DNA of 64,000 nucleotides from Candidatus Gastranaerophilales bacterium (GCA_900769645.1 CAAGHI010000063.1:83379-147378); one strand, 5' to 3'; numbered from the stretch's first letter, positions 1-64,000 are shown. Program-made: numbers and translations. The notes: generated by a model from the sequence alone, not told the origin.

Positions 1-49
1 ATTCAAAGATGCTGTAAACAAATAGTTCTTTGAACTTCAAAATCTTAGA

Positions 50-79
50 AAATGCACTTCGAAAGAGGTGCATTTTTTG
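50..79 (+). terminator. Rho-independent terminator hairpin (aaatgcac / gtgcattt, then a T-run) ending the upstream gene
   Basis: 8 bp inverted repeat followed by TTTTTT at 73-78. Confidence 0.5.
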
Positions 80-86
80 TTGTTGG

Positions 87-115
87 TTGAAATGTTTATG
101 AAAATATGGTAAAAT
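87..115 (+). promoter_or_regulatory. sigma70-like promoter for pilin-like locus 1: -35 TTGAAA (87-92), 17 nt spacer, -10 TAAAAT (110-115)
   Basis: Near-consensus hexamers at 17 nt spacing; the same architecture recurs at 9082-9110. Confidence 0.55.
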
Positions 116-146
116 GAGTATGTATATGAAAAAGAAAGGAAGAATT

Positions 147-227
147 ATGCAAGAAGATTTGAGAAGAGTGCTCGGGGGGGGGGCAAGCGTCACGGGGTAC
201 GTGGAAATTCCGCAGCTAGGAAGCTAG
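147..227 (+). other. Leader sORF (MQEDLRRVLGGGASVTGYVEIPQLGS) that reads through the G10 tract, out of frame with the pilin domain
   Basis: RBS AAAGGAAG 5-6 nt upstream of ATG 147; TAG at 225-227; frame 0, while the pilin is in frame 2. Confidence 0.4.
174..183 (+). repeat. Homopolymeric G10 tract, candidate slipped-strand phase-variation site
   Basis: 10 consecutive G in a low-GC genome; paralogous tracts at 9218 and 19805 sit at the same position relative to pilin-like genes. Confidence 0.8.
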
Positions 228-262
228 GAAGTGAAGCAGCTAAGCAAAATTGTTATTCTGAA

Positions 263-1036
263 ATGGAACAGCTGCTTTCAGTCGTCATTCCGAACGCTAG
301 CGAAGGAATCCAGCTTATTGATAAACAAAACAAATCACAAGGAGAAAGAAAGGATAACTTAACCGAAATGGTCTTTTCACTTAAACACGCCGCATTTACA
401 TTGGCTGAGGTTTTAATTACTCTCGGCATTATCGGTGTTGTTGCAGCTTTGACAATTCCTAATATTATTAAACACTATCAAAACAAAGTCACTGTTACCA
501 AACTTCAAAAAGCTTATTCAATTTTAAACCAAGCTTTTCGTCAATCTGAAAATGATAACGGGTCTTCTGAATTTTGGCAAGAAACCCCAGAAATTTCAGC
601 TCAGGACTATTTTGAAAAATACTGGAAACCTTACTTAAAAGAACCAAAACTTTGTCAAACATATCAAGAATGCGGTTATGTAAGCTGGAAACCATATATA
701 GCACTGAATGGTTCGTCTGTTGCTATGTCGCTAGATTCTGCAAGGGTAAAAATTAAAACAATTGATGATGTTTTTTATTTATTTACAGAGGCGACGACAA
801 ATTCTGAAGGAAAACTTGTTCCATTTAGAAATGTCTATATTGATATAAATGGTGCTAAAGCTCCAAATAAATTTGGGGAAGATGTTTTTATTTTTAATAG
901 AGTTATAGGAAAAGGTATAATGCCTGAATGCTATTATTGCTCATACAATTCATTGACCGCTAATTGTAATCGAAAATCTAATGGAGCATATTGCGCTGCT
1001 CGAATTATGGCTGATGGGTGGAAGATTAAGTATTAA
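263..1036 (+). CDS. Pilin-like protein with prepilin-type N-terminal cleavage/methylation domain (KHAA|FTLAEVLITLGIIGVVAALTIPN), paralog 1. Effective start uncertain: ATG 147 plus a +1 G, ATG 263, or ATG 368
   Basis: F+1, E+5 and a hydrophobic helix are typical of type IV pilin or pseudopilin; the Cys-rich C-terminal DING-K-PN motif is shared with 9198 and 19857. Confidence 0.6.
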   Translation: MEQLLSVVIPNASEGIQLIDKQNKSQGERKDNLTEMVFSLKHAAFTLAEVLITLGIIGVVAALTIPNIIKHYQNKVTVTKLQKAYSILNQAFRQSENDNGSSEFWQETPEISAQDYFEKYWKPYLKEPKLCQTYQECGYVSWKPYIALNGSSVAMSLDSARVKIKTIDDVFYLFTEATTNSEGKLVPFRNVYIDINGAKAPNKFGEDVFIFNRVIGKGIMPECYYCSYNSLTANCNRKSNGAYCAARIMADGWKIKY

Positions 1037-1060
1037 TAAAAAAGGTGGGATATTCCCACC

Positions 1061-1690
1061 TTATCTGATAAAGTTTGTTAGGATTTTGTCCTCTGTTTGA
1101 GGGTGGTCAATTCCTGATTTTTTGCCGGCTTCAATGCATTTTAAAAGCCATGCCATATTATTTCCGAGCACACGCATGATTTGTAGACCTTCCAAGTCTT
1201 TTCTGACATCGTCAGATGAATTTTGTCTGCCGTGCACCATACACCAATAATTTGAAGAAACAACCGGCATTTGATTTATAGTAAAATGTTTTGTGATAGC
1301 ATCAAGTGATGCAGTTGTTCCGGCACGTCTTGCAGAAACTATTGCAGCTGCCGGTTTGAATGCGAAATATTTGCTTCCGGCATAAAAGACTCTATCCATT
1401 ACGGACAAAAGTCTGCCTGCTGGGTGTGCATAATAAACAGGAGAACCAAAAACAAAGCCGTCTGCGGTTTTAGCTTTTTCGATAATTTCGTTTACGATAT
1501 CGTCTTTAAACACGCAACCTTCAATTTTTCTGCAAGCTCCGCAACCGCCGCAATCCTTGATTTCTTTATTTCCGATTTGGATAATTTCTGTTTCAATACC
1601 GTTTTTGTTAAGTGCACCTGCAACTTCTTCAAGTGCTGTAAATGTGCAACCCTGTTCATTTGAACTTCCGTTTACAAGTAAAACTTTCAT
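1061..1690 (-). CDS. Flavodoxin-like NAD(P)H-dependent FMN reductase / iron-sulfur flavoprotein
   Basis: MKVLLVNGSS flavodoxin fold N-terminus, CGGCGAC cysteine cluster, 209 aa. Confidence 0.55.
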   Translation of the reverse strand: MKVLLVNGSSNEQGCTFTALEEVAGALNKNGIETEIIQIGNKEIKDCGGCGACRKIEGCVFKDDIVNEIIEKAKTADGFVFGSPVYYAHPAGRLLSVMDRVFYAGSKYFAFKPAAAIVSARRAGTTASLDAITKHFTINQMPVVSSNYWCMVHGRQNSSDDVRKDLEGLQIMRVLGNNMAWLLKCIEAGKKSGIDHPQTEDKILTNFIR

Positions 1691-1736
1691 AATAAACCTC
1701 CTTGAATTTATTGTATATCAAAAATAAATTATTCTG

Positions 1737-1822
1737 TTCCCCTCACCCGCATTTGCTCACGATTGTTCGCAAAGAACTGCCCCCTCGCCCCTAGGTGGGC
1801 GAGGGGGTAGACTTCGTAATTT
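1737..1822. repeat. Dispersed hairpin repeat (CCCCTCGCCC..GGGCGAGGGG ... GACTTCGTAATT), family 2
   Basis: Related copies at 13690-13776 and, reversed, at 18146-18200. Confidence 0.6.
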
Positions 1823-1909
1823 AATTAGTCATACAAAAAGCAATTTGAGTATATCAAATTGCTTTTTATAATCTAGGAAAAGCCGGCATTAAGATTTAAT
1901 TTATTATGT

Positions 1910-2731
1910 TTATTTGTCAAGAAGCAATTTATGGCCGGCATAGAAATCTGTATATTTTATGCTGTTTTGATTGCAATATCTCTCGATTTCTGCGGAGATT
2001 TCATCAAAATATTGCGAATTCTTTTTGTTATAAATGTCATCATATATTGTTTTATAGATTGGAAAATTCTTTTCTATAAAATTGAACATGTTTGTTTTGA
2101 AACTCGTTCTGAGATTTAGTTTGTCGAACCAATACTCATCTACGTAATCTTTTGTTGTTTCAATAATCTGTTTGAAATCAGTTATTTCAGGAATTATCGG
2201 GGCAACAAAAGCAACCGTCCTAATTCCATTTTCTCGCAAAATTTTTAATGTTTCAAGTCTTTCTGCAACAGTTGATGATTTTAATTCTAAATTTTTTCTA
2301 ATACTTTCGTCTAATATGCTCAAAGATATGACTATTTCTACATTTTTCATTTTTTTGAACAAATCAATATCTCTTAACACAAGTTTAGATTTCGTAACAA
2401 CAGAAATATGTGTTTCTGCGCAAACGAGCTGTTCCATGATTTTTCTGGTAATTTTGTATGTTTCTTCATACTTGTTGTAAGGATCAGTAACCGTTCCAAT
2501 CATGAGTTTTTTGTGTTTTAGCTTGAAAATATTAATTCTTTTTCGGGTTTGTTTGACGTCAAGAAAATCTCCCCAAGGTTCTGAATGCTTGCTAAAACCG
2601 ACCATATAAGCCGCATAGCAATACAGACACTTGTTTGGGCAACCAACATACGGATTAATTACGTAGTCGATTTCTTCAAGTTTGGTTTTAGTAAGATAGT
2701 CTTTAACCCTTTTTTGCTCATCTATTCGCAT
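1910..2731 (-). CDS. Radical SAM protein, spore-photoproduct-lyase-like DNA repair family
   Basis: CPNKCLYC CxxxCxxC motif near the N-terminus, 273 aa. Confidence 0.55.
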   Translation of the reverse strand: MRIDEQKRVKDYLTKTKLEEIDYVINPYVGCPNKCLYCYAAYMVGFSKHSEPWGDFLDVKQTRKRINIFKLKHKKLMIGTVTDPYNKYEETYKITRKIMEQLVCAETHISVVTKSKLVLRDIDLFKKMKNVEIVISLSILDESIRKNLELKSSTVAERLETLKILRENGIRTVAFVAPIIPEITDFKQIIETTKDYVDEYWFDKLNLRTSFKTNMFNFIEKNFPIYKTIYDDIYNKKNSQYFDEISAEIERYCNQNSIKYTDFYAGHKLLLDK

Positions 2732-2778
2732 AAATAGATATTACAAGTTTTTCTTTTGAATGTCAATAGCACTGATAT

Positions 2779-3360
2779 TTATTCTAGGATATTTATGTCT
2801 TTTTCTATTATGCTCGGAACCTGCGAAGATATAATCGTCTCAAGGTATTTGTCATTGTTTTGACGAATATTTTCGGCAATAGTTTTTATTTCATTGTCGT
2901 TTGTAAAAAAGTGTTTTACTGCATATTTTACGACAATCATGCCCTTGTTCGGAGCTTTTTCAAATTTATAAATATCGTATTCAAAATATTTTCTATTGTT
3001 TTCGCAACCGTTTACGAGAAAACTTATTGCTGCTTTGTTGCATTTTTTGTTTTCAATAAGTTTTAAAAGTACGCTGTTGTCTGTCGTTTCAACTGTTTTG
3101 TCGAAGTTTTCAACATATTTAAGCGGATTATTTTCTTCCGGATAGTAGTAAACTCCGATCATTTTAATCCAATTCCCGACATTTTCAGAGCCGCGAAAAT
3201 ATTCGTTTCCATAACCTTTTGTTTGTGGTGCAATTGCGCTGTATTTGAGCTTGTAAACTTCGTTGTCAAAGTGGATTTCTTCTGCACAACAACACAAGTT
3301 TGGAACCAAAAATGCTAAAATCATAAAAATAAATTTCTTCATACCATGATTAAAACTCAT
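2779..3360 (-). CDS. Hypothetical exported protein
   Basis: N-terminal signal peptide KKFIFMILAFLVPNLCCCAEE; no recognisable domain. Confidence 0.4.
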   Translation of the reverse strand: MSFNHGMKKFIFMILAFLVPNLCCCAEEIHFDNEVYKLKYSAIAPQTKGYGNEYFRGSENVGNWIKMIGVYYYPEENNPLKYVENFDKTVETTDNSVLLKLIENKKCNKAAISFLVNGCENNRKYFEYDIYKFEKAPNKGMIVVKYAVKHFFTNDNEIKTIAENIRQNNDKYLETIISSQVPSIIEKDINILE

Positions 3361-3415
3361 TCAAATAGGAATGAAATTAGTCCAAAGTATTGCCATGTGG
3401 GTAATTTTTGTATCG

Positions 3416-3486
3416 GTCATTCTGAAAGCTTAGAAAATTATCCTGAGTGTTTAGCGAGGGATAAATTTTCTTGCTATTCAGAATCT
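3416..3486. repeat. MITE-like hairpin element, family 1 module C (GTCATTCTGAAAGCTTAGAA...TTCTTGCTATTCAGAATCT)
   Basis: Imperfect terminal inverted repeats; copies at 30998-31067, 36232-36301 (reversed) and 39279-39349. Confidence 0.7.
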
Positions 3487-3500
3487 CTTTGTTCATTACT

Positions 3501-5162
3501 CTAAATATCAAATAACTTGTGAAGTCTTGTGACGATATCATCTTCGTCCAAGTCTTGTGTGATTTTGTTCAAATCAATTGCCATTTGATAGTAGTTTGCT
3601 GCATCATTGATAAATCCCATTTCTTGTGACGCTCTTCCGGCATTGAAGTATGCCAAAGTGTAGCTAGGATTAAGTTCTATTGCTGTTTCAAAGTATTCTA
3701 AAGCTTCTTCTGCATCGCACAAGCCATCTAGGTATAAAATTCCAAGGTTGTTTTGCGCATATTCATTTTCTGGATTAAGATCAACTGCTTTGTGGAACGA
3801 AACAAGTGCTTCTTCCAAGTAATCCTTTTCCCATAGCGCAATTCCGGCTTTTGCATAAGCTCTGTAATCGTCGGGTTTAAGCATAATTGCATCACAATAT
3901 GCTCTAATTGCGTTTTCTAAATCGTAGGCTGCCATGTGCACATCGCCAAGTGCCAAGTACAAACCGTAGTTGTTTGGATCAAGAATTATTCCTGCTTGAT
4001 ATGTTGACACGGCAGCGTCAATGTTACCTTTTACCTCTGCGTAAATACTTCCCAAAGCCTCACAGACAATAGATGTCCATTCTTTGTCAGGATTTATGGA
4101 AATTGCTTTTTGGTAATGTTCAATCGCTTCGTCATATAATTGAGCTTTTGAGTACGCATAAGCAAGTGAATTGTTGTAGAACGGGTTTTCAGGATCTCTT
4201 TCTACTGCAAGTTTAAACGCACTCACTGAATTAATTTTGTCCTCTTTTTTTAGATAAAGATGTCCCAATTCGTAATAAATTTGAGGGGTATCAATATCAA
4301 ATTCTAAAAGTTTTTCGTAACAATCGATTGCTTCGTCAGTGTTTTCTGGGAAATATGTTTGCAAAACAGTTGCCAGTTTTACCAGAACTTCTCTATTAAG
4401 CGGATTTGCTTCCAAAACTTTTCTATAACAGTCAAGAGTCAATTCTGTTTCGTTGTTTTTAAGAGCCAAATCTCCCATTTTGTCATAGAAAATTTCACTG
4501 TGGCTTGTTGCTGTAATCGCTTGTTTATAAATGTTTTCTGCACTTGGGTAAAGTTTGAACTTTTCTAAAAATTTTCCGATTGTGTTGTAAGTAAACACCG
4601 AAAAATCATCAGACATGTTTTTATAGAACATTTTTATAGAAGGTCTGTCCCATGCCAACATTATGCTACCTGATAAAAAGTAGTATAAAAATCCGATATA
4701 ATCGCTTGCGGTACCATTTTTACTGTTAATTTTCTGCAAAATTGATTGAGAAAGAATTAGTCTTGGACGACCTGATTTCAAGTTGTCCATTTTTATTGCA
4801 GATTTGAATTCTTGTTCTGCGGATTTGAAATCCTGAGCAAGTTTCATGAAAAATCCGGTGTAAAGGTGCGCATTGATGTTCTTTGGAGCCAGAGAAACAG
4901 CTGTTTTACACTGTTCAATTGCTGTGTCAAGGCTAATTTGACCTTGTTCCCACATAAGAGTTGCCAAACGGTAATACGCCTCAGGCATTGAAGGATCGTA
5001 TTTAACTGCATCAATATAATACTCAATTGCCTCTTGCAAATCCGTATTCTGCTGGCGAATTAGGTACTTTTCATGCGCAACTCTGGCTTTTTCCAGTGAT
5101 TCTCTCGCTTTTTCTATATTTGCCGATTTAATCGGTTGTAGTAACATTTGTTCTGACATCAA
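3501..5162 (-). CDS. TPR-repeat protein
   Basis: Multiple 34-aa TPR-like repeats (AxxYxxAG, LxPxN patterns), 553 aa. Confidence 0.6.
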   Translation of the reverse strand: MMSEQMLLQPIKSANIEKARESLEKARVAHEKYLIRQQNTDLQEAIEYYIDAVKYDPSMPEAYYRLATLMWEQGQISLDTAIEQCKTAVSLAPKNINAHLYTGFFMKLAQDFKSAEQEFKSAIKMDNLKSGRPRLILSQSILQKINSKNGTASDYIGFLYYFLSGSIMLAWDRPSIKMFYKNMSDDFSVFTYNTIGKFLEKFKLYPSAENIYKQAITATSHSEIFYDKMGDLALKNNETELTLDCYRKVLEANPLNREVLVKLATVLQTYFPENTDEAIDCYEKLLEFDIDTPQIYYELGHLYLKKEDKINSVSAFKLAVERDPENPFYNNSLAYAYSKAQLYDEAIEHYQKAISINPDKEWTSIVCEALGSIYAEVKGNIDAAVSTYQAGIILDPNNYGLYLALGDVHMAAYDLENAIRAYCDAIMLKPDDYRAYAKAGIALWEKDYLEEALVSFHKAVDLNPENEYAQNNLGILYLDGLCDAEEALEYFETAIELNPSYTLAYFNAGRASQEMGFINDAANYYQMAIDLNKITQDLDEDDIVTRLHKLFDI

Positions 5163-5368
5163 TGAGCTCCAATAAGATGTTTTTCTATTCTATTTACATT
5201 TCTTAACACGATATAAATAATATTAATCTTTAGTAAAAATAATTTATATCATCTATTTGGGGGATATATGAGTTTAAAATTAAACTTAAATTTTAGCTTG
5301 AATTACTCTTGTAGATTGCCTTTATGGGGAATGATTTTGACTTTTGAATAAATTATTTTTTTATCGAG

Positions 5369-6196
5369 GTGAGGATTATGAATAAACTTTTTTATATTTT
5401 ATTTTGCGTGTCAATATTTTCTGCATCAGTTGCAAATGCAGGAATTATATCTAATTTCTTAGGCGATAATAGTTATAATAACGGGTATTATTATCCGCCA
5501 AATGTTAGATATACAACTAATGGTTACTATGGACAAAGACCTTATTATAACAATTATTACTATAATAATGCCTATCCTCAAGCTCGCTATAATGTGCCGT
5601 ACAACGTAAATCGCGGATATTATGCTCCGCCATGCCCATGCGATTGTTATAGACAACCTGTAATTTATCGAACTAAGGTAAATCGAAAAAGTTTTGCCGC
5701 TCAGTCAGAAAAACTTGTTGCTAATCAGTTTTCCGGCATTGAAAGATTAGAAAACCAGATTTTGTTGCAAACTTATGAATATGATTCTGCAAAAAACAGA
5801 ATTGAAAGACTTGAGCAAAGACTTTTTGGTGCGTCACAAGAAGGAGATTTGGCGCAGAGGTTTGAAACATTAAAGCATGTCGCAAAAAATTATAAAGCCT
5901 TCAATCCAAATCAGAGCATGCAAAATAGCTATGCACAGAATAATTACAGTCGACCGATTTTTACTGGTGGTTCAGGTGCCGGTTGGAAAAGTACGTTGCT
6001 AGGAAATTTCAAAAATCAATTTATGGGAACTCCAACTGGAATTACTCCGGCTATGGATCCTGCTTATATGGATTGGTTTGAGGCAGAAAGAGCGCTTGCC
6101 GGCAACGGTGAAGAAGTCGGAGTTCAAACTAATCGTGGGTATTATTACTCAAATACAAATAGAGGTTCGAGAACCGGAGTTACAATATTAGATTGA
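5369..6196 (+). CDS. Secreted protein with a Tyr/Asn-rich low-complexity region followed by a coiled coil
   Basis: Signal peptide MNKLFYILFCVSIFSASVANA; YYYPPNVRYTTNGYYGQRPYYNNYYYNNAYPQARY; CPCDC. Confidence 0.5.
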   Translation: MRIMNKLFYILFCVSIFSASVANAGIISNFLGDNSYNNGYYYPPNVRYTTNGYYGQRPYYNNYYYNNAYPQARYNVPYNVNRGYYAPPCPCDCYRQPVIYRTKVNRKSFAAQSEKLVANQFSGIERLENQILLQTYEYDSAKNRIERLEQRLFGASQEGDLAQRFETLKHVAKNYKAFNPNQSMQNSYAQNNYSRPIFTGGSGAGWKSTLLGNFKNQFMGTPTGITPAMDPAYMDWFEAERALAGNGEEVGVQTNRGYYYSNTNRGSRTGVTILD

Positions 6197-6284
6197 CTTT
6201 TTGCTAAAAATAGTTAAATCATACATATAGATGATTGTGCCACGTCAAAAATAAGTGATAATACATACAGAAGAGTGGTATAAT

Positions 6285-6773
6285 ATGCCTTTCAGATACA
6301 GATTACAGAAAGTTCTGGATTTCAGAATTCGTAAGAAAGAAGAACAGCTGACAGTTGTTCAAAAAGCTCAACAAGCGGTTTATGAAGCCGAAGAGAATAT
6401 CCGAAAAAACGAACAAGAAATTCAGGCGACAAAACAAAATATGCGTTCGGCAGACCCTATGATGTATGAAGCTTATGACAACTATTTGCGGCATCTTTGG
6501 GAAAAAGCTGAACAACTGGAAGCAATCAGAGTTGAGTTACAAAAAAAACTCGATGAAGAGAAGGTTAAACTTATAAAACTCGAACAGGGTGTCAAAGTTC
6601 TTGAAAAACACAAAGAAAAGAACCGTGAAGCCTTTATAGCGGAAGAAAAAGCCGCAGAACTAAAACAGTATTCCGAACTGGGTGTTACAAGATATTTCAG
6701 GCAAAGCCAAGAAAGAGCCGAGGAAGAGGCGCAAATCTTGAAACAACTGGAACAAATAGATGGAGGTAGTTAA
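6285..6773 (+). CDS. fliJ: Flagellar export protein FliJ-like
   Basis: MPFRYRLQKVLDFR start; a ~160 aa charged coiled coil matching the FliJ pattern; followed by fliK-like and a rod/hook gene. Confidence 0.5.
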   Translation: MPFRYRLQKVLDFRIRKKEEQLTVVQKAQQAVYEAEENIRKNEQEIQATKQNMRSADPMMYEAYDNYLRHLWEKAEQLEAIRVELQKKLDEEKVKLIKLEQGVKVLEKHKEKNREAFIAEEKAAELKQYSELGVTRYFRQSQERAEEEAQILKQLEQIDGGS

Positions 6774-6775
6774 AA

Positions 6776-7645
6776 ATGAATATAAGTACATCTTCAGCAG
6801 CAACTGTCGCAGCAGCCAGTGCATCAGATGTAAGCTCAACTCAATCAAAATCAAAAACGAGCAGCAGTTCTAAAGCTGAAAAATCTTTTGAAGATGAGAT
6901 GAAATCTGCTTCCAAAACTGAAAAAACAGAAGAAACAAAAGATTCAAAAGAAACTGAAAAATCATCAAAAGATGATAAAAAGGTTTCTGAAAAAGAAAAA
7001 ACATCTCAAAAAGATTCAAATAAAGAAGCCAATAAACTTGCGGAAGAATTGAAAACTCCTGATGATATTGTTCCGGACGATGTTTATTCAGGCGGAATTA
7101 ATTTTACGGATTTTAAATATCATAATGAAAGTCAGTCTTTGTTGACTCAAAATATTCAAGATTTGTTGAATACAAAAAATTTGATGTCTACCGTAAATTC
7201 AGCTCAAACTGTTGATTATGATGCTATAAATATGTCGGATTCTGATGCAACATTCTTTGCGAATTTAGTCCAAAATACTGATATGTCTATGCAAAGTATT
7301 GCATCTCAAATTCAAACGCAAATGGCAGATGGTAACCAAAATATTCAACAAAATGTGAAAGTTTCGTCTGTTTTGATGGAAAAACTTTCTGAATCAATGA
7401 AAACAAATCAGCCGTTCAGAATAGATTTTGACAAAGATGTTTCTGTCATTATAAAAGTAAATAAAGACGGAAGTCTTGCTGCAAACTTTATCCCTGGGGA
7501 TAAGGCTGTAGAGCAGTATTTGCGTAATAATATTTCGTTTTTGAGACAGCGTTTTGATGAACAAAATTTGTCTTATAGCCAATTGAGTTATAGCAATTCT
7601 CGTCAACAGCAACAGCAAAGACGCCAAGGTAAGGAGAAACAGTAA
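6776..7645 (+). CDS. fliK: Flagellar hook-length control protein FliK-like
   Basis: S/K/E-rich N-terminus; C-terminal Flg_hook-like pattern IDFDKDVSVIIKVNKDGSLAANFIPGDKAVEQYLRNNISFLRQRF; synteny. Confidence 0.45.
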   Translation: MNISTSSAATVAAASASDVSSTQSKSKTSSSSKAEKSFEDEMKSASKTEKTEETKDSKETEKSSKDDKKVSEKEKTSQKDSNKEANKLAEELKTPDDIVPDDVYSGGINFTDFKYHNESQSLLTQNIQDLLNTKNLMSTVNSAQTVDYDAINMSDSDATFFANLVQNTDMSMQSIASQIQTQMADGNQNIQQNVKVSSVLMEKLSESMKTNQPFRIDFDKDVSVIIKVNKDGSLAANFIPGDKAVEQYLRNNISFLRQRFDEQNLSYSQLSYSNSRQQQQQRRQGKEKQ

Positions 7646-8481
7646 TGAATGATTCTTTTGTTACAGCACTGAATACCCAAAAATCGACCACAAACTGGAT
7701 TGATGTCATTGCTCACAACATGACAAACGTTTATACTCCAGGTTTCAGAGAACAACAGGTAAATTTTAAAACCTTCTTGGGTGGTGCGATTTCTGAGGAT
7801 TATGATAAAAAATTAGACCAAGGTAAATCAACCCCTGGTACTTCTAAAGAAAACTTGTTCTTAGAAGGTAAGGGCTTTTTCCTTGTGAAAGATGAAACAG
7901 GTAAGAGTATTTATACAAGGCTCGGTGAATTCAAGTTTGACAATGAAGGTGTTTATCGTGACAGAAGCGGAAACACAGTTCAAGGTTATATTTTGAACGA
8001 CAAGGGCGAAATCATGCAGGGTACAAAATCCGTAACGTCTGATTTGTACGAAGAAACTGCTATGAAGGGCGGTGCACTTGATATTCCGACAACAAATATA
8101 AAATTATGGATTGATCCGAATAATGGTAAATATCTAGGCAAATATGACGATTATGAGATTAAAAACGATGGTACAATCTATGGAAAAGCTGATAACGGAA
8201 AGCGTTCTGTGCCATTGTATCGTATAACTACAAGAAATTTTAATAACGCTGCGGCTCTTTATGAGTTCAAAGACGGTCAGTTTTTGGAAACAGAAGAGTC
8301 AGGCAAACCACTTATCGGTGTTGGTGAAATTCGTTCAGGGCTTTTAGAAATGTCAAACGCCGATTTTAAAGGAAATATTTCATACTACCAAATGGCAAAA
8401 TTGCAGATGGACGTTGCAAACAAACTGATTTCAACTCAAAAAGAACTTCTGCAAGAAACATTGAGATTGGTAGGAAGCTAG
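7645..8481 (+). CDS. Flagellar hook/rod protein of the FlgE/FlgF/FlgG family
   Basis: N-terminal AHNMTNVYTPGF rod motif, GKGFFLV...YTRLGEF, C-terminal LEMSNADFKGN...LISTQKELLQETLRL. Confidence 0.65.
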   Translation: MNDSFVTALNTQKSTTNWIDVIAHNMTNVYTPGFREQQVNFKTFLGGAISEDYDKKLDQGKSTPGTSKENLFLEGKGFFLVKDETGKSIYTRLGEFKFDNEGVYRDRSGNTVQGYILNDKGEIMQGTKSVTSDLYEETAMKGGALDIPTTNIKLWIDPNNGKYLGKYDDYEIKNDGTIYGKADNGKRSVPLYRITTRNFNNAAALYEFKDGQFLETEESGKPLIGVGEIRSGLLEMSNADFKGNISYYQMAKLQMDVANKLISTQKELLQETLRLVGS

Positions 8482-8503
8482 ACTTCATATTAAACTCCAG
8501 ATT

Positions 8504-8537
8504 CCAAAGAGATTTGTTCTCTTTGGAACTTTTTTTA
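8504..8537 (+). terminator. Rho-independent terminator (ccaaagaga tttgt tctctttgg, then a T-run)
   Basis: Perfect 9 bp stem followed by TTTTTTT. Confidence 0.65.
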
Positions 8538-8605
8538 TGGAAATAGAAACTTATATCTATTCATTATACTTGACAGTCGAGTTTGTTTAGCCTAACATTT
8601 GTGGT

Positions 8606-9085
8606 ATGAAAATTTTACCGATTAATAATTATAACGCTAACTATCAGTACAGCCAGATTAATAATGGCATGACGGCTCCTGTTTTTACTGCAAAGAAAAT
8701 TATTCCGACAAAAGAGCAACATAACGAGTTAAGAGTTTTTCTTCACCATATTTATGAGTATAAGAAGGGGTTGAGAAGCTTAATTTTGACTACAGAAAAG
8801 AAGTCTAATCAACCTTATATAACTCAAAAATTAGAGCGAGAAAAAATCCCGTATCTTATTACGCCGGCTGGTGAAAAGTCCATAAACGTGTTCTTTGGAA
8901 ACGAGGATTGCATAAAAGTTGTTTCGACATTTGATAAAAAGCTTAATAAATTGTCACCGGAAAAAGATTTTATGCTCGGAATTATGCTTGGCTATGACAA
9001 GATTTTGCAATGTAAGAGATATATGCAAAGGTTAGGGAAGGTGACTGCTCAGGCTGCTAAAAATATAAATGAAAAACTGTCTTGA
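8606..9085 (+). CDS. Hypothetical protein
   Basis: 159 aa ORF with a TTGACA-N17-TAACAT promoter upstream; no recognisable motif. Confidence 0.4.
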   Translation: MKILPINNYNANYQYSQINNGMTAPVFTAKKIIPTKEQHNELRVFLHHIYEYKKGLRSLILTTEKKSNQPYITQKLEREKIPYLITPAGEKSINVFFGNEDCIKVVSTFDKKLNKLSPEKDFMLGIMLGYDKILQCKRYMQRLGKVTAQAAKNINEKLS

Positions 9086-9110
9086 AAAGTTTCTGAAAAT
9101 GTGCTAAAAT
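9082..9110 (+). promoter_or_regulatory. sigma70-like promoter for pilin-like locus 2: -35 TTGAAA, 17 nt spacer, -10 TAAAAT, then GAG
   Basis: Same hexamers and spacing as locus 1. Confidence 0.55.
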
Positions 9111-9142
9111 GAGCATATCAGAATAGAAAAGGAGTCAAGATT

Positions 9143-9250
9143 ATGAGAAGAGATTGTTTTATGCAAGAATTGCTAAAAATGAAAAGCCACCTAATTTGTG
9201 GGGGTAAAGTGCTCGTCGGGGGGGGGGCAATCGTCACGAGGAACATGTAA
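9143..9250 (+). other. Leader sORF (MRRDCFMQELLKMKSHLICGGKVLVGGGAIVTRNM) reading through the G10 tract, out of frame with the pilin domain
   Basis: RBS AAAAGGAG 8 nt before ATG 9143; TAA at 9248-9250. Confidence 0.4.
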
Positions 9251-9917
9251 TAGTAGGTCGGCATTTACCTTGGTCGAAGTTCTCATCACCCTCGGCATAA
9301 TCGGGGTTGTGGCAGCATTGACTCTCCCAGCACTTATTCAGGGTTACAAAAAGCAAGAAGCTAGCACTAGATTAAAAAAGTTTTATAGTACGATGACTCA
9401 AGCGATTGCGACTGCAGAAGCAGACTCAGGTACTAAGGCTTATGATTGGGACGCATTGTTGTGGCCTACTTATGATCCTGCAAATTCTTATAAGCTAACC
9501 TCAGTTTATTATAATAAGTATATTGCTCCATATATAAAGACTTTGAAGGTTGAAGATGGGGTTTATGACCCGAAAAATAATATTAATAGTAAAATGAAAA
9601 TCTATTTTTCAGATGGTTCTACTGCAGAGCTTAATGATGGCTTATGTGTAGATGTTTATTATGATATAAATGGACCTAAGGAACCAAATCAGACAGGAAA
9701 AGATATATTTTTGTTTTATATAGCAACAGCAAAGTCACATGCCAACAATCGTCAGCATGAACTTTATCAAAATCAGTCTTTTTCAGTTGGTTATCTTCCA
9801 CTTTATAACACTGAAACAAAAGCTCTAAATGCTTGTAAAACAAATGCTTCTTTTTGTTCAACATTGTTAATGTATCATAATTTTGAATTTCCCAAAAATT
9901 ATCCTTATAAGTTATGA
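9198..9917 (+). CDS. Pilin-like protein with prepilin-type N-terminal domain (RSA|FTLVEVLITLGIIGVVAALTLP), paralog 2. Only a GTG lies in frame upstream; ATG 9143 is fused by a -1 G
   Basis: No ATG in the pilin frame between the tract and the FTLVEV motif; shares the DINGPKEPN motif with paralog 1. Confidence 0.6.
   Translation: MGVKCSSGGGQSSRGTCNSRSAFTLVEVLITLGIIGVVAALTLPALIQGYKKQEASTRLKKFYSTMTQAIATAEADSGTKAYDWDALLWPTYDPANSYKLTSVYYNKYIAPYIKTLKVEDGVYDPKNNINSKMKIYFSDGSTAELNDGLCVDVYYDINGPKEPNQTGKDIFLFYIATAKSHANNRQHELYQNQSFSVGYLPLYNTETKALNACKTNASFCSTLLMYHNFEFPKNYPYKL
9218..9227 (+). repeat. Homopolymeric G10 tract, candidate phase-variation site
   Basis: Flanks conserved with locus 1: AGTGCTCG..G10..CAA(G/T)CGTCACG. 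Confidence 0.8.
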
Positions 9918-10035
9918 GCAACGGCTGCTTGATAAATTATTTGTAATTTGTAAAATTCCTGATTAACATTATGTAAAGATATTGGTAATTAATTTTTTAT
10001 CGGTTATAATTATTTTATTATATAGGAAGATGATT

Positions 10036-10830
10036 ATGCAGGATACTTTGGAAAGAAAACAGATAAAAAATATTGATTTCAATATCGATTTGGCGCAAAG
10101 CTTCGGTATTTACAAGAATAATGCAGAATTTGATTTGTTGGATTATGCAAGTTCTGTAAACATTTCTTGCGGTTTCCATGCCGGTGATCCGTTGACTATT
10201 CGCAACGCTTTATTAAAAGCTAAAGAAAAAAACGTTGTAGTCGGCGCTCATATCGGATTTGACGATATTCAAGGCTTTGGGTATCGTGATATGGATTTAG
10301 ATGAAGATGAAATTGAAGCACTTGTTGTTTATCAAGTTGGTGCATTAATGTCTTTTGCCAAGTCTATGCATTTGGAAATTGAGCATGTAAGACCACATGG
10401 TGCGATGTATAAAAGGTGCGCAGAAGATTTCGCGTTTGCTTGTTCTGTTGCAAAAGCTATTAAAAAATGTTCTGAGTGGCTTGTTTATTACGGTGCAACA
10501 GGTGAAATTACTGAAAAAACCGGAGAATTGATTAATATTCCGGTTGCACATGAAATTTGCTTAGAAAAAATGTATAATGTTGACGGAACAGTAAATTCTG
10601 TTGCTCGTGATAATGAAAATACTGATGTTGAAATTCAGAGATTGAAACAACTTTTGGCAACATCTCAGGTTTCAAATATCGAAGGCGGAAAAACTGTTGT
10701 GAAAGCTGATACAATACACTTTACAAACAGATTATCAAATTCTTATGATTTGATAAAACAGGCTCACAGAGTAATAACTCCTGTTCCTGTAAATTACAAA
10801 AACGCGTGTTTGTCAGGTTGGGTAGAATAG
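10036..10830 (+). CDS. pxpA: 5-oxoprolinase subunit A, LamB/YcsF family
   Basis: ISCGFHAGDP signature; ~265 aa; start chosen at ATG 10036, 6-7 nt after AGGAAG. Confidence 0.7.
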   Translation: MQDTLERKQIKNIDFNIDLAQSFGIYKNNAEFDLLDYASSVNISCGFHAGDPLTIRNALLKAKEKNVVVGAHIGFDDIQGFGYRDMDLDEDEIEALVVYQVGALMSFAKSMHLEIEHVRPHGAMYKRCAEDFAFACSVAKAIKKCSEWLVYYGATGEITEKTGELINIPVAHEICLEKMYNVDGTVNSVARDNENTDVEIQRLKQLLATSQVSNIEGGKTVVKADTIHFTNRLSNSYDLIKQAHRVITPVPVNYKNACLSGWVE

Positions 10831-10843
10831 AAGAAGGTAAATT

Positions 10844-12199
10844 GTGATAAAGAATTTTAGAAAAAACGTTAAATTGCCGGAAGATGTAATGTGGCTTATG
10901 CCAGGGTTGCAGGTGAAAAGATGGTTTGCACTCATATTTTTAGGTGCTGTTTTGATGACTTTGGGCGTGTTGATTTTGTTCGACATTAAACCGGTTTTTT
11001 ATACAATGGAATTTATCCGTAAAGTTGCCCAAAACCTTTCTACCGAATGGCTTGCATTTGCTGTTGTAATGTTTGGTGCCGGTGTGTTTTTTAAAGGTTG
11101 GCAAAAGACTAACTTATCTATGATTGATGGTGGTTCAAACCATGCTTTGTTGGAAACTTTGTATAGAAGAAGAAAGTTGAATAGAGGTCCTAAAATCGTT
11201 GCGGTTGGCGGCGGAACAGGACTTTCGATGTTACTTCGCGGAATTAAAAATATAACTAATAATGTAACTGCTGTTGTTACAGTTGGTGATGATGGCGGAA
11301 GTTCGGGCAGATTGCGTGAAGAAATGGGAGTTTTGCCACCTGGAGATATTAGAAACTGTATTGCAGCTTTAGCTGATGATGAAGATTTAGTTACAAAGTT
11401 ATTCCAATATAGATTTAAGACTGGTGAAGGCTTGGAAGGTCACAGTTTTGGAAACTTGTTCTTGACTGCGCTTTGCTCAATTACCGGTGATATGGTTCGT
11501 GCTGTTAAAGAATCTTCTAATGTTTTGTCAATCAGAGGGCGCGTTTTGCCGTCAACTCTTGATGATATGAAACTTGTTGCAGAAATGGAAGATGGACGTA
11601 TTATTCACGGTGAATCAAATATTCCGGAAGCTCACGGTAAGATTAAAAGATTGTTTACAGATCCACAGGTTTGTAAACCTTTACCTGATGTTATTGAAGC
11701 AATTCGTGATGCAGAATTGATTATTTTAGGTCCTGGAAGCTTGTACACAAGTGTTACTCCAAACCTTTTGATTAAAGAAATTGCGCATGAAATCGCTATT
11801 TCTAAGGCTAAAAAAATCTATGTTTGTAACATAATGACTCAACCTGGAGAAACTGACGGTTATAGTGTTACAGACCACATAAATGCTTTGATTAAGCATG
11901 CCGGCAGCAAGAAAATTATTGATGCGGTTTTGGTGAACGATTTTATGCCTTCTAATTTGGCTAAAAAGTACCAATTGTCAGGTTCTTATCCTGTGAAACT
12001 TGATTTGGATAGCTTGAAGAAAATGGGGATCAGACTTGTTTCCAGAAAGTTGATTGAAGACAGTAAAGAAGGGCTTGTTCGACACAGTTCTAACAGGGTT
12101 GCAAGAGCTATTTATTACTGGTTCAGAAAAGAGCAAAAGGGGCAACGTGTAAAAAACTCGATTGACAAAAAACAAGAAAAACAAGGTTGTGCAGTGTAA
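10844..12199 (+). CDS. yvcK: YvcK/CofD-family gluconeogenesis factor with an N-terminal two-TM extension
   Basis: IVAVGGGTGLS and VVTVGDDGGSSGRLR motifs; GTG start after GAAGGT. Confidence 0.7.
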   Translation: MIKNFRKNVKLPEDVMWLMPGLQVKRWFALIFLGAVLMTLGVLILFDIKPVFYTMEFIRKVAQNLSTEWLAFAVVMFGAGVFFKGWQKTNLSMIDGGSNHALLETLYRRRKLNRGPKIVAVGGGTGLSMLLRGIKNITNNVTAVVTVGDDGGSSGRLREEMGVLPPGDIRNCIAALADDEDLVTKLFQYRFKTGEGLEGHSFGNLFLTALCSITGDMVRAVKESSNVLSIRGRVLPSTLDDMKLVAEMEDGRIIHGESNIPEAHGKIKRLFTDPQVCKPLPDVIEAIRDAELIILGPGSLYTSVTPNLLIKEIAHEIAISKAKKIYVCNIMTQPGETDGYSVTDHINALIKHAGSKKIIDAVLVNDFMPSNLAKKYQLSGSYPVKLDLDSLKKMGIRLVSRKLIEDSKEGLVRHSSNRVARAIYYWFRKEQKGQRVKNSIDKKQEKQGCAV

Positions 12200-12999
12200 T
12201 GGTAAAAAAGATTACTGTAAATACAATTCAAAAATATAAAAACGAAGGACAGAAGTTTTCTGTCCTTACTGCTTATGATTACTCTACGGCAAAATATATT
12301 GACGAAGCTGGGATTGATATCGTTTTGATTGGTGACAGCTTGGCTATGGTTGCCTTGGGCTATGAAACGACTCACAGTATCGGCGTTGACGAGATGTCGA
12401 TTTTTACAAAGGCTGTTGCTCGTGGAGTTTTGCATGCTATGGTAATCACTGACATGCCGTTTTTGAGTTATCACACAGATGTTGCAACTGCTGTAAAAAA
12501 TTGCGGCGAAATGATTAGATGTGGTGCAAATGGTGTTAAGATTGAGGGTTACAGTGATTATATTTTGAGTGTGATAAAAAGACTTGTCGAAACAGGAATT
12601 CCTGTTATGGGACATTTGGGTTTTACTCCCCAGTTTTTGAATACTTTGGGCGGATATAAAATTCAGGGTAAAACGCAAGAGGCTGCGGAAGAAATTTTGA
12701 AGCAGGCGAAAGAGCTTGAAAAAGCTGGTGTTTTCTCAATCGTTTTGGAAATGGTTCCACAAGAGGCTGCAAAATATATTACAGAGAATTTGAAAGTTCC
12801 GACAATTTCTTGTGGTGCCGGAAAATATTGTGATTCTCAGGTGCTTGTGTCTGATGATGTGTTTGGCAAATTTTCTGATTTCAAACCTAAATTTGCACGC
12901 AAATATGGTGATATGAAGGAATTGATTTTGTCTTGCGCAAAACAGTTTGATGAAGATGTAAAATCTGGTCGTTTCCCATCTTATGATGAGGTTTTTTAG
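12199..12999 (+). CDS. panB: 3-methyl-2-oxobutanoate hydroxymethyltransferase
   Basis: LTAYDYSTAK, GIDIVLIGDSLAMV; ATG overlaps the yvcK stop (TAATG). Confidence 0.8.
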   Translation: MVKKITVNTIQKYKNEGQKFSVLTAYDYSTAKYIDEAGIDIVLIGDSLAMVALGYETTHSIGVDEMSIFTKAVARGVLHAMVITDMPFLSYHTDVATAVKNCGEMIRCGANGVKIEGYSDYILSVIKRLVETGIPVMGHLGFTPQFLNTLGGYKIQGKTQEAAEEILKQAKELEKAGVFSIVLEMVPQEAAKYITENLKVPTISCGAGKYCDSQVLVSDDVFGKFSDFKPKFARKYGDMKELILSCAKQFDEDVKSGRFPSYDEVF

Positions 13000-13001
13000 A
13001 T

Positions 13002-13631
13002 CTATTCATCAAGTTTTAAAACTTCCGCCATGTTTTTATATTTTTTTGTAACGTTGGCAGTTATTTTGTATGGAGAATTTTGTTTATAATTTTCAATTGC
13101 CTTTTTTATGCCTTTTGGTTTAAGAGTAAGATCTTTAAAGTCTTTTGACGTTTTAAATCCCATTTTGCGGAACAAACTTTTTGTAGAGTCTTTAATTTCT
13201 TTCGGAGCAATTAGTGTAAATGTTTTTAACCTTTCTGTACTGTTCATTGCCCCATAGATCAAAGCTTCTCGAGTTAATGAACTTTTGTCTAGGCATAACA
13301 TGTTTTGGATAAAGCTGTCCGCCATGTTTTTAATGTCAATTAATCCCGTGATTTTTGAGTCATTTTCGATTGCCATAATAACGTGGCTGAACGGGTTGTT
13401 TATCGCAGAACGCAATGAAGCTTTGAAAACATCTTTTTGGGAACCTTCGCCAATGTATAATTTGTCTTCTGGAAGTTTGTGTCCATTCAAAATTGGGAAT
13501 ATTCTGTTGATAAATGCCGAATCATCTTTATTAAGCCTGTATAAATCAATTTTCTTTGTAGGTGTTTTAATTGTTTGTAGCTTAATTCCGGTGAAATTTG
13601 TATTATATGTATTTGTATTGTTGATTTGCAT
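13002..13631 (-). CDS. Hypothetical protein
   Basis: 209 aa ORF convergent with panB; no confident domain. Confidence 0.4.
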   Translation of the reverse strand: MQINNTNTYNTNFTGIKLQTIKTPTKKIDLYRLNKDDSAFINRIFPILNGHKLPEDKLYIGEGSQKDVFKASLRSAINNPFSHVIMAIENDSKITGLIDIKNMADSFIQNMLCLDKSSLTREALIYGAMNSTERLKTFTLIAPKEIKDSTKSLFRKMGFKTSKDFKDLTLKPKGIKKAIENYKQNSPYKITANVTKKYKNMAEVLKLDE

Positions 13632-13689
13632 GTGTTCTCCTTTTTAGGATTAAAACTCAAGGAAAAAATTTTTTGCGCCTTTGTGTTTT

Positions 13690-13960
13690 TACCCCTCACC
13701 TGAATTTCTAAGTTCGCTCTAGCTCACTAAGAAATTCTTTCCTCTCCCCGTAGGGGCGAAGAGTGACTTCGTAATTATAAACTCAACTACTAATAATCGT
13801 TCCAGTGGGGAAAGCGGACTTCGTCAGAACAATAATCGTTAGTCGTTAAAAGCGCTACTATGAATATAAGTAAAATTTTTAGAATAATTATGAAAAGCGT
13901 CATCACTAATAACCGTTCCAGTGGGGGAAGGCGACTTCGTCGCCAAAAAAAACGGACGTT
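13690..13960. repeat. Cluster of family-2 hairpin repeats (…GACTTCGTAATT; two copies of TAATAA(T/C)CGTTCCAGTGGGG…GACTTCGTC)
   Basis: Internal direct repeats at 13791 and 13907; GGCGACTTCGTCGCC palindrome. Confidence 0.6.
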
Positions 13961-14503
13961 CTATCAAGATAGATTGTCCGGTATTTCATTTTCTGAAACA
14001 AAAAGGATTTACATTAACTTATTATGTTTAATAATAATCTTTTTCATACTATGGCACTTTTGTGCCAGAGTCTTTTTTTATCACCTCAAATTCTTGGAAC
14101 ATATCCCCACTCCCAAGATATTTTTATAATAGTCTTAAATAAGTTAAAAATAAACAGTGTATAGTGATAATCGTGTTGTATTTTTACAATTAATTTTTAC
14201 TGATGGTTTAATATGTAGAGTATGAGGGGAATTGTGCGTATTTGTAAAAATTTTAAAAAGTTTACTTAATTTTTATTAAGCAAATCTTCAAAACACTTGC
14301 TATTGTGAAAAGCACCATGCTTTAAGTACTTCAATAAAATATGTGAACAATTGTAAAGAATAAGAAATGTTAATTTTGGGAATAATTTATTAGGTCGAGA
14401 TGTAAATATAATGTAAACAATTGTAACGAATTGAGAACATGCTGAAATCGGTTGATTTTGTAGTTGTTTATATATTTAAGCGTACAAAAAGAGAGATGAG
14501 CTA

Positions 14504-16123
14504 ATGAGCGGAATTTTAGCAAAAGTTAATAGTCGCGCAGCAACAAGTGCAACCCGCCAAGCTACTGGACAGAGTAGCGTAGCTCGTACTGCTGCTAAAA
14601 ATATTAGTGGCAGCTCTACTGCAACTGGTAATGTTGGCGGATTACGTACTTCTGGGGCAAAAGATTTTGGTATTTTTGCACAACGCAGTACAACTGGTCT
14701 AGGTCTTCAATATAACACTAAAGGTTATAATAGTGCATCTTTAAGTGCAGCTCGTCATGGTTATAATGATGGACATACTCAGGTTTATAATGATATGTAT
14801 AGAGGCTGGAATGGCTATAGCCACAATTCAAATAGTTCATTGAACAAATTCGCTGCTGCTATGATGGCAATTGGAGTTTTAGGTGGTATTGCAAATCAAG
14901 CTGTAACTGCTTCAAAATCAACAAAAACATCTTCAACACAAGGAAATACAAATACTTCAAGTACTGGAGGAACTACAGGTTCAACTGCTCCAACTTCGTT
15001 GTCCAAAATGAAAGCTGCAAAAGATTCAGGTTCTTTGAGAGAAGCTATTGAGGAAGGAAAAGCAAATAAAGCTAAGATGGAAACTGATTTAAATACCTTA
15101 AATACTAAATTGCCAAATATGAAAGCAAAGGCAGAGGAAGCAACTAAAAAACTTGAAACCTTGAAACCTGAATTGGCAAAAGCTAAAGAAGAAATGACTA
15201 CTGCAGAAAAGAATAAAAAGGATGCAGAGGGTATCAAAAAAGCGAATGCAGAAGCTGTAAATAATGCTGAAAGTCGTTTACAAGGTGCAACACAAGGCTT
15301 AACAACAGCAAAACAAGGTTTAACAACAGCAAAACAAGCATTAGGTACTGCTCAAGCAAAATTGGCATCTACCCCAGAAACGATTACAGGTCCAGATGGT
15401 AAACAACAGGCAAATCCTGCTTATGAACAGGCTAAACAAGCTGTAAAAGAGGCAGAAGAGCAAGTTAAGCAAGCAGAAGAGTCTTTTGACAAAGCAACAC
15501 AAGAATACAATGCTGCAAACGATTATGATAAACAAGCAAAATCTGATTATGAAAAAGCAGTTAAACAACTTGCAAATTCAGAAGAAAACTTAGCTAAAAT
15601 GACAGAAAAATACAATGAAACAAAAGCTGAATATGATAAGTTGGAAGCAGATGTAAAGGCTGCAGAAGGAGTAAAAACAGAGTATGATAATGCCGTTAAA
15701 CAGCAGTCAGAATTGCAAGCGAATATAAAATCATTAGAGTCAGAAATTCCGGCTCAAGAAAAGAGATTGACAGAATTAGAAAATAAAGAATCAAAAGGGT
15801 TTGATGCTGCTGGTAATACAATATTGCAAATGACTAATAAACTCGCTGGTAGTGATGGCATACCTGGAACCTCTGATGATAAGAAAAAACTAAAATCAAA
15901 AGACCAACAAAAATTGGATGATGCAAAGACTTTACAACGAAATGTCGGTTATACAAAATTGTATAAAACAACTGGAGAAAAAGTTGGTAACCAAACATTC
16001 CGTACAGGTTCTTATAACGGAGAAACATTGTACATGATTGGTGCAAGAAGAGTTGATAAAGACGAATATGATTTAAAAATGAGAGAAATAAGAGGTTCTT
16101 TGCAAGATAATCCTTCTTCATAG
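14504..16123 (+). CDS. Long coiled-coil protein with a low-complexity S/T/A-rich N-terminus
   Basis: GLTTAKQGLTTAKQALGTAQ repeats; heptad-rich; 539 aa. Confidence 0.5.
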   Translation: MSGILAKVNSRAATSATRQATGQSSVARTAAKNISGSSTATGNVGGLRTSGAKDFGIFAQRSTTGLGLQYNTKGYNSASLSAARHGYNDGHTQVYNDMYRGWNGYSHNSNSSLNKFAAAMMAIGVLGGIANQAVTASKSTKTSSTQGNTNTSSTGGTTGSTAPTSLSKMKAAKDSGSLREAIEEGKANKAKMETDLNTLNTKLPNMKAKAEEATKKLETLKPELAKAKEEMTTAEKNKKDAEGIKKANAEAVNNAESRLQGATQGLTTAKQGLTTAKQALGTAQAKLASTPETITGPDGKQQANPAYEQAKQAVKEAEEQVKQAEESFDKATQEYNAANDYDKQAKSDYEKAVKQLANSEENLAKMTEKYNETKAEYDKLEADVKAAEGVKTEYDNAVKQQSELQANIKSLESEIPAQEKRLTELENKESKGFDAAGNTILQMTNKLAGSDGIPGTSDDKKKLKSKDQQKLDDAKTLQRNVGYTKLYKTTGEKVGNQTFRTGSYNGETLYMIGARRVDKDEYDLKMREIRGSLQDNPSS

Positions 16124-16204
16124 AAAAATTGCAAAATCTTAACAAACCACTTTACATTTAATCGATTCTAATTTATAATAACCACATAGGCAGTATTGCC
16201 ACAG

Positions 16205-16236
16205 AAAAAACGAACGAGATATCTCGTTCGTTTTTT
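16205..16236. terminator. Strong bidirectional Rho-independent terminator (aacgaacgagat|atctcgttcgtt, then TTTTTT)
   Basis: Perfect 12 bp palindromic stem flanked by an A-run and a T-run. Confidence 0.75.
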
Positions 16237-16290
16237 ACATAAATACTCATACTTATACGGGTTAGGGTGAAAACCCAGAAAGGGTAGGTA

Positions 16291-16773
16291 ATGAAACAGG
16301 AAATTAACAGGCATGATGTGTTGGAAAAGATTACACCGTTGATTGAAAACACTGCGATGCGCTTTGGATATGTTCCAATCGAAATTGAATTTGTCAAAGA
16401 AAATCATAGATGGTTTTTGCGAATTTACCTTTACTCAAAAGAAAAAGAGGTTACTCTTGACGATTGTGAAAAAGTGACAAGAAGCCTGTCTGACTTTTTG
16501 GACGAACTTATTCCTGTTAAATACTACTTGGAAGTGTCCTCCCCAGGGTTAGAGAGAAAATTCAAGTCTGAAAAGGAATTTGTGATTTTTAACGGCAGAC
16601 GAATTAGTTTGAAGCTAAAAACACCTTTGGAAGGAGAAGAAGAAAAGATTTTTAAAGGCGAAATCCTTGACTATAACGAAACCGATGGGTTGAAATTTTT
16701 CCGTTTTGATGACGGAAAGGAACTTCAAATCCCGAAAGAAAATATTCAGTCAGCGAAATTGTATATTGATTGA
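16291..16773 (+). CDS. rimP: Ribosome maturation factor RimP
   Basis: Size and position immediately upstream of nusA; conserved EVSSPGLER motif. Confidence 0.75.
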   Translation: MKQEINRHDVLEKITPLIENTAMRFGYVPIEIEFVKENHRWFLRIYLYSKEKEVTLDDCEKVTRSLSDFLDELIPVKYYLEVSSPGLERKFKSEKEFVIFNGRRISLKLKTPLEGEEEKIFKGEILDYNETDGLKFFRFDDGKELQIPKENIQSAKLYID

Positions 16774-16839
16774 AGTCGTTAGGATTTATAGACTTTACGA
16801 TAAATTATAACACTCACAACTAACGAAAGGAAAATAATC

Positions 16840-18066
16840 ATGATTAAAATTGGAACAGCATTATTTGAGGCTTGTGAAGAGCTTGAAAGAGAAAGAGGAA
16901 TTTCTAAGGAAGTTTTGATTGCATCTTTGTGTGATGCGATGGTTGCTGCTTACAAAAAGCACATGCGCATTAAAGAAGCTGATAATATTGAAGCTATTTT
17001 GGACGAACAATCAGGCGAAATCGGTGTTTTCAGTACAAAACTTGTTGTTGATGACGTTGAAGATGAAGATACTCAAATCACTTTGGCGGAAGCAAAAGAA
17101 ATTGCTGAAGATGTTGAAGTTGGTGACGAAATTAAGATTGAAGTTACTCCTGAACAATTTGGACGTATTGCTGCTCAATCTGCAAAACAAGTTATTACAC
17201 AACGTATCAGAGAAGCCGAAAGAAACATGGTATTGCAAGAGTTCATGGAGAAAAAAGGAACTTTGACAACAGGTATTATTCAACGTGTTGAAAACCGTAA
17301 TGTTATTGTTAATATTGGTAAAATCGATGCTATTATGCCTCAAAAAGAACAAATCCCTGGAGAATATTACAAACCTGGTAACAGAATCAGAGTTTTTGTT
17401 CTTAACGTAAAAGAAACAACAAGATTGCCACAAGTTATCGTTTCTCATGCGCATGCTGAAATCGTTAGAGAATTGTTTGAACTTGAAGTCCCTGAAATTG
17501 AAGATGGAATCGTTGAAATTAAATCAATTTCAAGAGAAGCTGGCTACAGAACAAAAATTGCTGTTTGGTCAAATGATCCGGAAGTTGACTCCGTTGGCGC
17601 TTGTATCGGACCTCGTGGTAGCAGAATTCAAACAATTGTTTCTGAATTGAAAAACGAAAAAATCGATATTGTTAGATATTCAGAAGATCCTGTTGAATAT
17701 ATTGTAAACGCCTTGTCACCGGCAAGAGTTGTGTCTGTTGATATTTTGGCAGATGATGAATATGCACATGACGCAATGGTTGTTGTTCCTGACGATCAAT
17801 TGAGCCTTGCAATCGGTAGAGAGGGGCAAAACGTAAGACTTGCTCACAAATTGACTGGTTGGAAAATAGATATTAAGAGCGTTTCTCAAATGGAAAGAGC
17901 AGAAGCTCAAAATATCTCTAATTACGAAGAAACTCCGGAAGAAGTTGAAGAAGAGGCAGTAGAAGAAGTTGATGAACTTCAACAAGAGATTGAAGAAGAG
18001 ATGAATCAACAAGCTTTGGACGAAGAAGATCTTCAAGAAGATGCTGCTGAAGAAACAGAAGAATAG
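16840..18066 (+). CDS. nusA: Transcription termination/antitermination factor NusA with an acidic C-terminal tail
   Basis: S1 and KH domains (GxIIGxxGxxI patterns); N-terminal NusA domain. Confidence 0.85.
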   Translation: MIKIGTALFEACEELERERGISKEVLIASLCDAMVAAYKKHMRIKEADNIEAILDEQSGEIGVFSTKLVVDDVEDEDTQITLAEAKEIAEDVEVGDEIKIEVTPEQFGRIAAQSAKQVITQRIREAERNMVLQEFMEKKGTLTTGIIQRVENRNVIVNIGKIDAIMPQKEQIPGEYYKPGNRIRVFVLNVKETTRLPQVIVSHAHAEIVRELFELEVPEIEDGIVEIKSISREAGYRTKIAVWSNDPEVDSVGACIGPRGSRIQTIVSELKNEKIDIVRYSEDPVEYIVNALSPARVVSVDILADDEYAHDAMVVVPDDQLSLAIGREGQNVRLAHKLTGWKIDIKSVSQMERAEAQNISNYEETPEEVEEEAVEEVDELQQEIEEEMNQQALDEEDLQEDAAEETEE

Positions 18067-18117
18067 TTTAAAATTCGTTATCTTTAGCGTTTAGCAAAAG
18101 AGTTCAAAAACTATAAA

Positions 18118-18144
18118 AGAGCCTCAATTTTGGGGCTCTTTTTA
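18118..18144 (+). terminator. Rho-independent terminator after nusA (agagcc…ggctct tttt)
   Basis: 6 bp stem plus a short T-run. Confidence 0.5.
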
Positions 18145-18145
18145 A

Positions 18146-18200
18146 ATAGTCGTAATTTATAAATTACGGAGTCACTCCTCTCCTACACAGGGGCAAGGGG
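18146..18200. repeat. Family-2 hairpin repeat, reverse orientation (AATTACGGAGTCACTCCTCTCC…GGGGCAAGGGGG)
   Basis: Reverse complement matches the ends of the 1737 and 13690 copies. Confidence 0.5.
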
Positions 18201-18322
18201 GAATATTTACAAAAATCCTCAAGACTTGTTGACAAAAAAGTTTGAGCAAATATTATATATGTAAATGGCTTAAAATACCAAATTAGTATTGTAGTATAAA
18301 CTAGAAAAAGGAGATTAATCTC

Positions 18323-19531
18323 ATGGCAAGAGAAAAGTACGAACGTACCAAACCGCACGTTAACATCGGTACAATTGGCCACGTTGACCACGGTAAAACA
18401 ACATTGACAGCAGCTATTACAGCTGTATTGGCTGCACAAGGACAAGCTGCATTGAAAAAATTCGATGAAATCGATGCTGCTCCAGAGGAAAAAGCAAGAG
18501 GTATTACAATCTCTACTGCTCACGTAGAATACGAAACAGCTACTAGACACTATGCACACGTTGACTGCCCGGGCCACGCTGACTATGTTAAAAACATGAT
18601 TACAGGTGCTGCTCAAATGGACGGAGCTATCTTGGTAGTTGCTGCAACTGATGGTGCTATGCCTCAGACTCGTGAACACATCTTGTTGGCTCGTCAGGTT
18701 GGCGTTCCTAACTTGGTTGTATTCTTGAACAAATGTGATATGGTTGACGATCCTGAATTGTTGGAATTGGTTGAAATGGAAGTTAGAGAACTTCTTTCTT
18801 CATACGAATTCGACGGAGACAACATTCCATTTATCCACGGTTCTGCATTGAAAGCTTTGGAAGCTGCTCAAGCTAACCCTTCAATCGCTCGTGGTCAAGA
18901 TAAATGGGTTGATAAAATTTGGGAATTGATGGACGCTATCGATACTTACTTCCCAACTCCAGAACGTGATTTGGACAAACCATTCTTGATGCCAGTTGAA
19001 GACGTATTCTCAATCACTGGTCGTGGTACAGTTGCTACTGGCCGTGTTGAACGTGGTATCGTTAAAGTTGGTGACGAAGTTGAACTAGTTGGTCTAGGTG
19101 AAACTAAGAAAACAACTGTTACTGGTGTTGAAATGTTCAGAAAATCTCTTGACCAAGGTCAAGCTGGTGACAACATTGGTGCATTGCTTCGTGGCGTTGA
19201 CAAAACTGAAATCCAACGTGGTCAAGTTTTGGCAAAACCTGGTACAATTCACCCTCATACAAAATTCACTGCTAACGTTTACGTATTGACTAAAGAAGAA
19301 GGTGGACGTCACACTCCATTCTTCCCTGGTTACAGACCTCAGTTCTACATCAGAACAACTGACGTAACTGGTTCAATCAAATTTGACGGTCAAATGGTAA
19401 TGCCTGGTGATAACGTTGTAATGGAAGTTGAACTTATCGCTCCAGTTGCAATCGAAGAAGGTATGAGATTTGCAATCCGTGAAGGCGGCCACACAGTTGG
19501 TGCTGGTGTTGTTGACAAAATTATTGAGTAA
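18323..19531 (+). CDS. tuf: Elongation factor Tu
   Basis: [20 protein letters not shown] motifs; 402 aa; [17 protein letters not shown]-terminus. Confidence 0.97.
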
Positions 19532-19563
19532 TTCAATTTTTAAGACAGCATAAAATAATTGAA

Positions 19564-19596
19564 AAACGAGCTTGGGAACAGGCTCGTTTTTTTTAT
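19564..19596 (+). terminator. Rho-independent terminator after tuf (aaacgagc…gctcgttt, then T8)
   Basis: 8 bp stem followed by TTTTTTTT. Confidence 0.7.
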
Positions 19597-19712
19597 TTTA
19601 AAATTATCTGTATTAAAAGTAACTTAGTAACTTTTTCCAATACGAACTTAACGCCCTATCGCCTTATCGTCTTTTTTAAGTAACATTGTATTAACTTCCT
19701 ATAAAATAAGTC

Positions 19713-19741
19713 TAGACATATCCCAAAAACAGAGTTATAAT
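19713..19741 (+). promoter_or_regulatory. sigma70-like promoter for pilin-like locus 3: -35 TAGACA, 17 nt spacer, -10 TATAAT
   Basis: Consensus -10, near-consensus -35, 17 nt spacing. Confidence 0.5.
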
Positions 19742-19779
19742 AACACATGTATGCACACAAAAAAGAAAGAGAGCTCGAT

Positions 19780-19833
19780 ATGAAAAAATGTAATGAAATG
19801 TTTCGGGGGGGGGGCTCGGAGATACTAGATTAG
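19780..19833 (+). other. Leader sORF (MKKCNEMFRGGGSEILD) reading through the G10 tract, out of frame with the pilin domain
   Basis: Purine-rich RBS GAAAGAGAG before ATG 19780; TAG at 19831-19833. Confidence 0.4.
19805..19814 (+). repeat. Homopolymeric G10 tract, candidate phase-variation site
   Basis: Third G10 in the window, again 43 nt upstream of an A|FTLAEV motif. Confidence 0.8.
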
Positions 19834-19856
19834 CTGCTAAGAAATCTGCGTTTACA

Positions 19857-20888
19857 TTGGCAGAGGTTCTTATCACCCTTGGTATAATCGGTGTTGTTGC
19901 GGCGATTACATTGCCTGTTTTGTTGAGCAATGTTGATCAAAAGGTTAAGGCGGAACGCGTTACGAATATTAAACAAAAACTCAGCAAGGTTACTGACAAA
20001 ATGGCTGTGCAGAGTGGACTTATTGGGTATGACAGCACAGATGCGTTTGTAAAAGAAATGCAAAGACACATGAAAATCGCCAAAGTTTGTGATAACGCCC
20101 ATCTCGACGATTGTTGGCCTTCAAAAGAGGTTACTTTGGACGATGAAGGTAAATCTTGGGAGATTTCAAAAACAAAGACTGCCAAGACTTTGAAGGTGGC
20201 AAAAGCTGACGGAGATGACTGGTCAGATACAGTCGGAATTGTGACGGGTGATGGAGCAGCAATGATTTTGAGCTACAACAAAGGCTGTACATTCGACATT
20301 GATAAAGAAGGTTTGAAATCCGGCGATAGTAAGGGTTCAAATTCGAATTCTTTAAACTGCATTGCAGGAGTTTTTGATTGGAATGGCGGTAAAAAGCCGA
20401 ATAAGTTAGCAAAACTTGAAGGAAATTCAAATGGCGATGTTTTGATATTCGGAAAAGCAAGCGGTTTGGGTTCAGAATGTTCAATTGAGTTAGGCGGGAA
20501 ATGCCTTACAGCTCCATTCACTCCAAGCCCATTAACAAAAGCTGAATGCGAAGCAGAAAAAATATCCGGTTGCTTCTATGAACGAGACTACTGGGCTGGA
20601 GCTGTAAAACAATGTGGTGGAGTATCTAAAATGCCAACTTATGATGATTTAGCAAAACTAGCAACAGAACTCTACAAAGGTAACCCAAAAGTTGGGAAGA
20701 ATACTATATTTAATAGTCGAATATTTCAATTAGACACCTCAAAAGCCGCATCTCTGGGCTTTACCGGTTCGCCTTTCTATGTTTGGTCGGGTGAATCGCA
20801 ATGGACCCGTGGCTTCTATAAAGATGGCACGGGTTGGGACAACTACCACGGCGGCAGTACGATTCAGGCGGTTTGTGTCGGTGAATAG
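19857..20888 (+). CDS. Pilin-like protein with prepilin-type N-terminal domain (KKSA|FTLAEVLITLGIIGVVAAITLP), paralog 3. ATG 19780 is fused by a +1 G
   Basis: The pilin frame is open from 19797 with no ATG/GTG/TTG before the FTL codons; Cys-rich C-terminus with an NGGKKPNK motif. Confidence 0.6.
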   Translation: MAEVLITLGIIGVVAAITLPVLLSNVDQKVKAERVTNIKQKLSKVTDKMAVQSGLIGYDSTDAFVKEMQRHMKIAKVCDNAHLDDCWPSKEVTLDDEGKSWEISKTKTAKTLKVAKADGDDWSDTVGIVTGDGAAMILSYNKGCTFDIDKEGLKSGDSKGSNSNSLNCIAGVFDWNGGKKPNKLAKLEGNSNGDVLIFGKASGLGSECSIELGGKCLTAPFTPSPLTKAECEAEKISGCFYERDYWAGAVKQCGGVSKMPTYDDLAKLATELYKGNPKVGKNTIFNSRIFQLDTSKAASLGFTGSPFYVWSGESQWTRGFYKDGTGWDNYHGGSTIQAVCVGE

Positions 20889-20985
20889 CTTAATCATTTC
20901 ATAATTTAATCATTTAGCGACTCAAAATCAGACATAGCTGCAAATGATAAAATATGTGGATATTGGTGTAAATACAATAAAAAAT

Positions 20986-21035
20986 AATAGGCGGATAAAT
21001 TTCGAGCAAGAAATTATTCGCCTATTTTGTTTTTC
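20986..21035 (+). terminator. Terminator-like hairpin (aataggcg…cgcctatt, then ttgttttt)
   Basis: 8 bp stem, 25 nt loop, T-rich tail. Confidence 0.4.
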
Positions 21036-21107
21036 TTTAATAGTAGTTATATAACATCTCGACAAAACGAAAAAAATGTAGTATAATCATTTCAAAAGAG
21101 GATTATT

Positions 21108-21698
21108 ATGAGAGAATTGTTAGAAAAAGATAGAAAAATTACAGTAGTGCCGGCAGATTTTAAATGTGCGAATAAAGGGACTATAATTGATGTTGAACCG
21201 AGATATTTTACTGTTGAGTTGGAATATGAACCGCAAGGTATGATGCGTCATAATTACTGTGAGTTTTATACGCAAACTTCTCATGGAACTTTGTATTTTG
21301 ATTCTTTCCCTGAAACAATTGAGGGGAAAAAGGTTAAGATTGCAACTCCGGCAAAGCATAAATTTCTTCAAAGACGTCAGTACACTCGTATCAAATACGT
21401 TTATGATTTGGATTTGAAATGCGGAGATGATGTTAAAAAGGTTACAACTCTTGATGTTTCTGCAGGTGGTATGAAATTCCGCACGAATGACAATATCAAC
21501 ATTGAAGCAGAGTATTCAATTTCTTTGCCGTTGTCTGAAAAACAAACTGTTGACTGCAAATTTAGCCCGATAAGAATTGAAAAAAATGAAAACGGTGGAT
21601 ATACCGTTTCTGGAAGATTTGAGTATCATAACAGTATTGACAAGATGACTCTTACTCAGTTTTGTACAAAAAGAAGTATCGAGATAAAAAATAAATAG
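21108..21698 (+). CDS. PilZ-domain c-di-GMP receptor (YcgR-like architecture)
   Basis: RxxxR (RRQYTR) and DxSxGG (DVSAGGM) motifs ~22 aa apart; N-terminal ~85 aa domain. Confidence 0.65.
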   Translation: MRELLEKDRKITVVPADFKCANKGTIIDVEPRYFTVELEYEPQGMMRHNYCEFYTQTSHGTLYFDSFPETIEGKKVKIATPAKHKFLQRRQYTRIKYVYDLDLKCGDDVKKVTTLDVSAGGMKFRTNDNINIEAEYSISLPLSEKQTVDCKFSPIRIEKNENGGYTVSGRFEYHNSIDKMTLTQFCTKRSIEIKNK

Positions 21699-21700
21699 TT

Positions 21701-22726
21701 ATGAGTCTTATCCAGTTATTGAGAAAACAAAATCGAAAATATTTGTTTACTACTCCATCGCACAACCAGAAATATTTTATTTTTAATAAATTAAGAAATT
21801 TTTATAAATACGATATTTCAGAAACAGATGCACAAGATCCACAAACAGCGTTGGCTCAAGCAGAAAAAAGTGCTACAAAGATTTATGGGACGTGTCATAC
21901 TCATTTTTTGACAAATGGTTCGACAAGTGGTGTTATTGCAGCTGTTTTGACATGTTGCAATAAGGGGGATAAGGTTTTGTTATGGCGAAATTCTCACCCT
22001 TGTCATTTGAACGCAGTGAAACTTGCCGGTTGTGAACCTGTTTTTTATGATTTACCGATAGATAAAGAGTGGGGAATTCCTCAAAAGACAACACCTGAAC
22101 TTGTTGATGTAAAAGGTGTGAAGGCTGTAATTGTGACGTCTCCGAGTTATGAGGGAATTATCTCTGATGTTGAAAAAATCAAGGAGATTTGTCGAAATAA
22201 TGGTGCTTACTTGATTATTGATGAGGCGCATGGAGCGCTTTATCCTTTTTCTGATAAATTGCCTCAAAGTGCTGTAAATATCGCAGATTTCACCATTCAA
22301 TCTTTGCATAAGACTGCAGGCGGGCTTAATCCGACGGCGCTTTTGCATGTAAATTGTGATTGTGATGCATCAAATGCGCTTTCGATGATAAATACAACAT
22401 CTCCATCATATCCGCTTTTGGCGTCGATTGAGGCGAATATTAACTTTTTGAATTCAAGAAGAGGTCGTAAAAAAATCGAAACTCTGATTTCTTTAATAGA
22501 AGAGATAAAAAATTCGACAAATAATGTTGAATTTGGCGGTGATGATGTCACAAAAATTTTAATTAAGAAGTCTGGTATGATAGGTTTTGAGCTGTCTGAA
22601 AAACTTTTTGACGAATTTGATATTGAAGATGAAAAAACAAACGAAGTTTCGACAATGCTTCTTTGCGGAATTGGAACGACTGAGGCAAAATTGAAAAAAC
22701 TTTCGCATGCACTTAAAAAGATTTAG
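21701..22726 (+). CDS. PLP-dependent Orn/Lys/Arg decarboxylase family protein (short form)
   Basis: THFLTNGSTSGVIAAVL, IIDEAHGA, SLHKTAGGL (PLP-binding Lys). Confidence 0.6.
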   Translation: MSLIQLLRKQNRKYLFTTPSHNQKYFIFNKLRNFYKYDISETDAQDPQTALAQAEKSATKIYGTCHTHFLTNGSTSGVIAAVLTCCNKGDKVLLWRNSHPCHLNAVKLAGCEPVFYDLPIDKEWGIPQKTTPELVDVKGVKAVIVTSPSYEGIISDVEKIKEICRNNGAYLIIDEAHGALYPFSDKLPQSAVNIADFTIQSLHKTAGGLNPTALLHVNCDCDASNALSMINTTSPSYPLLASIEANINFLNSRRGRKKIETLISLIEEIKNSTNNVEFGGDDVTKILIKKSGMIGFELSEKLFDEFDIEDEKTNEVSTMLLCGIGTTEAKLKKLSHALKKI

Positions 22727-22738
22727 GTCAAATTCTGA

Positions 22739-25135
22739 TTAAATATCGAGATCTGAAAACAAGGTGAGAGATGTGATTTCTTTTAGTTTTGGGTATTCGT
22801 CAATTTTGTGGAATTTTACAAAATCAATCGCTTCTGCTCTTGCTGTTTCAAGAATTTTTGCGTCACGAACAATATCTGAAATAATCAAATCCGGCAAGCC
22901 ACTTTGACGAGTTCCGAGAAATTCCCCGGGACCTCTGAGTTGCAAATCTTTTTCAGCAATAACAAAACCGTCATTGGTTTGCGTCATAATATTCAGACGC
23001 TCTCTTGTTTCTTGCGATTTTGTTGAAGTGTGCAAAATGCAGTAGGATTGCAGACTGTTACGCCCGACACGTCCTCTTAGCTGGTGAAGTTGCGACAAGC
23101 CAAACCTTTCGGCGTTTTCAATCAGCATAACAGTTGCATTCGGAACGTCAACCCCAACTTCTACAACGGTTGTGGAAACAAGAATGTCATATTTTTTATT
23201 TTTGAAATCCACCATTACTTGCTCTTTTTCGTCATTTTTGAGTTTCCCGTGAAGAAGTCCGATTTTGAATTGCGGAAAAACTTCATTTTGAAGTCGCTCG
23301 GCTTCAATAGTTGCAGCTTTTGCAGATAGTGTTTCACTCTCTTCAATTAGCGGATAGACAACGTAGGCTTGGCGTCCAACCTCAATTTCTCGTTGAATAA
23401 GGTCGTAAACACCTCTGTGAGAAGTTACGAGCGATGTTTTTATCGGTTTTCTTCCTTTTGGAAGTTCGTCGATAATTGTCAAATCCAGATCGCCGTGGAC
23501 TGTGAGTGCCAATGTCCTTGGAATTGGAGTCGCTGTCATAGTAAGCATTTGCGGATTTTGCGATTTCTTTTTTAAGACATTTCTTTGTTTTACGCCAAAT
23601 CTGTGCTGTTCATCGACTACTATTGCGCCAAGGTTGTAAAAATCGACGTCATTTTGAATTAGTGCGTGAGTTCCGACAGCGATGTTCATTTGTCCGTTGC
23701 GTAAGTCTGTGCGGAATTTTTCACGAACTTTTTTACCTTGACTACCAAGGAAAAGACCAACGCTTATGCCCATTGGAGTGAGCCATTGTTGAAGGTTATT
23801 GTAATGTTGTTGCGCAAGGATTTCTGTCGGAGCCATAAGTGCGCCTTGGTAACCATTTTCAACTCCGGCAAGTAGCATAATTGTTGCGACGACTGTTTTT
23901 CCGCTACCAACATCGCCTTGTAATAGTCTTGCCATAGGAATATCAGAGTTTAAATCTGCCAAAATCTCATTTACTGCACGCTTTTGAGCCCCTGTAAGTT
24001 CAAACGGTAAGCTGTCTATAAATTGATGCACAAGTCCTTTTTCTTTAATTTTTAAGGCAAGCGCAGAGTGATTTGCGGAGTTTTGCTCTCTCAGACGGAC
24101 AAGCTTAAGTTGTATCAAGAAAAGTTCTTCAAAAATAAGTGAAAATCGTGCTTGTTCTAGCAGCTCTTGGCTTTCTGGAAAATGAATTTGTTCAACTGCA
24201 ACTTTTTTGTCAAGAATTCCAAGTTTTTCCCGTATAAAATCCGGAATTACATTTGTGATTTCATTTTTGTAAGTCTGAATAGCGTTGAAAATAGCACGAC
24301 GTAAAACTTTTATACTCAAATCCTCACAGACTGTGTAAATTGGGACAATTCTTGCGATATTCAAATTTGAATTTTGGTTTTCCAAAAACTCGCCTGTCAT
24401 AATTGAATAGGTCGGTTTGTCAAACGTCAATTTGCCGTCGTAATTGTTTCGTTTAACCTTGCCGGAGAGCATAATTCCGGCGTTTACGGGGAATTGTGCT
24501 TTTGTCCTTTCAAGCATAAATCGGTTTGATTTCGCTTGGAAAAAGCTTAAATCAAGTCGACCACTTTCGTCAGCAACAGCAACTTTTACAACTGATAATT
24601 TCTTTTGAGTATTGAACGCGGATACTGATTTGATGTAGCCGAAAACGGTTGTGGTTTCTCCTTCTTTAAGGTCTCGAATTAAGGTTCTTGATGAGTAATC
24701 AATGTGCTTTTTCGGAAAATACATCATCAAATCTTGAACGGTATAAATGCCGAGTTTGTTGAGTTTGTAAGCTATTTTAGGTCCGACACCTTTCATATAC
24801 ATTACATCTGTTTCGGCAGCGGATTTTAGATGTTGAGTGTGAGTTTGACAGCTATCAGTTTCTTGCTCGTTGTTTTTAGCTTTTGCTTCTGATGTAAGAA
24901 CTCGAATTAGGTTGTCAATGCTCTTTCTTCGCTCATTTACGCCCGCAAATGGGTAGTGCTCAAATGCTTCTGCAATAACCGCCCATTTAGGATTTTTTTT
25001 CGAAAGTTTATAATACTTTTTTGCTTCATTCTTTATAAAGGTCGAAAAAGCTTGTGTTTTACCATGAATATCAATATATTTGTATTGAATTTCTATTTCA
25101 ATCGCTTTTTTTAATTGTTCAATATTTTCAATCAT
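22739..25135 (-). CDS. recG: ATP-dependent DNA helicase RecG (long N-terminal extension with an HhH-like motif)
   Basis: GDVGSGKT Walker A, DEQHRFGV, helicase C-terminal motifs; 798 aa. Confidence 0.85.
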   Translation of the reverse strand: MIENIEQLKKAIEIEIQYKYIDIHGKTQAFSTFIKNEAKKYYKLSKKNPKWAVIAEAFEHYPFAGVNERRKSIDNLIRVLTSEAKAKNNEQETDSCQTHTQHLKSAAETDVMYMKGVGPKIAYKLNKLGIYTVQDLMMYFPKKHIDYSSRTLIRDLKEGETTTVFGYIKSVSAFNTQKKLSVVKVAVADESGRLDLSFFQAKSNRFMLERTKAQFPVNAGIMLSGKVKRNNYDGKLTFDKPTYSIMTGEFLENQNSNLNIARIVPIYTVCEDLSIKVLRRAIFNAIQTYKNEITNVIPDFIREKLGILDKKVAVEQIHFPESQELLEQARFSLIFEELFLIQLKLVRLREQNSANHSALALKIKEKGLVHQFIDSLPFELTGAQKRAVNEILADLNSDIPMARLLQGDVGSGKTVVATIMLLAGVENGYQGALMAPTEILAQQHYNNLQQWLTPMGISVGLFLGSQGKKVREKFRTDLRNGQMNIAVGTHALIQNDVDFYNLGAIVVDEQHRFGVKQRNVLKKKSQNPQMLTMTATPIPRTLALTVHGDLDLTIIDELPKGRKPIKTSLVTSHRGVYDLIQREIEVGRQAYVVYPLIEESETLSAKAATIEAERLQNEVFPQFKIGLLHGKLKNDEKEQVMVDFKNKKYDILVSTTVVEVGVDVPNATVMLIENAERFGLSQLHQLRGRVGRNSLQSYCILHTSTKSQETRERLNIMTQTNDGFVIAEKDLQLRGPGEFLGTRQSGLPDLIISDIVRDAKILETARAEAIDFVKFHKIDEYPKLKEITSLTLFSDLDI

Positions 25136-25138
25136 AAT

Positions 25139-27094
25139 CTATTCGCTAAGCTTCAAAACCTCGTAAATATCCATCTTTTTGGCTTTCCCACGAATTGTAA
25201 CATCTGCAATCTTGATTACATCAACGATATCGGCAACGCAAGAATATGTTGAACTGCTGATAAGCATATTTGTTTTGTAAACCTTGTTGTAGCTTTCAAT
25301 ACGGCTTGCAAGGTTTACCATATCCCCGATAACGGTGTATTCAAGACGTTTTTCGGAGCCAATGTTTCCGACAAACGCTTCTCCTGTGTTAATACCAATA
25401 CCGATTTCGATTTTTGGTTTGCCTTCTGCAAGCCATTTGTCTTGAAGCTGATCTACTTTTTTAAGCATATCACAAGCACATCTGACTGCATTTTGCGGGT
25501 GATTGATATCCTGAATAGGTTCCCCAAAAATCGCCATAACCGCATCTCCGATAAATTTGTTGATTACGCCATTATATTTTGTGATAATTGGTTCCACCTC
25601 AGAAAAATATTCGTTCAAAATTACAGAAACTTCTTCTGCGGTCATCTTTTCACTCATACTTGTAAATCCTCTGATATCGGCAAAAAGAACTGTTACGTTT
25701 GCTTTTTTACCACCGAGTTTGATGTCATCGATATTTTGAACAACGTTTTTCATAATATCTTGCGAAAGATATTTCCCCATTGCATTTTTGATTTTTTCTT
25801 TATTTCTGCCTTCCAGAATAAATCTGTATGAGTATCCAAAAATCATTGTGCTTAACTGAACTGCAAGCGGTGTAATTACAAGTGGTACGACGTTGTTGTT
25901 GAAACAGATTATACAGAAGATAAAGTATAATATTGAAATCCCGATTAATGTGAACAGTGATGGCAAAAATGCCATAAATCTAATGATAGCGAAGGTTATA
26001 GCTGATAATAGAACAATTGTTAAAATGTTTACAAGTCCGTTGAATTCTGTCATAAACTGGTTGTTTAAGAAGTTATCAAGGATTGTTGCCTGAATATCCA
26101 CCCCAGGGTGTTTTGTGGCGGTTACGGTTTTCAAAACGTCCTCGACAGCAAGCGCATTTGCGCCTACAAATATAATTTTGTCGTCAAATTCTTTTGGCGA
26201 AATTATTGGCTTTTTACCTTGTTTTATGAGTCTGTCAGAGTTTATTATGTCGATTGCGGAGTAGGTTTTGTGAGTGTATTCGCTGTTCGGTAGAAATTTG
26301 CAGAATTTTATTCTATGTCTGATGTCGCCGTTTGTGTTGAATACAGGGATTTTTAACCCAGTTTTGTCAACAAAAAGATATTTGTTTGTTAGGGTTAATT
26401 TGTTGGTTTTATTTGCCATCATATAGGCTTTTAGAGCCAGTGACGGGTAATAATTGTCGTTATAACTGATTAAGTCTGTGGCATCTCGTAAAACTCCATC
26501 GACTGAATTTAGTGTTAAATTCACGGAGCCAATATTTTCTTGTGCGTCAAAATAAGCTTTAGGGAACATCGTTAAACTGTTATAACTGCTGTATCTTGAA
26601 TTGTTTTTGGTTCTTTTGTCGGCAATATCGATAGAGAACTTATGTTGAAAAGCTTCGTCGTAAGTTGTGCCGAGTTCAGGGTTTTCGTAAAGTGCCGGAA
26701 GCGCCATATAGCCCCCGATGTAGTTGTCGGAATTTTTTACGACATCAAAGAAATAATTATCAGAGCTTGGTGGGTTGTTTTTGTCTAAGTTGCTTAAAAT
26801 TGAGTCAAAAACAACGACCTTTGCGTTTGTGTATTTGTTTAGGTAGTCAAAAACTTCTCCATACAAGGATCTTGCCCAAGGCCATCTGTAGCTGTCTATG
26901 GATTTGTTATCAATAATAATTAGTGATATCTCGTCAGAACCCTTCATTGTTGAGTCTGTGAGGTTTGTCATTGTGTCATAAATCGGACTTTCCCAAAGGT
27001 TTACTGATATAAATGCAATTATCAAAACCAAAAATATGTGTACAAAAATTGATTTTATAAAAAAAGTTTTTCCTTTAAAAATTTTCATATTCAA
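25139..27094 (-). CDS. Membrane adenylate/guanylate cyclase with a CHASE2 sensor domain
   Basis: Signal/TM, CHASE2-like extracytoplasmic domain, 3-4 TMs, class III cyclase domain (VTVLFADIRGFT…FIGDAVMAIFG). Confidence 0.7.
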   Translation of the reverse strand: MNMKIFKGKTFFIKSIFVHIFLVLIIAFISVNLWESPIYDTMTNLTDSTMKGSDEISLIIIDNKSIDSYRWPWARSLYGEVFDYLNKYTNAKVVVFDSILSNLDKNNPPSSDNYFFDVVKNSDNYIGGYMALPALYENPELGTTYDEAFQHKFSIDIADKRTKNNSRYSSYNSLTMFPKAYFDAQENIGSVNLTLNSVDGVLRDATDLISYNDNYYPSLALKAYMMANKTNKLTLTNKYLFVDKTGLKIPVFNTNGDIRHRIKFCKFLPNSEYTHKTYSAIDIINSDRLIKQGKKPIISPKEFDDKIIFVGANALAVEDVLKTVTATKHPGVDIQATILDNFLNNQFMTEFNGLVNILTIVLLSAITFAIIRFMAFLPSLFTLIGISILYFIFCIICFNNNVVPLVITPLAVQLSTMIFGYSYRFILEGRNKEKIKNAMGKYLSQDIMKNVVQNIDDIKLGGKKANVTVLFADIRGFTSMSEKMTAEEVSVILNEYFSEVEPIITKYNGVINKFIGDAVMAIFGEPIQDINHPQNAVRCACDMLKKVDQLQDKWLAEGKPKIEIGIGINTGEAFVGNIGSEKRLEYTVIGDMVNLASRIESYNKVYKTNMLISSSTYSCVADIVDVIKIADVTIRGKAKKMDIYEVLKLSE

Positions 27095-27153
27095 TTATCC
27101 CTAATTATCCCTTTTATTTTATGATATAATAAATTTGTAAAAAAGGATAGTTT

Positions 27154-27765
27154 ATGAAAGAAAATTTAATCAAACTTTTATCACAAGAAAAAATATTACC
27201 GATACTTAGAAGCAATGACGCTCAAACAGTAATAGATTGGGCGAATGCGTTAATTGAGGGCGGTGTTAAAATTTTAGAAATAAATGCTCAAAATCCGTCG
27301 ATTTACAAAGCAATTTCAGAAATTTCAAAGCATGCTATTGTTTGTGCAGGTGGAATTATTACCGCAATGCAGGCTGAGGCATCAATTGAATCCGGTGCAA
27401 AGATTTTGTCATCACCGATTTTTTCAAAGAATTTAGTAAAAATTTCTAAGGACAAAGAAATTCCTTATATTGCAGAAACATCTACGGCAAACGAGGCTTA
27501 TAACGCTTGGAAAGCACGTATTCCGCTTATAAAAATTTATCCGATTACGGCTATGGGCGGAGCGATGTATGTTGAGGATTTGTTGAGACCTATGCCGTTT
27601 TTGAACGTAATGCCTTTAGGAAGTGTAAAGTTGGACGAAGTTCATACATATATTAAAGCTGGCGCAACTTGTGTTGGTGTTGGGCGTGATTTTTATGATG
27701 GATATTCTTTGTCTGAAATTACATCTCGTGCAAAACGAGTTTTGGGCGAATTGAAAGGTGAGTAA
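27154..27765 (+). CDS. eda: KDPG/KHG aldolase
   Basis: ~200 aa TIM-barrel aldolase pattern (ILPILR, AGG); adjacent PfkB kinase. Confidence 0.65.
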   Translation: MKENLIKLLSQEKILPILRSNDAQTVIDWANALIEGGVKILEINAQNPSIYKAISEISKHAIVCAGGIITAMQAEASIESGAKILSSPIFSKNLVKISKDKEIPYIAETSTANEAYNAWKARIPLIKIYPITAMGGAMYVEDLLRPMPFLNVMPLGSVKLDEVHTYIKAGATCVGVGRDFYDGYSLSEITSRAKRVLGELKGE

Positions 27766-28709
27766 TGGACGAAAAGCTTGATATCGTTGCAATTGGCGAA
27801 TGCTTAATCGAATTATCTGCAAATACCAAGATGGCTGATGCAGAATGTTTGTATAAGTACTATGGCGGAGATGCTTTGGCAACGGCAGTTGCAGCTCTTC
27901 GAATGGGTGCAAAGGTCGGGTTTATCACTCGTGTCGGCAATGACTCGTTTAAGGATTATTTGCTAGATGGTTGGCACAGTGAAGGGCTTGATATTTCTCA
28001 GGTAAAAATTTCTAATGAGCCAAATGGCTTGTATATTATTGCAAGACCATCGTGTGCCGAAAAAGAGATTGCTGTTTACAGGAAGAAAATTGCTCCGTCT
28101 AAGCTTGCTTTGGAAGATATCAATGAAGACTATATTAAAAATGTCGGAATTGTTTATGCATCAGGGGTGACTCAATCCCTTTCTCCGTCTGCTTGTGAGG
28201 CGGTTGAATATGCGTTTAAGTTGGCAAAAGATAATAGTGTAAGAACTGCTTATGATCCAAATTATCATTCAGCGTTGACAACGGCAGATGATGCGAAAGA
28301 AGCGTTTTTCAGGGTTGTTCCGTATGTTGATATTTTGTTTATGAATACAAAACAGGATTCTGTAAATATTCTTGAGATTGATTCTTATGAAAATATTATC
28401 AAACGCCTTTGGGATATGGGAATTTCAACAGTTGTCTTGAAATCTGCGGAAAAACAAGGGTATTACACCGGTTATAATGGCAATATCAATTTTACAAGCT
28501 TTTATACGACGGAATGTCTTGATACGACTTGCTCCGGCGATGCTTTCAATGGTGGATTTTTGTATGCGTTGACTCATGGATTTACTGAATTTGAAGCTGC
28601 AAAATTTGCATCAATTGTTGCCGGACTTCAAGCAAAGGGTATTGGTGCGATTAAATCAATTCCTTATAGAGATGTTGTTTATTCAATTTATAGAGGTAAC
28701 AATGGTTAA
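27765..28709 (+). CDS. kdgK: PfkB-family sugar kinase, probably 2-dehydro-3-deoxygluconokinase
   Basis: N-terminal DIVAIGECLIEL and C-terminal DTTCSGDAFNGGFLYAL PfkB signatures; operon with eda. Confidence 0.65.
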   Translation: MDEKLDIVAIGECLIELSANTKMADAECLYKYYGGDALATAVAALRMGAKVGFITRVGNDSFKDYLLDGWHSEGLDISQVKISNEPNGLYIIARPSCAEKEIAVYRKKIAPSKLALEDINEDYIKNVGIVYASGVTQSLSPSACEAVEYAFKLAKDNSVRTAYDPNYHSALTTADDAKEAFFRVVPYVDILFMNTKQDSVNILEIDSYENIIKRLWDMGISTVVLKSAEKQGYYTGYNGNINFTSFYTTECLDTTCSGDAFNGGFLYALTHGFTEFEAAKFASIVAGLQAKGIGAIKSIPYRDVVYSIYRGNNG

Positions 28710-29715
28710 GGTTGCGATTTCTGGGTATTACGGATTTAAAAATTTTGGAGATGAGGCGATATTGTCGGTTTTGACTTCGCACTTGAAGGGTTTGCCAGAT
28801 GTTGATGTGACAGTATTTTCAAGCGATTGTGAGTTTACAGAAAAAACTTATGGCGTAAAGGCTGTCAGACGCTTTGATTTGAGGACAGTTGTTGATACTA
28901 TTAAAAATTGTGATGTCTTGATTTCTGGTGGTGGAAGCCTTTTGCAAGATGTTACGAGTCTAAAAAGTTTGATTTATTATGCTTTTATAATTGCGCTAGG
29001 GCTTTTGCTTAATAAAAAAGTCATAATCTTTGCGCAGGGAATCGGGCCTTTAAATAGTGCTTTGGCAAAAAATATTGTGAAAAATCTTTTGAAATATTGT
29101 CAAATTGTTACCGTACGTGATGAAAAAAGTTTGAATTTACTTAAATCATTGAGCGTCGAGGCAAAATTGGTTTGTGATCCGATTTATTCTTTGAATATCC
29201 CTGTGACAGCAAATAGTGGTGTCGTTGGAATTCAGCTCCGAGAATTCAAGACGATGAATGAAGAGTTGCTTCAAAAGCTTGCACTTCTTTTGGTTACAAA
29301 GTTCGAAAACAAGAAAATCGAGATTTTTTCACTCCAAAAAACACAGGATTTAGAGTTGTCAAAACATTTTGAGCGGATTTTAAAATCGTTTAACCCTGAT
29401 ATGCAAACAGAGATTGTGGAAGATGACATTATTAATCGCTTGTCACATCTTGAATATTTGATTGGTATGCGTTTCCATGCGGTTTTAGTTGCATTGAAGG
29501 CTGGTGTGAAAACTTGCGCTATAAACTATGATGTTAAGGTTGAAAAATTAGCTGCAGATGCTAAAATCCCGATGATTTCTATGGACGCACACGAAAATCT
29601 TGAGGCTATTTATCAAAAACTTGAAAACCTCAATAAAGACGAAATATTGGCATTTGCAAATTCCAAAAAGTTTGATTGGGAGATGTTTGATAAATTACTT
29701 GTCTTGTCCAAATAA
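28702..29715 (+). CDS. csaB: Polysaccharide pyruvyl transferase, CsaB family
   Basis: ISGYYGFKNFGDEAIL N-terminus, MRFHAVL; overlaps the kdgK stop by 8 nt. Confidence 0.6.
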   Translation: MVKVAISGYYGFKNFGDEAILSVLTSHLKGLPDVDVTVFSSDCEFTEKTYGVKAVRRFDLRTVVDTIKNCDVLISGGGSLLQDVTSLKSLIYYAFIIALGLLLNKKVIIFAQGIGPLNSALAKNIVKNLLKYCQIVTVRDEKSLNLLKSLSVEAKLVCDPIYSLNIPVTANSGVVGIQLREFKTMNEELLQKLALLLVTKFENKKIEIFSLQKTQDLELSKHFERILKSFNPDMQTEIVEDDIINRLSHLEYLIGMRFHAVLVALKAGVKTCAINYDVKVEKLAADAKIPMISMDAHENLEAIYQKLENLNKDEILAFANSKKFDWEMFDKLLVLSK

Positions 29716-30636
29716 TTGCTGATATCTCTTAGATAATGCTTGTCTAAATGTTGTATTATTGGCTTGTCCAAGATTTTCAGTATTCTTTGCATATTCTTCA
29801 GAAGTAATTACACCATCTAGTTTTCCATTAGAATCTGCATCTAATACAGCCATACTTGATGCTAATTCTTTCCAGTCTAACTTGCCATCACCATTGATAT
29901 CAAGGTTATGGAACGCATTTTGAGCCATAGTTTTTGCCTGTGCTTTTTCTTTATCACTTGCGTCGCTCTTTAAATGACTCATTTCATATTTTACATATTC
30001 ATCAATTGTTAATTGTTGGTCATTGTTACCTGATGATTGATCCATTTCAGCAAGGAAGGATTTTCCAAGCTCACTGACTGCTTGTTTGTATTTCGCAGCT
30101 CCTTTATCTGTTTTGTCAACTCCACCTTTGACAATTTCAACTTCTTTACCTTTTATGGGTTTGCCATCTTTATCTACTATTTGGGTACTAGCCTCGTCAA
30201 AAGCTTTGCCAAGTTTAGTACTTTGGTTTTTATCAATATCACCTGCATATTTTGCATTAGAAATAGGTGTACCTGTTTTCTGTTGAGCGGCTTTGGCTTT
30301 GGCTGCTTGATCAATTGCCGCAATTTCTAATCCATCTGAATAGCCCATTTGTTGTGCCATTTGGATACCAACTTGAGAGTTATAGTTTGAGAACCAATCT
30401 CCACCGGAATAATTCATTATGCCAAGTGGATCGTACATCATTGAGTTGTTACAACAACCACCATAATTTTGCCCATAACCACCCCAACAGTTGCCAAAAA
30501 TACTCTGTTGTCGGTTCATTTGACGCATTGCTGCACTTGCCATGCCGGCATTCATTGCTGTTTGTCCAAATGCTCCGAATAATTTGGACAAATTGCCATT
30601 TTGAATATTTGTTTTAAACCAATTGCCGATTGTCAT
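29695..30636 (-). CDS. Hypothetical protein with a C-terminal EF-hand pair and a Gly/Cys/Asn-rich N-terminus
   Basis: DINGDGKLDWKE and DADSNGKLDGVIT calcium-binding loops; CWGGYGQNYGGCCNN. Confidence 0.5.
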   Translation of the reverse strand: MTIGNWFKTNIQNGNLSKLFGAFGQTAMNAGMASAAMRQMNRQQSIFGNCWGGYGQNYGGCCNNSMMYDPLGIMNYSGGDWFSNYNSQVGIQMAQQMGYSDGLEIAAIDQAAKAKAAQQKTGTPISNAKYAGDIDKNQSTKLGKAFDEASTQIVDKDGKPIKGKEVEIVKGGVDKTDKGAAKYKQAVSELGKSFLAEMDQSSGNNDQQLTIDEYVKYEMSHLKSDASDKEKAQAKTMAQNAFHNLDINGDGKLDWKELASSMAVLDADSNGKLDGVITSEEYAKNTENLGQANNTTFRQALSKRYQQLFGQDK

Positions 30637-30744
30637 GGTATCTCTTTCTTAACATTATATACTATATATATATAAAGTATTGAAAATGCCAGAAATTGCC
30701 CCAAATTCGGTTTTTGTTAATAAAAGTTAATATTGTTTGCAATA

Positions 30745-30770
30745 AAAAAGACCTCATTAGAGGTCTTTTT
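30745..30770. terminator. Bidirectional terminator hairpin (AAAAAGACCTC atta GAGGTCTTTTT) 3' of tRNA-Leu
   Basis: Perfect stem flanked by an A5 run and a T5 run. Confidence 0.65.
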
Positions 30771-30775
30771 AGATT

Positions 30776-30861
30776 TGCCCTGGGCCAGACTTGAACTGGC
30801 ACTGGATTTAACTCCAACCGGATTTTAAGTCCGACGCGTCTACCGATTCCGCCACCAGGGC
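30776..30861 (-). tRNA. tRNA-Leu (anticodon TAA)
   Basis: Reverse complement GCCCTGGTGGCGGAATCGGTAGACGCGTCGGACTTAAAATCCGG…CCAGGGCA; 7 bp acceptor stem, long variable arm, anticodon loop CUUAAAA. Confidence 0.85.
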
Positions 30862-30922
30862 TTAACAGACTTGATTGTAGCTTAAAATATCTTAAAAGTC
30901 AATAATTTATTTTTTAGTTTAT

Positions 30923-31067
30923 CGATAATGAAGATAGACTCCAGATCGTAGTCCGGAGTGACAGGTGCTATGCATGTAGCCCTCTGCTGCAATTCTTGTC
31001 ATTCTGAAAGCTTAGAATATTAATGCGAGTTTCAACGAGCATATAATATTCTTGCTATTCAGAATCT
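30923..31067 (+). repeat. Composite family-1 repeat: module A (atagactccRgatcRtagtccggag), module B (ggtgctaYgcaYgtag…), module C (MITE-like hairpin)
   Basis: The same modules recur at 39061-39349 and, rearranged or reversed, at 36192-36420. Confidence 0.65.
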
Positions 31068-31097
31068 ATACAAATGGCTAGGTTCTTTCGCTGTTCC

Positions 31098-32306
31098 TCA
31101 GAATGACGACTTCGTAATCAACTGTGGATATTCTTTCAGCTCCACTACTTTTGACTTGATTTTTTCATGCAACTTTGTCAGTTCTGCCATGACCAATTTT
31201 TCGTTTGCCAAAGTTATTTTTCCAAAAAGTGCCGGATATTTTACGTTTTGCAAAAAGCTATCTCTGAAATTTTTCAACTCTACATAATCTGTCAAATCAA
31301 TGATTTCGCATAAATCTGGTAAATCTATAAACAAATCGCCTAATTGAATTTTTGCTTTTTTGATTTTCCCAGACGAAATAAGTTTTTTCAATTTGTTCAG
31401 ATGTGTTAAAATTGTTTCATAATTCTTGCAAATTTTGTTTTTCTTTTGTGGCAAAAATTCTTTAAAATAGCTGATAGTCTGGTTATAACCTGAATCAATC
31501 AGCTCAATTCTTTTCGCTTCAGAAATATTAAAGTCCACAACCACAATATCGCCTGTGTTCAGTACAATGTAGTCGAACTTGTCTTTTTTTGCATAAATAT
31601 TTGTGATAAAAGCCGTTGACATTGCGGTCATACAGCTATAGACAGCATTTGCGTAATCAATGCCTGATATATCATTTTTTTCATAATAGCCTTCAAGGCG
31701 GAATTCGAGAATTCTTTCATCGTCCGTCAAAAGATTTTTTGACAATTTCCACATTGGCCAACTTTTTTGGAGATCGCCGTCTACGAGGAGCGTTTTGTTG
31801 TATTCAATAGGTTTCATAAGTCCAGGCATACAGCAAGAAATCCTTACGGCTGAGGCAATTTCATAATCCGGGGTCTCAAATTTTGAAAACTCTTTGCACT
31901 CAAAATTTGATAAATCTGTTGTGATTATAACGAGATTTTTGGCGATGTCTTTGAACGTAACGGCTCTGTTTGTACCTTTTTTGTACTTGTCGCCGTAGAA
32001 TTTTTTCTCAATAAGTTCTCGAACCCATTCAAGAAAAACTTCGCCCTTACTTAGGGCAAACAGTGGTCCAATGCCGATTGAGATGTCTTTGAATAAGTCA
32101 AAATTAACTTTTAAAAAGACGTCTTTAAGTTCTTCTGCCGTGTAACCAACAGCCAAAAATGCTGCAATAATTGAGCCGACAGATGAACCTGCTAACCTGT
32201 CTGGCGAAATTCCGAGTTCTTCCAAGGCTTTTATGGCGCCAATGTACGATACCCCTCGAATTGCGCCTCCGCCAAATAAACATGTATATTTTAAACTTCT
32301 ATTCAT
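31098..32306 (-). CDS. Patatin-like phospholipase
   Basis: GGGAIRG oxyanion motif, GSSVG nucleophile elbow, VDGDL catalytic Asp; 402 aa. Confidence 0.7.
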   Translation of the reverse strand: MNRSLKYTCLFGGGAIRGVSYIGAIKALEELGISPDRLAGSSVGSIIAAFLAVGYTAEELKDVFLKVNFDLFKDISIGIGPLFALSKGEVFLEWVRELIEKKFYGDKYKKGTNRAVTFKDIAKNLVIITTDLSNFECKEFSKFETPDYEIASAVRISCCMPGLMKPIEYNKTLLVDGDLQKSWPMWKLSKNLLTDDERILEFRLEGYYEKNDISGIDYANAVYSCMTAMSTAFITNIYAKKDKFDYIVLNTGDIVVVDFNISEAKRIELIDSGYNQTISYFKEFLPQKKNKICKNYETILTHLNKLKKLISSGKIKKAKIQLGDLFIDLPDLCEIIDLTDYVELKNFRDSFLQNVKYPALFGKITLANEKLVMAELTKLHEKIKSKVVELKEYPQLITKSSF

Positions 32307-32324
32307 AGAGTTATTATAACCTAC

Positions 32325-33833
32325 TTAAAATTTTATTCCTGTACTAAACAGAGTATTTTTATAATACCCCATGTCGTCAGTTGGTTTTTTGTAACTTTTT
32401 TGAACTTTATTTTTTGGAACAAATACGCCGAACTGTTTCCCTTCGTACACAATAGCCCATTCGTTGCCATTTTTTAGGGTGTTGTAGATTGGATAAGTGT
32501 TTTCCAAAATCATTATGTCAGGCATAAAATATGTGAAAAGTTGACGCCAATTTGGATAAACCATAAAGAATTCCTTCAAAACAGGCACCATATAGTCGTA
32601 ATAGACCTCTTCGTAGCGGCCGTCCATATAGATTTTGTTTTGCGGATAAAGTTTGTATGCGGCATAGCTTCCGTATCCAAAGTCTGTCAGCAATTTCCCT
32701 TGAATGTTATTTATTTTGATAAATTCAACTTCTTTAACGGGATAAGCACCCATTCCGACAGGAATTGAGATATCTTTTATTGTAAGTGTGAAAATCGAGA
32801 TAAATAAAATTGCCGTGTATACGCATCGGTCTTTCCATTCCGGAAGTTTTACGTTTTCGATAAGTTTGTAAAAATCTTCGTAAACAAAGCAAACCGAGGC
32901 GATTGCAAAGAACGGTAAAAGCTTAACGTGACTGATTGCAAGGTATAATGTCGCTAAAAGTACGATGTATTTGACTTTGTCAGCTTTGTTGTACCATTCT
33001 TTGAGCGAACTTGCTTTTATGTTTTTGCAGATAAAAATCCCTTCTGCCAAAACACTTCCGAACATAAACAATTTGAACGGAATTTGTTTGTATAAGAAAT
33101 ATTTTGAGAAAAGTCCCCACCATTCAATTATGTGCGGTCTAGGCATTGTGTTTGCCATAAGTAAGAATTTTATATATTGCCAGCCCCAAGGATTGATTAA
33201 TAGCAATGGGGTCGTTCCGAGTGTTATCAGATATTTGGCAAACGGCTTTTTGTTAAGGAATTCGCCGACTGCATACATTCCTAAAAGTCCGAGTCCAGAA
33301 ACCACTCCACCGTGGATATTGTTCCAAAGTATTACCATAACCGGAATTAGGTATAAAAGCTTGTTGCTTCCGGTTTTTCGAACTTTTTCCAATATATAAA
33401 TAAATATTGTGAAAAATAGAAAACTGAACATGTGACATCTTATTGGTTCGTTAAGGTTTGCCATTACAGCCATTAGCGCAAAGAAATAGAATATGATGTT
33501 GTACGGAGAACTGTTTTCACGAAGTTTGACGACTTTTGAGGCGGTAAAAAATATTCCAAAAAACATTAACGCTTGCAAAATAATTAGGCTAAATGCGCCA
33601 AAATATTTTAGGCATGCGTAAAATATTACACCGGCGCCCCATTCATGATCCCACCACGTGTGAACAGGTGTGTAGGATAAAAAATCTTGGGTTAATACAT
33701 GCCCACCGTCGATTACGCCCATGCCTGCAATTAGTCTGGCCCATAAGTCGTAGTCAAAATGATTTACGGTGACTGAAAATGCTAAAATTAATAAAAATAG
33801 TGTTACGTAAAATAATAAAGCTCTCTTGTTCAT
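32325..33833 (-). CDS. Polytopic membrane protein, possibly a GT-C-fold glycosyltransferase-like protein
   Basis: Start at MNKRALLFYVTLFLL; ≥10 predicted TM helices; functional call is tentative. Confidence 0.3.
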   Translation of the reverse strand: MNKRALLFYVTLFLLILAFSVTVNHFDYDLWARLIAGMGVIDGGHVLTQDFLSYTPVHTWWDHEWGAGVIFYACLKYFGAFSLIILQALMFFGIFFTASKVVKLRENSSPYNIIFYFFALMAVMANLNEPIRCHMFSFLFFTIFIYILEKVRKTGSNKLLYLIPVMVILWNNIHGGVVSGLGLLGMYAVGEFLNKKPFAKYLITLGTTPLLLINPWGWQYIKFLLMANTMPRPHIIEWWGLFSKYFLYKQIPFKLFMFGSVLAEGIFICKNIKASSLKEWYNKADKVKYIVLLATLYLAISHVKLLPFFAIASVCFVYEDFYKLIENVKLPEWKDRCVYTAILFISIFTLTIKDISIPVGMGAYPVKEVEFIKINNIQGKLLTDFGYGSYAAYKLYPQNKIYMDGRYEEVYYDYMVPVLKEFFMVYPNWRQLFTYFMPDIMILENTYPIYNTLKNGNEWAIVYEGKQFGVFVPKNKVQKSYKKPTDDMGYYKNTLFSTGIKF

Positions 33834-33996
33834 TTTTTTATTATAGCAGGAAAAGTCGTTGTGGCTTGATGTTTGCAAAAATATACGTTTGTAACATTTT
33901 GTAATAATTGGGGCTGAATTATTAAAGAATTTGGATAAATGAACCGATATACCATAATGTAAGTTACTAAGGAAAAAAGAAAGGTAAACGTCGACC

Positions 33997-36123
33997 ATGG
34001 GAATGGCAGCAGGACAAGCTAGATTGTTATCTATCACGACTCGTATGTCTGACAACGAGTTGAGAGCTCAGCTTATCAACAACGATAAGATGCGTCTTGC
34101 GACCAAGAGTTCGCAGGTAAGCGAAGCTTATACAACTGCGTTGAACGAAGCTCAAATGATGTTTACAAACTACGATGCTGATAATAAAACAAGCTACAAA
34201 GAGTTGACTTATAACGCTTTGACAGCATACAATCCTTATAACAACCAATATGCAATTTCAAACGCATCTGGTCAAGTTCTTGTATCAGAAACTGATGCAA
34301 CAAACTTCAAAAATGCTAATGGTGATTTGAACACATTTTTGAAAAGCTATGGCTTGGAATATTCAACTGATTACTTCTCAAGTTTGATTGGTAATCATGT
34401 AGTAACTCCAGAAAAAGGTTCTCCTTATCTTGAATATAAAACAGGTATCTTTGACGATGACGGTGGTGAAATCCTTGGTCGTATTGATTTTGCGGAAGGT
34501 AATGAATATGGCGGTACTAGCTTGTCAGAAGTTCTAAAAAATATGTACATTGGTATTCCTAATTCAGATCACCCTGGATATGATGTAACAAAATCTTCTC
34601 AAGATTATTTGAACTATACTGGCTATTTGTCAGATTATACAAGTGCATATAATACTATGATGTCAGTTGTAAGTGACAAAATGTCAATTGAATTGATGGG
34701 AACAGCAACTACTGGCGGAGTAAAATTTAGTGATTTATATGACAAAATGTTTTCAGATGAAACTGTCAGCTATACAGATTTAGCTAACTTATCTGAAATT
34801 ATAGGAAAGTTAGAAACATACGCAAAAGATGATGGTAAAACTTATCTAACAGAATTGAAGAATTCTTTAAATGACTATAAAACTAATAACAATTGGCTTC
34901 ATTCTTCATATTCTAACGGAACATTAAAACGTAGTTCCGATTCAACATCTACTACTTTGACATATTCTGATATTCGTAAAAACGAAAAAAATGAAGATGA
35001 AGAATTTAATACAAAACTTGTATTCACAAAATCTGGTACTAATTATACAATGAAAGTTGGAGGTAATTCTACAGCTATAACTGGTACTGCTAATGGTTCT
35101 AAGATTGATTTTACTTACTATATAAATAGTGAAGGTACAACAATTAGCACTACAGAATATAATGCTCTTGAGCCTGCAGGAAAAGTTAATTATATTAAGG
35201 GGCAAAAGTCAATTGATACATCATTGTTTGATAGTGGTAATTATGATACTTCTGGAAACTTGAAAAATGCAGGTGATATTGGAAAATTATATTCTAATAC
35301 CGAAATTACAGGTGACGACAGAAAAGATATAGGTAAAAAAATTGTTGAAACTATTCAAGAAAGTATTACAAATATCTGGGATATAGGCGCTAGTAATGGC
35401 ACACAAGGAGCTTTTACAAAATTTACAGATGCTCCTGATGGAACATACTACAAAACATTTATAGATACTGCAAAAAAATTCTATTTAGAAATGTTTGGTA
35501 AAGAGATTGGTTCTGAAACTAATCCGCTACCGTCTAGTTCAAAGGATATTTTGTATAATATGGGCACCATTGAAGCTTTAAAAAAAGCAATTGAAACTAG
35601 TGCAACTTCTGGTAAGCAAAAAGCTTTCAAAAAAATCTATGATGTTTATGTTTTGGATTGTGTAATGGATACTTATGGCGAGCCAAAATTCTCTTGGATA
35701 GATCAAAAAGATAAAAATGCAAACGGTGAAAAAAAGGCTCAATGGTACACAAACTTGTTCAACAGAATGAAATCTGGTGGCTACAAAACATTGCAAGATG
35801 GACTTGCATCTAGCACAGAATGGATTAAATTCGCATTTGAAAGTGGACTTGTTACATTGGAACAAGTTGATAGCAAAAACGCTTGGAACTCAACAACTTA
35901 CTCAAATTGTAGCGATATTACAGAACAAACAGACACAACAGCTGTTACAATTGCAGAAGCTGAGTATAATGCTCAAATGACAAAAATTCAAAACAAAGAT
36001 AAAATGTACGATTTGGAACTAAAAAATATCGATACTGAACACAATTCACTTCAAACAGAATACGAATCAATAAAAGGTGCAATTGATAAAAACATAGAAA
36101 GAACATTTAAAATTTACTCATAA
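33997..36123 (+). CDS. Hypothetical 708 aa protein with a S/T/N-rich centre and a C-terminal coiled coil
   Basis: No signal peptide or known motif; MGMAAGQARLLSITTRMSDNELRAQL N-terminus. Confidence 0.45.
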   Translation: MGMAAGQARLLSITTRMSDNELRAQLINNDKMRLATKSSQVSEAYTTALNEAQMMFTNYDADNKTSYKELTYNALTAYNPYNNQYAISNASGQVLVSETDATNFKNANGDLNTFLKSYGLEYSTDYFSSLIGNHVVTPEKGSPYLEYKTGIFDDDGGEILGRIDFAEGNEYGGTSLSEVLKNMYIGIPNSDHPGYDVTKSSQDYLNYTGYLSDYTSAYNTMMSVVSDKMSIELMGTATTGGVKFSDLYDKMFSDETVSYTDLANLSEIIGKLETYAKDDGKTYLTELKNSLNDYKTNNNWLHSSYSNGTLKRSSDSTSTTLTYSDIRKNEKNEDEEFNTKLVFTKSGTNYTMKVGGNSTAITGTANGSKIDFTYYINSEGTTISTTEYNALEPAGKVNYIKGQKSIDTSLFDSGNYDTSGNLKNAGDIGKLYSNTEITGDDRKDIGKKIVETIQESITNIWDIGASNGTQGAFTKFTDAPDGTYYKTFIDTAKKFYLEMFGKEIGSETNPLPSSSKDILYNMGTIEALKKAIETSATSGKQKAFKKIYDVYVLDCVMDTYGEPKFSWIDQKDKNANGEKKAQWYTNLFNRMKSGGYKTLQDGLASSTEWIKFAFESGLVTLEQVDSKNAWNSTTYSNCSDITEQTDTTAVTIAEAEYNAQMTKIQNKDKMYDLELKNIDTEHNSLQTEYESIKGAIDKNIERTFKIYS

Positions 36124-36191
36124 AAATACACACTACTTTTTATATTTATTTTTCCCCTACACAATTTTTCTAGCAGGACTTGGTCCTGCTT

Positions 36192-36420
36192 TTTTATTAG
36201 ACTCCGTCCGGAGTCTAATGTTATTGATAATAGATTCTGAATAGCAAGAATATTATATGCTCGTTTGAACTCGCATTAATATTCTAAGCTTTCAGAATGA
36301 CAACTAAAGTTGCTACTATTTATTGTTCCAAGGGGCTACGTGCCAGAACTGTTAAATTTTTACCAATCCCTCAATGGGCAACGGACTTCGTCCGAAAAAA
36401 AACCTCTATCTGAAAGATAG
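36192..36420 (-). repeat. Composite family-1 repeat in reverse orientation: palindromic module A', module C reversed (36232-36301), module B-like, then GGACTTCGTCC and CCTCTATCTGAAAGATAGAGG hairpins
   Basis: Module C is the exact reverse complement of the 30998-31067 copy. Confidence 0.65.
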
Positions 36421-36884
36421 AGGTTGGAATTCTGTTAAGTAATTCCTCGTGTGTAGAAGGTTAGTGTGTAGTAGGTAGTGTAAATAGTTTGTGTGTTATT
36501 TATCTCGTGTTTATTTAATCCGTTTTGTTTGCTTATCGCTTACATATTAATAAAGTATTTTTGTTGTATATAATTGCTATATATTGTTTGTTTTGTTACA
36601 TTTCTTAATATGTTTTTAAAAAGGAAGAATATAGATGCACAATAGTGCTGATATCCAAAATCTGTTCTAAAAACAAGAATTTCCTATCGATAAATTTTAT
36701 ATCCTCCCTTTATATTATTCTTATACCCAAGTTTTTTTAAAAATAACATTATTTTTAGAAAAACACTCAAAACTTAACAAATCGCTTTTCGCTTGTCTTT
36801 ACTTAATCTTTACATAAAAACTATTGACCTTTTTTGAAAAAAGTATTCTAATAGGAAGGTACAGTTAGAAGGAAAGAGGTCTAG

Positions 36885-38249
36885 ATGAAAGAATTCACTC
36901 ACACAAGATTGGACGGTAAACAGTTTTCGGAAGATGATATTAAGGGGTTTATTAAGGACTATAATATCAAGTTTATTAAGTTGCAGTTTGTTGATATTAA
37001 CGGACAGGTGAAGAATATGACTATTCCTTCACAACATATTGAAAAAGCTCTTAATAATGAGATAATGCTTGATGGCTCGTCTATTAAAGGGTTTAGAAGT
37101 ATTGAAACTTCAGATATGTTTTTCCACCCAGACAAAAATTCATTCCAAATTTTACCTTGGAGGGGAAAAGATGGCTCTAATTCTGCAAGATTGATTTGTG
37201 ATATTTATAATGCTGACGGAACTCCGTTTGAAGGGTGTCCGAGATGTAATTTGAAACGAGTTATGAAGGAAGCTGAAAAGATGGGATTTTCGATGAATGT
37301 CGGACCTGAGGCTGAGTTTTTCTTGTTTTCAAAAGATAAAGACGGAAATGTAACAACTTCAACTCAAGATAGAGCAGGTTACTATGACGTAGGTCCGGAA
37401 GATTTGGGTGAAGATGTCCGTTCTGACATTGTTTTGACTCTTCAAGAAATGGGCTTTGATATTGAGGCTTCTCACCACGAGGTTGCTGATGGACAGCACG
37501 AAATCGATTTTAGATATGCAGATATTTTGACAGCGGCTGATAACGTTGCGACTTTCAAGGTTGCAGTTAAGGCGATTGCCGCAAGACATAATTTACATGC
37601 TACGTTTATGCCAAAACCAATTTATGGAATTAACGGGTCTGGTATGCACTGTAATGTTTCGTTGTTTAAGGACGGAAAGAATGCGTTTTTTGATGAAAAT
37701 GCAGAATACCAACTTTCAGATGTCGCAAAATACTCAATTGGCGGTATGTTGAAACATGTTAAAAGCATTACGGCTGTTTTGAACCCGACTGTAAACAGCT
37801 TTAAACGACTTGTTCCAGGGTATGAGGCTCCAGTTTATTTGGCTTGGTCTTTGGCAAACAGAAGTGCGTTGTTGAGAGTACCTGCAAAACGAGGTAGCTC
37901 AACTCGTGTAGAACTTCGTTCTCCGGATCCGGCATGCAACCCTTATTTGGCATTCGCGGCGATTTTGGAAGCTTGCTTGGACGGTGTTAGAAACAAAATT
38001 GATCCGCCAGCTCCTGTTGAAAGCAATATTTACAAACTAACAACTAAGGAACGCAAAAAACAGAGAATTGATTCGCTCCCAGGAAGTTTGGCTGAGGCGT
38101 TGGAATTGTTTGACAAGTCGCTTGTTTCAAAAGCTGCACTTGGAGAGCATATTTTCAATGAATTTTTGTCAGCTAAAACTAAGGAATGGGACGCATTTAG
38201 AACTTATGTTTCTCAATGGGAGATTGACAAATACTTAGAAAGGTATTAG
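36885..38249 (+). CDS. glnA: Glutamine synthetase type I
   Basis: DGSSIKGF, NVGPEAEFFLF, KPIYGINGSGMHCNVSL; 454 aa. Confidence 0.9.
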   Translation: MKEFTHTRLDGKQFSEDDIKGFIKDYNIKFIKLQFVDINGQVKNMTIPSQHIEKALNNEIMLDGSSIKGFRSIETSDMFFHPDKNSFQILPWRGKDGSNSARLICDIYNADGTPFEGCPRCNLKRVMKEAEKMGFSMNVGPEAEFFLFSKDKDGNVTTSTQDRAGYYDVGPEDLGEDVRSDIVLTLQEMGFDIEASHHEVADGQHEIDFRYADILTAADNVATFKVAVKAIAARHNLHATFMPKPIYGINGSGMHCNVSLFKDGKNAFFDENAEYQLSDVAKYSIGGMLKHVKSITAVLNPTVNSFKRLVPGYEAPVYLAWSLANRSALLRVPAKRGSSTRVELRSPDPACNPYLAFAAILEACLDGVRNKIDPPAPVESNIYKLTTKERKKQRIDSLPGSLAEALELFDKSLVSKAALGEHIFNEFLSAKTKEWDAFRTYVSQWEIDKYLERY

Positions 38250-38295
38250 AATATAATTGACTTAATTCAAATTATTATTAAACAGAAAAACTCCT

Positions 38296-38326
38296 AAAGA
38301 GGCTCTAATCAAGAGCCTCTTTCTTT
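38296..38326. terminator. Bidirectional terminator (AAAGAGGCTC taatca GAGCCTCTTT) between glnA and the convergent gene
   Basis: 10 bp stem with an A-run on one side and TTTCTTT on the other. Confidence 0.6.
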
Positions 38327-38342
38327 ATGAGTGACTCTTAGC

Positions 38343-38648
38343 TTACTTTGGCAAGTGCTTTTGCCAATCTGCGTCAAGAGCTTTGATAAAACGATGTGCA
38401 TCAATTACATCGTCATAATTTATTGGTTCCGGACCTTCTTGAACTTCCATTGGCTCGTAATCCTTTATATCAACGTTGTTTATACCTAAAAATGCGACGC
38501 CAAAGTCCTTGCCACAATGTTTGCAAGAAAGACCGACTACCGTAAGCCCTTCTTCCTCTCGCTTAATAGTTATTGAGTCTTCATCAAAGCCATTTTTACA
38601 ATGTGAACAGCATAGATTTGAGAATAATTTTTCGATTTTCTTTTTCAT
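38343..38648 (-). CDS. Small zinc-ribbon-like protein with two CxxC pairs
   Basis: CSHCKNGF…CKHCGKDF; 101 aa. Confidence 0.45.
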   Translation of the reverse strand: MKKKIEKLFSNLCCSHCKNGFDEDSITIKREEEGLTVVGLSCKHCGKDFGVAFLGINNVDIKDYEPMEVQEGPEPINYDDVIDAHRFIKALDADWQKHLPK

Positions 38649-38785
38649 AAGTCCTCTCTTTATATTATATTATAAAATTTTTTATTAAAAAATGTTAATT
38701 TTTCCTCAAGCATGGGTATAATATAAGTGTAGCGAATTATATATGTCGTTTCGGTTCGCTAGAGCTAACAGATAGGAGTGTTATC

Positions 38786-38881
38786 ATGGAAGCTATTAAC
38801 CTAATTCTATTCGGATTTATCGTTTACACTGCGTTAATCGTAGTACCAAGCATCTGGGAAGAGTTAACTACAGAAAGCTAA
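38786..38881 (+). CDS. 31-aa hydrophobic peptide (MEAINLILFGFIVYTALIVVPSIWEELTTES), type I toxin-like small membrane protein
   Basis: AGGAG RBS 7 nt upstream; extended -10 TGGGTATAAT at ~38715; 5' leader hairpin TAGCGAA…TTCGCTA. Confidence 0.3.
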   Translation: MEAINLILFGFIVYTALIVVPSIWEELTTES

Positions 38882-39060
38882 ATCCTTTCAAAATCTAAGA
38901 CGTAAATGTTTGGTGAGAGTTCCTTTTTTCAAAAAGAAAATCGGCATGTGTGATGGTTTGAGTTTTTAAAAGTGTAAGATGTACGTTAATTGGTTTAACG
39001 TCTAGTTTTGCATGCCGCTTTTCTTGGAAAAAATAGCCTAAGCGGTTGCTATTTCACTGT

Positions 39061-39349
39061 ATAGTGAATATAGACTCCGGATCATAGTCCGGAGGTGCTA
39101 CGCACGTAGTCCTCTGTGACAACGTTGGTTCATGCTTCATACATTGGTGTAAAGCACTTACGCACGTAGTCCTCTGTGACAACATTGGTTCATACTTCAT
39201 ACATTGGTGTAAAGCTCTTATACGAACGTAGCCCTCAGTGATAAAGCAGCTAGGAAGTGAGGTAGCTAAGTGTGAGTCGTCATTCTGAAAGCTTAGAAAA
39301 TTATTTTGAACGATTAGTGAAAAATAAATTTTCTTGCTATTCAGAATCT
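39061..39349 (+). repeat. Composite family-1 repeat: module A, a 61-bp module-B unit tandemly repeated ~2.3 times (39098-39230), and module C (39279-39349)
   Basis: Two nearly identical consecutive 61-mers that differ at 3-4 positions. Confidence 0.7.
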
Positions 39350-39480
39350 ATTGCTGAATACGCTAGACTTTAGTGCATAATCCGAAGTGATGTTTACGTG
39401 GAAGTTGGGTTCGCTAAATAGTATCTACTTCAGATGCGTTGATTGGGGATACTTGCTCAATATCATTACATGTTTAAAAA

Positions 39481-40788
39481 TTATGCCAAAATGCCTTCAA
39501 TCGTTTCAATTGAACGTTTTGCCATTAGCTCTGCTTTGAGTTTTTTATTTTTACGCTCTTTTTTCGGAAGTTCTATTGGGTCTACAATTCCCCAATTTGA
39601 ATTTATCGGTTGGAATTTTTCGTGATTTTCATCGCTTATGTATTGTGTAAGTGCACCGAGAACTGTCTCTTTTGGAAGAGTTAAAAGTTTTTCATTATTC
39701 AATAATTTAGCCATGTTAATTCCTGCAAGCATGCCCGTTGCGATAGATTCTGTGTAACCTTCTGTTCCTGTAAGTTGCCCTGCAAAGAATAAATTTGCTC
39801 TTTCGCGTGATTGTAATGTCGGATTAAGCACTTTTGGTGAGTTTATAAATGTGTTTCTGTGCATTACGCCGTATCTGACTATGTTCACATTTTCAAGCCC
39901 CGGAATTGATTGTAGCAACTCTTTTTGAGCTCCCCATTTCAGATTTGTTTGGAAGCCTACAAGGTTGTAGAGAGTTTTGGCAGAATTGTCTTGGCGTAAT
40001 TGAACGACTGCGTAATTCTTTTCGCCTGTGCGTTTGTCGATTAGCCCAACCGGTTTCATAGGACCAAATCTGAGTGTATCAACTCCACGAGATGCCAAAA
40101 CTTCAATCGGTAAACAGCTTTCGAAAAATTTAGCGTTTTTTTCAAACTCTTTTAGTTCGATTTTTGGCGCATTAATCAGGATATTGTAGAAGTTTTCATA
40201 CTCTTCTTTGTTCATAGGACAATTGATGTATGAGGCTTCTCCCTTGTCGTAGCGACTTGCAAAGAAGGCTTTGTCAAAATTTATACTGTCTTTTTCAACG
40301 ATTGGAGCAATCGCATCAAAAAAGTGTAGGTGTTCGCTTTTCGTGAATTCTTTAATTGAATTTGCAAGACTTTCTGATGTCAAAGGTCCAGATGCCACAA
40401 TCGTGTAACCGTCAGGAATTTCAGTGATTTCTTCTTTTATGATATTGATATTTTTGTCGTTATTAATTTTATCTGTTACGGTTTGCGAAAATAATTCTCT
40501 GTCGATTGCCAAGGCGCTTCCGGCAGGAACAGCACATTCCCTTGCGATTTTGATAAGTTCTCCGCCCAAAAGTTCCATTTCTTTTTTCAAAAGTCCTGAT
40601 GCGTTAGAGCAATCTGCGGCTCCTAGGCTATTTGAGCAGACAAATTCTGCAAATTTTTCGGTTTTGTGAGCGCCGGTTGTTTTTTCAGGGCGCATTTCAT
40701 ATAAATTTACTTTAATTCCTCTTTTAGAAAGCTGTAAAGCAGCTTCTGAGCCTGCTAATCCGGCTCCGATTATGTTTACTGTATCCAT
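39481..40788 (-). CDS. trmFO: Methylenetetrahydrofolate--tRNA-(uracil-5-)-methyltransferase TrmFO
   Basis: NIIGAGLAGSEAA FAD-binding N-terminus; 435 aa. Confidence 0.85.
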   Translation of the reverse strand: MDTVNIIGAGLAGSEAALQLSKRGIKVNLYEMRPEKTTGAHKTEKFAEFVCSNSLGAADCSNASGLLKKEMELLGGELIKIARECAVPAGSALAIDRELFSQTVTDKINNDKNINIIKEEITEIPDGYTIVASGPLTSESLANSIKEFTKSEHLHFFDAIAPIVEKDSINFDKAFFASRYDKGEASYINCPMNKEEYENFYNILINAPKIELKEFEKNAKFFESCLPIEVLASRGVDTLRFGPMKPVGLIDKRTGEKNYAVVQLRQDNSAKTLYNLVGFQTNLKWGAQKELLQSIPGLENVNIVRYGVMHRNTFINSPKVLNPTLQSRERANLFFAGQLTGTEGYTESIATGMLAGINMAKLLNNEKLLTLPKETVLGALTQYISDENHEKFQPINSNWGIVDPIELPKKERKNKKLKAELMAKRSIETIEGILA

Positions 40789-41035
40789 AATTCAAGATTA
40801 ACCCAGATAAAAAAGAGTGTCAAATCGTTGAAAAGCTTCAATTGTTAAGATTTGTGAAGATAAATGTTATATTTGTAGTAAATGACTTGCAAAAAACTCA
40901 AAAATTAAGTATAATAAATACACTTAATACATTTATGCCTTAATTTTTCTTAAAATTTTTATAGAAAATAGCAATAAGTGTAGATTATAGGTTTTATAAA
41001 TATGTGTGTAGTCATGGAAATTTTAAAGTAGGGAC

Positions 41036-43000
41036 ATGTCGATAAAAGCAATAAATACAGCAATTAGTGCTCCTCAGCACAATAAACTTAATGAGAAAAA
41101 ACAACAACATCAGCAATCGTTCACAGGTAGTTTTAACCCAATAGTTACATTGATGGACGGAATTGAAAAGGGTGGCTTTGCTGCGTCTTTTATTGCTCAA
41201 GATGGTATTGGTATGGTTGCGCCAAGAATTGGCGAAGGTTTAAACCGTAACAGAAAAGTTGACGAAAACGGCAAAAAGACTGGCCCTTTGAACTGGGAAT
41301 TTGCTCGTAGAGAAGGTATTCGTGAAGTTCTTAGTGGACCTAGTGCGTTTTTAATTCCACTTGGAATTTTGACTGTTTTGAAGAAAACATCAGGGACTGC
41401 GAATAATGTTCATGTAGATCATATCAACGTTTTAGGACAAAACTTTGCAGAATATGCAAGTGCTCACCCTGAACAAATAGCAGATGCAACAGCATTCAAA
41501 AAAGGTTATTACGCTCAAATTTTTGAAAATGCCCTTCATCATTCAACTGATAAAGGTTTGAAAGAAGATGCTTTGAAACAAACTGCACAGTCATTTGCAG
41601 ATAGATTAGTTGAAGCTGAAACTAAACGTGCAAACAAAGATAAAAAAGCTGCGAATAAGCTTATTGGCGGAATTGTAGAAGATTATATGAAGCTTCGCAA
41701 ACAATATGCTTCTCCTTCTGCAAACGAATTTGGCGCTGTAATCGATATCCCAGGGAAAGATAAAAAACTTGGTACAAATATTAAGACACTTATCCAAAGT
41801 TTGACTGATTATTCCGGAGATGCGTTGCATAAGGTTAATAAAAAGCTAGCAAAAGAGGCTGGCGCTGATGTTAAGACTCTTGTTGAAAGCTTCAATCTTC
41901 ACAGAGCCGGAACTCGTGTTCTTGCAAACTTGGGTATGTGGTCAGCTGTTGTAGGTTTCTATACTCTAATTCCAAAACTTTACAATATGGGCTTGAAACA
42001 GGATCCGGGGCTTAAAGGTCTTGTTGAAGAGGAAGAAGTTGAATCAGTTGCAAAACAAATTGAAAACAACGAAAATGGAAAAGACAAAAAAGATGTTTCG
42101 TTCGGCGGTGCCGGTGGAACTATTTCAAAAATTGGTGATACTGCAATAAAAGAAGGCGGTATTGGCAAATTGTTGAAAAATTTTGAGTTCACTGGTGCAT
42201 CTATGTCCGTTCCGGCAATGTTGACATTGTTGTTTGGCTTCTGCTTCCCTCCTAGATATATCAATGCTAAGAGTGATGAAGAAAGAAAAGAAATCGGTGT
42301 TCGTGACCTTACAAGTTTCACTGCAATCTTGTTTGGTGCAAAAGCTTTATCAAGAGGTTTTTCAGATGCATTTGCAAGAATGTCTGGTTTAGCATTGAAT
42401 ATTAAACCGGAAGATCATAACAAAGGTTTCTTGCACAAGGTTAAAAACTACGTGACAGCAGGTGCCGGAATTGATGTATTGTCAAGCGATCAAATTGTTT
42501 CAAAATATAGTAATATTCAAGATTATAAAGACGGAATCAATGGCTTCTTCACATTCTTGGAAGAAAACGGAGGAAATCCGAAAAAAGTTTTGAGTATGGA
42601 TAAAGATGTAAAAGCACAAGCTGAAGAAATTATGAAGAAATTCAGCTCTAAATCTTTGAAAGAGGCAACTTTAGATGAGCTTCATGAAGCATTCAGAAAA
42701 GCCAAAGGTTCTGAGATGTTAGAAAAGATTTATACAGCTTTTGCAACTAAAGATAACAAATTTATTAACAGAGCAAAAACTTTGAATAGTGCATTTGGTT
42801 TTGCATCTACATTGGTACTTGTTCCTGCGTTTATGATGTGGCTTGCTCGTTACTGTGAAAATATGACGAAAAAAGCTATTGCGCAAAAGAAAAATGCAGC
42901 TCAACCAAAAGTAGATGTCGCTCAAAACCAACAGCCGCAACAAGTTAAACCAGTTATTACTTCAAATACACCAACAATGGCAGGTTTTTTGAATAAATAA
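41036..43000 (+). CDS. Hypothetical membrane-associated protein, 654 aa
   Basis: ~4 hydrophobic helices; no recognisable catalytic motif. Confidence 0.45.
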   Translation: MSIKAINTAISAPQHNKLNEKKQQHQQSFTGSFNPIVTLMDGIEKGGFAASFIAQDGIGMVAPRIGEGLNRNRKVDENGKKTGPLNWEFARREGIREVLSGPSAFLIPLGILTVLKKTSGTANNVHVDHINVLGQNFAEYASAHPEQIADATAFKKGYYAQIFENALHHSTDKGLKEDALKQTAQSFADRLVEAETKRANKDKKAANKLIGGIVEDYMKLRKQYASPSANEFGAVIDIPGKDKKLGTNIKTLIQSLTDYSGDALHKVNKKLAKEAGADVKTLVESFNLHRAGTRVLANLGMWSAVVGFYTLIPKLYNMGLKQDPGLKGLVEEEEVESVAKQIENNENGKDKKDVSFGGAGGTISKIGDTAIKEGGIGKLLKNFEFTGASMSVPAMLTLLFGFCFPPRYINAKSDEERKEIGVRDLTSFTAILFGAKALSRGFSDAFARMSGLALNIKPEDHNKGFLHKVKNYVTAGAGIDVLSSDQIVSKYSNIQDYKDGINGFFTFLEENGGNPKKVLSMDKDVKAQAEEIMKKFSSKSLKEATLDELHEAFRKAKGSEMLEKIYTAFATKDNKFINRAKTLNSAFGFASTLVLVPAFMMWLARYCENMTKKAIAQKKNAAQPKVDVAQNQQPQQVKPVITSNTPTMAGFLNK

Positions 43001-43073
43001 TTTTCAATATAAATAATTAAAAAATCGTGTTCTTTATCGGACACGATTTTTTTTATGCTGATTAATAGAGATG

Positions 43074-43802
43074 TTAAATTATATAAAACACAAGATTTAT
43101 CAAAAAATCCGCAACTAGCATATATATTGTAGATAGGATAGCGGCTTTGGTTGTAGATGTACCGACTTCTTTTGCACCACCTTTGGTTATGTAGCCTTGA
43201 GTTGCGCAAACTAATGAAATTAATCCACCGAAAATAATAGCTTTAAGAAGGCTTATGTAGATATCTCTGGTTGAAATCCAGAGCCACGCAGACGTCATGT
43301 ATCTTGCAGGGTGCAAGTCAATTGTTGCCTGAGAAACGAGCATTCCACCTGTAATTCCAACGAACTCCGCAAGAAGCACGACCATTGGTACAGTGATAAT
43401 TCCGGCAAGAATTCTGGGTGTGAAGTAGTAGCCGACCGGATCAACTTTAAGAGTTTTCATTGCATCAACTTGGCTTGTAACTTGCATATTTGCAATTTCT
43501 GCAGAGATTGCAGTTCCGGCACGCGCGCCGATTGCAAGAGCAACAAATCCAGGGGCGATTTCTCTAATCATAACAACTGCAATCGTTCCACCTATGTATG
43601 CCTCTGCTCCGCTCATCAAGAATTGTTTTGAAACTTGAATTGCGATAACAGCTGCAGCAATGAATGCGATTATGAGAGAAATTGGTAATGAATCATAGCT
43701 TATAGCGGCTGCTTGAGCTATGACAGATGAAAATCGTACCTGAAACAGATACTTAATGCTTTTTATTAAATTTTGAACGCACAAACCTAAAAATTCAAGC
43801 AC
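43074..43802 (-). CDS. mlaE: MlaE/TGD1-type ABC transporter permease
   Basis: Conserved MlaE fold pattern (IAPGFVALAIGARAGTAISAEIANMQVT…); 242 aa; no adjacent ATPase or MlaD. Confidence 0.75.
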   Translation of the reverse strand: MLEFLGLCVQNLIKSIKYLFQVRFSSVIAQAAAISYDSLPISLIIAFIAAAVIAIQVSKQFLMSGAEAYIGGTIAVVMIREIAPGFVALAIGARAGTAISAEIANMQVTSQVDAMKTLKVDPVGYYFTPRILAGIITVPMVVLLAEFVGITGGMLVSQATIDLHPARYMTSAWLWISTRDIYISLLKAIIFGGLISLVCATQGYITKGGAKEVGTSTTKAAILSTIYMLVADFLINLVFYII

Positions 43803-43940
43803 GATACTCTCCTTAATGCAGATTATAGCATAAAGATAGAAAGATGTTGATTTGTTATATTTTCAGGAGAAAGTTTTAATAATAAATAGCTGAAAGTTTA
43901 ATAGATAAAAGTCTAATTTCTTTTTATTTTAATTATGTAA

Positions 43941-43947
43941 AGGGGGG
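43941..43947 (+). repeat. G7 homopolymer immediately upstream of the first recombinase's promoter
   Basis: GGGGGGG ~24 nt upstream of the extended -10 TGTATAAT (43973-43980). Confidence 0.6.
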
Positions 43948-44016
43948 GAAAATTTAGAGCAGCCGAATTTTTGTATAATATAAAAAAATTGTTAAAATTT
44001 ATTAAAGAGGGAAGAA

Positions 44017-44556
44017 ATGGGAACTGTAGAACCAATAAGAAATTTAGAAGATTTAAAAAAAGTCGAAAAAATATTATCTAAAAATCCGCGCGATTTATTA
44101 CTTTTTACAATTGGGACTAATTGTGGATTAAGAGTATCTGATATTTTAGCTCTTAATGTTGAAGATGTTAGGAATAAAAATTTTATTCAACTTATAGAAA
44201 AGAAAACAGGGAAATTTAAAAAATTTCCAATTAATTCAAAATTAAAGCCAATGTTTGAAGAATTTATAAAAAATCGAAAAGATGAAGAACCATTGTTTAC
44301 CACAAAGTTTCAAAATCGCCTAGGACGTGTAACTGCCTATTATACAATCAGAGAAGCTTGTAAAATTGCGAATTTAGATGAAAAATTTGGTACACATACA
44401 ATGAGAAAAACGTTTGGGTATCATCACTATAAAAAGTTCAAAGATGTAGCTCTTCTTCAAAAAATATTTAATCATTCAAGCCCAATGGTAACCCTACGAT
44501 ATATCGGGATTGAACAAGAACAAATAAACGAAAGCTATACTAATTTTATCCTCTAA
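44017..44556 (+). CDS. Small tyrosine site-specific recombinase, catalytic domain only (FimB/FimE-like size)
   Basis: GLRVSD (Arg I), HTMRKTF (HxxR), YHHY, LRYIG (Tyr nucleophile); 179 aa. Confidence 0.7.
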   Translation: MGTVEPIRNLEDLKKVEKILSKNPRDLLLFTIGTNCGLRVSDILALNVEDVRNKNFIQLIEKKTGKFKKFPINSKLKPMFEEFIKNRKDEEPLFTTKFQNRLGRVTAYYTIREACKIANLDEKFGTHTMRKTFGYHHYKKFKDVALLQKIFNHSSPMVTLRYIGIEQEQINESYTNFIL

Positions 44557-44570
44557 TTCCAAATTTTTTT

Positions 44571-44780
44571 ATTACATTATTACAAATTTGTAGAGAAACC
44601 ATATTTATAACTATAACCCAATTATAGTACAAATATTTTATTTTTAAAACTATATTAAAATTTGTAAATACATACATTTTCTTTGATGGCAAGCGTTGCC
44701 GCTACTCTCTTCTATACAAATTTGTAAAATTGTATAGAAAAAGTTCAGTTAGTGGATAAATCGGAGAGTAGAAATAATCA
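44571..44780. promoter_or_regulatory. Palindrome-rich spacer between the tandem recombinase genes: AAATTTGTA motif three times, nested inverted repeats CTACTCTC…GAGAGTAG and TCTATACAA…TTGTATAGA
   Basis: Palindrome TACAAATTTGTA at 44581-44592; direct copies at 44659 and 44718; 8 and 9 bp inverted repeats at 44702-44770. Confidence 0.4.
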
Positions 44781-45311
44781 GTGAACGTAATTTCGCCTAT
44801 AAAAAGTATAGAAGAAATCAATTTGATAAAGGATTTGTATAAGAAAAAGCAGCAAACCCCTGAACTTGCGATGTTTACGTTGGCTATAAATACCGGTATA
44901 GATTTGTCTGAACTTTTAAATTTAAAAGTTGAAGATGTAAAAAATAAATTTTATTTGCAAATTGAACCGGAAAAATCAATTCCTTTAGACGAGGACGTAA
45001 GAAAATTAATAGCCAATCTTTCAACAGGTAAGAAAAATTCTGATTTATTGTTTAGTAATAAAAAAGGTAAAAAGGTTGATCGAACAACCGCTTTTTATTC
45101 TTTTAAAAACATTTGTTCCGAATTAGGGTTGAGTGAAAAATATTCTGTTGCATCTTGGCGCAAAACATTTGCGTATCATTACTACAAAAAATATAAGGAT
45201 TTATCGTTTCTGATGTGGTTGTTTAATCAACGTTCAACAGAGCAAGCTTTGAATTTTATTGAAGAAAAAGAAGATATGAATTTGAGATTTAAAGAAGGGG
45301 TGGCACTATAA
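44781..45311 (+). CDS. Second small tyrosine-recombinase-like protein, a degenerate paralog
   Basis: ASWRKTFAYHYY aligns with HTMRKTFGYHHY but the box II His is replaced; GTG start 14 nt after GGAG. Confidence 0.5.
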   Translation: MNVISPIKSIEEINLIKDLYKKKQQTPELAMFTLAINTGIDLSELLNLKVEDVKNKFYLQIEPEKSIPLDEDVRKLIANLSTGKKNSDLLFSNKKGKKVDRTTAFYSFKNICSELGLSEKYSVASWRKTFAYHYYKKYKDLSFLMWLFNQRSTEQALNFIEEKEDMNLRFKEGVAL

Positions 45312-47597
45312 TTGGGTACATATTTTAGAAATTCTTATAATAATATTCCAAGGATAAAGTTTTCAATAATAGTTCCTATATATAATGTTGAAAAGTATTT
45401 GCCTCAATGTCTTGATAGCATTCTCTCTCAAACGTTAAAAGATTTTGAAGTTATTTGTGTAGATGACGGCTCTACGGATAATTCTTTATTAATTTTGCAA
45501 AGTTTTGCAGAAAAAGACTTTCGTGTAAATATTATTTCGCAAAGAAATCAAGGGGTTGGGATTGCGAGAAATAATGCCTTAAAAGAAGTTAAGGGGAAAT
45601 ATTTGCTATTTGTAGATCCTGATGATTGGATAGATACAAATGCTTTAGAATTATTGTGGAATAAAGTAGAAGCTACGGAAGCGTCTGTGCTTCAATTTGA
45701 TTATGCAATATTTAAAGATGGTTCGTTAAAACAAAAAAATATATATTCTTATAAGATTGCCAAAAAATTTGGATATGATTTAAAAGAAAAAGGGTATTTT
45801 AACTGGGAAGTATTTAAGAAACGGCTGTTTCGCCAACTAGGGCTTGCAGTTTGGAATCGAGTTTATTTAACAGATTTTGTAAAAGAAAATAATATTAAGT
45901 TTGCCTCTAGTAGAATTGGCGAAGACCATATATTTACAATAAAAGCTCTAATTTTAGCTCCTAAAATTTTTTATTTGAATAAATGCCTATATCATTACAG
46001 AAAACGAAAAGCTTCTGCGACCAATATGGCTTCAGATGCAAATTTTTCTGCATTTGAAAATGTACAATTAGTTGAAAATTTTTTAAAGGAAAAAGAATTA
46101 TTTGAATGTTTAAAAGAAGAGTTTAAGGAATATAAGATAGAAAATCTTGCACACCATTATTGTTGCGTTCCACAAGATAAAATTCAAATTTATATTGATT
46201 TATGCAAAAAAATTTTGTCGCAAGATGAGTTTGCACAGTTCCAAAAGCTGGCATGTAATGTTGAATTATCGACAAAAGAAAAAATCTTTTCATTAAAAAA
46301 CAGTAAATTAAACGGCATTAAATATAAAGTTCTTACGATTTTAGGCTATTCAATAAAATTGGGTAATAATCCGAGTAAATGCGATTATAGTTCGAATAAA
46401 AATATTAAGAACAGAAGAAAAAATATTTCATTTATTGGTTTGCCGATTTATAGTATTGAAGATTTTGGAAAAGTTCGAATTCAAAAGTTCTTTGGTGGAA
46501 TTTTCCTTTCAGAAAAGTATCGTTCCGACTCAAAAGAATGTAAGATTTTTAAATTGTTGTATATTCCTTTTCTCAAAAGAGTAGTTGAAAATGATGTTTG
46601 CAAGTACTACAGTATGGGAATTTTACTTTGTCAAAAACACTTGGCGCAGAGATTTTTTGAAAAATATTTAAAGAATGTTAAATCCAATTATGATGCAGTG
46701 TACATTTTACATGCAAATAGTGGAGAAATCTTTTTATTTTTCGCATATTTATTAAAATTACATTTAAAAAAGAATAAAATCAAAGATCCTTTATTTGTCA
46801 TTACAAAAAAATATCATATTGATATTTTGAAGATGTATTACCCAGAAGCAAACTACTTATTTATAGCGAATTTGAAATTAAAGACACAGAGTAATGTATG
46901 GAAAACTCCGGATTACAGGTGTTATATCCTGTTTCCCGGTGCTTATTTTAACAAAATTGAAAAGGATATAAAAAATTATGAAATAGGAAAAGTTCACTAT
47001 TTTAATAGAATGCTTGAAGATCTAAATATTTCAAAAGAAGAGTTGCAAGAAATTCAAACGGTGCATTTGAAAAATCCGGTTGAAAAAATCCAAACTATTA
47101 CTAATAAGACAAAGTTAAATGTTGATAAGTTTGTCATTGTCGCTCCTGAAGCTATAACTTGTGAAGGATTGTCAAAAGCATTTTGGGGGAAATTGGTTGG
47201 AAGATTAAAAGATAAAAATTTCGATATTTTTCTAAACATAACAAATCCTAAGAACATAATTGAAAACACAAAATATTGTGAGTTAAGTTTTGAAGAACTG
47301 TATATTTTAGGAGAAAAAGCTCAGGGTATTATTTCGCTAAGGAGTGGGCTTTCTGAATTTTTATTGCCGACAAAGGTTCCTAATATTGCAATTTATTCAA
47401 AATTTAAAAACAGAGGGGAAGAAAATACATTTTCTGTAGAAAAAGGTATTGAAAGCTTTTCAATGCGCAAACTTCCATTTGTAAATAAAGAAAAAATCTA
47501 CGAGATTAATGCAGAGCTTTATAAAAAGGAAGATGAGCTTGTGGACAAGGTGATGGATATATTGGAAAAAGCGATAGTATTTAAGGAGGAAAAATAA
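45312..47597 (+). CDS. Family 2 glycosyltransferase with a ~500 aa C-terminal extension
   Basis: FSIIVPIYNVEKYL…VICVDDGSTDNS GT2 signature; TTG start abutting the upstream stop. Confidence 0.65.
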   Translation: MGTYFRNSYNNIPRIKFSIIVPIYNVEKYLPQCLDSILSQTLKDFEVICVDDGSTDNSLLILQSFAEKDFRVNIISQRNQGVGIARNNALKEVKGKYLLFVDPDDWIDTNALELLWNKVEATEASVLQFDYAIFKDGSLKQKNIYSYKIAKKFGYDLKEKGYFNWEVFKKRLFRQLGLAVWNRVYLTDFVKENNIKFASSRIGEDHIFTIKALILAPKIFYLNKCLYHYRKRKASATNMASDANFSAFENVQLVENFLKEKELFECLKEEFKEYKIENLAHHYCCVPQDKIQIYIDLCKKILSQDEFAQFQKLACNVELSTKEKIFSLKNSKLNGIKYKVLTILGYSIKLGNNPSKCDYSSNKNIKNRRKNISFIGLPIYSIEDFGKVRIQKFFGGIFLSEKYRSDSKECKIFKLLYIPFLKRVVENDVCKYYSMGILLCQKHLAQRFFEKYLKNVKSNYDAVYILHANSGEIFLFFAYLLKLHLKKNKIKDPLFVITKKYHIDILKMYYPEANYLFIANLKLKTQSNVWKTPDYRCYILFPGAYFNKIEKDIKNYEIGKVHYFNRMLEDLNISKEELQEIQTVHLKNPVEKIQTITNKTKLNVDKFVIVAPEAITCEGLSKAFWGKLVGRLKDKNFDIFLNITNPKNIIENTKYCELSFEELYILGEKAQGIISLRSGLSEFLLPTKVPNIAIYSKFKNRGEENTFSVEKGIESFSMRKLPFVNKEKIYEINAELYKKEDELVDKVMDILEKAIVFKEEK

Positions 47598-47600
47598 AAA

Positions 47601-49100
47601 ATGAAAATTATCATTCAAGCTGGTGGTAAAGGAACAAGGTTAGAACACTTAACATATAATAGACCAAAATGTTTGGTGCCTGTACATAACAGACCGATGA
47701 TATTTCATCTTTTTAACAAGTATAAAGATGCTGAGTTTGTTGTAATTGGGGATTATAAATTTGATGTTTTAGAAAAATATCTTGCGACATTTGCAAAAGA
47801 TGTAAACTATAAAATCGTTCGAGCAACCGGAACCGGAAATATATGCGGAATAAAACAAGCACTTGAATTCATTTCAGATAACGAAAAATTTATGTTAATT
47901 TGGTCTGATTTGATTTTATCAGAAGAATTTAAGCCTGAAGAATTACCAACTGGCAATTATGTTGGAATTTTAGAAGGTCAAACTTGTTCTTGGAGCTTTA
48001 TTGACGGGAAATTGGATAAAGTCGCTTCTGACAAATTTGGTGTAGCAGGTTGTTTTGTATTTGAAAACAAATCTGCATTCAAAGATATACCATTATCAGG
48101 TTCTTTTACAACTTGGCTTAAAGAAAGTGGAATTCCTTTAAAGGCAATGAAAATGCCTGCTTGTCCGGAAGTCGGAACTTTGGAAGCAATTGATAACTTG
48201 AAGGATACTCAAAATCGTTGTCGCCCTTATAACAAAATGGAATTTACTGATGGCAAGGTTATAAAAACTGGTTTGACAGAAGAAGGTAAAAAACTGATTG
48301 ATAGAGAGGTCGTTTGGTATAAAAAAATGGTGGAATACGGATTTACATCAATTCCAAAAATCTATTCTTATGACCCTCTTACAATGGAAAAGATTGACGG
48401 TACAAATATTTTTCAGGCAAATTTAACTGATGAACAAAAAGCTAAAATTACTGATAATTTGATAGATTCTGTAAATAAAATGCACAGTTTTGAAACAAAA
48501 CTTTCTGATAAAGAGGACTTGATTAAAGAATACTATACCAAAACAATTGACAGATTGAATAGTATTAAATCTGCAATTCCGTTTGCTGATAGTGAGTATA
48601 TTACAATTAATGGAAAAACTTGCAAAAATCCGATTGTGTTTCAAAAACAATTTAAAGATGCTGTTGAAGAAAAATTACTTGATACAGTATTTTGTCCAAT
48701 CCATGGTGATTGTACTTTGACTAATACAATGGTTGATAAAAATAATAATATTTATTTTATTGATGCAAGAGGATATTTTGGTAAACAAGTTGTTTTAGGC
48801 GATATTCGTTACGATTGGGCAAAATTATATTACTCAATGTGTGGCAATTTCGACAGATTTAATGTTAAAGACTTTAGATTAAAAATTTCAGACAATGATG
48901 TCCTCTTTGAAATCAAATCTAATGGCTGGGAAGATTTAACCGAAAAAGTTTTGGCAAATATGAAAAATTGCAAAGTTAGAGATATTCAATTTATACACGC
49001 TATTATTTGGCTTTCTCTAGCAAGCCACTGTTGGGAAGATTACGACTCAATGTGCTTGGCATTTTATAACGGTATGTATTTAGTAAGTGATTTTATTTAA
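47601..49100 (+). CDS. Bifunctional sugar-phosphate nucleotidyltransferase (N-terminal) / APH-ChoK-family kinase (C-terminal)
   Basis: MKIIIQAGGKGTRL…NRPKCLVPV; HGDCTLTNTMVD…IYFIDARGYFG. Confidence 0.6.
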   Translation: MKIIIQAGGKGTRLEHLTYNRPKCLVPVHNRPMIFHLFNKYKDAEFVVIGDYKFDVLEKYLATFAKDVNYKIVRATGTGNICGIKQALEFISDNEKFMLIWSDLILSEEFKPEELPTGNYVGILEGQTCSWSFIDGKLDKVASDKFGVAGCFVFENKSAFKDIPLSGSFTTWLKESGIPLKAMKMPACPEVGTLEAIDNLKDTQNRCRPYNKMEFTDGKVIKTGLTEEGKKLIDREVVWYKKMVEYGFTSIPKIYSYDPLTMEKIDGTNIFQANLTDEQKAKITDNLIDSVNKMHSFETKLSDKEDLIKEYYTKTIDRLNSIKSAIPFADSEYITINGKTCKNPIVFQKQFKDAVEEKLLDTVFCPIHGDCTLTNTMVDKNNNIYFIDARGYFGKQVVLGDIRYDWAKLYYSMCGNFDRFNVKDFRLKISDNDVLFEIKSNGWEDLTEKVLANMKNCKVRDIQFIHAIIWLSLASHCWEDYDSMCLAFYNGMYLVSDFI

Positions 49101-49109
49101 GAGGTGCTT

Positions 49110-49496
49110 ATGCTTAAAGAAAAACAACAATTGAGAATATCTCCGCTTGGACATAGTTGGATTTTAGATTTTGACGGTACGCTTGTTGAACATAATGGCT
49201 ACAAGACAGGTGATGACAAGTTTTTACCAGGGGTAAAAGAGTTTTTGCAATCTATTCCTAAAGACGATTTTGTTTTGATTATGACCGCTAGAGAAAAAGA
49301 TGCTAAAGAAAAAACGGTCAAATTTTTGAATGAAAACGGGATTAGATTTAATGAAATTCTTTTTGAAATGCCAATGGGTGAAAGAATTTTGATAAATGAT
49401 GACAAACCGTCTGGGTTGAGATGTGCTTATGCAATAACTCCAACTAGAAATCAAGGGTTAGAAAATTTAGATGTAATTGTAGATGAAAACTTATAA
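49110..49496 (+). CDS. HAD-superfamily phosphatase
   Basis: ILDFDGTL motif I; ~129 aa; RBS AAGAGGTG. Confidence 0.5.
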   Translation: MLKEKQQLRISPLGHSWILDFDGTLVEHNGYKTGDDKFLPGVKEFLQSIPKDDFVLIMTAREKDAKEKTVKFLNENGIRFNEILFEMPMGERILINDDKPSGLRCAYAITPTRNQGLENLDVIVDENL

Positions 49497-49505
49497 GGAG
49501 CAATA

Positions 49506-50393
49506 ATGTTAATTATTAAAACAATGATTCATGAAACAATTTGGGGTGGAGATAGATTAACTTCATATTCAAATACTAATAGCAAAAAGATTGGACACTT
49601 ATATTCACTTATTTCAAATGGGGAACTGGAAAGTGAAATCTTGAATGGCGAATATAAAGGACAACTGTTCAGAAAATATTTTGACGATAACAAAGCAAAA
49701 TTTGGATTAGCAAAATATAAAGAATTACCATTTTTGTTGGCTTTGGTTGATGCTACAGATGATTTGAGTTTGCAAGTACACCCTGATGATGAAGTAGCGA
49801 AAGAACTTGAAAATGCAGATTTTGGTAAAAATGAATCTTGGTATTTTTTAGAAGTTCCAAAAAGTGGGAAAATTTATGATGGTTGCAAAGCCAAAAATTC
49901 TCAAGAATTGCGAGAAAAAGTTGCACAAGGCAAATACGATGATGTTATTGACTATTTGAATGTTGAAGTTGGAAGCTATGTTTATATAGAAGCTGGTACA
50001 ATGCACGCAATGTCAGCAGGAAGCCTTGTTTATGAGATTGAAGAAAATTGTAATGCAACTTATAGAGTTTATGATTTCGATAGAATTGACAAAGATGGCA
50101 AAAAACGCCCTCTTCAAACAGAAGCGGCTTTAAAATCAATTCATGTAGATAAAAAATCTGTTGCTCAAAAATATGATAGAGAAAAGGTTGAAAGATTATA
50201 TGCAACAAATCTTTTCACATATAAAAAAGAGTATACAAATAAATCAAATACAATCGAATGTTTAACAGTTTTGAATGGCAAATCTGAAGTGGAAGGTTTT
50301 ACTGTTCAAAAAGGAACAACCATTGTTTTGGAACCGAATGAAACAGTTAAGTTAAATGAGTCCGACTTTATTGTCGCAAGAGCGTTGGTGTAA
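49506..50393 (+). CDS. Type I phosphomannose-isomerase-family cupin isomerase
   Basis: ETIWGG…SLQVHPDD…GKNESWYF…HAMSAGS. Confidence 0.6.
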   Translation: MLIIKTMIHETIWGGDRLTSYSNTNSKKIGHLYSLISNGELESEILNGEYKGQLFRKYFDDNKAKFGLAKYKELPFLLALVDATDDLSLQVHPDDEVAKELENADFGKNESWYFLEVPKSGKIYDGCKAKNSQELREKVAQGKYDDVIDYLNVEVGSYVYIEAGTMHAMSAGSLVYEIEENCNATYRVYDFDRIDKDGKKRPLQTEAALKSIHVDKKSVAQKYDREKVERLYATNLFTYKKEYTNKSNTIECLTVLNGKSEVEGFTVQKGTTIVLEPNETVKLNESDFIVARALV

Positions 50394-50405
50394 GGAGGTA
50401 GTGAG

Positions 50406-51068
50406 TTGAGCATAGAATTATCAGCTTCAATGATGTGTGCAAATTATGCCTGCTTAAGAGATGAGGTGAAAAATCTTGAAGATGCAGGGATTGATATTTT
50501 TCATATAGATATAATGGACGGAAGTTTTGTTGATAACTTTGGAATGGGTTATCAGGACATGGCTTTTATCAAAAACAATACGAACAAACTTGTTGAGGCA
50601 CATTTGATGGTAAGAAAGCCATACAACTATTTGGATATTTTGTTTAACTTGGGCATTGATATTATTTATATTCACCCAGAAGTTGATCCTGACCCTGCGA
50701 CAACTATTGAAAAAATTCATCAACACGGAGCAATTGCTGGTATTGCGATTAATCCGGGGACTGCAATTTCTACAATAGAAGAATTGCTGAATACAGTGGA
50801 TAGAGTTCTTGTTTTGGGGGTGAACCCAGGACATGCCGGACGAAAATATCAACCCTATGTGGATAGAAAAATAGAACGTTTGTTGGAACTAAAAAGAATT
50901 TTTAATTTCGAAATAGAACTTGATGGAGCGGTGACACCAGAACGAATTGCTCAGTGGCAACCTCGTGGAGTGAAAAGTTTTGTCCTTGGTACAGCTACAT
51001 TGTTTAAAAAAGATAATACTTATAGAGATATAATTGATAAACTAAACAAAGTGTTGGTAACAAAATAA
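50406..51068 (+). CDS. Ribulose-phosphate 3-epimerase-family ketose-phosphate epimerase
   Basis: HIDIMDGSFVDNFGMG, HLMV, GVNPGHAG; TTG start 7 nt after AAGGAGG. Confidence 0.6.
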   Translation: MSIELSASMMCANYACLRDEVKNLEDAGIDIFHIDIMDGSFVDNFGMGYQDMAFIKNNTNKLVEAHLMVRKPYNYLDILFNLGIDIIYIHPEVDPDPATTIEKIHQHGAIAGIAINPGTAISTIEELLNTVDRVLVLGVNPGHAGRKYQPYVDRKIERLLELKRIFNFEIELDGAVTPERIAQWQPRGVKSFVLGTATLFKKDNTYRDIIDKLNKVLVTK

Positions 51069-51078
51069 GGAGTTATGT

Positions 51079-52146
51079 GTGGATAGAATAATTGATAAGT
51101 CTAACTTAAATAATATGGGCTTTATAAATGCAAGGATATTAGTATTGTTTATTAAATTTCTAATTTTCTTAATAAATATAATTGTTGTAGTTAAGCCGGT
51201 TAGGATAAAAATAAGAAAAAAGTTATTTAATTTAATTAATAAAATATTTTTAAAAGAGGTTAAAAAAGAAATAAAAAATATTAGAAGCAAATATTCTGAC
51301 TATTATATCTTTTCGTTGTTCTTTCCATTGGGAGATCTTGGGATCGCTTGCTCTTTAATGAAAATATTTAAAAATAAAAATAATAAAAAAATATTGGTAA
51401 TTGTAAATGATAAAAACAGGGCTAGAGTTGCAAGCTTGTTTCCATCTATAGATAAAATAATGATTGTACATCCTTTTGTATATGATTACATTTATAATAA
51501 TCCTGAATTTAAAATTAAAAAAGGTCGAATTTATGAAATAAATCATTGGAAATTTTATGATGCACCAAAGTATAAATCAAAGAATTTTTTAGAGCTTTAT
51601 GCTCATATGCTAGGATTAAAAGAGTGGGAAAATTTTGAATCTCCTGTTTTTTCTGAAATGTTAGTTGATAATGTCATGAAAATTATTGAAAAAAAACATA
51701 TAGATATAAGAAAAACTGTGTTTATTGCAAAAGATTCAAATTCATTTAATTGTAAATTAATAGATGAAAATTTTTGGATAAATAAAGCTAAATATTATAA
51801 AAATATGGGGTATGAGGTTGTATTTAATTCGAAGAAAAAGTCTTTTCAAGGATATAAAACAATATTTTTACCAATGCATGAACAATTGTATTTTTGTTCT
51901 TTATGTAAAAAGGTTGTTGCAATTCGAAGTGGTTTCAATGATTTGTTAGGATTAATGAAATTGGACAATCTAGAGATATATTACCCAAAAACTATGTTTT
52001 TTGGTTCAATAAAAAAAATAGATCAACTTTGTGAGTTTAAGCGAGCATTTTTTGATGATGAAAGTAAAAATTTTAATGAAAATATGTATAGAATAACATC
52101 TTTAAATATGTTTAACTTAAAACATGTAGAGGAATACATATTATAA
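51079..52146 (+). CDS. Hypothetical protein, very AT-rich, possibly a glycosyltransferase
   Basis: N-terminal TM; Lys/Ile/Asn-rich codon usage unlike the housekeeping genes. Confidence 0.4.
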   Translation: MDRIIDKSNLNNMGFINARILVLFIKFLIFLINIIVVVKPVRIKIRKKLFNLINKIFLKEVKKEIKNIRSKYSDYYIFSLFFPLGDLGIACSLMKIFKNKNNKKILVIVNDKNRARVASLFPSIDKIMIVHPFVYDYIYNNPEFKIKKGRIYEINHWKFYDAPKYKSKNFLELYAHMLGLKEWENFESPVFSEMLVDNVMKIIEKKHIDIRKTVFIAKDSNSFNCKLIDENFWINKAKYYKNMGYEVVFNSKKKSFQGYKTIFLPMHEQLYFCSLCKKVVAIRSGFNDLLGLMKLDNLEIYYPKTMFFGSIKKIDQLCEFKRAFFDDESKNFNENMYRITSLNMFNLKHVEEYIL

Positions 52147-52163
52147 TTATTTTTAATTTAATT

Positions 52164-52205
52164 GTTGGTCGGATTTATTAATTTGACCAACGATTGTTAT
52201 TTTGG
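52164..52205. terminator. Hairpin GTTGGTC…GACCAAC between convergent genes
   Basis: 7 bp stem, 14 nt loop, weak T-run. Confidence 0.35.
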
Positions 52206-52220
52206 ATATTTTTTTGTAGT

Positions 52221-53519
52221 TTAAAACAAAATTACCGCAAGAAGTGCAAATAAAATCAATGGAATGTTGTAGTGCAAAAATGTTGGAATACATGTGTCTT
52301 TTATGTGTTCATGTTGCCCATCTATATTCAAACCTTGAGTTGGCCCAAGAGTTGTTCCGGAAGCAGGGGAACCGGCATCTCCCAACGCAGCGGCAGCCGC
52401 AAATACGGCAATTGCTTCCAAAGGATTAAACCCTAAATGTATAAATATTGGCACAAAAAGTACCGCCAAAATTGGGATTGTGCCGAAAGATGTTCCAATT
52501 CCAATCGTAATAAACAAACCGACAATCAACATTAAAAATGCAGCCAAAAGTTTTGACCCCATCATAAATGGAATTAATCCGTTAACTAAACTATCAATTG
52601 CTCCAGTAGATTGTAAAACTCCAGCAAATCCTGCGGCAACAAGCATTACAAATGCAACATAGCCCATAAGCCCAATGCCTTCGTTTATTAAAATATCCAT
52701 CTTTTCAGGGTCTATTGCGCGAGTCCCAAAAATTATTGTTAAACCAATCAATGCTCCAAGTGGCAAAGATTTTGTCCAAAGCTGAACTCCCAATGTCACA
52801 ACAGCAGCAAATAAAGTTATATAGTGACTTCCTGTAAATCTGAGAGAACGACGGCGTTCTTCTCTGAATTGGATATTTTCATATTCTCTTGGTTTTCTGT
52901 AAGACACAAATACAGCCCATAAAAGTCCGCACAATAATCCGACCCCTAAAATCCAAACTGATTTCCAAATATCATTTACAGTGACAGGCATGCCGTTTGT
53001 TGTCATATTGTCAGCCAAAAGTCTTTGAAATATTAGTCCAAAGCCGGCAGGAAATACAATATAAGGTGTCACCAACCCAAATGCCAAAGCACAAGCCACA
53101 GCACGTCTATCCAATTTCAACTTGTTCATAAGGTGAATGAGCGGTGGAATTATAACAGGAATAAATGCAATATGAACAGGGATAAGGTTTTGTGATGCAC
53201 AAGCAAGCAACGTTAAAACTAAAAGTAGCATAAACTTGTTATTTTTTATCAACAGCGTAATTCGTTTTGCCAAAACATCTGCAAGCCCTGTATGTGCCAT
53301 TGCAGCGGCAAAAGTTCCGAGCAAAATGTAACTTAAAGCAGTTTCGCTGTTTTGTCCCATGCCGTTAATAAATACGTCCATAATCTGACCTGCGTGCATG
53401 CCGGCTACTTTTCCGGCGACAATTGCAGATACAAGCAACGCAAGCAAAACATTGACTCTGCAAAGACAAAGTACACAAAGAAGTATTACTGATATAATTA
53501 TCGGGTTGAGTATAAACAT
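52221..53519 (-). CDS. Ion-transporter-superfamily membrane protein (NhaC/CitMHS/ArsB-like)
   Basis: 432 aa, ~12 TM; family assignment tentative. Confidence 0.4.
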   Translation of the reverse strand: MFILNPIIISVILLCVLCLCRVNVLLALLVSAIVAGKVAGMHAGQIMDVFINGMGQNSETALSYILLGTFAAAMAHTGLADVLAKRITLLIKNNKFMLLLVLTLLACASQNLIPVHIAFIPVIIPPLIHLMNKLKLDRRAVACALAFGLVTPYIVFPAGFGLIFQRLLADNMTTNGMPVTVNDIWKSVWILGVGLLCGLLWAVFVSYRKPREYENIQFREERRRSLRFTGSHYITLFAAVVTLGVQLWTKSLPLGALIGLTIIFGTRAIDPEKMDILINEGIGLMGYVAFVMLVAAGFAGVLQSTGAIDSLVNGLIPFMMGSKLLAAFLMLIVGLFITIGIGTSFGTIPILAVLFVPIFIHLGFNPLEAIAVFAAAAALGDAGSPASGTTLGPTQGLNIDGQHEHIKDTCIPTFLHYNIPLILFALLAVILF

Positions 53520-53620
53520 GGTTTTAGTAAATAGTGAGGGGTGAGTAGTGAATTGTGCGTTACATAAATGATTTTCATAAATAGTTTTCGCTTCTTCAAA
53601 ACTGTCACGTTGTAACTATT

Positions 53621-54319
53621 CTACATTTCCTCCATTTTGGGTTTACGACCGCAACCTTTTGCTTCATCACAAAAACCCAGTCTTTCGCATTTTGGAACAA
53701 GATATGGTTTCAACCAAGGTTCAACTTTGATTAATTCATCACACATCAATTTTACCATTGTCCGAATTTCATATTGGGCACGAGTACAAAGTCTTAGATT
53801 TGCCAAGTGTATCATTTCACGCAAATTTAAACTTGCAACAAGTGAACTTGCAGCTGCATTTGGAAGTACCGAACGAGCGTCCTCAGCAGGAATCCCGGCG
53901 TCGACAAATTCTTGATACTGTTCAGATATTTTGCCCATAAATTGAACAAATTTTTCTTTCAATTCGGGATTTTTTTCAATAGTCGGTGGAATTATAAAAT
54001 CAAATTGTCCTTTTTCTTTAACATATCTTTGAGATTTTTGAGAAAAAGACATGTGGCGATGACGCACCAATTGGTGAGTACAAGCCCTTGAAACATTCGA
54101 TATTGCAAAACTAACCTGAATATGTTCAATTGTTGAATAATGTCCTGATGAAATTACTTTTTCTATCAGATTAAGCATTTTTTCTTTGTCATCTGTGCTT
54201 TCATAAATATTAAACGGAGTATCTGCACTATAACACGTTCTACAAGCTGTATAAACAACTTTTAACATATTATCCGGTTTAGAAATCAAATGTACTACCG
54301 GTTTGTTATTATTTTCCAT
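53621..54319 (-). CDS. thyX: Flavin-dependent thymidylate synthase ThyX
   Basis: RHRHMSFSQKSQRY ThyX motif. Confidence 0.85.
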   Translation of the reverse strand: MENNNKPVVHLISKPDNMLKVVYTACRTCYSADTPFNIYESTDDKEKMLNLIEKVISSGHYSTIEHIQVSFAISNVSRACTHQLVRHRHMSFSQKSQRYVKEKGQFDFIIPPTIEKNPELKEKFVQFMGKISEQYQEFVDAGIPAEDARSVLPNAAASSLVASLNLREMIHLANLRLCTRAQYEIRTMVKLMCDELIKVEPWLKPYLVPKCERLGFCDEAKGCGRKPKMEEM

Positions 54320-54349
54320 AATTCCTTCCTTAATTTAAACCCAAATATT

Positions 54350-54386
54350 ACTATAAAAAATTATACCACTCTCATAACAAGAGTGG
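54350..54386 (-). terminator. Terminator-like hairpin after rpmE (ccactct…agagtgg, then T6 on the minus strand)
   Basis: 7 bp stem; T-run 5 nt after the stem. Confidence 0.4.
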
Positions 54387-54461
54387 CATAATTGTAAATT
54401 TTTTCTAACATTATCTCCCATCGATAAAATTTTCTTAAAATCTAGTTGATGGGACAAACGC

Positions 54462-54665
54462 TTACGCTTTTTTACCGTAACGTTTGTTAAATCTTTCTAC
54501 ACGACCTTCAGAGTCAAGGATTTTTTGTTGTCCTGTGTAGAATGGGTGGCAGTTGTTACAAATTTCAACTGTAATGTTATCATTGATAGAACCTGTTTCG
54601 ATTTCGTTACCGCATACGCATTTGATAACTGTTTTCTTATAATCAGGGTGAATACCTTTTTTCAT
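54462..54665 (-). CDS. rpmE: 50S ribosomal protein L31 (zinc-ribbon type)
   Basis: MKKGIHPDY start; CVCG…[10 protein letters not shown]. Confidence 0.85.
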
Positions 54666-55069
54666 TGTTTTACCTCTTTCTTTTCTCAAGATTCCAAACT
54701 TGATTTTAATAATTCGACTATATATATGATACTACGGAAATAAAAAAGTGCAAGTTTTTTGAAATCTCATGCGTTTGTTTGATGTTAATTTTTCTTAATA
54801 TTGTCATAATATATAAGTTATTTGAAATTTTTATATAGGTGAGAGATGAATTTACACGAACAATGTTTGCTTAGATATTTACAAAACCCTGAAGAATTGT
54901 CTTATTCTACTGAGATTTTGAAGGTTAATAATTTTATACTAGAAAAACAATTTATCTTAAAAAATATCAGCAATCGTGAAATCGTGAAAAGTTTGTCCTC
55001 AAATTCATAAATTACCTTGCAAAATTCCGTCAATTTTACTATACTTATTAATATATATAATTAATAAGA

Positions 55070-56848
55070 TTGAGGGATATGTTTAAGAAGATTTTATATA
55101 CATTTTGTTTGGTTATTTTTGCAGTTTTTTCGTTCTTTATTTTGAAAAACGCTAATTTGAAATATTTCATTGATACTGTTGAAAATCGGACTTTCGATCT
55201 ACGTCAATCTATCCTTATCAATCAAGGTGTCAAAAAGCCAAGCGAAGATATTGTTATTGTTGCAATAGATGATGCAACTTATGAATATATTTTGGATAAC
55301 TATGGTGAATGGCCGCTTCCTCGAGATACTTATGCTAAAATTGTGAACTATTTGGAGCAACAAAGTCCTCGTTCTGTTGTGTTTGATTTAATGTTTGTTA
55401 AATCTCTAAAAAGTGCCAATGATGCGGATTTAGCGCTAATTAATACTTTTAAAAAATACAACAATTTATATACATCAATGAATTTTGATAATCAATCAGA
55501 AGATTTGCGAACTCCACCACAATTGCCGTCAAAGTTGACTTACAATATAAAAAACAACTCTAAGACAAGTTTTTCTGACCTGACCTATATCAATTGCAGA
55601 AAGATTTTGCAGGGGATAATAGATGCTACCTCAAATATAGGGATAATTAATGTTTCACGATCTGATGATGGAATTTTGCGAAAAATGCCTGTTGTTGTGA
55701 AATATCAAGAAGCTTTTTATCCGCAGTTAGCCTTAAAGGTTGGGCTAGATTATCTTGGAGAAACACAAAATTCTTTTGAAATTGATAAACATTCCGATTT
55801 TGTGATTAATTCTGAACGAAAAATCTTTTTAGACAAGGATGGAAGTGCGATATTGAACTGGTACGGTCCGGCAGGAACTTACACTTATATTCCGATGTAT
55901 AAGTTAATTAAGGCTGTAAATGGAGAAAAGACCGAGCTTGATTATGATTTTTCAAATAAAATCGTTTATTTTGGGACAACTGCCTCAAGTCTGTTTGATA
56001 TCAAAACCGTTCCGACCGGTAAAATTTTCCCTGGGGTTGAGGTCCAAGCGACTTATTTGAACAATATTATTGACAATAATTTTATAAAAAAAGTTGATAG
56101 AGGTTACACAATTGCTTTAAGTTTGCTTTTGGCGCTATTGATTGCATCTGTTGTTAGCCGTGTAAATTCTGCGTTTACGGCTTCTATGATGTCTTTGTCG
56201 ACATATTTTATTTATATTTTGATTTCATATTACGCTTTGAGATTTGAAAACTTGTGGTTAGAATTGATTTATCCGCTGATATTCTCAATTGTAGCGTTTA
56301 CACTTGCGTACATTGGAAAGTACCTGATTAAATCTCGTGATTTTGAACAACAATATAAACTGGCAACTACTGATGGTTTGACAGAACTTTATAACCATAG
56401 ATATTTTCAGGAACAGATCAGAATGCAAGTTGAGCAAGCAAAACGTTACAACAATAATTTTTCACTAATAATTATTGATATTGATTTTTTCAAAAAATTT
56501 AACGACACTTTTGGTCACCAGTCAGGTGATGCTGTTTTAAGACAAGTTGCGCAAACATTAAAGAAAAATGTTCGTGCTACTGATATTGTTTGTCGTTACG
56601 GTGGTGAAGAAATGAGTATAATTCTTCCGAATACAATAAAAGAAGAGGCTTACACAACAGCAGAAAAAATTTGTAGTAGGGTGGCAGGTAGAAAATTCAA
56701 GCTTGTTGGGGACAAAGAAACAAATGTGACAATTAGCCTTGGAGTTTCCACATATCCATTTGATGGTGACACTGCTCAAAAAATTATTGAAGCTGCTGAC
56801 AAAAAATTGTATGAAGCCAAAAATAACGGCAGAAATCAAGTTAAATAA
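55070..56848 (+). CDS. Diguanylate cyclase (GGDEF) with an N-terminal CHASE2 sensor and TM region. Start is TTG 55070 or ATG 55079
   Basis: RYGGEEM GG(D/E)EF active site, RxxD-like I-site; CHASE2-like IVIVAIDDATY…GEWPLPRD. Confidence 0.7.
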   Translation: MRDMFKKILYTFCLVIFAVFSFFILKNANLKYFIDTVENRTFDLRQSILINQGVKKPSEDIVIVAIDDATYEYILDNYGEWPLPRDTYAKIVNYLEQQSPRSVVFDLMFVKSLKSANDADLALINTFKKYNNLYTSMNFDNQSEDLRTPPQLPSKLTYNIKNNSKTSFSDLTYINCRKILQGIIDATSNIGIINVSRSDDGILRKMPVVVKYQEAFYPQLALKVGLDYLGETQNSFEIDKHSDFVINSERKIFLDKDGSAILNWYGPAGTYTYIPMYKLIKAVNGEKTELDYDFSNKIVYFGTTASSLFDIKTVPTGKIFPGVEVQATYLNNIIDNNFIKKVDRGYTIALSLLLALLIASVVSRVNSAFTASMMSLSTYFIYILISYYALRFENLWLELIYPLIFSIVAFTLAYIGKYLIKSRDFEQQYKLATTDGLTELYNHRYFQEQIRMQVEQAKRYNNNFSLIIIDIDFFKKFNDTFGHQSGDAVLRQVAQTLKKNVRATDIVCRYGGEEMSIILPNTIKEEAYTTAEKICSRVAGRKFKLVGDKETNVTISLGVSTYPFDGDTAQKIIEAADKKLYEAKNNGRNQVK

Positions 56849-56930
56849 TTGATATTACAGAGTCGTCATTACAAGCGATTAGCGAAGTAATCCAGTATTG
56901 CTTCCGTTTTGGAGAATTTAAAAATTTAAC

Positions 56931-57905
56931 TTAAACAACAGTTTTTGTTAGTGCCAACAACTCAATAATTTTGTCGTAATCTTCTTCTAACACAAGCTTT
57001 GAACGGAGAGTTTTTGCGTTTTTAAATCCGGCTAAATAGTATGGATAAAATTTGCGCATAAATTTTATTGCGACATTTTCTCCTCGCAATTTAATTTCTT
57101 CATCAAGGTGGAATTTCAACATCTCAATACGTTCTTCTAGTGGTGGAATTGGGAGTTTTTCTCCTGTTTTCAAATAATATTCAATTCTTGCAATTAATGT
57201 CGGATCTCCAATTGCTCCACGTCCGATTGCGACACCATCTGCGCAAGACAGTTCTAAACATTCAATAGCATCTTCGATTGATGTAATATCCCCGTTTGCA
57301 AAAACAGGAATATCCACACTTTCCTTTAAGGCTTTTATTTTTGCCCAGTCAGCATGCCCTGTGTACATTTGTGCACGAGTTCGCCCATGGATTGTAATAA
57401 ATTCTGCACCGGCTTCTTGCATAGCTTGTCCAAATTCAACGTAATTCATCTCATTTGCAGTATAGCCAAGGCGGAATTTTACACTTACAGGCTTGTCTGT
57501 CCCATCTTTTACTGCTTTTACTAAATCTGCTGCCAATTCCGGTGTGCGCATTAATGCAGCGCCATCTTGACCGCCAACAACTTTTTTCACTGGACAGCCC
57601 ATGTTAATGTCAATCATATCAGCATATTGAGTTAAAAACTCCGCTGCTTTTCGCATCATGTGCGGTTTATGCCCACTAATTTGATACGAAATCGGAGAAT
57701 GATTTTCATCTCGCTTTAAAATTTCTACGCCGCTGCGCCCATTGAGAGTTTGAGCCAAGTATTCAGAACTTATCATTTCAGTTGTCAAAAGAGCGTTTTG
57801 GGAATATTTGCGAATAAGCATACGCAAGACATAGTCTGTTATTCCTGCCATAGGAGCAAGCGAAACTCTTGATTGAATTAATGTTGAAACTCTGCTATTT
57901 GACAT
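56931..57905 (-). CDS. dusB: tRNA-dihydrouridine synthase
   Basis: LAPMAGITD, DINMGCPVKKV. Confidence 0.85.
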   Translation of the reverse strand: MSNSRVSTLIQSRVSLAPMAGITDYVLRMLIRKYSQNALLTTEMISSEYLAQTLNGRSGVEILKRDENHSPISYQISGHKPHMMRKAAEFLTQYADMIDINMGCPVKKVVGGQDGAALMRTPELAADLVKAVKDGTDKPVSVKFRLGYTANEMNYVEFGQAMQEAGAEFITIHGRTRAQMYTGHADWAKIKALKESVDIPVFANGDITSIEDAIECLELSCADGVAIGRGAIGDPTLIARIEYYLKTGEKLPIPPLEERIEMLKFHLDEEIKLRGENVAIKFMRKFYPYYLAGFKNAKTLRSKLVLEEDYDKIIELLALTKTVV

Positions 57906-60012
57906 AAGGCGCTAACTCACTAATTCTTGTTTTGGCATATTTTGAATAATCGTCGTCCTCAGAATATGTTGCAGTGAAAGCTTTGTAGTATGACATTGCA
58001 TTTTTATACTGTTCTAACATATCGTAGTCAACCCCGATTAAGTAGTTTACAATTGCTAAATCAGGATTGCTTGCGACAGCTTTTTTATAATCTGCGATTG
58101 CCTCATTGTATTTCTTTTGGGTATCATAAATCATGCCGCGATAGTACAAAGCATAAGTATTTTTACTGTCTTTGGCTAAAATTTGATTTAGAAGAGCCAA
58201 GCTTTCAGAGTATTTTTCGCTATCAAAAAGCGCTATTGCTTTATCTAAGTTTTGAGCTTCAATATTATCCGCAATACTTTTCAATAATTCTTGCGCTTGT
58301 TTGTTTGTTTTGTTCAAAGTAAGCGATTTTTCGGCAAAAATTTTGGCATTTTCCATATCTTCTTTATCTGCATACAAAGACGCAATATAAAAAGCAATAT
58401 CAGAATTAGTCGGTGCAAGACTCAATGCCTGTTTGTAATATTCGATAGCTTTATCTGTATCATTCAAATTTTGATAAGCTGATGCAACTCCAAGCATTGT
58501 ATCTGCTGTAGCCGGTGTGATTTTCAGGTATTCGTTAATTGCATTTTGGTAGTCTTTATTGTTGTAATAAGTTGATGCAAGTTCAAGTTTTTCATCTGTA
58601 GCTTGCGCTTTTATTGATGCTTCTGCTTCTGTAATTTGAGAATTATTTTGGAATTTTGTTTTTGCAGTATTTAATGTTGCCAAAGCAGCGTCATAATTTT
58701 TGTTTTGACCTTGAGCAATTGCAAGGTTTACATAAGCTTCTGAGTTTGTAGAATCAAGTTTTATAACTTCATTATATAAATTTATAGCATCAGCCAGCTT
58801 ATCTTGCTTGTGTAAATCCAGTGCGTAGTTATATAACAAATCTGCTGCTGTGTCCGGATTGTTTTTCTTTACATACTCCGTAAACTGAGCAACTGTCATA
58901 GTGCTTTTTAGCATATCCACAACACTTGCTTGTGCTGCTTCATTGTTAGGTTCAAGTGTCATAACTTTTTTGTAAAGCTCAAGTGCACCTTTCTTATCTC
59001 CCGTTGAGGCAAGTGATTGAGCCTTGTACAAATTTGCCTGAACATTATCAGGATTTGTTATTAAAATAGAATCGTAAGCCGCAATTGCAGTTTTGTAATC
59101 CCCCTTTTGCTGATACAAAGTGCCGGTATTCAATCTTGTATTCGTGTTTGAAGGATCAAGATATTCTGATTTTGAGTAATATCTCAACGCCTCATCAAAA
59201 TTGCCTTCCTTCTGCATAATTGCACCAAGGTTTGCTGTTATAGAGGCATCATTTGGAGAATCTTCAAGTTTGCGCTTATAAATTCTTTCTAATGAGTACA
59301 AAATATCTTTGTTATCTGTGGTTTTTGACAAAATAAAGTTGTATTCTTCAACCGCAGCCTCTTCTTGTCCCAATTTATCCAACATGTTCGCGTAAGAAAG
59401 TCGCAACTGTATATCATTTGGCGCAACAGAAACCGCTTTTCTGTAATATTCAACCGCTTTATTGTCGTTTCCTAGAAGTTTCATAATGTCGCCTGTTTGT
59501 TGAAAACTTTCTTTAAGCAAGCTTGTATCTGATAGTGCCTGATTGAATTCATACGCAGCTGCAGCAAAATTACCTTCTGCGCGGAGTTGTTTTGCAGTAT
59601 TGAAGCGATTTTGAGCAGATGTGTCAAATTTTATTTCATTTAAACATTGGTTAAGGTTTGATGTAACCTGGACAATTGCCTGAGAAGAGTTTTTAACCTG
59701 ATTGGCATTTGGATAATAAACAAGGTAGAAAAGAGCTGCACGATAATCTTCAGCAGCCTTTTGGTAGTCCTTATCATTGTTTGCATAATAGGTTCCTCGA
59801 GCCAAATATGAATTTACAAGTCCAATTCTTGCGGAATTGTCAAGATAGTTTATTTTTAATGCGCTTTTAAATTCTGTAATTGCTCCAGAATATTGGTAGT
59901 TTGAAAGATACTGTTGACCAAGGTCAAAATGCTCTTTAAAACCTGCAAAACAAGGAGTTACAGACGCTAGCCCCAGAGTTAATACACATGCTAATTTTAG
60001 AAATTTATCCAT
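57895..60012 (-). CDS. Secreted TPR-repeat protein
   Basis: Signal peptide MDKFLKLACVLTLGLASVTPCFA; >12 TPR-like repeats; 705 aa. Confidence 0.6.
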   Translation of the reverse strand: MDKFLKLACVLTLGLASVTPCFAGFKEHFDLGQQYLSNYQYSGAITEFKSALKINYLDNSARIGLVNSYLARGTYYANNDKDYQKAAEDYRAALFYLVYYPNANQVKNSSQAIVQVTSNLNQCLNEIKFDTSAQNRFNTAKQLRAEGNFAAAAYEFNQALSDTSLLKESFQQTGDIMKLLGNDNKAVEYYRKAVSVAPNDIQLRLSYANMLDKLGQEEAAVEEYNFILSKTTDNKDILYSLERIYKRKLEDSPNDASITANLGAIMQKEGNFDEALRYYSKSEYLDPSNTNTRLNTGTLYQQKGDYKTAIAAYDSILITNPDNVQANLYKAQSLASTGDKKGALELYKKVMTLEPNNEAAQASVVDMLKSTMTVAQFTEYVKKNNPDTAADLLYNYALDLHKQDKLADAINLYNEVIKLDSTNSEAYVNLAIAQGQNKNYDAALATLNTAKTKFQNNSQITEAEASIKAQATDEKLELASTYYNNKDYQNAINEYLKITPATADTMLGVASAYQNLNDTDKAIEYYKQALSLAPTNSDIAFYIASLYADKEDMENAKIFAEKSLTLNKTNKQAQELLKSIADNIEAQNLDKAIALFDSEKYSESLALLNQILAKDSKNTYALYYRGMIYDTQKKYNEAIADYKKAVASNPDLAIVNYLIGVDYDMLEQYKNAMSYYKAFTATYSEDDDYSKYAKTRISELAPYVK

Positions 60013-60156
60013 AAATATCCCTCTTCACAACAATTTTAATGATTATATTATTGCATGAAAATCCACATTTTACTATATATTGTAACAAAAAAGAGTCGAA
60101 TTAAATAATAATCGGCTCTGTAAAAATGATTTTAAAGTAGTAGTAGGTTAGTTTAA

Positions 60157-60303
60157 TTAGTCAAAATCTGTTTTTGATACAAAATTCATAACGTCATCAA
60201 ATAAAATTTGTATTGGTAGTGTCATATCGAATTGTAAATATTCTCCGTTGTTCAAATCAAGAAAAACTTCTGTTTCTCTGTTTTCTTCTTTTAAGTCTGC
60301 CAT
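60157..60303 (-). CDS. 48-aa acidic hypothetical protein (MADLKEENRETEVFLDLNNGEYLQFDMTLPIQILFDDVMNFVSKTDFD)
   Basis: AAGGAG RBS 9 nt upstream of the ATG. Confidence 0.3.
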   Translation of the reverse strand: MADLKEENRETEVFLDLNNGEYLQFDMTLPIQILFDDVMNFVSKTDFD

Positions 60304-60540
60304 ACATAACTCCTTATTTTTATTCAAGTCCCGTCGCTTACAAATTATGTATCGGCATATTTTTCAAAAACTTTAATCGCTTGTTTGGTATGAATTTGGA
60401 AAACACAGAACAGGTGAACGTTTCGGGGAGAAAAATTCGAATTTACATTTTGTTACAATGTTTTTATTCGCTAAAATGTGCTAAAAATCTTCTTTTGTGC
60501 TAGTATAACAAATGTAAAGACTAATATAGGAGATAAAACA

Positions 60541-61080
60541 ATAGCTTACAACGACAATAGAAACAATCGCAATCAGGCGATTATGAATGAAAGAATTCGC
60601 TCACGAGAAGTGAGATTAATTGATCAAAACGGTGAAAATCAAGGTGTTATCGCAACATCAAAAGCTTTACAAATGGCTTATGATGCGGATTTGGATTTGG
60701 TTTTAATTAATCCTAATCAAGATCCTCCGGTTGCTAAAATCTTGAATTATGGTAAATATAAATACGAATTAGAGAAAAAAGCGAAAGAAGCAAAGAAAAA
60801 ACAACATACTGTTGATGTTAAAGAAATTAAAATTCGCTATAAGATTGACACTCATGACTATCAGGTCAGAATTAAAAGTTTAGAAAAATTTATTTCACAA
60901 GGTAACAAGGTAAAAATCGTTGTTATGTTGAGAGGTCGTGAAATGCAACACTCAAACTTGGCATTTGATTTGGCAAACAAATTTATGAAAGACATGGAAA
61001 ACATGCCTGTTGTTATTGAGAAAAAACCTCAACTTGAAGGTCGTAACGTTACTTTGTATGTGGCTCCGAGTGCTCAATAA
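60541..61080 (+). CDS. infC: Translation initiation factor IF-3, probable non-AUG (ATA) start. The alternative start is ATG 60585
   Basis: NERIRSREVRLIDQNGE…KKQHTVDVKEIKIRYKIDTHDYQVRIK…VMLRGREMQH; TAGGAGA RBS 9 nt before in-frame ATA 60541. Confidence 0.75.
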   Translation: MAYNDNRNNRNQAIMNERIRSREVRLIDQNGENQGVIATSKALQMAYDADLDLVLINPNQDPPVAKILNYGKYKYELEKKAKEAKKKQHTVDVKEIKIRYKIDTHDYQVRIKSLEKFISQGNKVKIVVMLRGREMQHSNLAFDLANKFMKDMENMPVVIEKKPQLEGRNVTLYVAPSAQ

Positions 61081-61279
61081 AAAAAAAGTTCTTGACTCTT
61101 AAAATTTAGTATGTACAATAATAAACGTGGCAATTGAATATTTGACTCCATTTACTCCAAAGAATATTTGTTGCCTCGCAAATTAAAAAACTTTTTGAGT
61201 TTATAGGTATCACTATTTTGCTCAAATGTGTATAAGAGGGACGTTTACGTTCCGAAAAGATTAAAACTTAATAAGATAT

Positions 61280-61352
61280 GCCGCAATAGCTCAGTTGGTA
61301 GAGCAAGGGACTGAAAATCCCTGTGTCCTTGGTTCAATTCCGAGTTGCGGCA
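61280..61352 (+). tRNA. tRNA-Phe (anticodon GAA)
   Basis: GCCGCAATAGCTCAGTTGGTAGAGCAAGGGACTGAAAATCCCTGTGTCCTTGGTTCAATTCCGAGTTGCGGCA; 73 nt cloverleaf. Confidence 0.9.
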
Positions 61353-61473
61353 TATTTTATTTTATATATGTTTTTTAGTTCAACTGCAACTCGGAAAGGA
61401 GCTGTCGCTCCAATTCCTTACCTCTCGAAAAACGTGACATTTAGTCACCTTTTTCTCGGCAGAGTGGCATATT

Positions 61474-62091
61474 TTACTCATTAACATAAGGAATTCGTTC
61501 TGTTAAAATGTCTAATGGATTTGATGAGTCTGATAATCTATTGAGTTTTGTATAATACAAATCAATTTTATCGGCTTTTATTTGGAGAAAATACTGTTTC
61601 AAGTCATCAGAAATCTTGTCATTTTGGCAAAAATTGTTTAACATCTTCAAAAAATCATTCATATTGTATTTTTCATACGCAATTGGTCTGTAATAATTTG
61701 CCAAATATTGTTGGTTATATTCGTATGGAAACGAAGATTTTGCTTTTAAGTCTTTATCTAAAACCGCCATAACACGCACTAGGTTAGTAAAACCTTGCGC
61801 ATTGTTAAAGTATTTTGAATTTTTCATCTCTAAAAAATCCTTGTTATTTTTGTAATTTTTATAAACATCTTCGGCATTTATATTACAAAAATCATTTCCA
61901 TATTTTGCAAGTAAATCAAGCTTATTTCGACTAAATAATAATTCATTTCGTTTTTTCGTGTTAAGAATGTGTCTTTCATCTGGCGCTAAATCAGGATAAA
62001 TTGCAGCGAGTTTAGAATTCAAATCTCCAGTTGGAAGCCCAATTTGTGGTGTCTGTGTTGATGTATAATTATATCCAATCGCTTGTATCAT
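61474..62091 (-). CDS. Hypothetical protein
   Basis: 205 aa ORF; no recognisable motif. Confidence 0.4.
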   Translation of the reverse strand: MIQAIGYNYTSTQTPQIGLPTGDLNSKLAAIYPDLAPDERHILNTKKRNELLFSRNKLDLLAKYGNDFCNINAEDVYKNYKNNKDFLEMKNSKYFNNAQGFTNLVRVMAVLDKDLKAKSSFPYEYNQQYLANYYRPIAYEKYNMNDFLKMLNNFCQNDKISDDLKQYFLQIKADKIDLYYTKLNRLSDSSNPLDILTERIPYVNE

Positions 62092-62325
62092 TTCTTTATC
62101 CTTTCTTTATATTACCCCCGTACAACGTAAATTAAACCTTTTCAAGTTTTATACAAAATCCTTAAACCATAAACAAAAAAGATTTTGCTAAATATAAAAA
62201 GTGCTTTAATAAATATTTACAAAATTAGGTGCTATTTGCTTTAAAATAACTACTTTTTTATTAATTAAATAAAAACACCGAGATATCACATGACATCTCG
62301 GTGTTTTCTGTTTTAAGCAACTTGC

Positions 62326-64000
62326 CTATTTAAGCAATTCACCAACAGCTTTGAATACTGACATACGAGTTGCAGCATCTTTTTCTGCTTTTTCGTATAG
62401 AGCTTCAGCTTCAGAAGGGTTAGTTTTCATCAATGATTTATAACGACCTTCTGATTTGATGAATTCTTGGAAGTTTCCTTTCGGATCTTTTGCGTCCCAA
62501 GTGAATGGAGCTTCTGGGTTTTCCGGATTGTATCTGTACAATGGGAAGTAACCAGCTTCAACTGCACGTTTTTGTTCAGTTTGAGTTTTGCTCATATCGA
62601 TACCGTGTGCAATACAAGGTGCATAAGCGAAGATGATTGATGGTCCATCATAAGCTTCTGCTTCTTGGAATGCTTTAAGAGTTTGAGCTCTGTCAGCGCC
62701 CAATGCAACTGATGCTACGTATACGTAACCATAAGACATGCTCATCAAGCCCATGTTTTTCTTGTAAGTTTTCTTACCACCTGTAGCAAACTTAGCAACA
62801 GCACCTGTAGGTGTTGATTTAGAAGCTTGACCACCAGTGTTAGAGTAAACTTCGGTATCAAGAACAAGAACATTAACGTTTTTGTTTTGAGCAAGTACGT
62901 GGTCGATTCCGCCGTAACCGATATCGTTAGCCCAACCGTCACCACCGATAATCCAAACTGATTTATCTGTGAAGTAGTCTTCAAGTTCTTTAACTTTAGC
63001 TAGGTTAGCGCAATCGCATTGAGCAGCGTATTTGTCGATAACTTCTTTAGCTTTAGCTTGAGCCTTGATAGCTTCATCAGTTTTTGAATTATCCCAGTGA
63101 GCCAAAGCGCCGTTGATAGCGTCTTTCAATTCAGCCGGAGCTTCTTCAGAAGCTAGAACTTTTTCAGCATAAGATTTCAAAGTAGCTCTGTTTTGTTCTA
63201 CTGCTAATCTCATACCAAAACCGAATTCAGCGTTGTCTTCGAACAATGAGTTAGCCCAAGCAGGTCCTCTACCGTCTTTGTTAGTTGTGTAAGGGATTGT
63301 TGGGAATGTACCTGAGTAGATTGATGAACAACCTGTTGCGTTAGCAACGATTGCATTTTCACCAAACAATTGAGAAACCAATTTAACGTAAGGTGTTTCA
63401 CCACAACCGGCACAAGCACCTGAGAATTCGAATAGAGGTTTTCTCAACATTGCACCTTTGATTGTTTTTGTAGTGTTTTTGCCCATTACGTTATCAGGCA
63501 ATTCGTCGAAGAATTTTTCGTTTACTGATTCGCAATTTTCTTCTTCTTTTTCGATTGTTGACCAAGTCAAAGCTGCTTTTTCAGGGTTTTTAGCCATAGG
63601 ACATTGATCCAAGCAAACTCCGCAACCTGTACAATCTTTACAGTAAACTTGAACTTTGAAGTGTTCACCGTTTGCATTTGGTTTAGCTTCTACTGTATTG
63701 AATGATTCAGGAGCATTTTTAAGGTCTTCTTTTTCAACCAATTTAGTTCTGATAGCTGCGTGTGGACATGCTGATGCACAAATACCACATTGAATACAGA
63801 ATTCTGAATTCCAGTGAGGAACACGAGGAGCAATTCCACGTTTTTCAAGACATGCTGTACCAGTTGGGATTACGCCATCAACTGACATTGCAGAAACAGG
63901 AATATCGTCGCCTTTCAAGTGCATTGAAGGTTTGATAATTGTTTTAGCAAATTCAGATGCGTCATCAGAAATAAGTTTTGGTTCTTCTGCAGCACAAACG
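62326..64000 (-). CDS. nifJ: Pyruvate:ferredoxin/flavodoxin oxidoreductase, C-terminal part; the gene continues past the window edge
   Basis: Two 4Fe-4S motifs CIQCGICASACP and CTGCGVCLDQCP; TPP-binding GGDGWANDIGYGG. Confidence 0.85.
   Translation of the reverse strand, partial: VCAAEEPKLISDDASEFAKTIIKPSMHLKGDDIPVSAMSVDGVIPTGTACLEKRGIAPRVPHWNSEFCIQCGICASACPHAAIRTKLVEKEDLKNAPESFNTVEAKPNANGEHFKVQVYCKDCTGCGVCLDQCPMAKNPEKAALTWSTIEKEEENCESVNEKFFDELPDNVMGKNTTKTIKGAMLRKPLFEFSGACAGCGETPYVKLVSQLFGENAIVANATGCSSIYSGTFPTIPYTTNKDGRGPAWANSLFEDNAEFGFGMRLAVEQNRATLKSYAEKVLASEEAPAELKDAINGALAHWDNSKTDEAIKAQAKAKEVIDKYAAQCDCANLAKVKELEDYFTDKSVWIIGGDGWANDIGYGGIDHVLAQNKNVNVLVLDTEVYSNTGGQASKSTPTGAVAKFATGGKKTYKKNMGLMSMSYGYVYVASVALGADRAQTLKAFQEAEAYDGPSIIFAYAPCIAHGIDMSKTQTEQKRAVEAGYFPLYRYNPENPEAPFTWDAKDPKGNFQEFIKSEGRYKSLMKTNPSEAEALYEKAEKDAATRMSVFKAVGELLK

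Follow-up and report, generated by a model that had tools for sequence, protein, structure and literature searches.

A probable promoter-inversion switch in Gastranaerophilales joins a minimal tyrosine recombinase and a catalytically inactive paralog to a glycan operon

The described system that lies closest in logic to the locus reported here is fimS with its recombinases FimB and FimE, together with MrpI, HbiF and the other enterobacterial tyrosine invertases; fimS consists of 9-bp repeats around a 314-bp segment. In the Bacteroides capsule loci (Mpi; UpxY/UpxZ), which are considered here along with the Tsr-type tyrosine recombinases that adjoin their invertible regions, one serine recombinase acts globally to flip the promoters. 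In the hin-fljBA system of Salmonella, the invertible segment itself encodes Hin, a serine recombinase, and FljA has no relation to recombinases; in Clostridioides difficile many unlinked switches (cwpV, flgB, cmrRST) all depend on one RecV. Outside of these systems, a Streptococcal 'XerD-like' protein (NCBIfam NF002685) has lost catalytic residues and is conserved nonetheless, and we know of no link between this protein and an invertible element.

The gut Melainabacteria have, to our knowledge, no cultured representative, and we know of almost nothing on how they handle host immunity or phage. The full-text literature that we searched, which takes in a part of the journals, describes neither invertible promoters or phase variation in Melainabacteria/Gastranaerophilales nor a switched operon that contains a dead recombinase paralog; the sole related match was a survey of hsdS invertons that mentions the phylum.

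We analyzed a stretch of 64,000 nucleotides from a Candidatus Gastranaerophilales bacterium (hereafter the window), for which an original prediction had proposed two co-oriented recombinase genes of 179 and 176 amino acids controlling a phase-variable glycan locus. In our analysis the locus is very probably a promoter inverton, a switch that works by site-specific inversion of DNA, in which the first recombinase (rec1) would flip a short segment and so set a glycan operon ON or OFF. Both genes were confirmed, rec1 at 44017-44556 (+ strand, 179 aa, ATG start) and rec2 at 44781-45311 (+ strand, 176 aa, GTG start); they are paralogs with 31% identity that lie in tandem, separated by a spacer of 224 bp. 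Downstream, at 45312-52146 on the + strand, follows the operon that would be switched, with six co-oriented genes and short or absent gaps, whose domain and profile matches indicate a GT2 fusion protein (761 aa), an NTP-transferase (nucleotidyltransferase)/kinase (499 aa), a HAD phosphatase, a PMI-like isomerase, a ribulose-P-3-epimerase family protein, and a 355-aa protein without assigned function. The glycan and nucleotide-sugar cluster that had been predicted past the recombinases is present, its GT2 and nucleotide-sugar genes lying on the same strand. Housekeeping genes flank the locus, with GlnA, a GidA/TrmFO-like gene and MlaE to one side and a Na/H antiporter and ThyX to the opposite side, and therefore the locus is not a prophage; no phage or transfer genes were seen among these neighbors, in agreement with the earlier claim that phage genes are absent nearby.

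The likeness to fim extends to several features. Like FimB and FimE, rec1 is small (179 aa, as against 198-200 aa), comprises the catalytic domain only, and aligns over that domain; as at fimS, a recombinase gene adjoins a short invertible segment, here predicted to carry the promoter of a surface-structure operon; and as in fim, the second gene would be expressed according to the orientation of the switch. Unlike in fim, rec1 precedes the switch and ends in a stop codon 12 bp before the left site; the second gene, moreover, is catalytically dead and belongs to the switched operon itself, which carries glycan enzymes and not fimbriae as cargo. The sites and the segment differ from those of fimS as well, the sites here being dyads of 18-30 nt and the segment measuring 112 bp.

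The rec1 protein matches PF00589 (1e-22, 81.2 bits; gathering cut-off 27.1) and, as the original prediction had noted, possesses the full catalytic set, R39, H127xxR130, H153 and Y162, all of which are invariant in an alignment of 14 homologs. Thousands of homologs were listed, of which the closest 120 are 146-216 aa long, mostly 179-180 aa, and those with a source name belong to Candidatus Gastranaerophilaceae / Melainabacteria. Identity to FimB and FimE is 24-25%, and the alignment with FimE spans the whole catalytic domain (E=3e-13). On the FimB/FimE-type models (NCBIfam NF007370 / NF007371), where FimB and FimE themselves score 452-458 bits, rec1 reaches 29 bits, below the cut-off of 222, and rec2 gives no match. 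The proposed likeness to the FimB/FimE class was thus upheld in size and logic, and fell in two respects, membership of the family and the existence of an active pair; likewise, of the two kinds of profile against which a comparison had been suggested, the Phage_integrase model PF00589 recognizes both proteins and the FimB/E models recognize neither. By sequence, then, rec1 does not belong to the FimB/E family, and is Fim-like in logic.

Given that the best NCBIfam and PDB matches of rec1 are to the catalytic domains of XerA, XerC, XerD and XerH, one might consider it a chromosome-dimer resolvase of the Xer type, or the integrase of a mobile element, lying beside an inverted segment by coincidence. 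We find this scarcely credible. The Xer scores are far under their cut-offs (XerA 90 vs 220 bits; XerC/XerD 61/60 vs 335/330), and only the C-terminal half of each Xer model is matched, the match to XerA being confined to model positions 100-263 with the core-binding domain absent; several copies are present per genome, and the neighbors are of the housekeeping kind described above. FimB and FimE also match Xer models as their second-best hits, so the Xer resemblance of rec1 is no argument against a role as an invertase, and clustering with XerC/D, which had been put forward as a sign that would refute such a role, does not discriminate. We infer instead that rec1 is the enzyme that flips the segment.

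The spacer holds everything that had been predicted for it, namely a palindrome, three copies of AAATTTGTA, and nested inverted repeats. The sequence TACAAATTTGTA occurs twice (44581-92 and 44715-26), AAATTTGTA three times on the + strand (at 44584, 44658 and 44718), and both the dyad TCTATACAA...TTGTATAGA and the pair formed by CTACTCTC (44702-09) and GAGAGTAG (44764-71) are present; AAATTTGTA has 11 matches on the two strands of the window, five of them inside these 150 bp of spacer. The repeats at 44702-44770 had been proposed as the bounds of an inversion, and this was wrong, the bounds being instead the TACAAATTTGTA-containing dyads at 44568-97 and 44710-39.

The left recombination site (IRL, 44568-44597, + strand) is a 30-nt dyad with outer arm TTTATTACATT, central ATTACAAA and inner arm TTTGTAGAGAA, which as the reverse complement reads TTCTCTACAAA / TTTGTAAT / AATGTAATAAA, and the right recombination site (IRR, 44710-44739, + strand) is a near-perfect 30-nt dyad, TTCTATACAAA / TTTGTAAA / ATTGTATAGAA. 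Both consist of an 11-bp arm, an asymmetric 8-bp center and a second 11-bp arm, and the two sites are mutually inverted; lox, FRT and dif sites are likewise built of two arms around a short center. The main inverted repeat (arms 44562-97 and 44710-45) has a score of 16 on the scale used here, where the highest score among 272 control regions and shuffles was 13, and apart from the two sites and the dyad partner no other copies of the recombination site occur in the 64-kb window.

The second arm of the CTACTCTC...GAGAGTAG pair (44702-44771, + strand) overlaps the Shine-Dalgarno sequence of rec2, and in RNA that reads through the segment in the OFF orientation the pair may act as an anti-SD: the predicted probability that the rec2 Shine-Dalgarno is unpaired is 0.34 in the OFF read-through RNA, 0.58 in the ON read-through RNA, and 0.84 in the native ON transcript. 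When the switches were flipped in silico one by one, the effect was seen at 4 of 14 loci (Wilcoxon p=0.31), and we rejected it as a general mechanism since the effect computed for the window is not shared across loci; for the window locus alone it may apply. A search of the spacer against Rfam gave no match to a known RNA element at E<=1, and the GGCAAGCGTTGCC hairpin in the segment was rejected as a terminator because it has a T-run on neither strand and the terminator scan made no call.

The contigs that encode an identical rec1 or rec2 protein, among them L001 and L002, gave the decisive comparison. The 112-nt segment at 44598-44709 is 100% identical between L001/L002 and the window only as the reverse complement, and the 100-nt flanks are 100% identical, with IRL forming the left boundary of the inversion; including the inner arms, the DNA that flips comes to ~142 bp in all. 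The second orientation recurs in five additional contigs of this species (L085-L089), which come from other samples, giving in total seven near-identical metagenome contigs from at least six samples with a flipped segment and unchanged flanks. The comparison of promoter orientation across metagenomes that had been suggested therefore turned up both orientations.

Precise inversion was observed in seven further orthologous groups, L004 vs L005, L098 vs L036/L105, L128 vs L127/129/131, L147/152 vs L148-157, and, fetched through relatives of rec2, L173/175 vs L174/176, L180 vs L177-179 and L183 vs L182/184, and hence in eight independent groups in all. Throughout the eight, the segments are 90-100% identical only as the reverse complement and the breaks fall exactly at the repeats. 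Locus pairs with near-identical flanks have the same orientation in 54 cases and the opposite orientation in 20. Among the assemblies of eight orthologous groups there is thus, in both orientations, an intergenic segment with inverted repeats at its ends, which is how surveys of the PhaseFinder type define a promoter inverton.

It could be argued that the inversions are rare fixed polymorphisms between strains, or artefacts of assembly, and that the repeats are incidental palindromes in an AT-rich spacer. The two orientations are indeed known from comparison between assemblies, and a paired SNP in the repeats (A vs G) separates the window from the other contigs of its species, so at the window locus the two orientations belong to different strains; shuffles of the spacer region, moreover, contain promoter-like matches at least as often as the region itself. 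Against this explanation stand the exact coincidence of break and repeat in eight independent groups and the contigs L174, L175 and L176, which are identical in sequence, derive from ENA assemblies with near-consecutive accession numbers, and show both orientations. The repeats, at 18-30 nt, are far shorter than the k-mer sizes of 119-141 that appear in several contig names, and presumably shorter than the reads, making a flip introduced by the assembler unlikely, and 11 of 170 contigs end within 250 nt past rec1, as expected if mixed orientation breaks assemblies.

The repeats are specific to the DNA downstream of rec1, where a repeat pair with a score of at least 14 was found in 53 of 78 cases, as against none of the 272 controls (0/81 upstream regions, 0/113 distal regions and 0/78 shuffles), and within a locus the two arms remain identical even as they diverge from locus to locus. 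We consider this explanation very unlikely. The preferred reading remains an inversion switch, with switching that presumably takes place inside populations, and it is these inversions in eight groups, together with a conserved cassette architecture, that sustain the proposal of a recombinase-controlled, phase-variable glycan locus over that of a phage integrase.

The cassette is widespread in the lineage. Species-representative genomes contain 568 relatives of rec1, nearly all in Gastranaerophilales MAGs and with more than one copy in several of them, and a scan of metagenomes provided a further 562. An inverted-repeat pair (score >=14) is present within ~200 nt downstream of 105 of the 159 rec1 copies that were evaluable, meaning that they had enough downstream sequence, and the DNA enclosed by these pairs measures 92-304 nt (median 142). 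The repeats differ from locus to locus, even within one MAG, and are in each case again a dyad; that they are locus-specific suggests that each recombinase may own its site. The first two ORFs past the switches mostly encode glycan enzymes (GT2, Stealth, GT9, GLF, LicD, glycerophosphotransferases, sugar dehydratases and epimerases, and an initiating sugar transferase), and nearly every locus has an ORF in the same direction that begins no more than ~100 nt from the right repeat. A second class of switch, upstream of LuxR-type genes, was found in one orientation only.

As in Bacteroides, we are dealing here with a gut bacterium that has many predicted invertible promoters before its surface-glycan loci, and the first switched genes of the capsule loci are likewise regulators and not enzymes. 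Unlike in Bacteroides, a tyrosine recombinase of its own lies beside most switches, the repeats are locus-specific, and the place of a NusG-like protein as regulator-like first gene is taken by a dead recombinase. The RecV switches of C. difficile share with the present ones a tyrosine recombinase, short invertible regulatory segments and a gut bacterium as host; the difference is that recombinase and site are linked here, with one pair per locus.

A promoter is predicted within the segment at 44621-44648 on the - strand (TTTAAA-16-TATAAT with a TTTGTAC motif), directed toward rec1 in the window and so OFF for the operon; in L001 the identical site is on the + strand and faces rec2 and the glycosyltransferase operon. 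When the segments were aligned with adjustment for direction, the block TTTGTGnTATAAT proved to be conserved across loci. At 35-45 nt upstream of the -10 it is accompanied by an A/T-rich element, of which the third AAATTTGTA copy in the window (44658-44666, + strand) forms part; the element resembles an UP element and may function as one. In the 64 callable switches the TTTGTGnTATAAT block ends a median of 25 nt (IQR 24-30) from the exit-side arm, whatever the length of the segment. The conserved motif is a candidate for the active promoter.

Plain sigma-70 scoring was too noisy in AT-rich DNA to assign orientation and was dropped, and the family motif was used instead. The resulting calls for the 105 switches were 47 OFF, 17 ON and 41 ambiguous, so that both states are represented across species. 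On the same motif the window is presumed to be OFF, and the seven remaining contigs from its species ON.

A putative promoter of rec1 itself may be read in an extended -10 (TG-TATAAT, 43972-43979, + strand) with TTTT ahead of it, a feature shared with the family motif; the consensus promoter scan made no call at these positions, there being no -35 there. The G7 homopolymer to which the original prediction had drawn attention is present at 43942-43948 (+ strand), 25 nt upstream of the TATAAT at 43974-79, and its membership of the switch is putative. The tract is G6 in L001/L002, with compensating differences in A/T runs, and almost none of the other loci has such a run ahead of rec1; we have rejected it as a phase-variable promoter tract, and a part for it in the switch finds no support. 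Three poly-G contingency tracts (G10) are found in pilin-like genes of the same genome.

Whether the glycan genes are the main output of the switch deserves consideration, since the predicted promoter in the window would fire antisense into rec1, the -10 region recurs as a 13-nt copy (ACTATAATTGGGT) at the junction of rec2 and the glycosyltransferase gene (45305-45317), and some switches precede LuxR-type regulators and not enzymes. On this basis the switch might mainly control rec1, or rec2 as a regulator, with the glycan genes transcribed from a promoter of their own. We regard this as improbable: the TAA stop of rec2 abuts the TTG start of the glycosyltransferase gene with no gap, which suggests one transcription unit; many loci have a glycosyltransferase directly past the switch and no rec2; and the C-terminus of rec2 is conserved as protein, explaining the conserved DNA at the junction. 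Control of the glycan operon from the invertible segment continues to be the reading that we prefer.

The first gene past the switch, rec2, matches PF00589 as well (6.6e-15, 55.7 bits; cut-off 27.1). The degeneracy that had been noticed in it is real: the catalytic positions are occupied by D, S (with the R kept), Q and F, so that Arg-I, His-II, His-III and Tyr are lost, and relative to rec1 its beta-hairpin has a 5-aa deletion. The rec2-type family comprises 241 clusters, nearly all of 176 aa. Every one of 22 aligned members is without at least two catalytic residues, and the Tyr is lost in 20 of the 22; additional copies encoded at the loci, checked at the catalytic motifs, have the same pattern of loss. 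Motifs specific to the family are conserved, SWRKTFAYHYY...KDLSYLQWLFNQ and the C-terminal ENMNLRYREGV.

Tandem, co-oriented genes of ~180 aa each beside an invertible promoter, along with the alignment of rec1 to FimE, would also be compatible with a FimB/FimE-type pair of active invertases that differ in directional bias. The loss in rec2 of the Tyr nucleophile and of the other three residues, its repetition among the relatives, the position of rec2 downstream of the switch where fimE is upstream, and the shortfall of rec1 on the FimE-type model together make such a pair exceedingly unlikely. An active rec1 accompanied by an inactive rec2 is the arrangement that we favor.

The rec2 orthologs have dN/dS values of 0.03-0.11, and rec2 starts 28-69 nt past IRR at every locus with a detected repeat pair; the low dN/dS and the position past the right repeat indicate that rec2 is a maintained pseudo-recombinase, placed where it would be expressed in the ON orientation only. 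Among assemblies, the ratio of ON to OFF was 4/17 with rec2 and 13/30 without rec2, which is no difference, and the idea of rec2 as an 'ON lock' was rejected on these counts. One group with a switch and rec2 (L182-L184), whose type sites are ACAWTWTTGATAAAATGTATAGAA, inverts in the absence of an adjacent rec1; therefore recombinases can act in trans, and linkage in cis is not obligatory. The behavior of this group fits cross-talk between loci.

Two of the known systems offer parallels for rec2. As in hin-fljBA, the switched operon encodes a regulator made in one orientation beside the structural product; unlike there, rec1 is a tyrosine recombinase encoded outside the segment, and rec2 is a paralog of the recombinase. 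Like the Streptococcal 'XerD-like' protein, rec2 is a conserved tyrosine-recombinase paralog without catalytic residues; its match to the model for that protein is weak (2e-05, 24.6 bits), far under the cut-off of 178, and the genomic context is different.

The mechanism that we propose would begin with the binding of rec1 to the two inverted 30-bp dyads just past its own stop codon. Strand exchange in the centers of the sites would then flip the DNA between them, and with it a sigma-70-type promoter that fires outward. In the orientation of the window, the promoter would point into the 3' end of rec1 and the glycan operon would be OFF; in the opposite orientation rec2, the GT2 glycosyltransferase and the five sugar-activation genes would be transcribed, the operon being ON, and the outcome would be phase-variable modification of a surface glycan. 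Made in ON cells only and incapable of catalysis, rec2 would most likely bind DNA or rec1, and could in this way, a suggestion to which we attach low confidence, exert an orientation-dependent feedback on the switch or mediate cross-talk with the other rec1 switches of the genome.

More broadly, and as a tentative proposal that we think may well not hold, Gastranaerophilales would possess a lineage-wide set of self-contained switch cassettes, each made up of a minimal recombinase, an exit promoter and a private pair of dyad sites; in some of them a non-catalytic paralog would have evolved into the first switched gene, and this paralog would bind the sites or rec1, and so lock or bias its own switch or impose a hierarchy on others. 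If this is true, the regulatory use of a dead recombinase would be new to invertons.

The cassette is unusually compact, with an enzyme of 179 aa, sites of 30 bp and a payload of 112 bp, and its many site versions could give small recombinase/site pairs for synthetic biology, provided that they do not cross-react. With the dead paralog in the switched operon one has a specific and testable example of a pseudo-enzyme taken into the regulation of the very reaction that its ancestor catalyzed. For the gut Melainabacteria themselves, these results provide evidence, at the level of sequence, for variation of surface glycans by DNA inversion.

Switches of the same kind, followed by rec2, the gene for the catalytically dead recombinase paralog, were also found in one orthologous group of three loci that lack an adjoining gene for the presumed invertase, rec1 (L182:1721-2120, L183:753-1152 and L184:1-463); the place of rec1 upstream of these switches is taken by a HigB-like toxin gene and a small ORF of 99 aa. 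Because both orientations of the switch occur among these loci (that of L183 is opposite to that of L182 and L184) and none has rec1 beside it, a recombinase must act on them in trans.

Segments of a second class, likewise linked to rec1 and flanked by repeats, are about 142-146 nt long and differ in internal sequence from the first class; they were located at L035:6001-7150 and L052:1107-2195, and at the further loci L053, L061, L063, L067, L068, L071-L073, L096, L099, L114 and L136. Each of these segments is followed by an ORF of the GerE/LuxR type (95-125 aa) and then by a further rec1 gene, which has a switch of its own; this gene order may represent a cascade from recombinase to regulator to recombinase. 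All copies seen of the second-class segments share one orientation.

The spacer between rec1 and rec2 is longer in the long-read-assembled Gastranaerophilales chromosome OZ007029.1 (L031), where it contains three different dyad-like sites (6582-6615, 6735-6762 and 6900-6929, within 6582-6933), suggesting a switch that is more complex or nested. In the window, an exact 13-nt inverted repeat (ACCCAATTATAGT / ACTATAATTGGGT) places one copy at the predicted promoter of the switch, in its -10 region (44616-44628), and the other at the junction of the rec2 stop and the start of the glycosyltransferase gene (45305-45317), and the ON orientation, in which the promoter faces rec2, turns the two into direct repeats. 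The two copies are joined in a contig of the window species (L089:1-30): either rec2 has been deleted there or the contig is an assembly chimera.

Beside its GT2 protein, the gene set of the switched operon (47601-51068) comprises a HAD phosphatase, an epimerase and an isomerase, together with a fusion of an APH-type kinase and a nucleotidyltransferase. Judged from its gene content, this set resembles a full salvage-type pathway that would turn a ketose phosphate into an NDP-sugar, which may be of the allose or psicose type; none of its genes reached an NCBIfam equivalog cut-off. Just upstream of the locus, beyond MlaE, lies a 654-aa ORF (41036-43000) with a Q/P-rich C-terminus, for which a Pfam search returned no credible family and which L001 and L002, of the same species, also keep beside the locus.

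Elsewhere in the window, which has 35% GC and a chance expectation of 0.6 for G7 matches, there are three G10 tracts (174-183, 9218-9227 and 19805-19814), each at the 5' end of a gene that is type-IV-pilin-like by its N_methyl motif and DUF6613, and each immediately 3' of a ribosome binding site and ATG. All three genes are frameshifted in the assembled sequence, and full-length products of 245-380 aa would be restored by G8 or G11 in the first and third genes and by G9 or G12 in the second. From their sequence, these tracts look like slipped-strand contingency loci.
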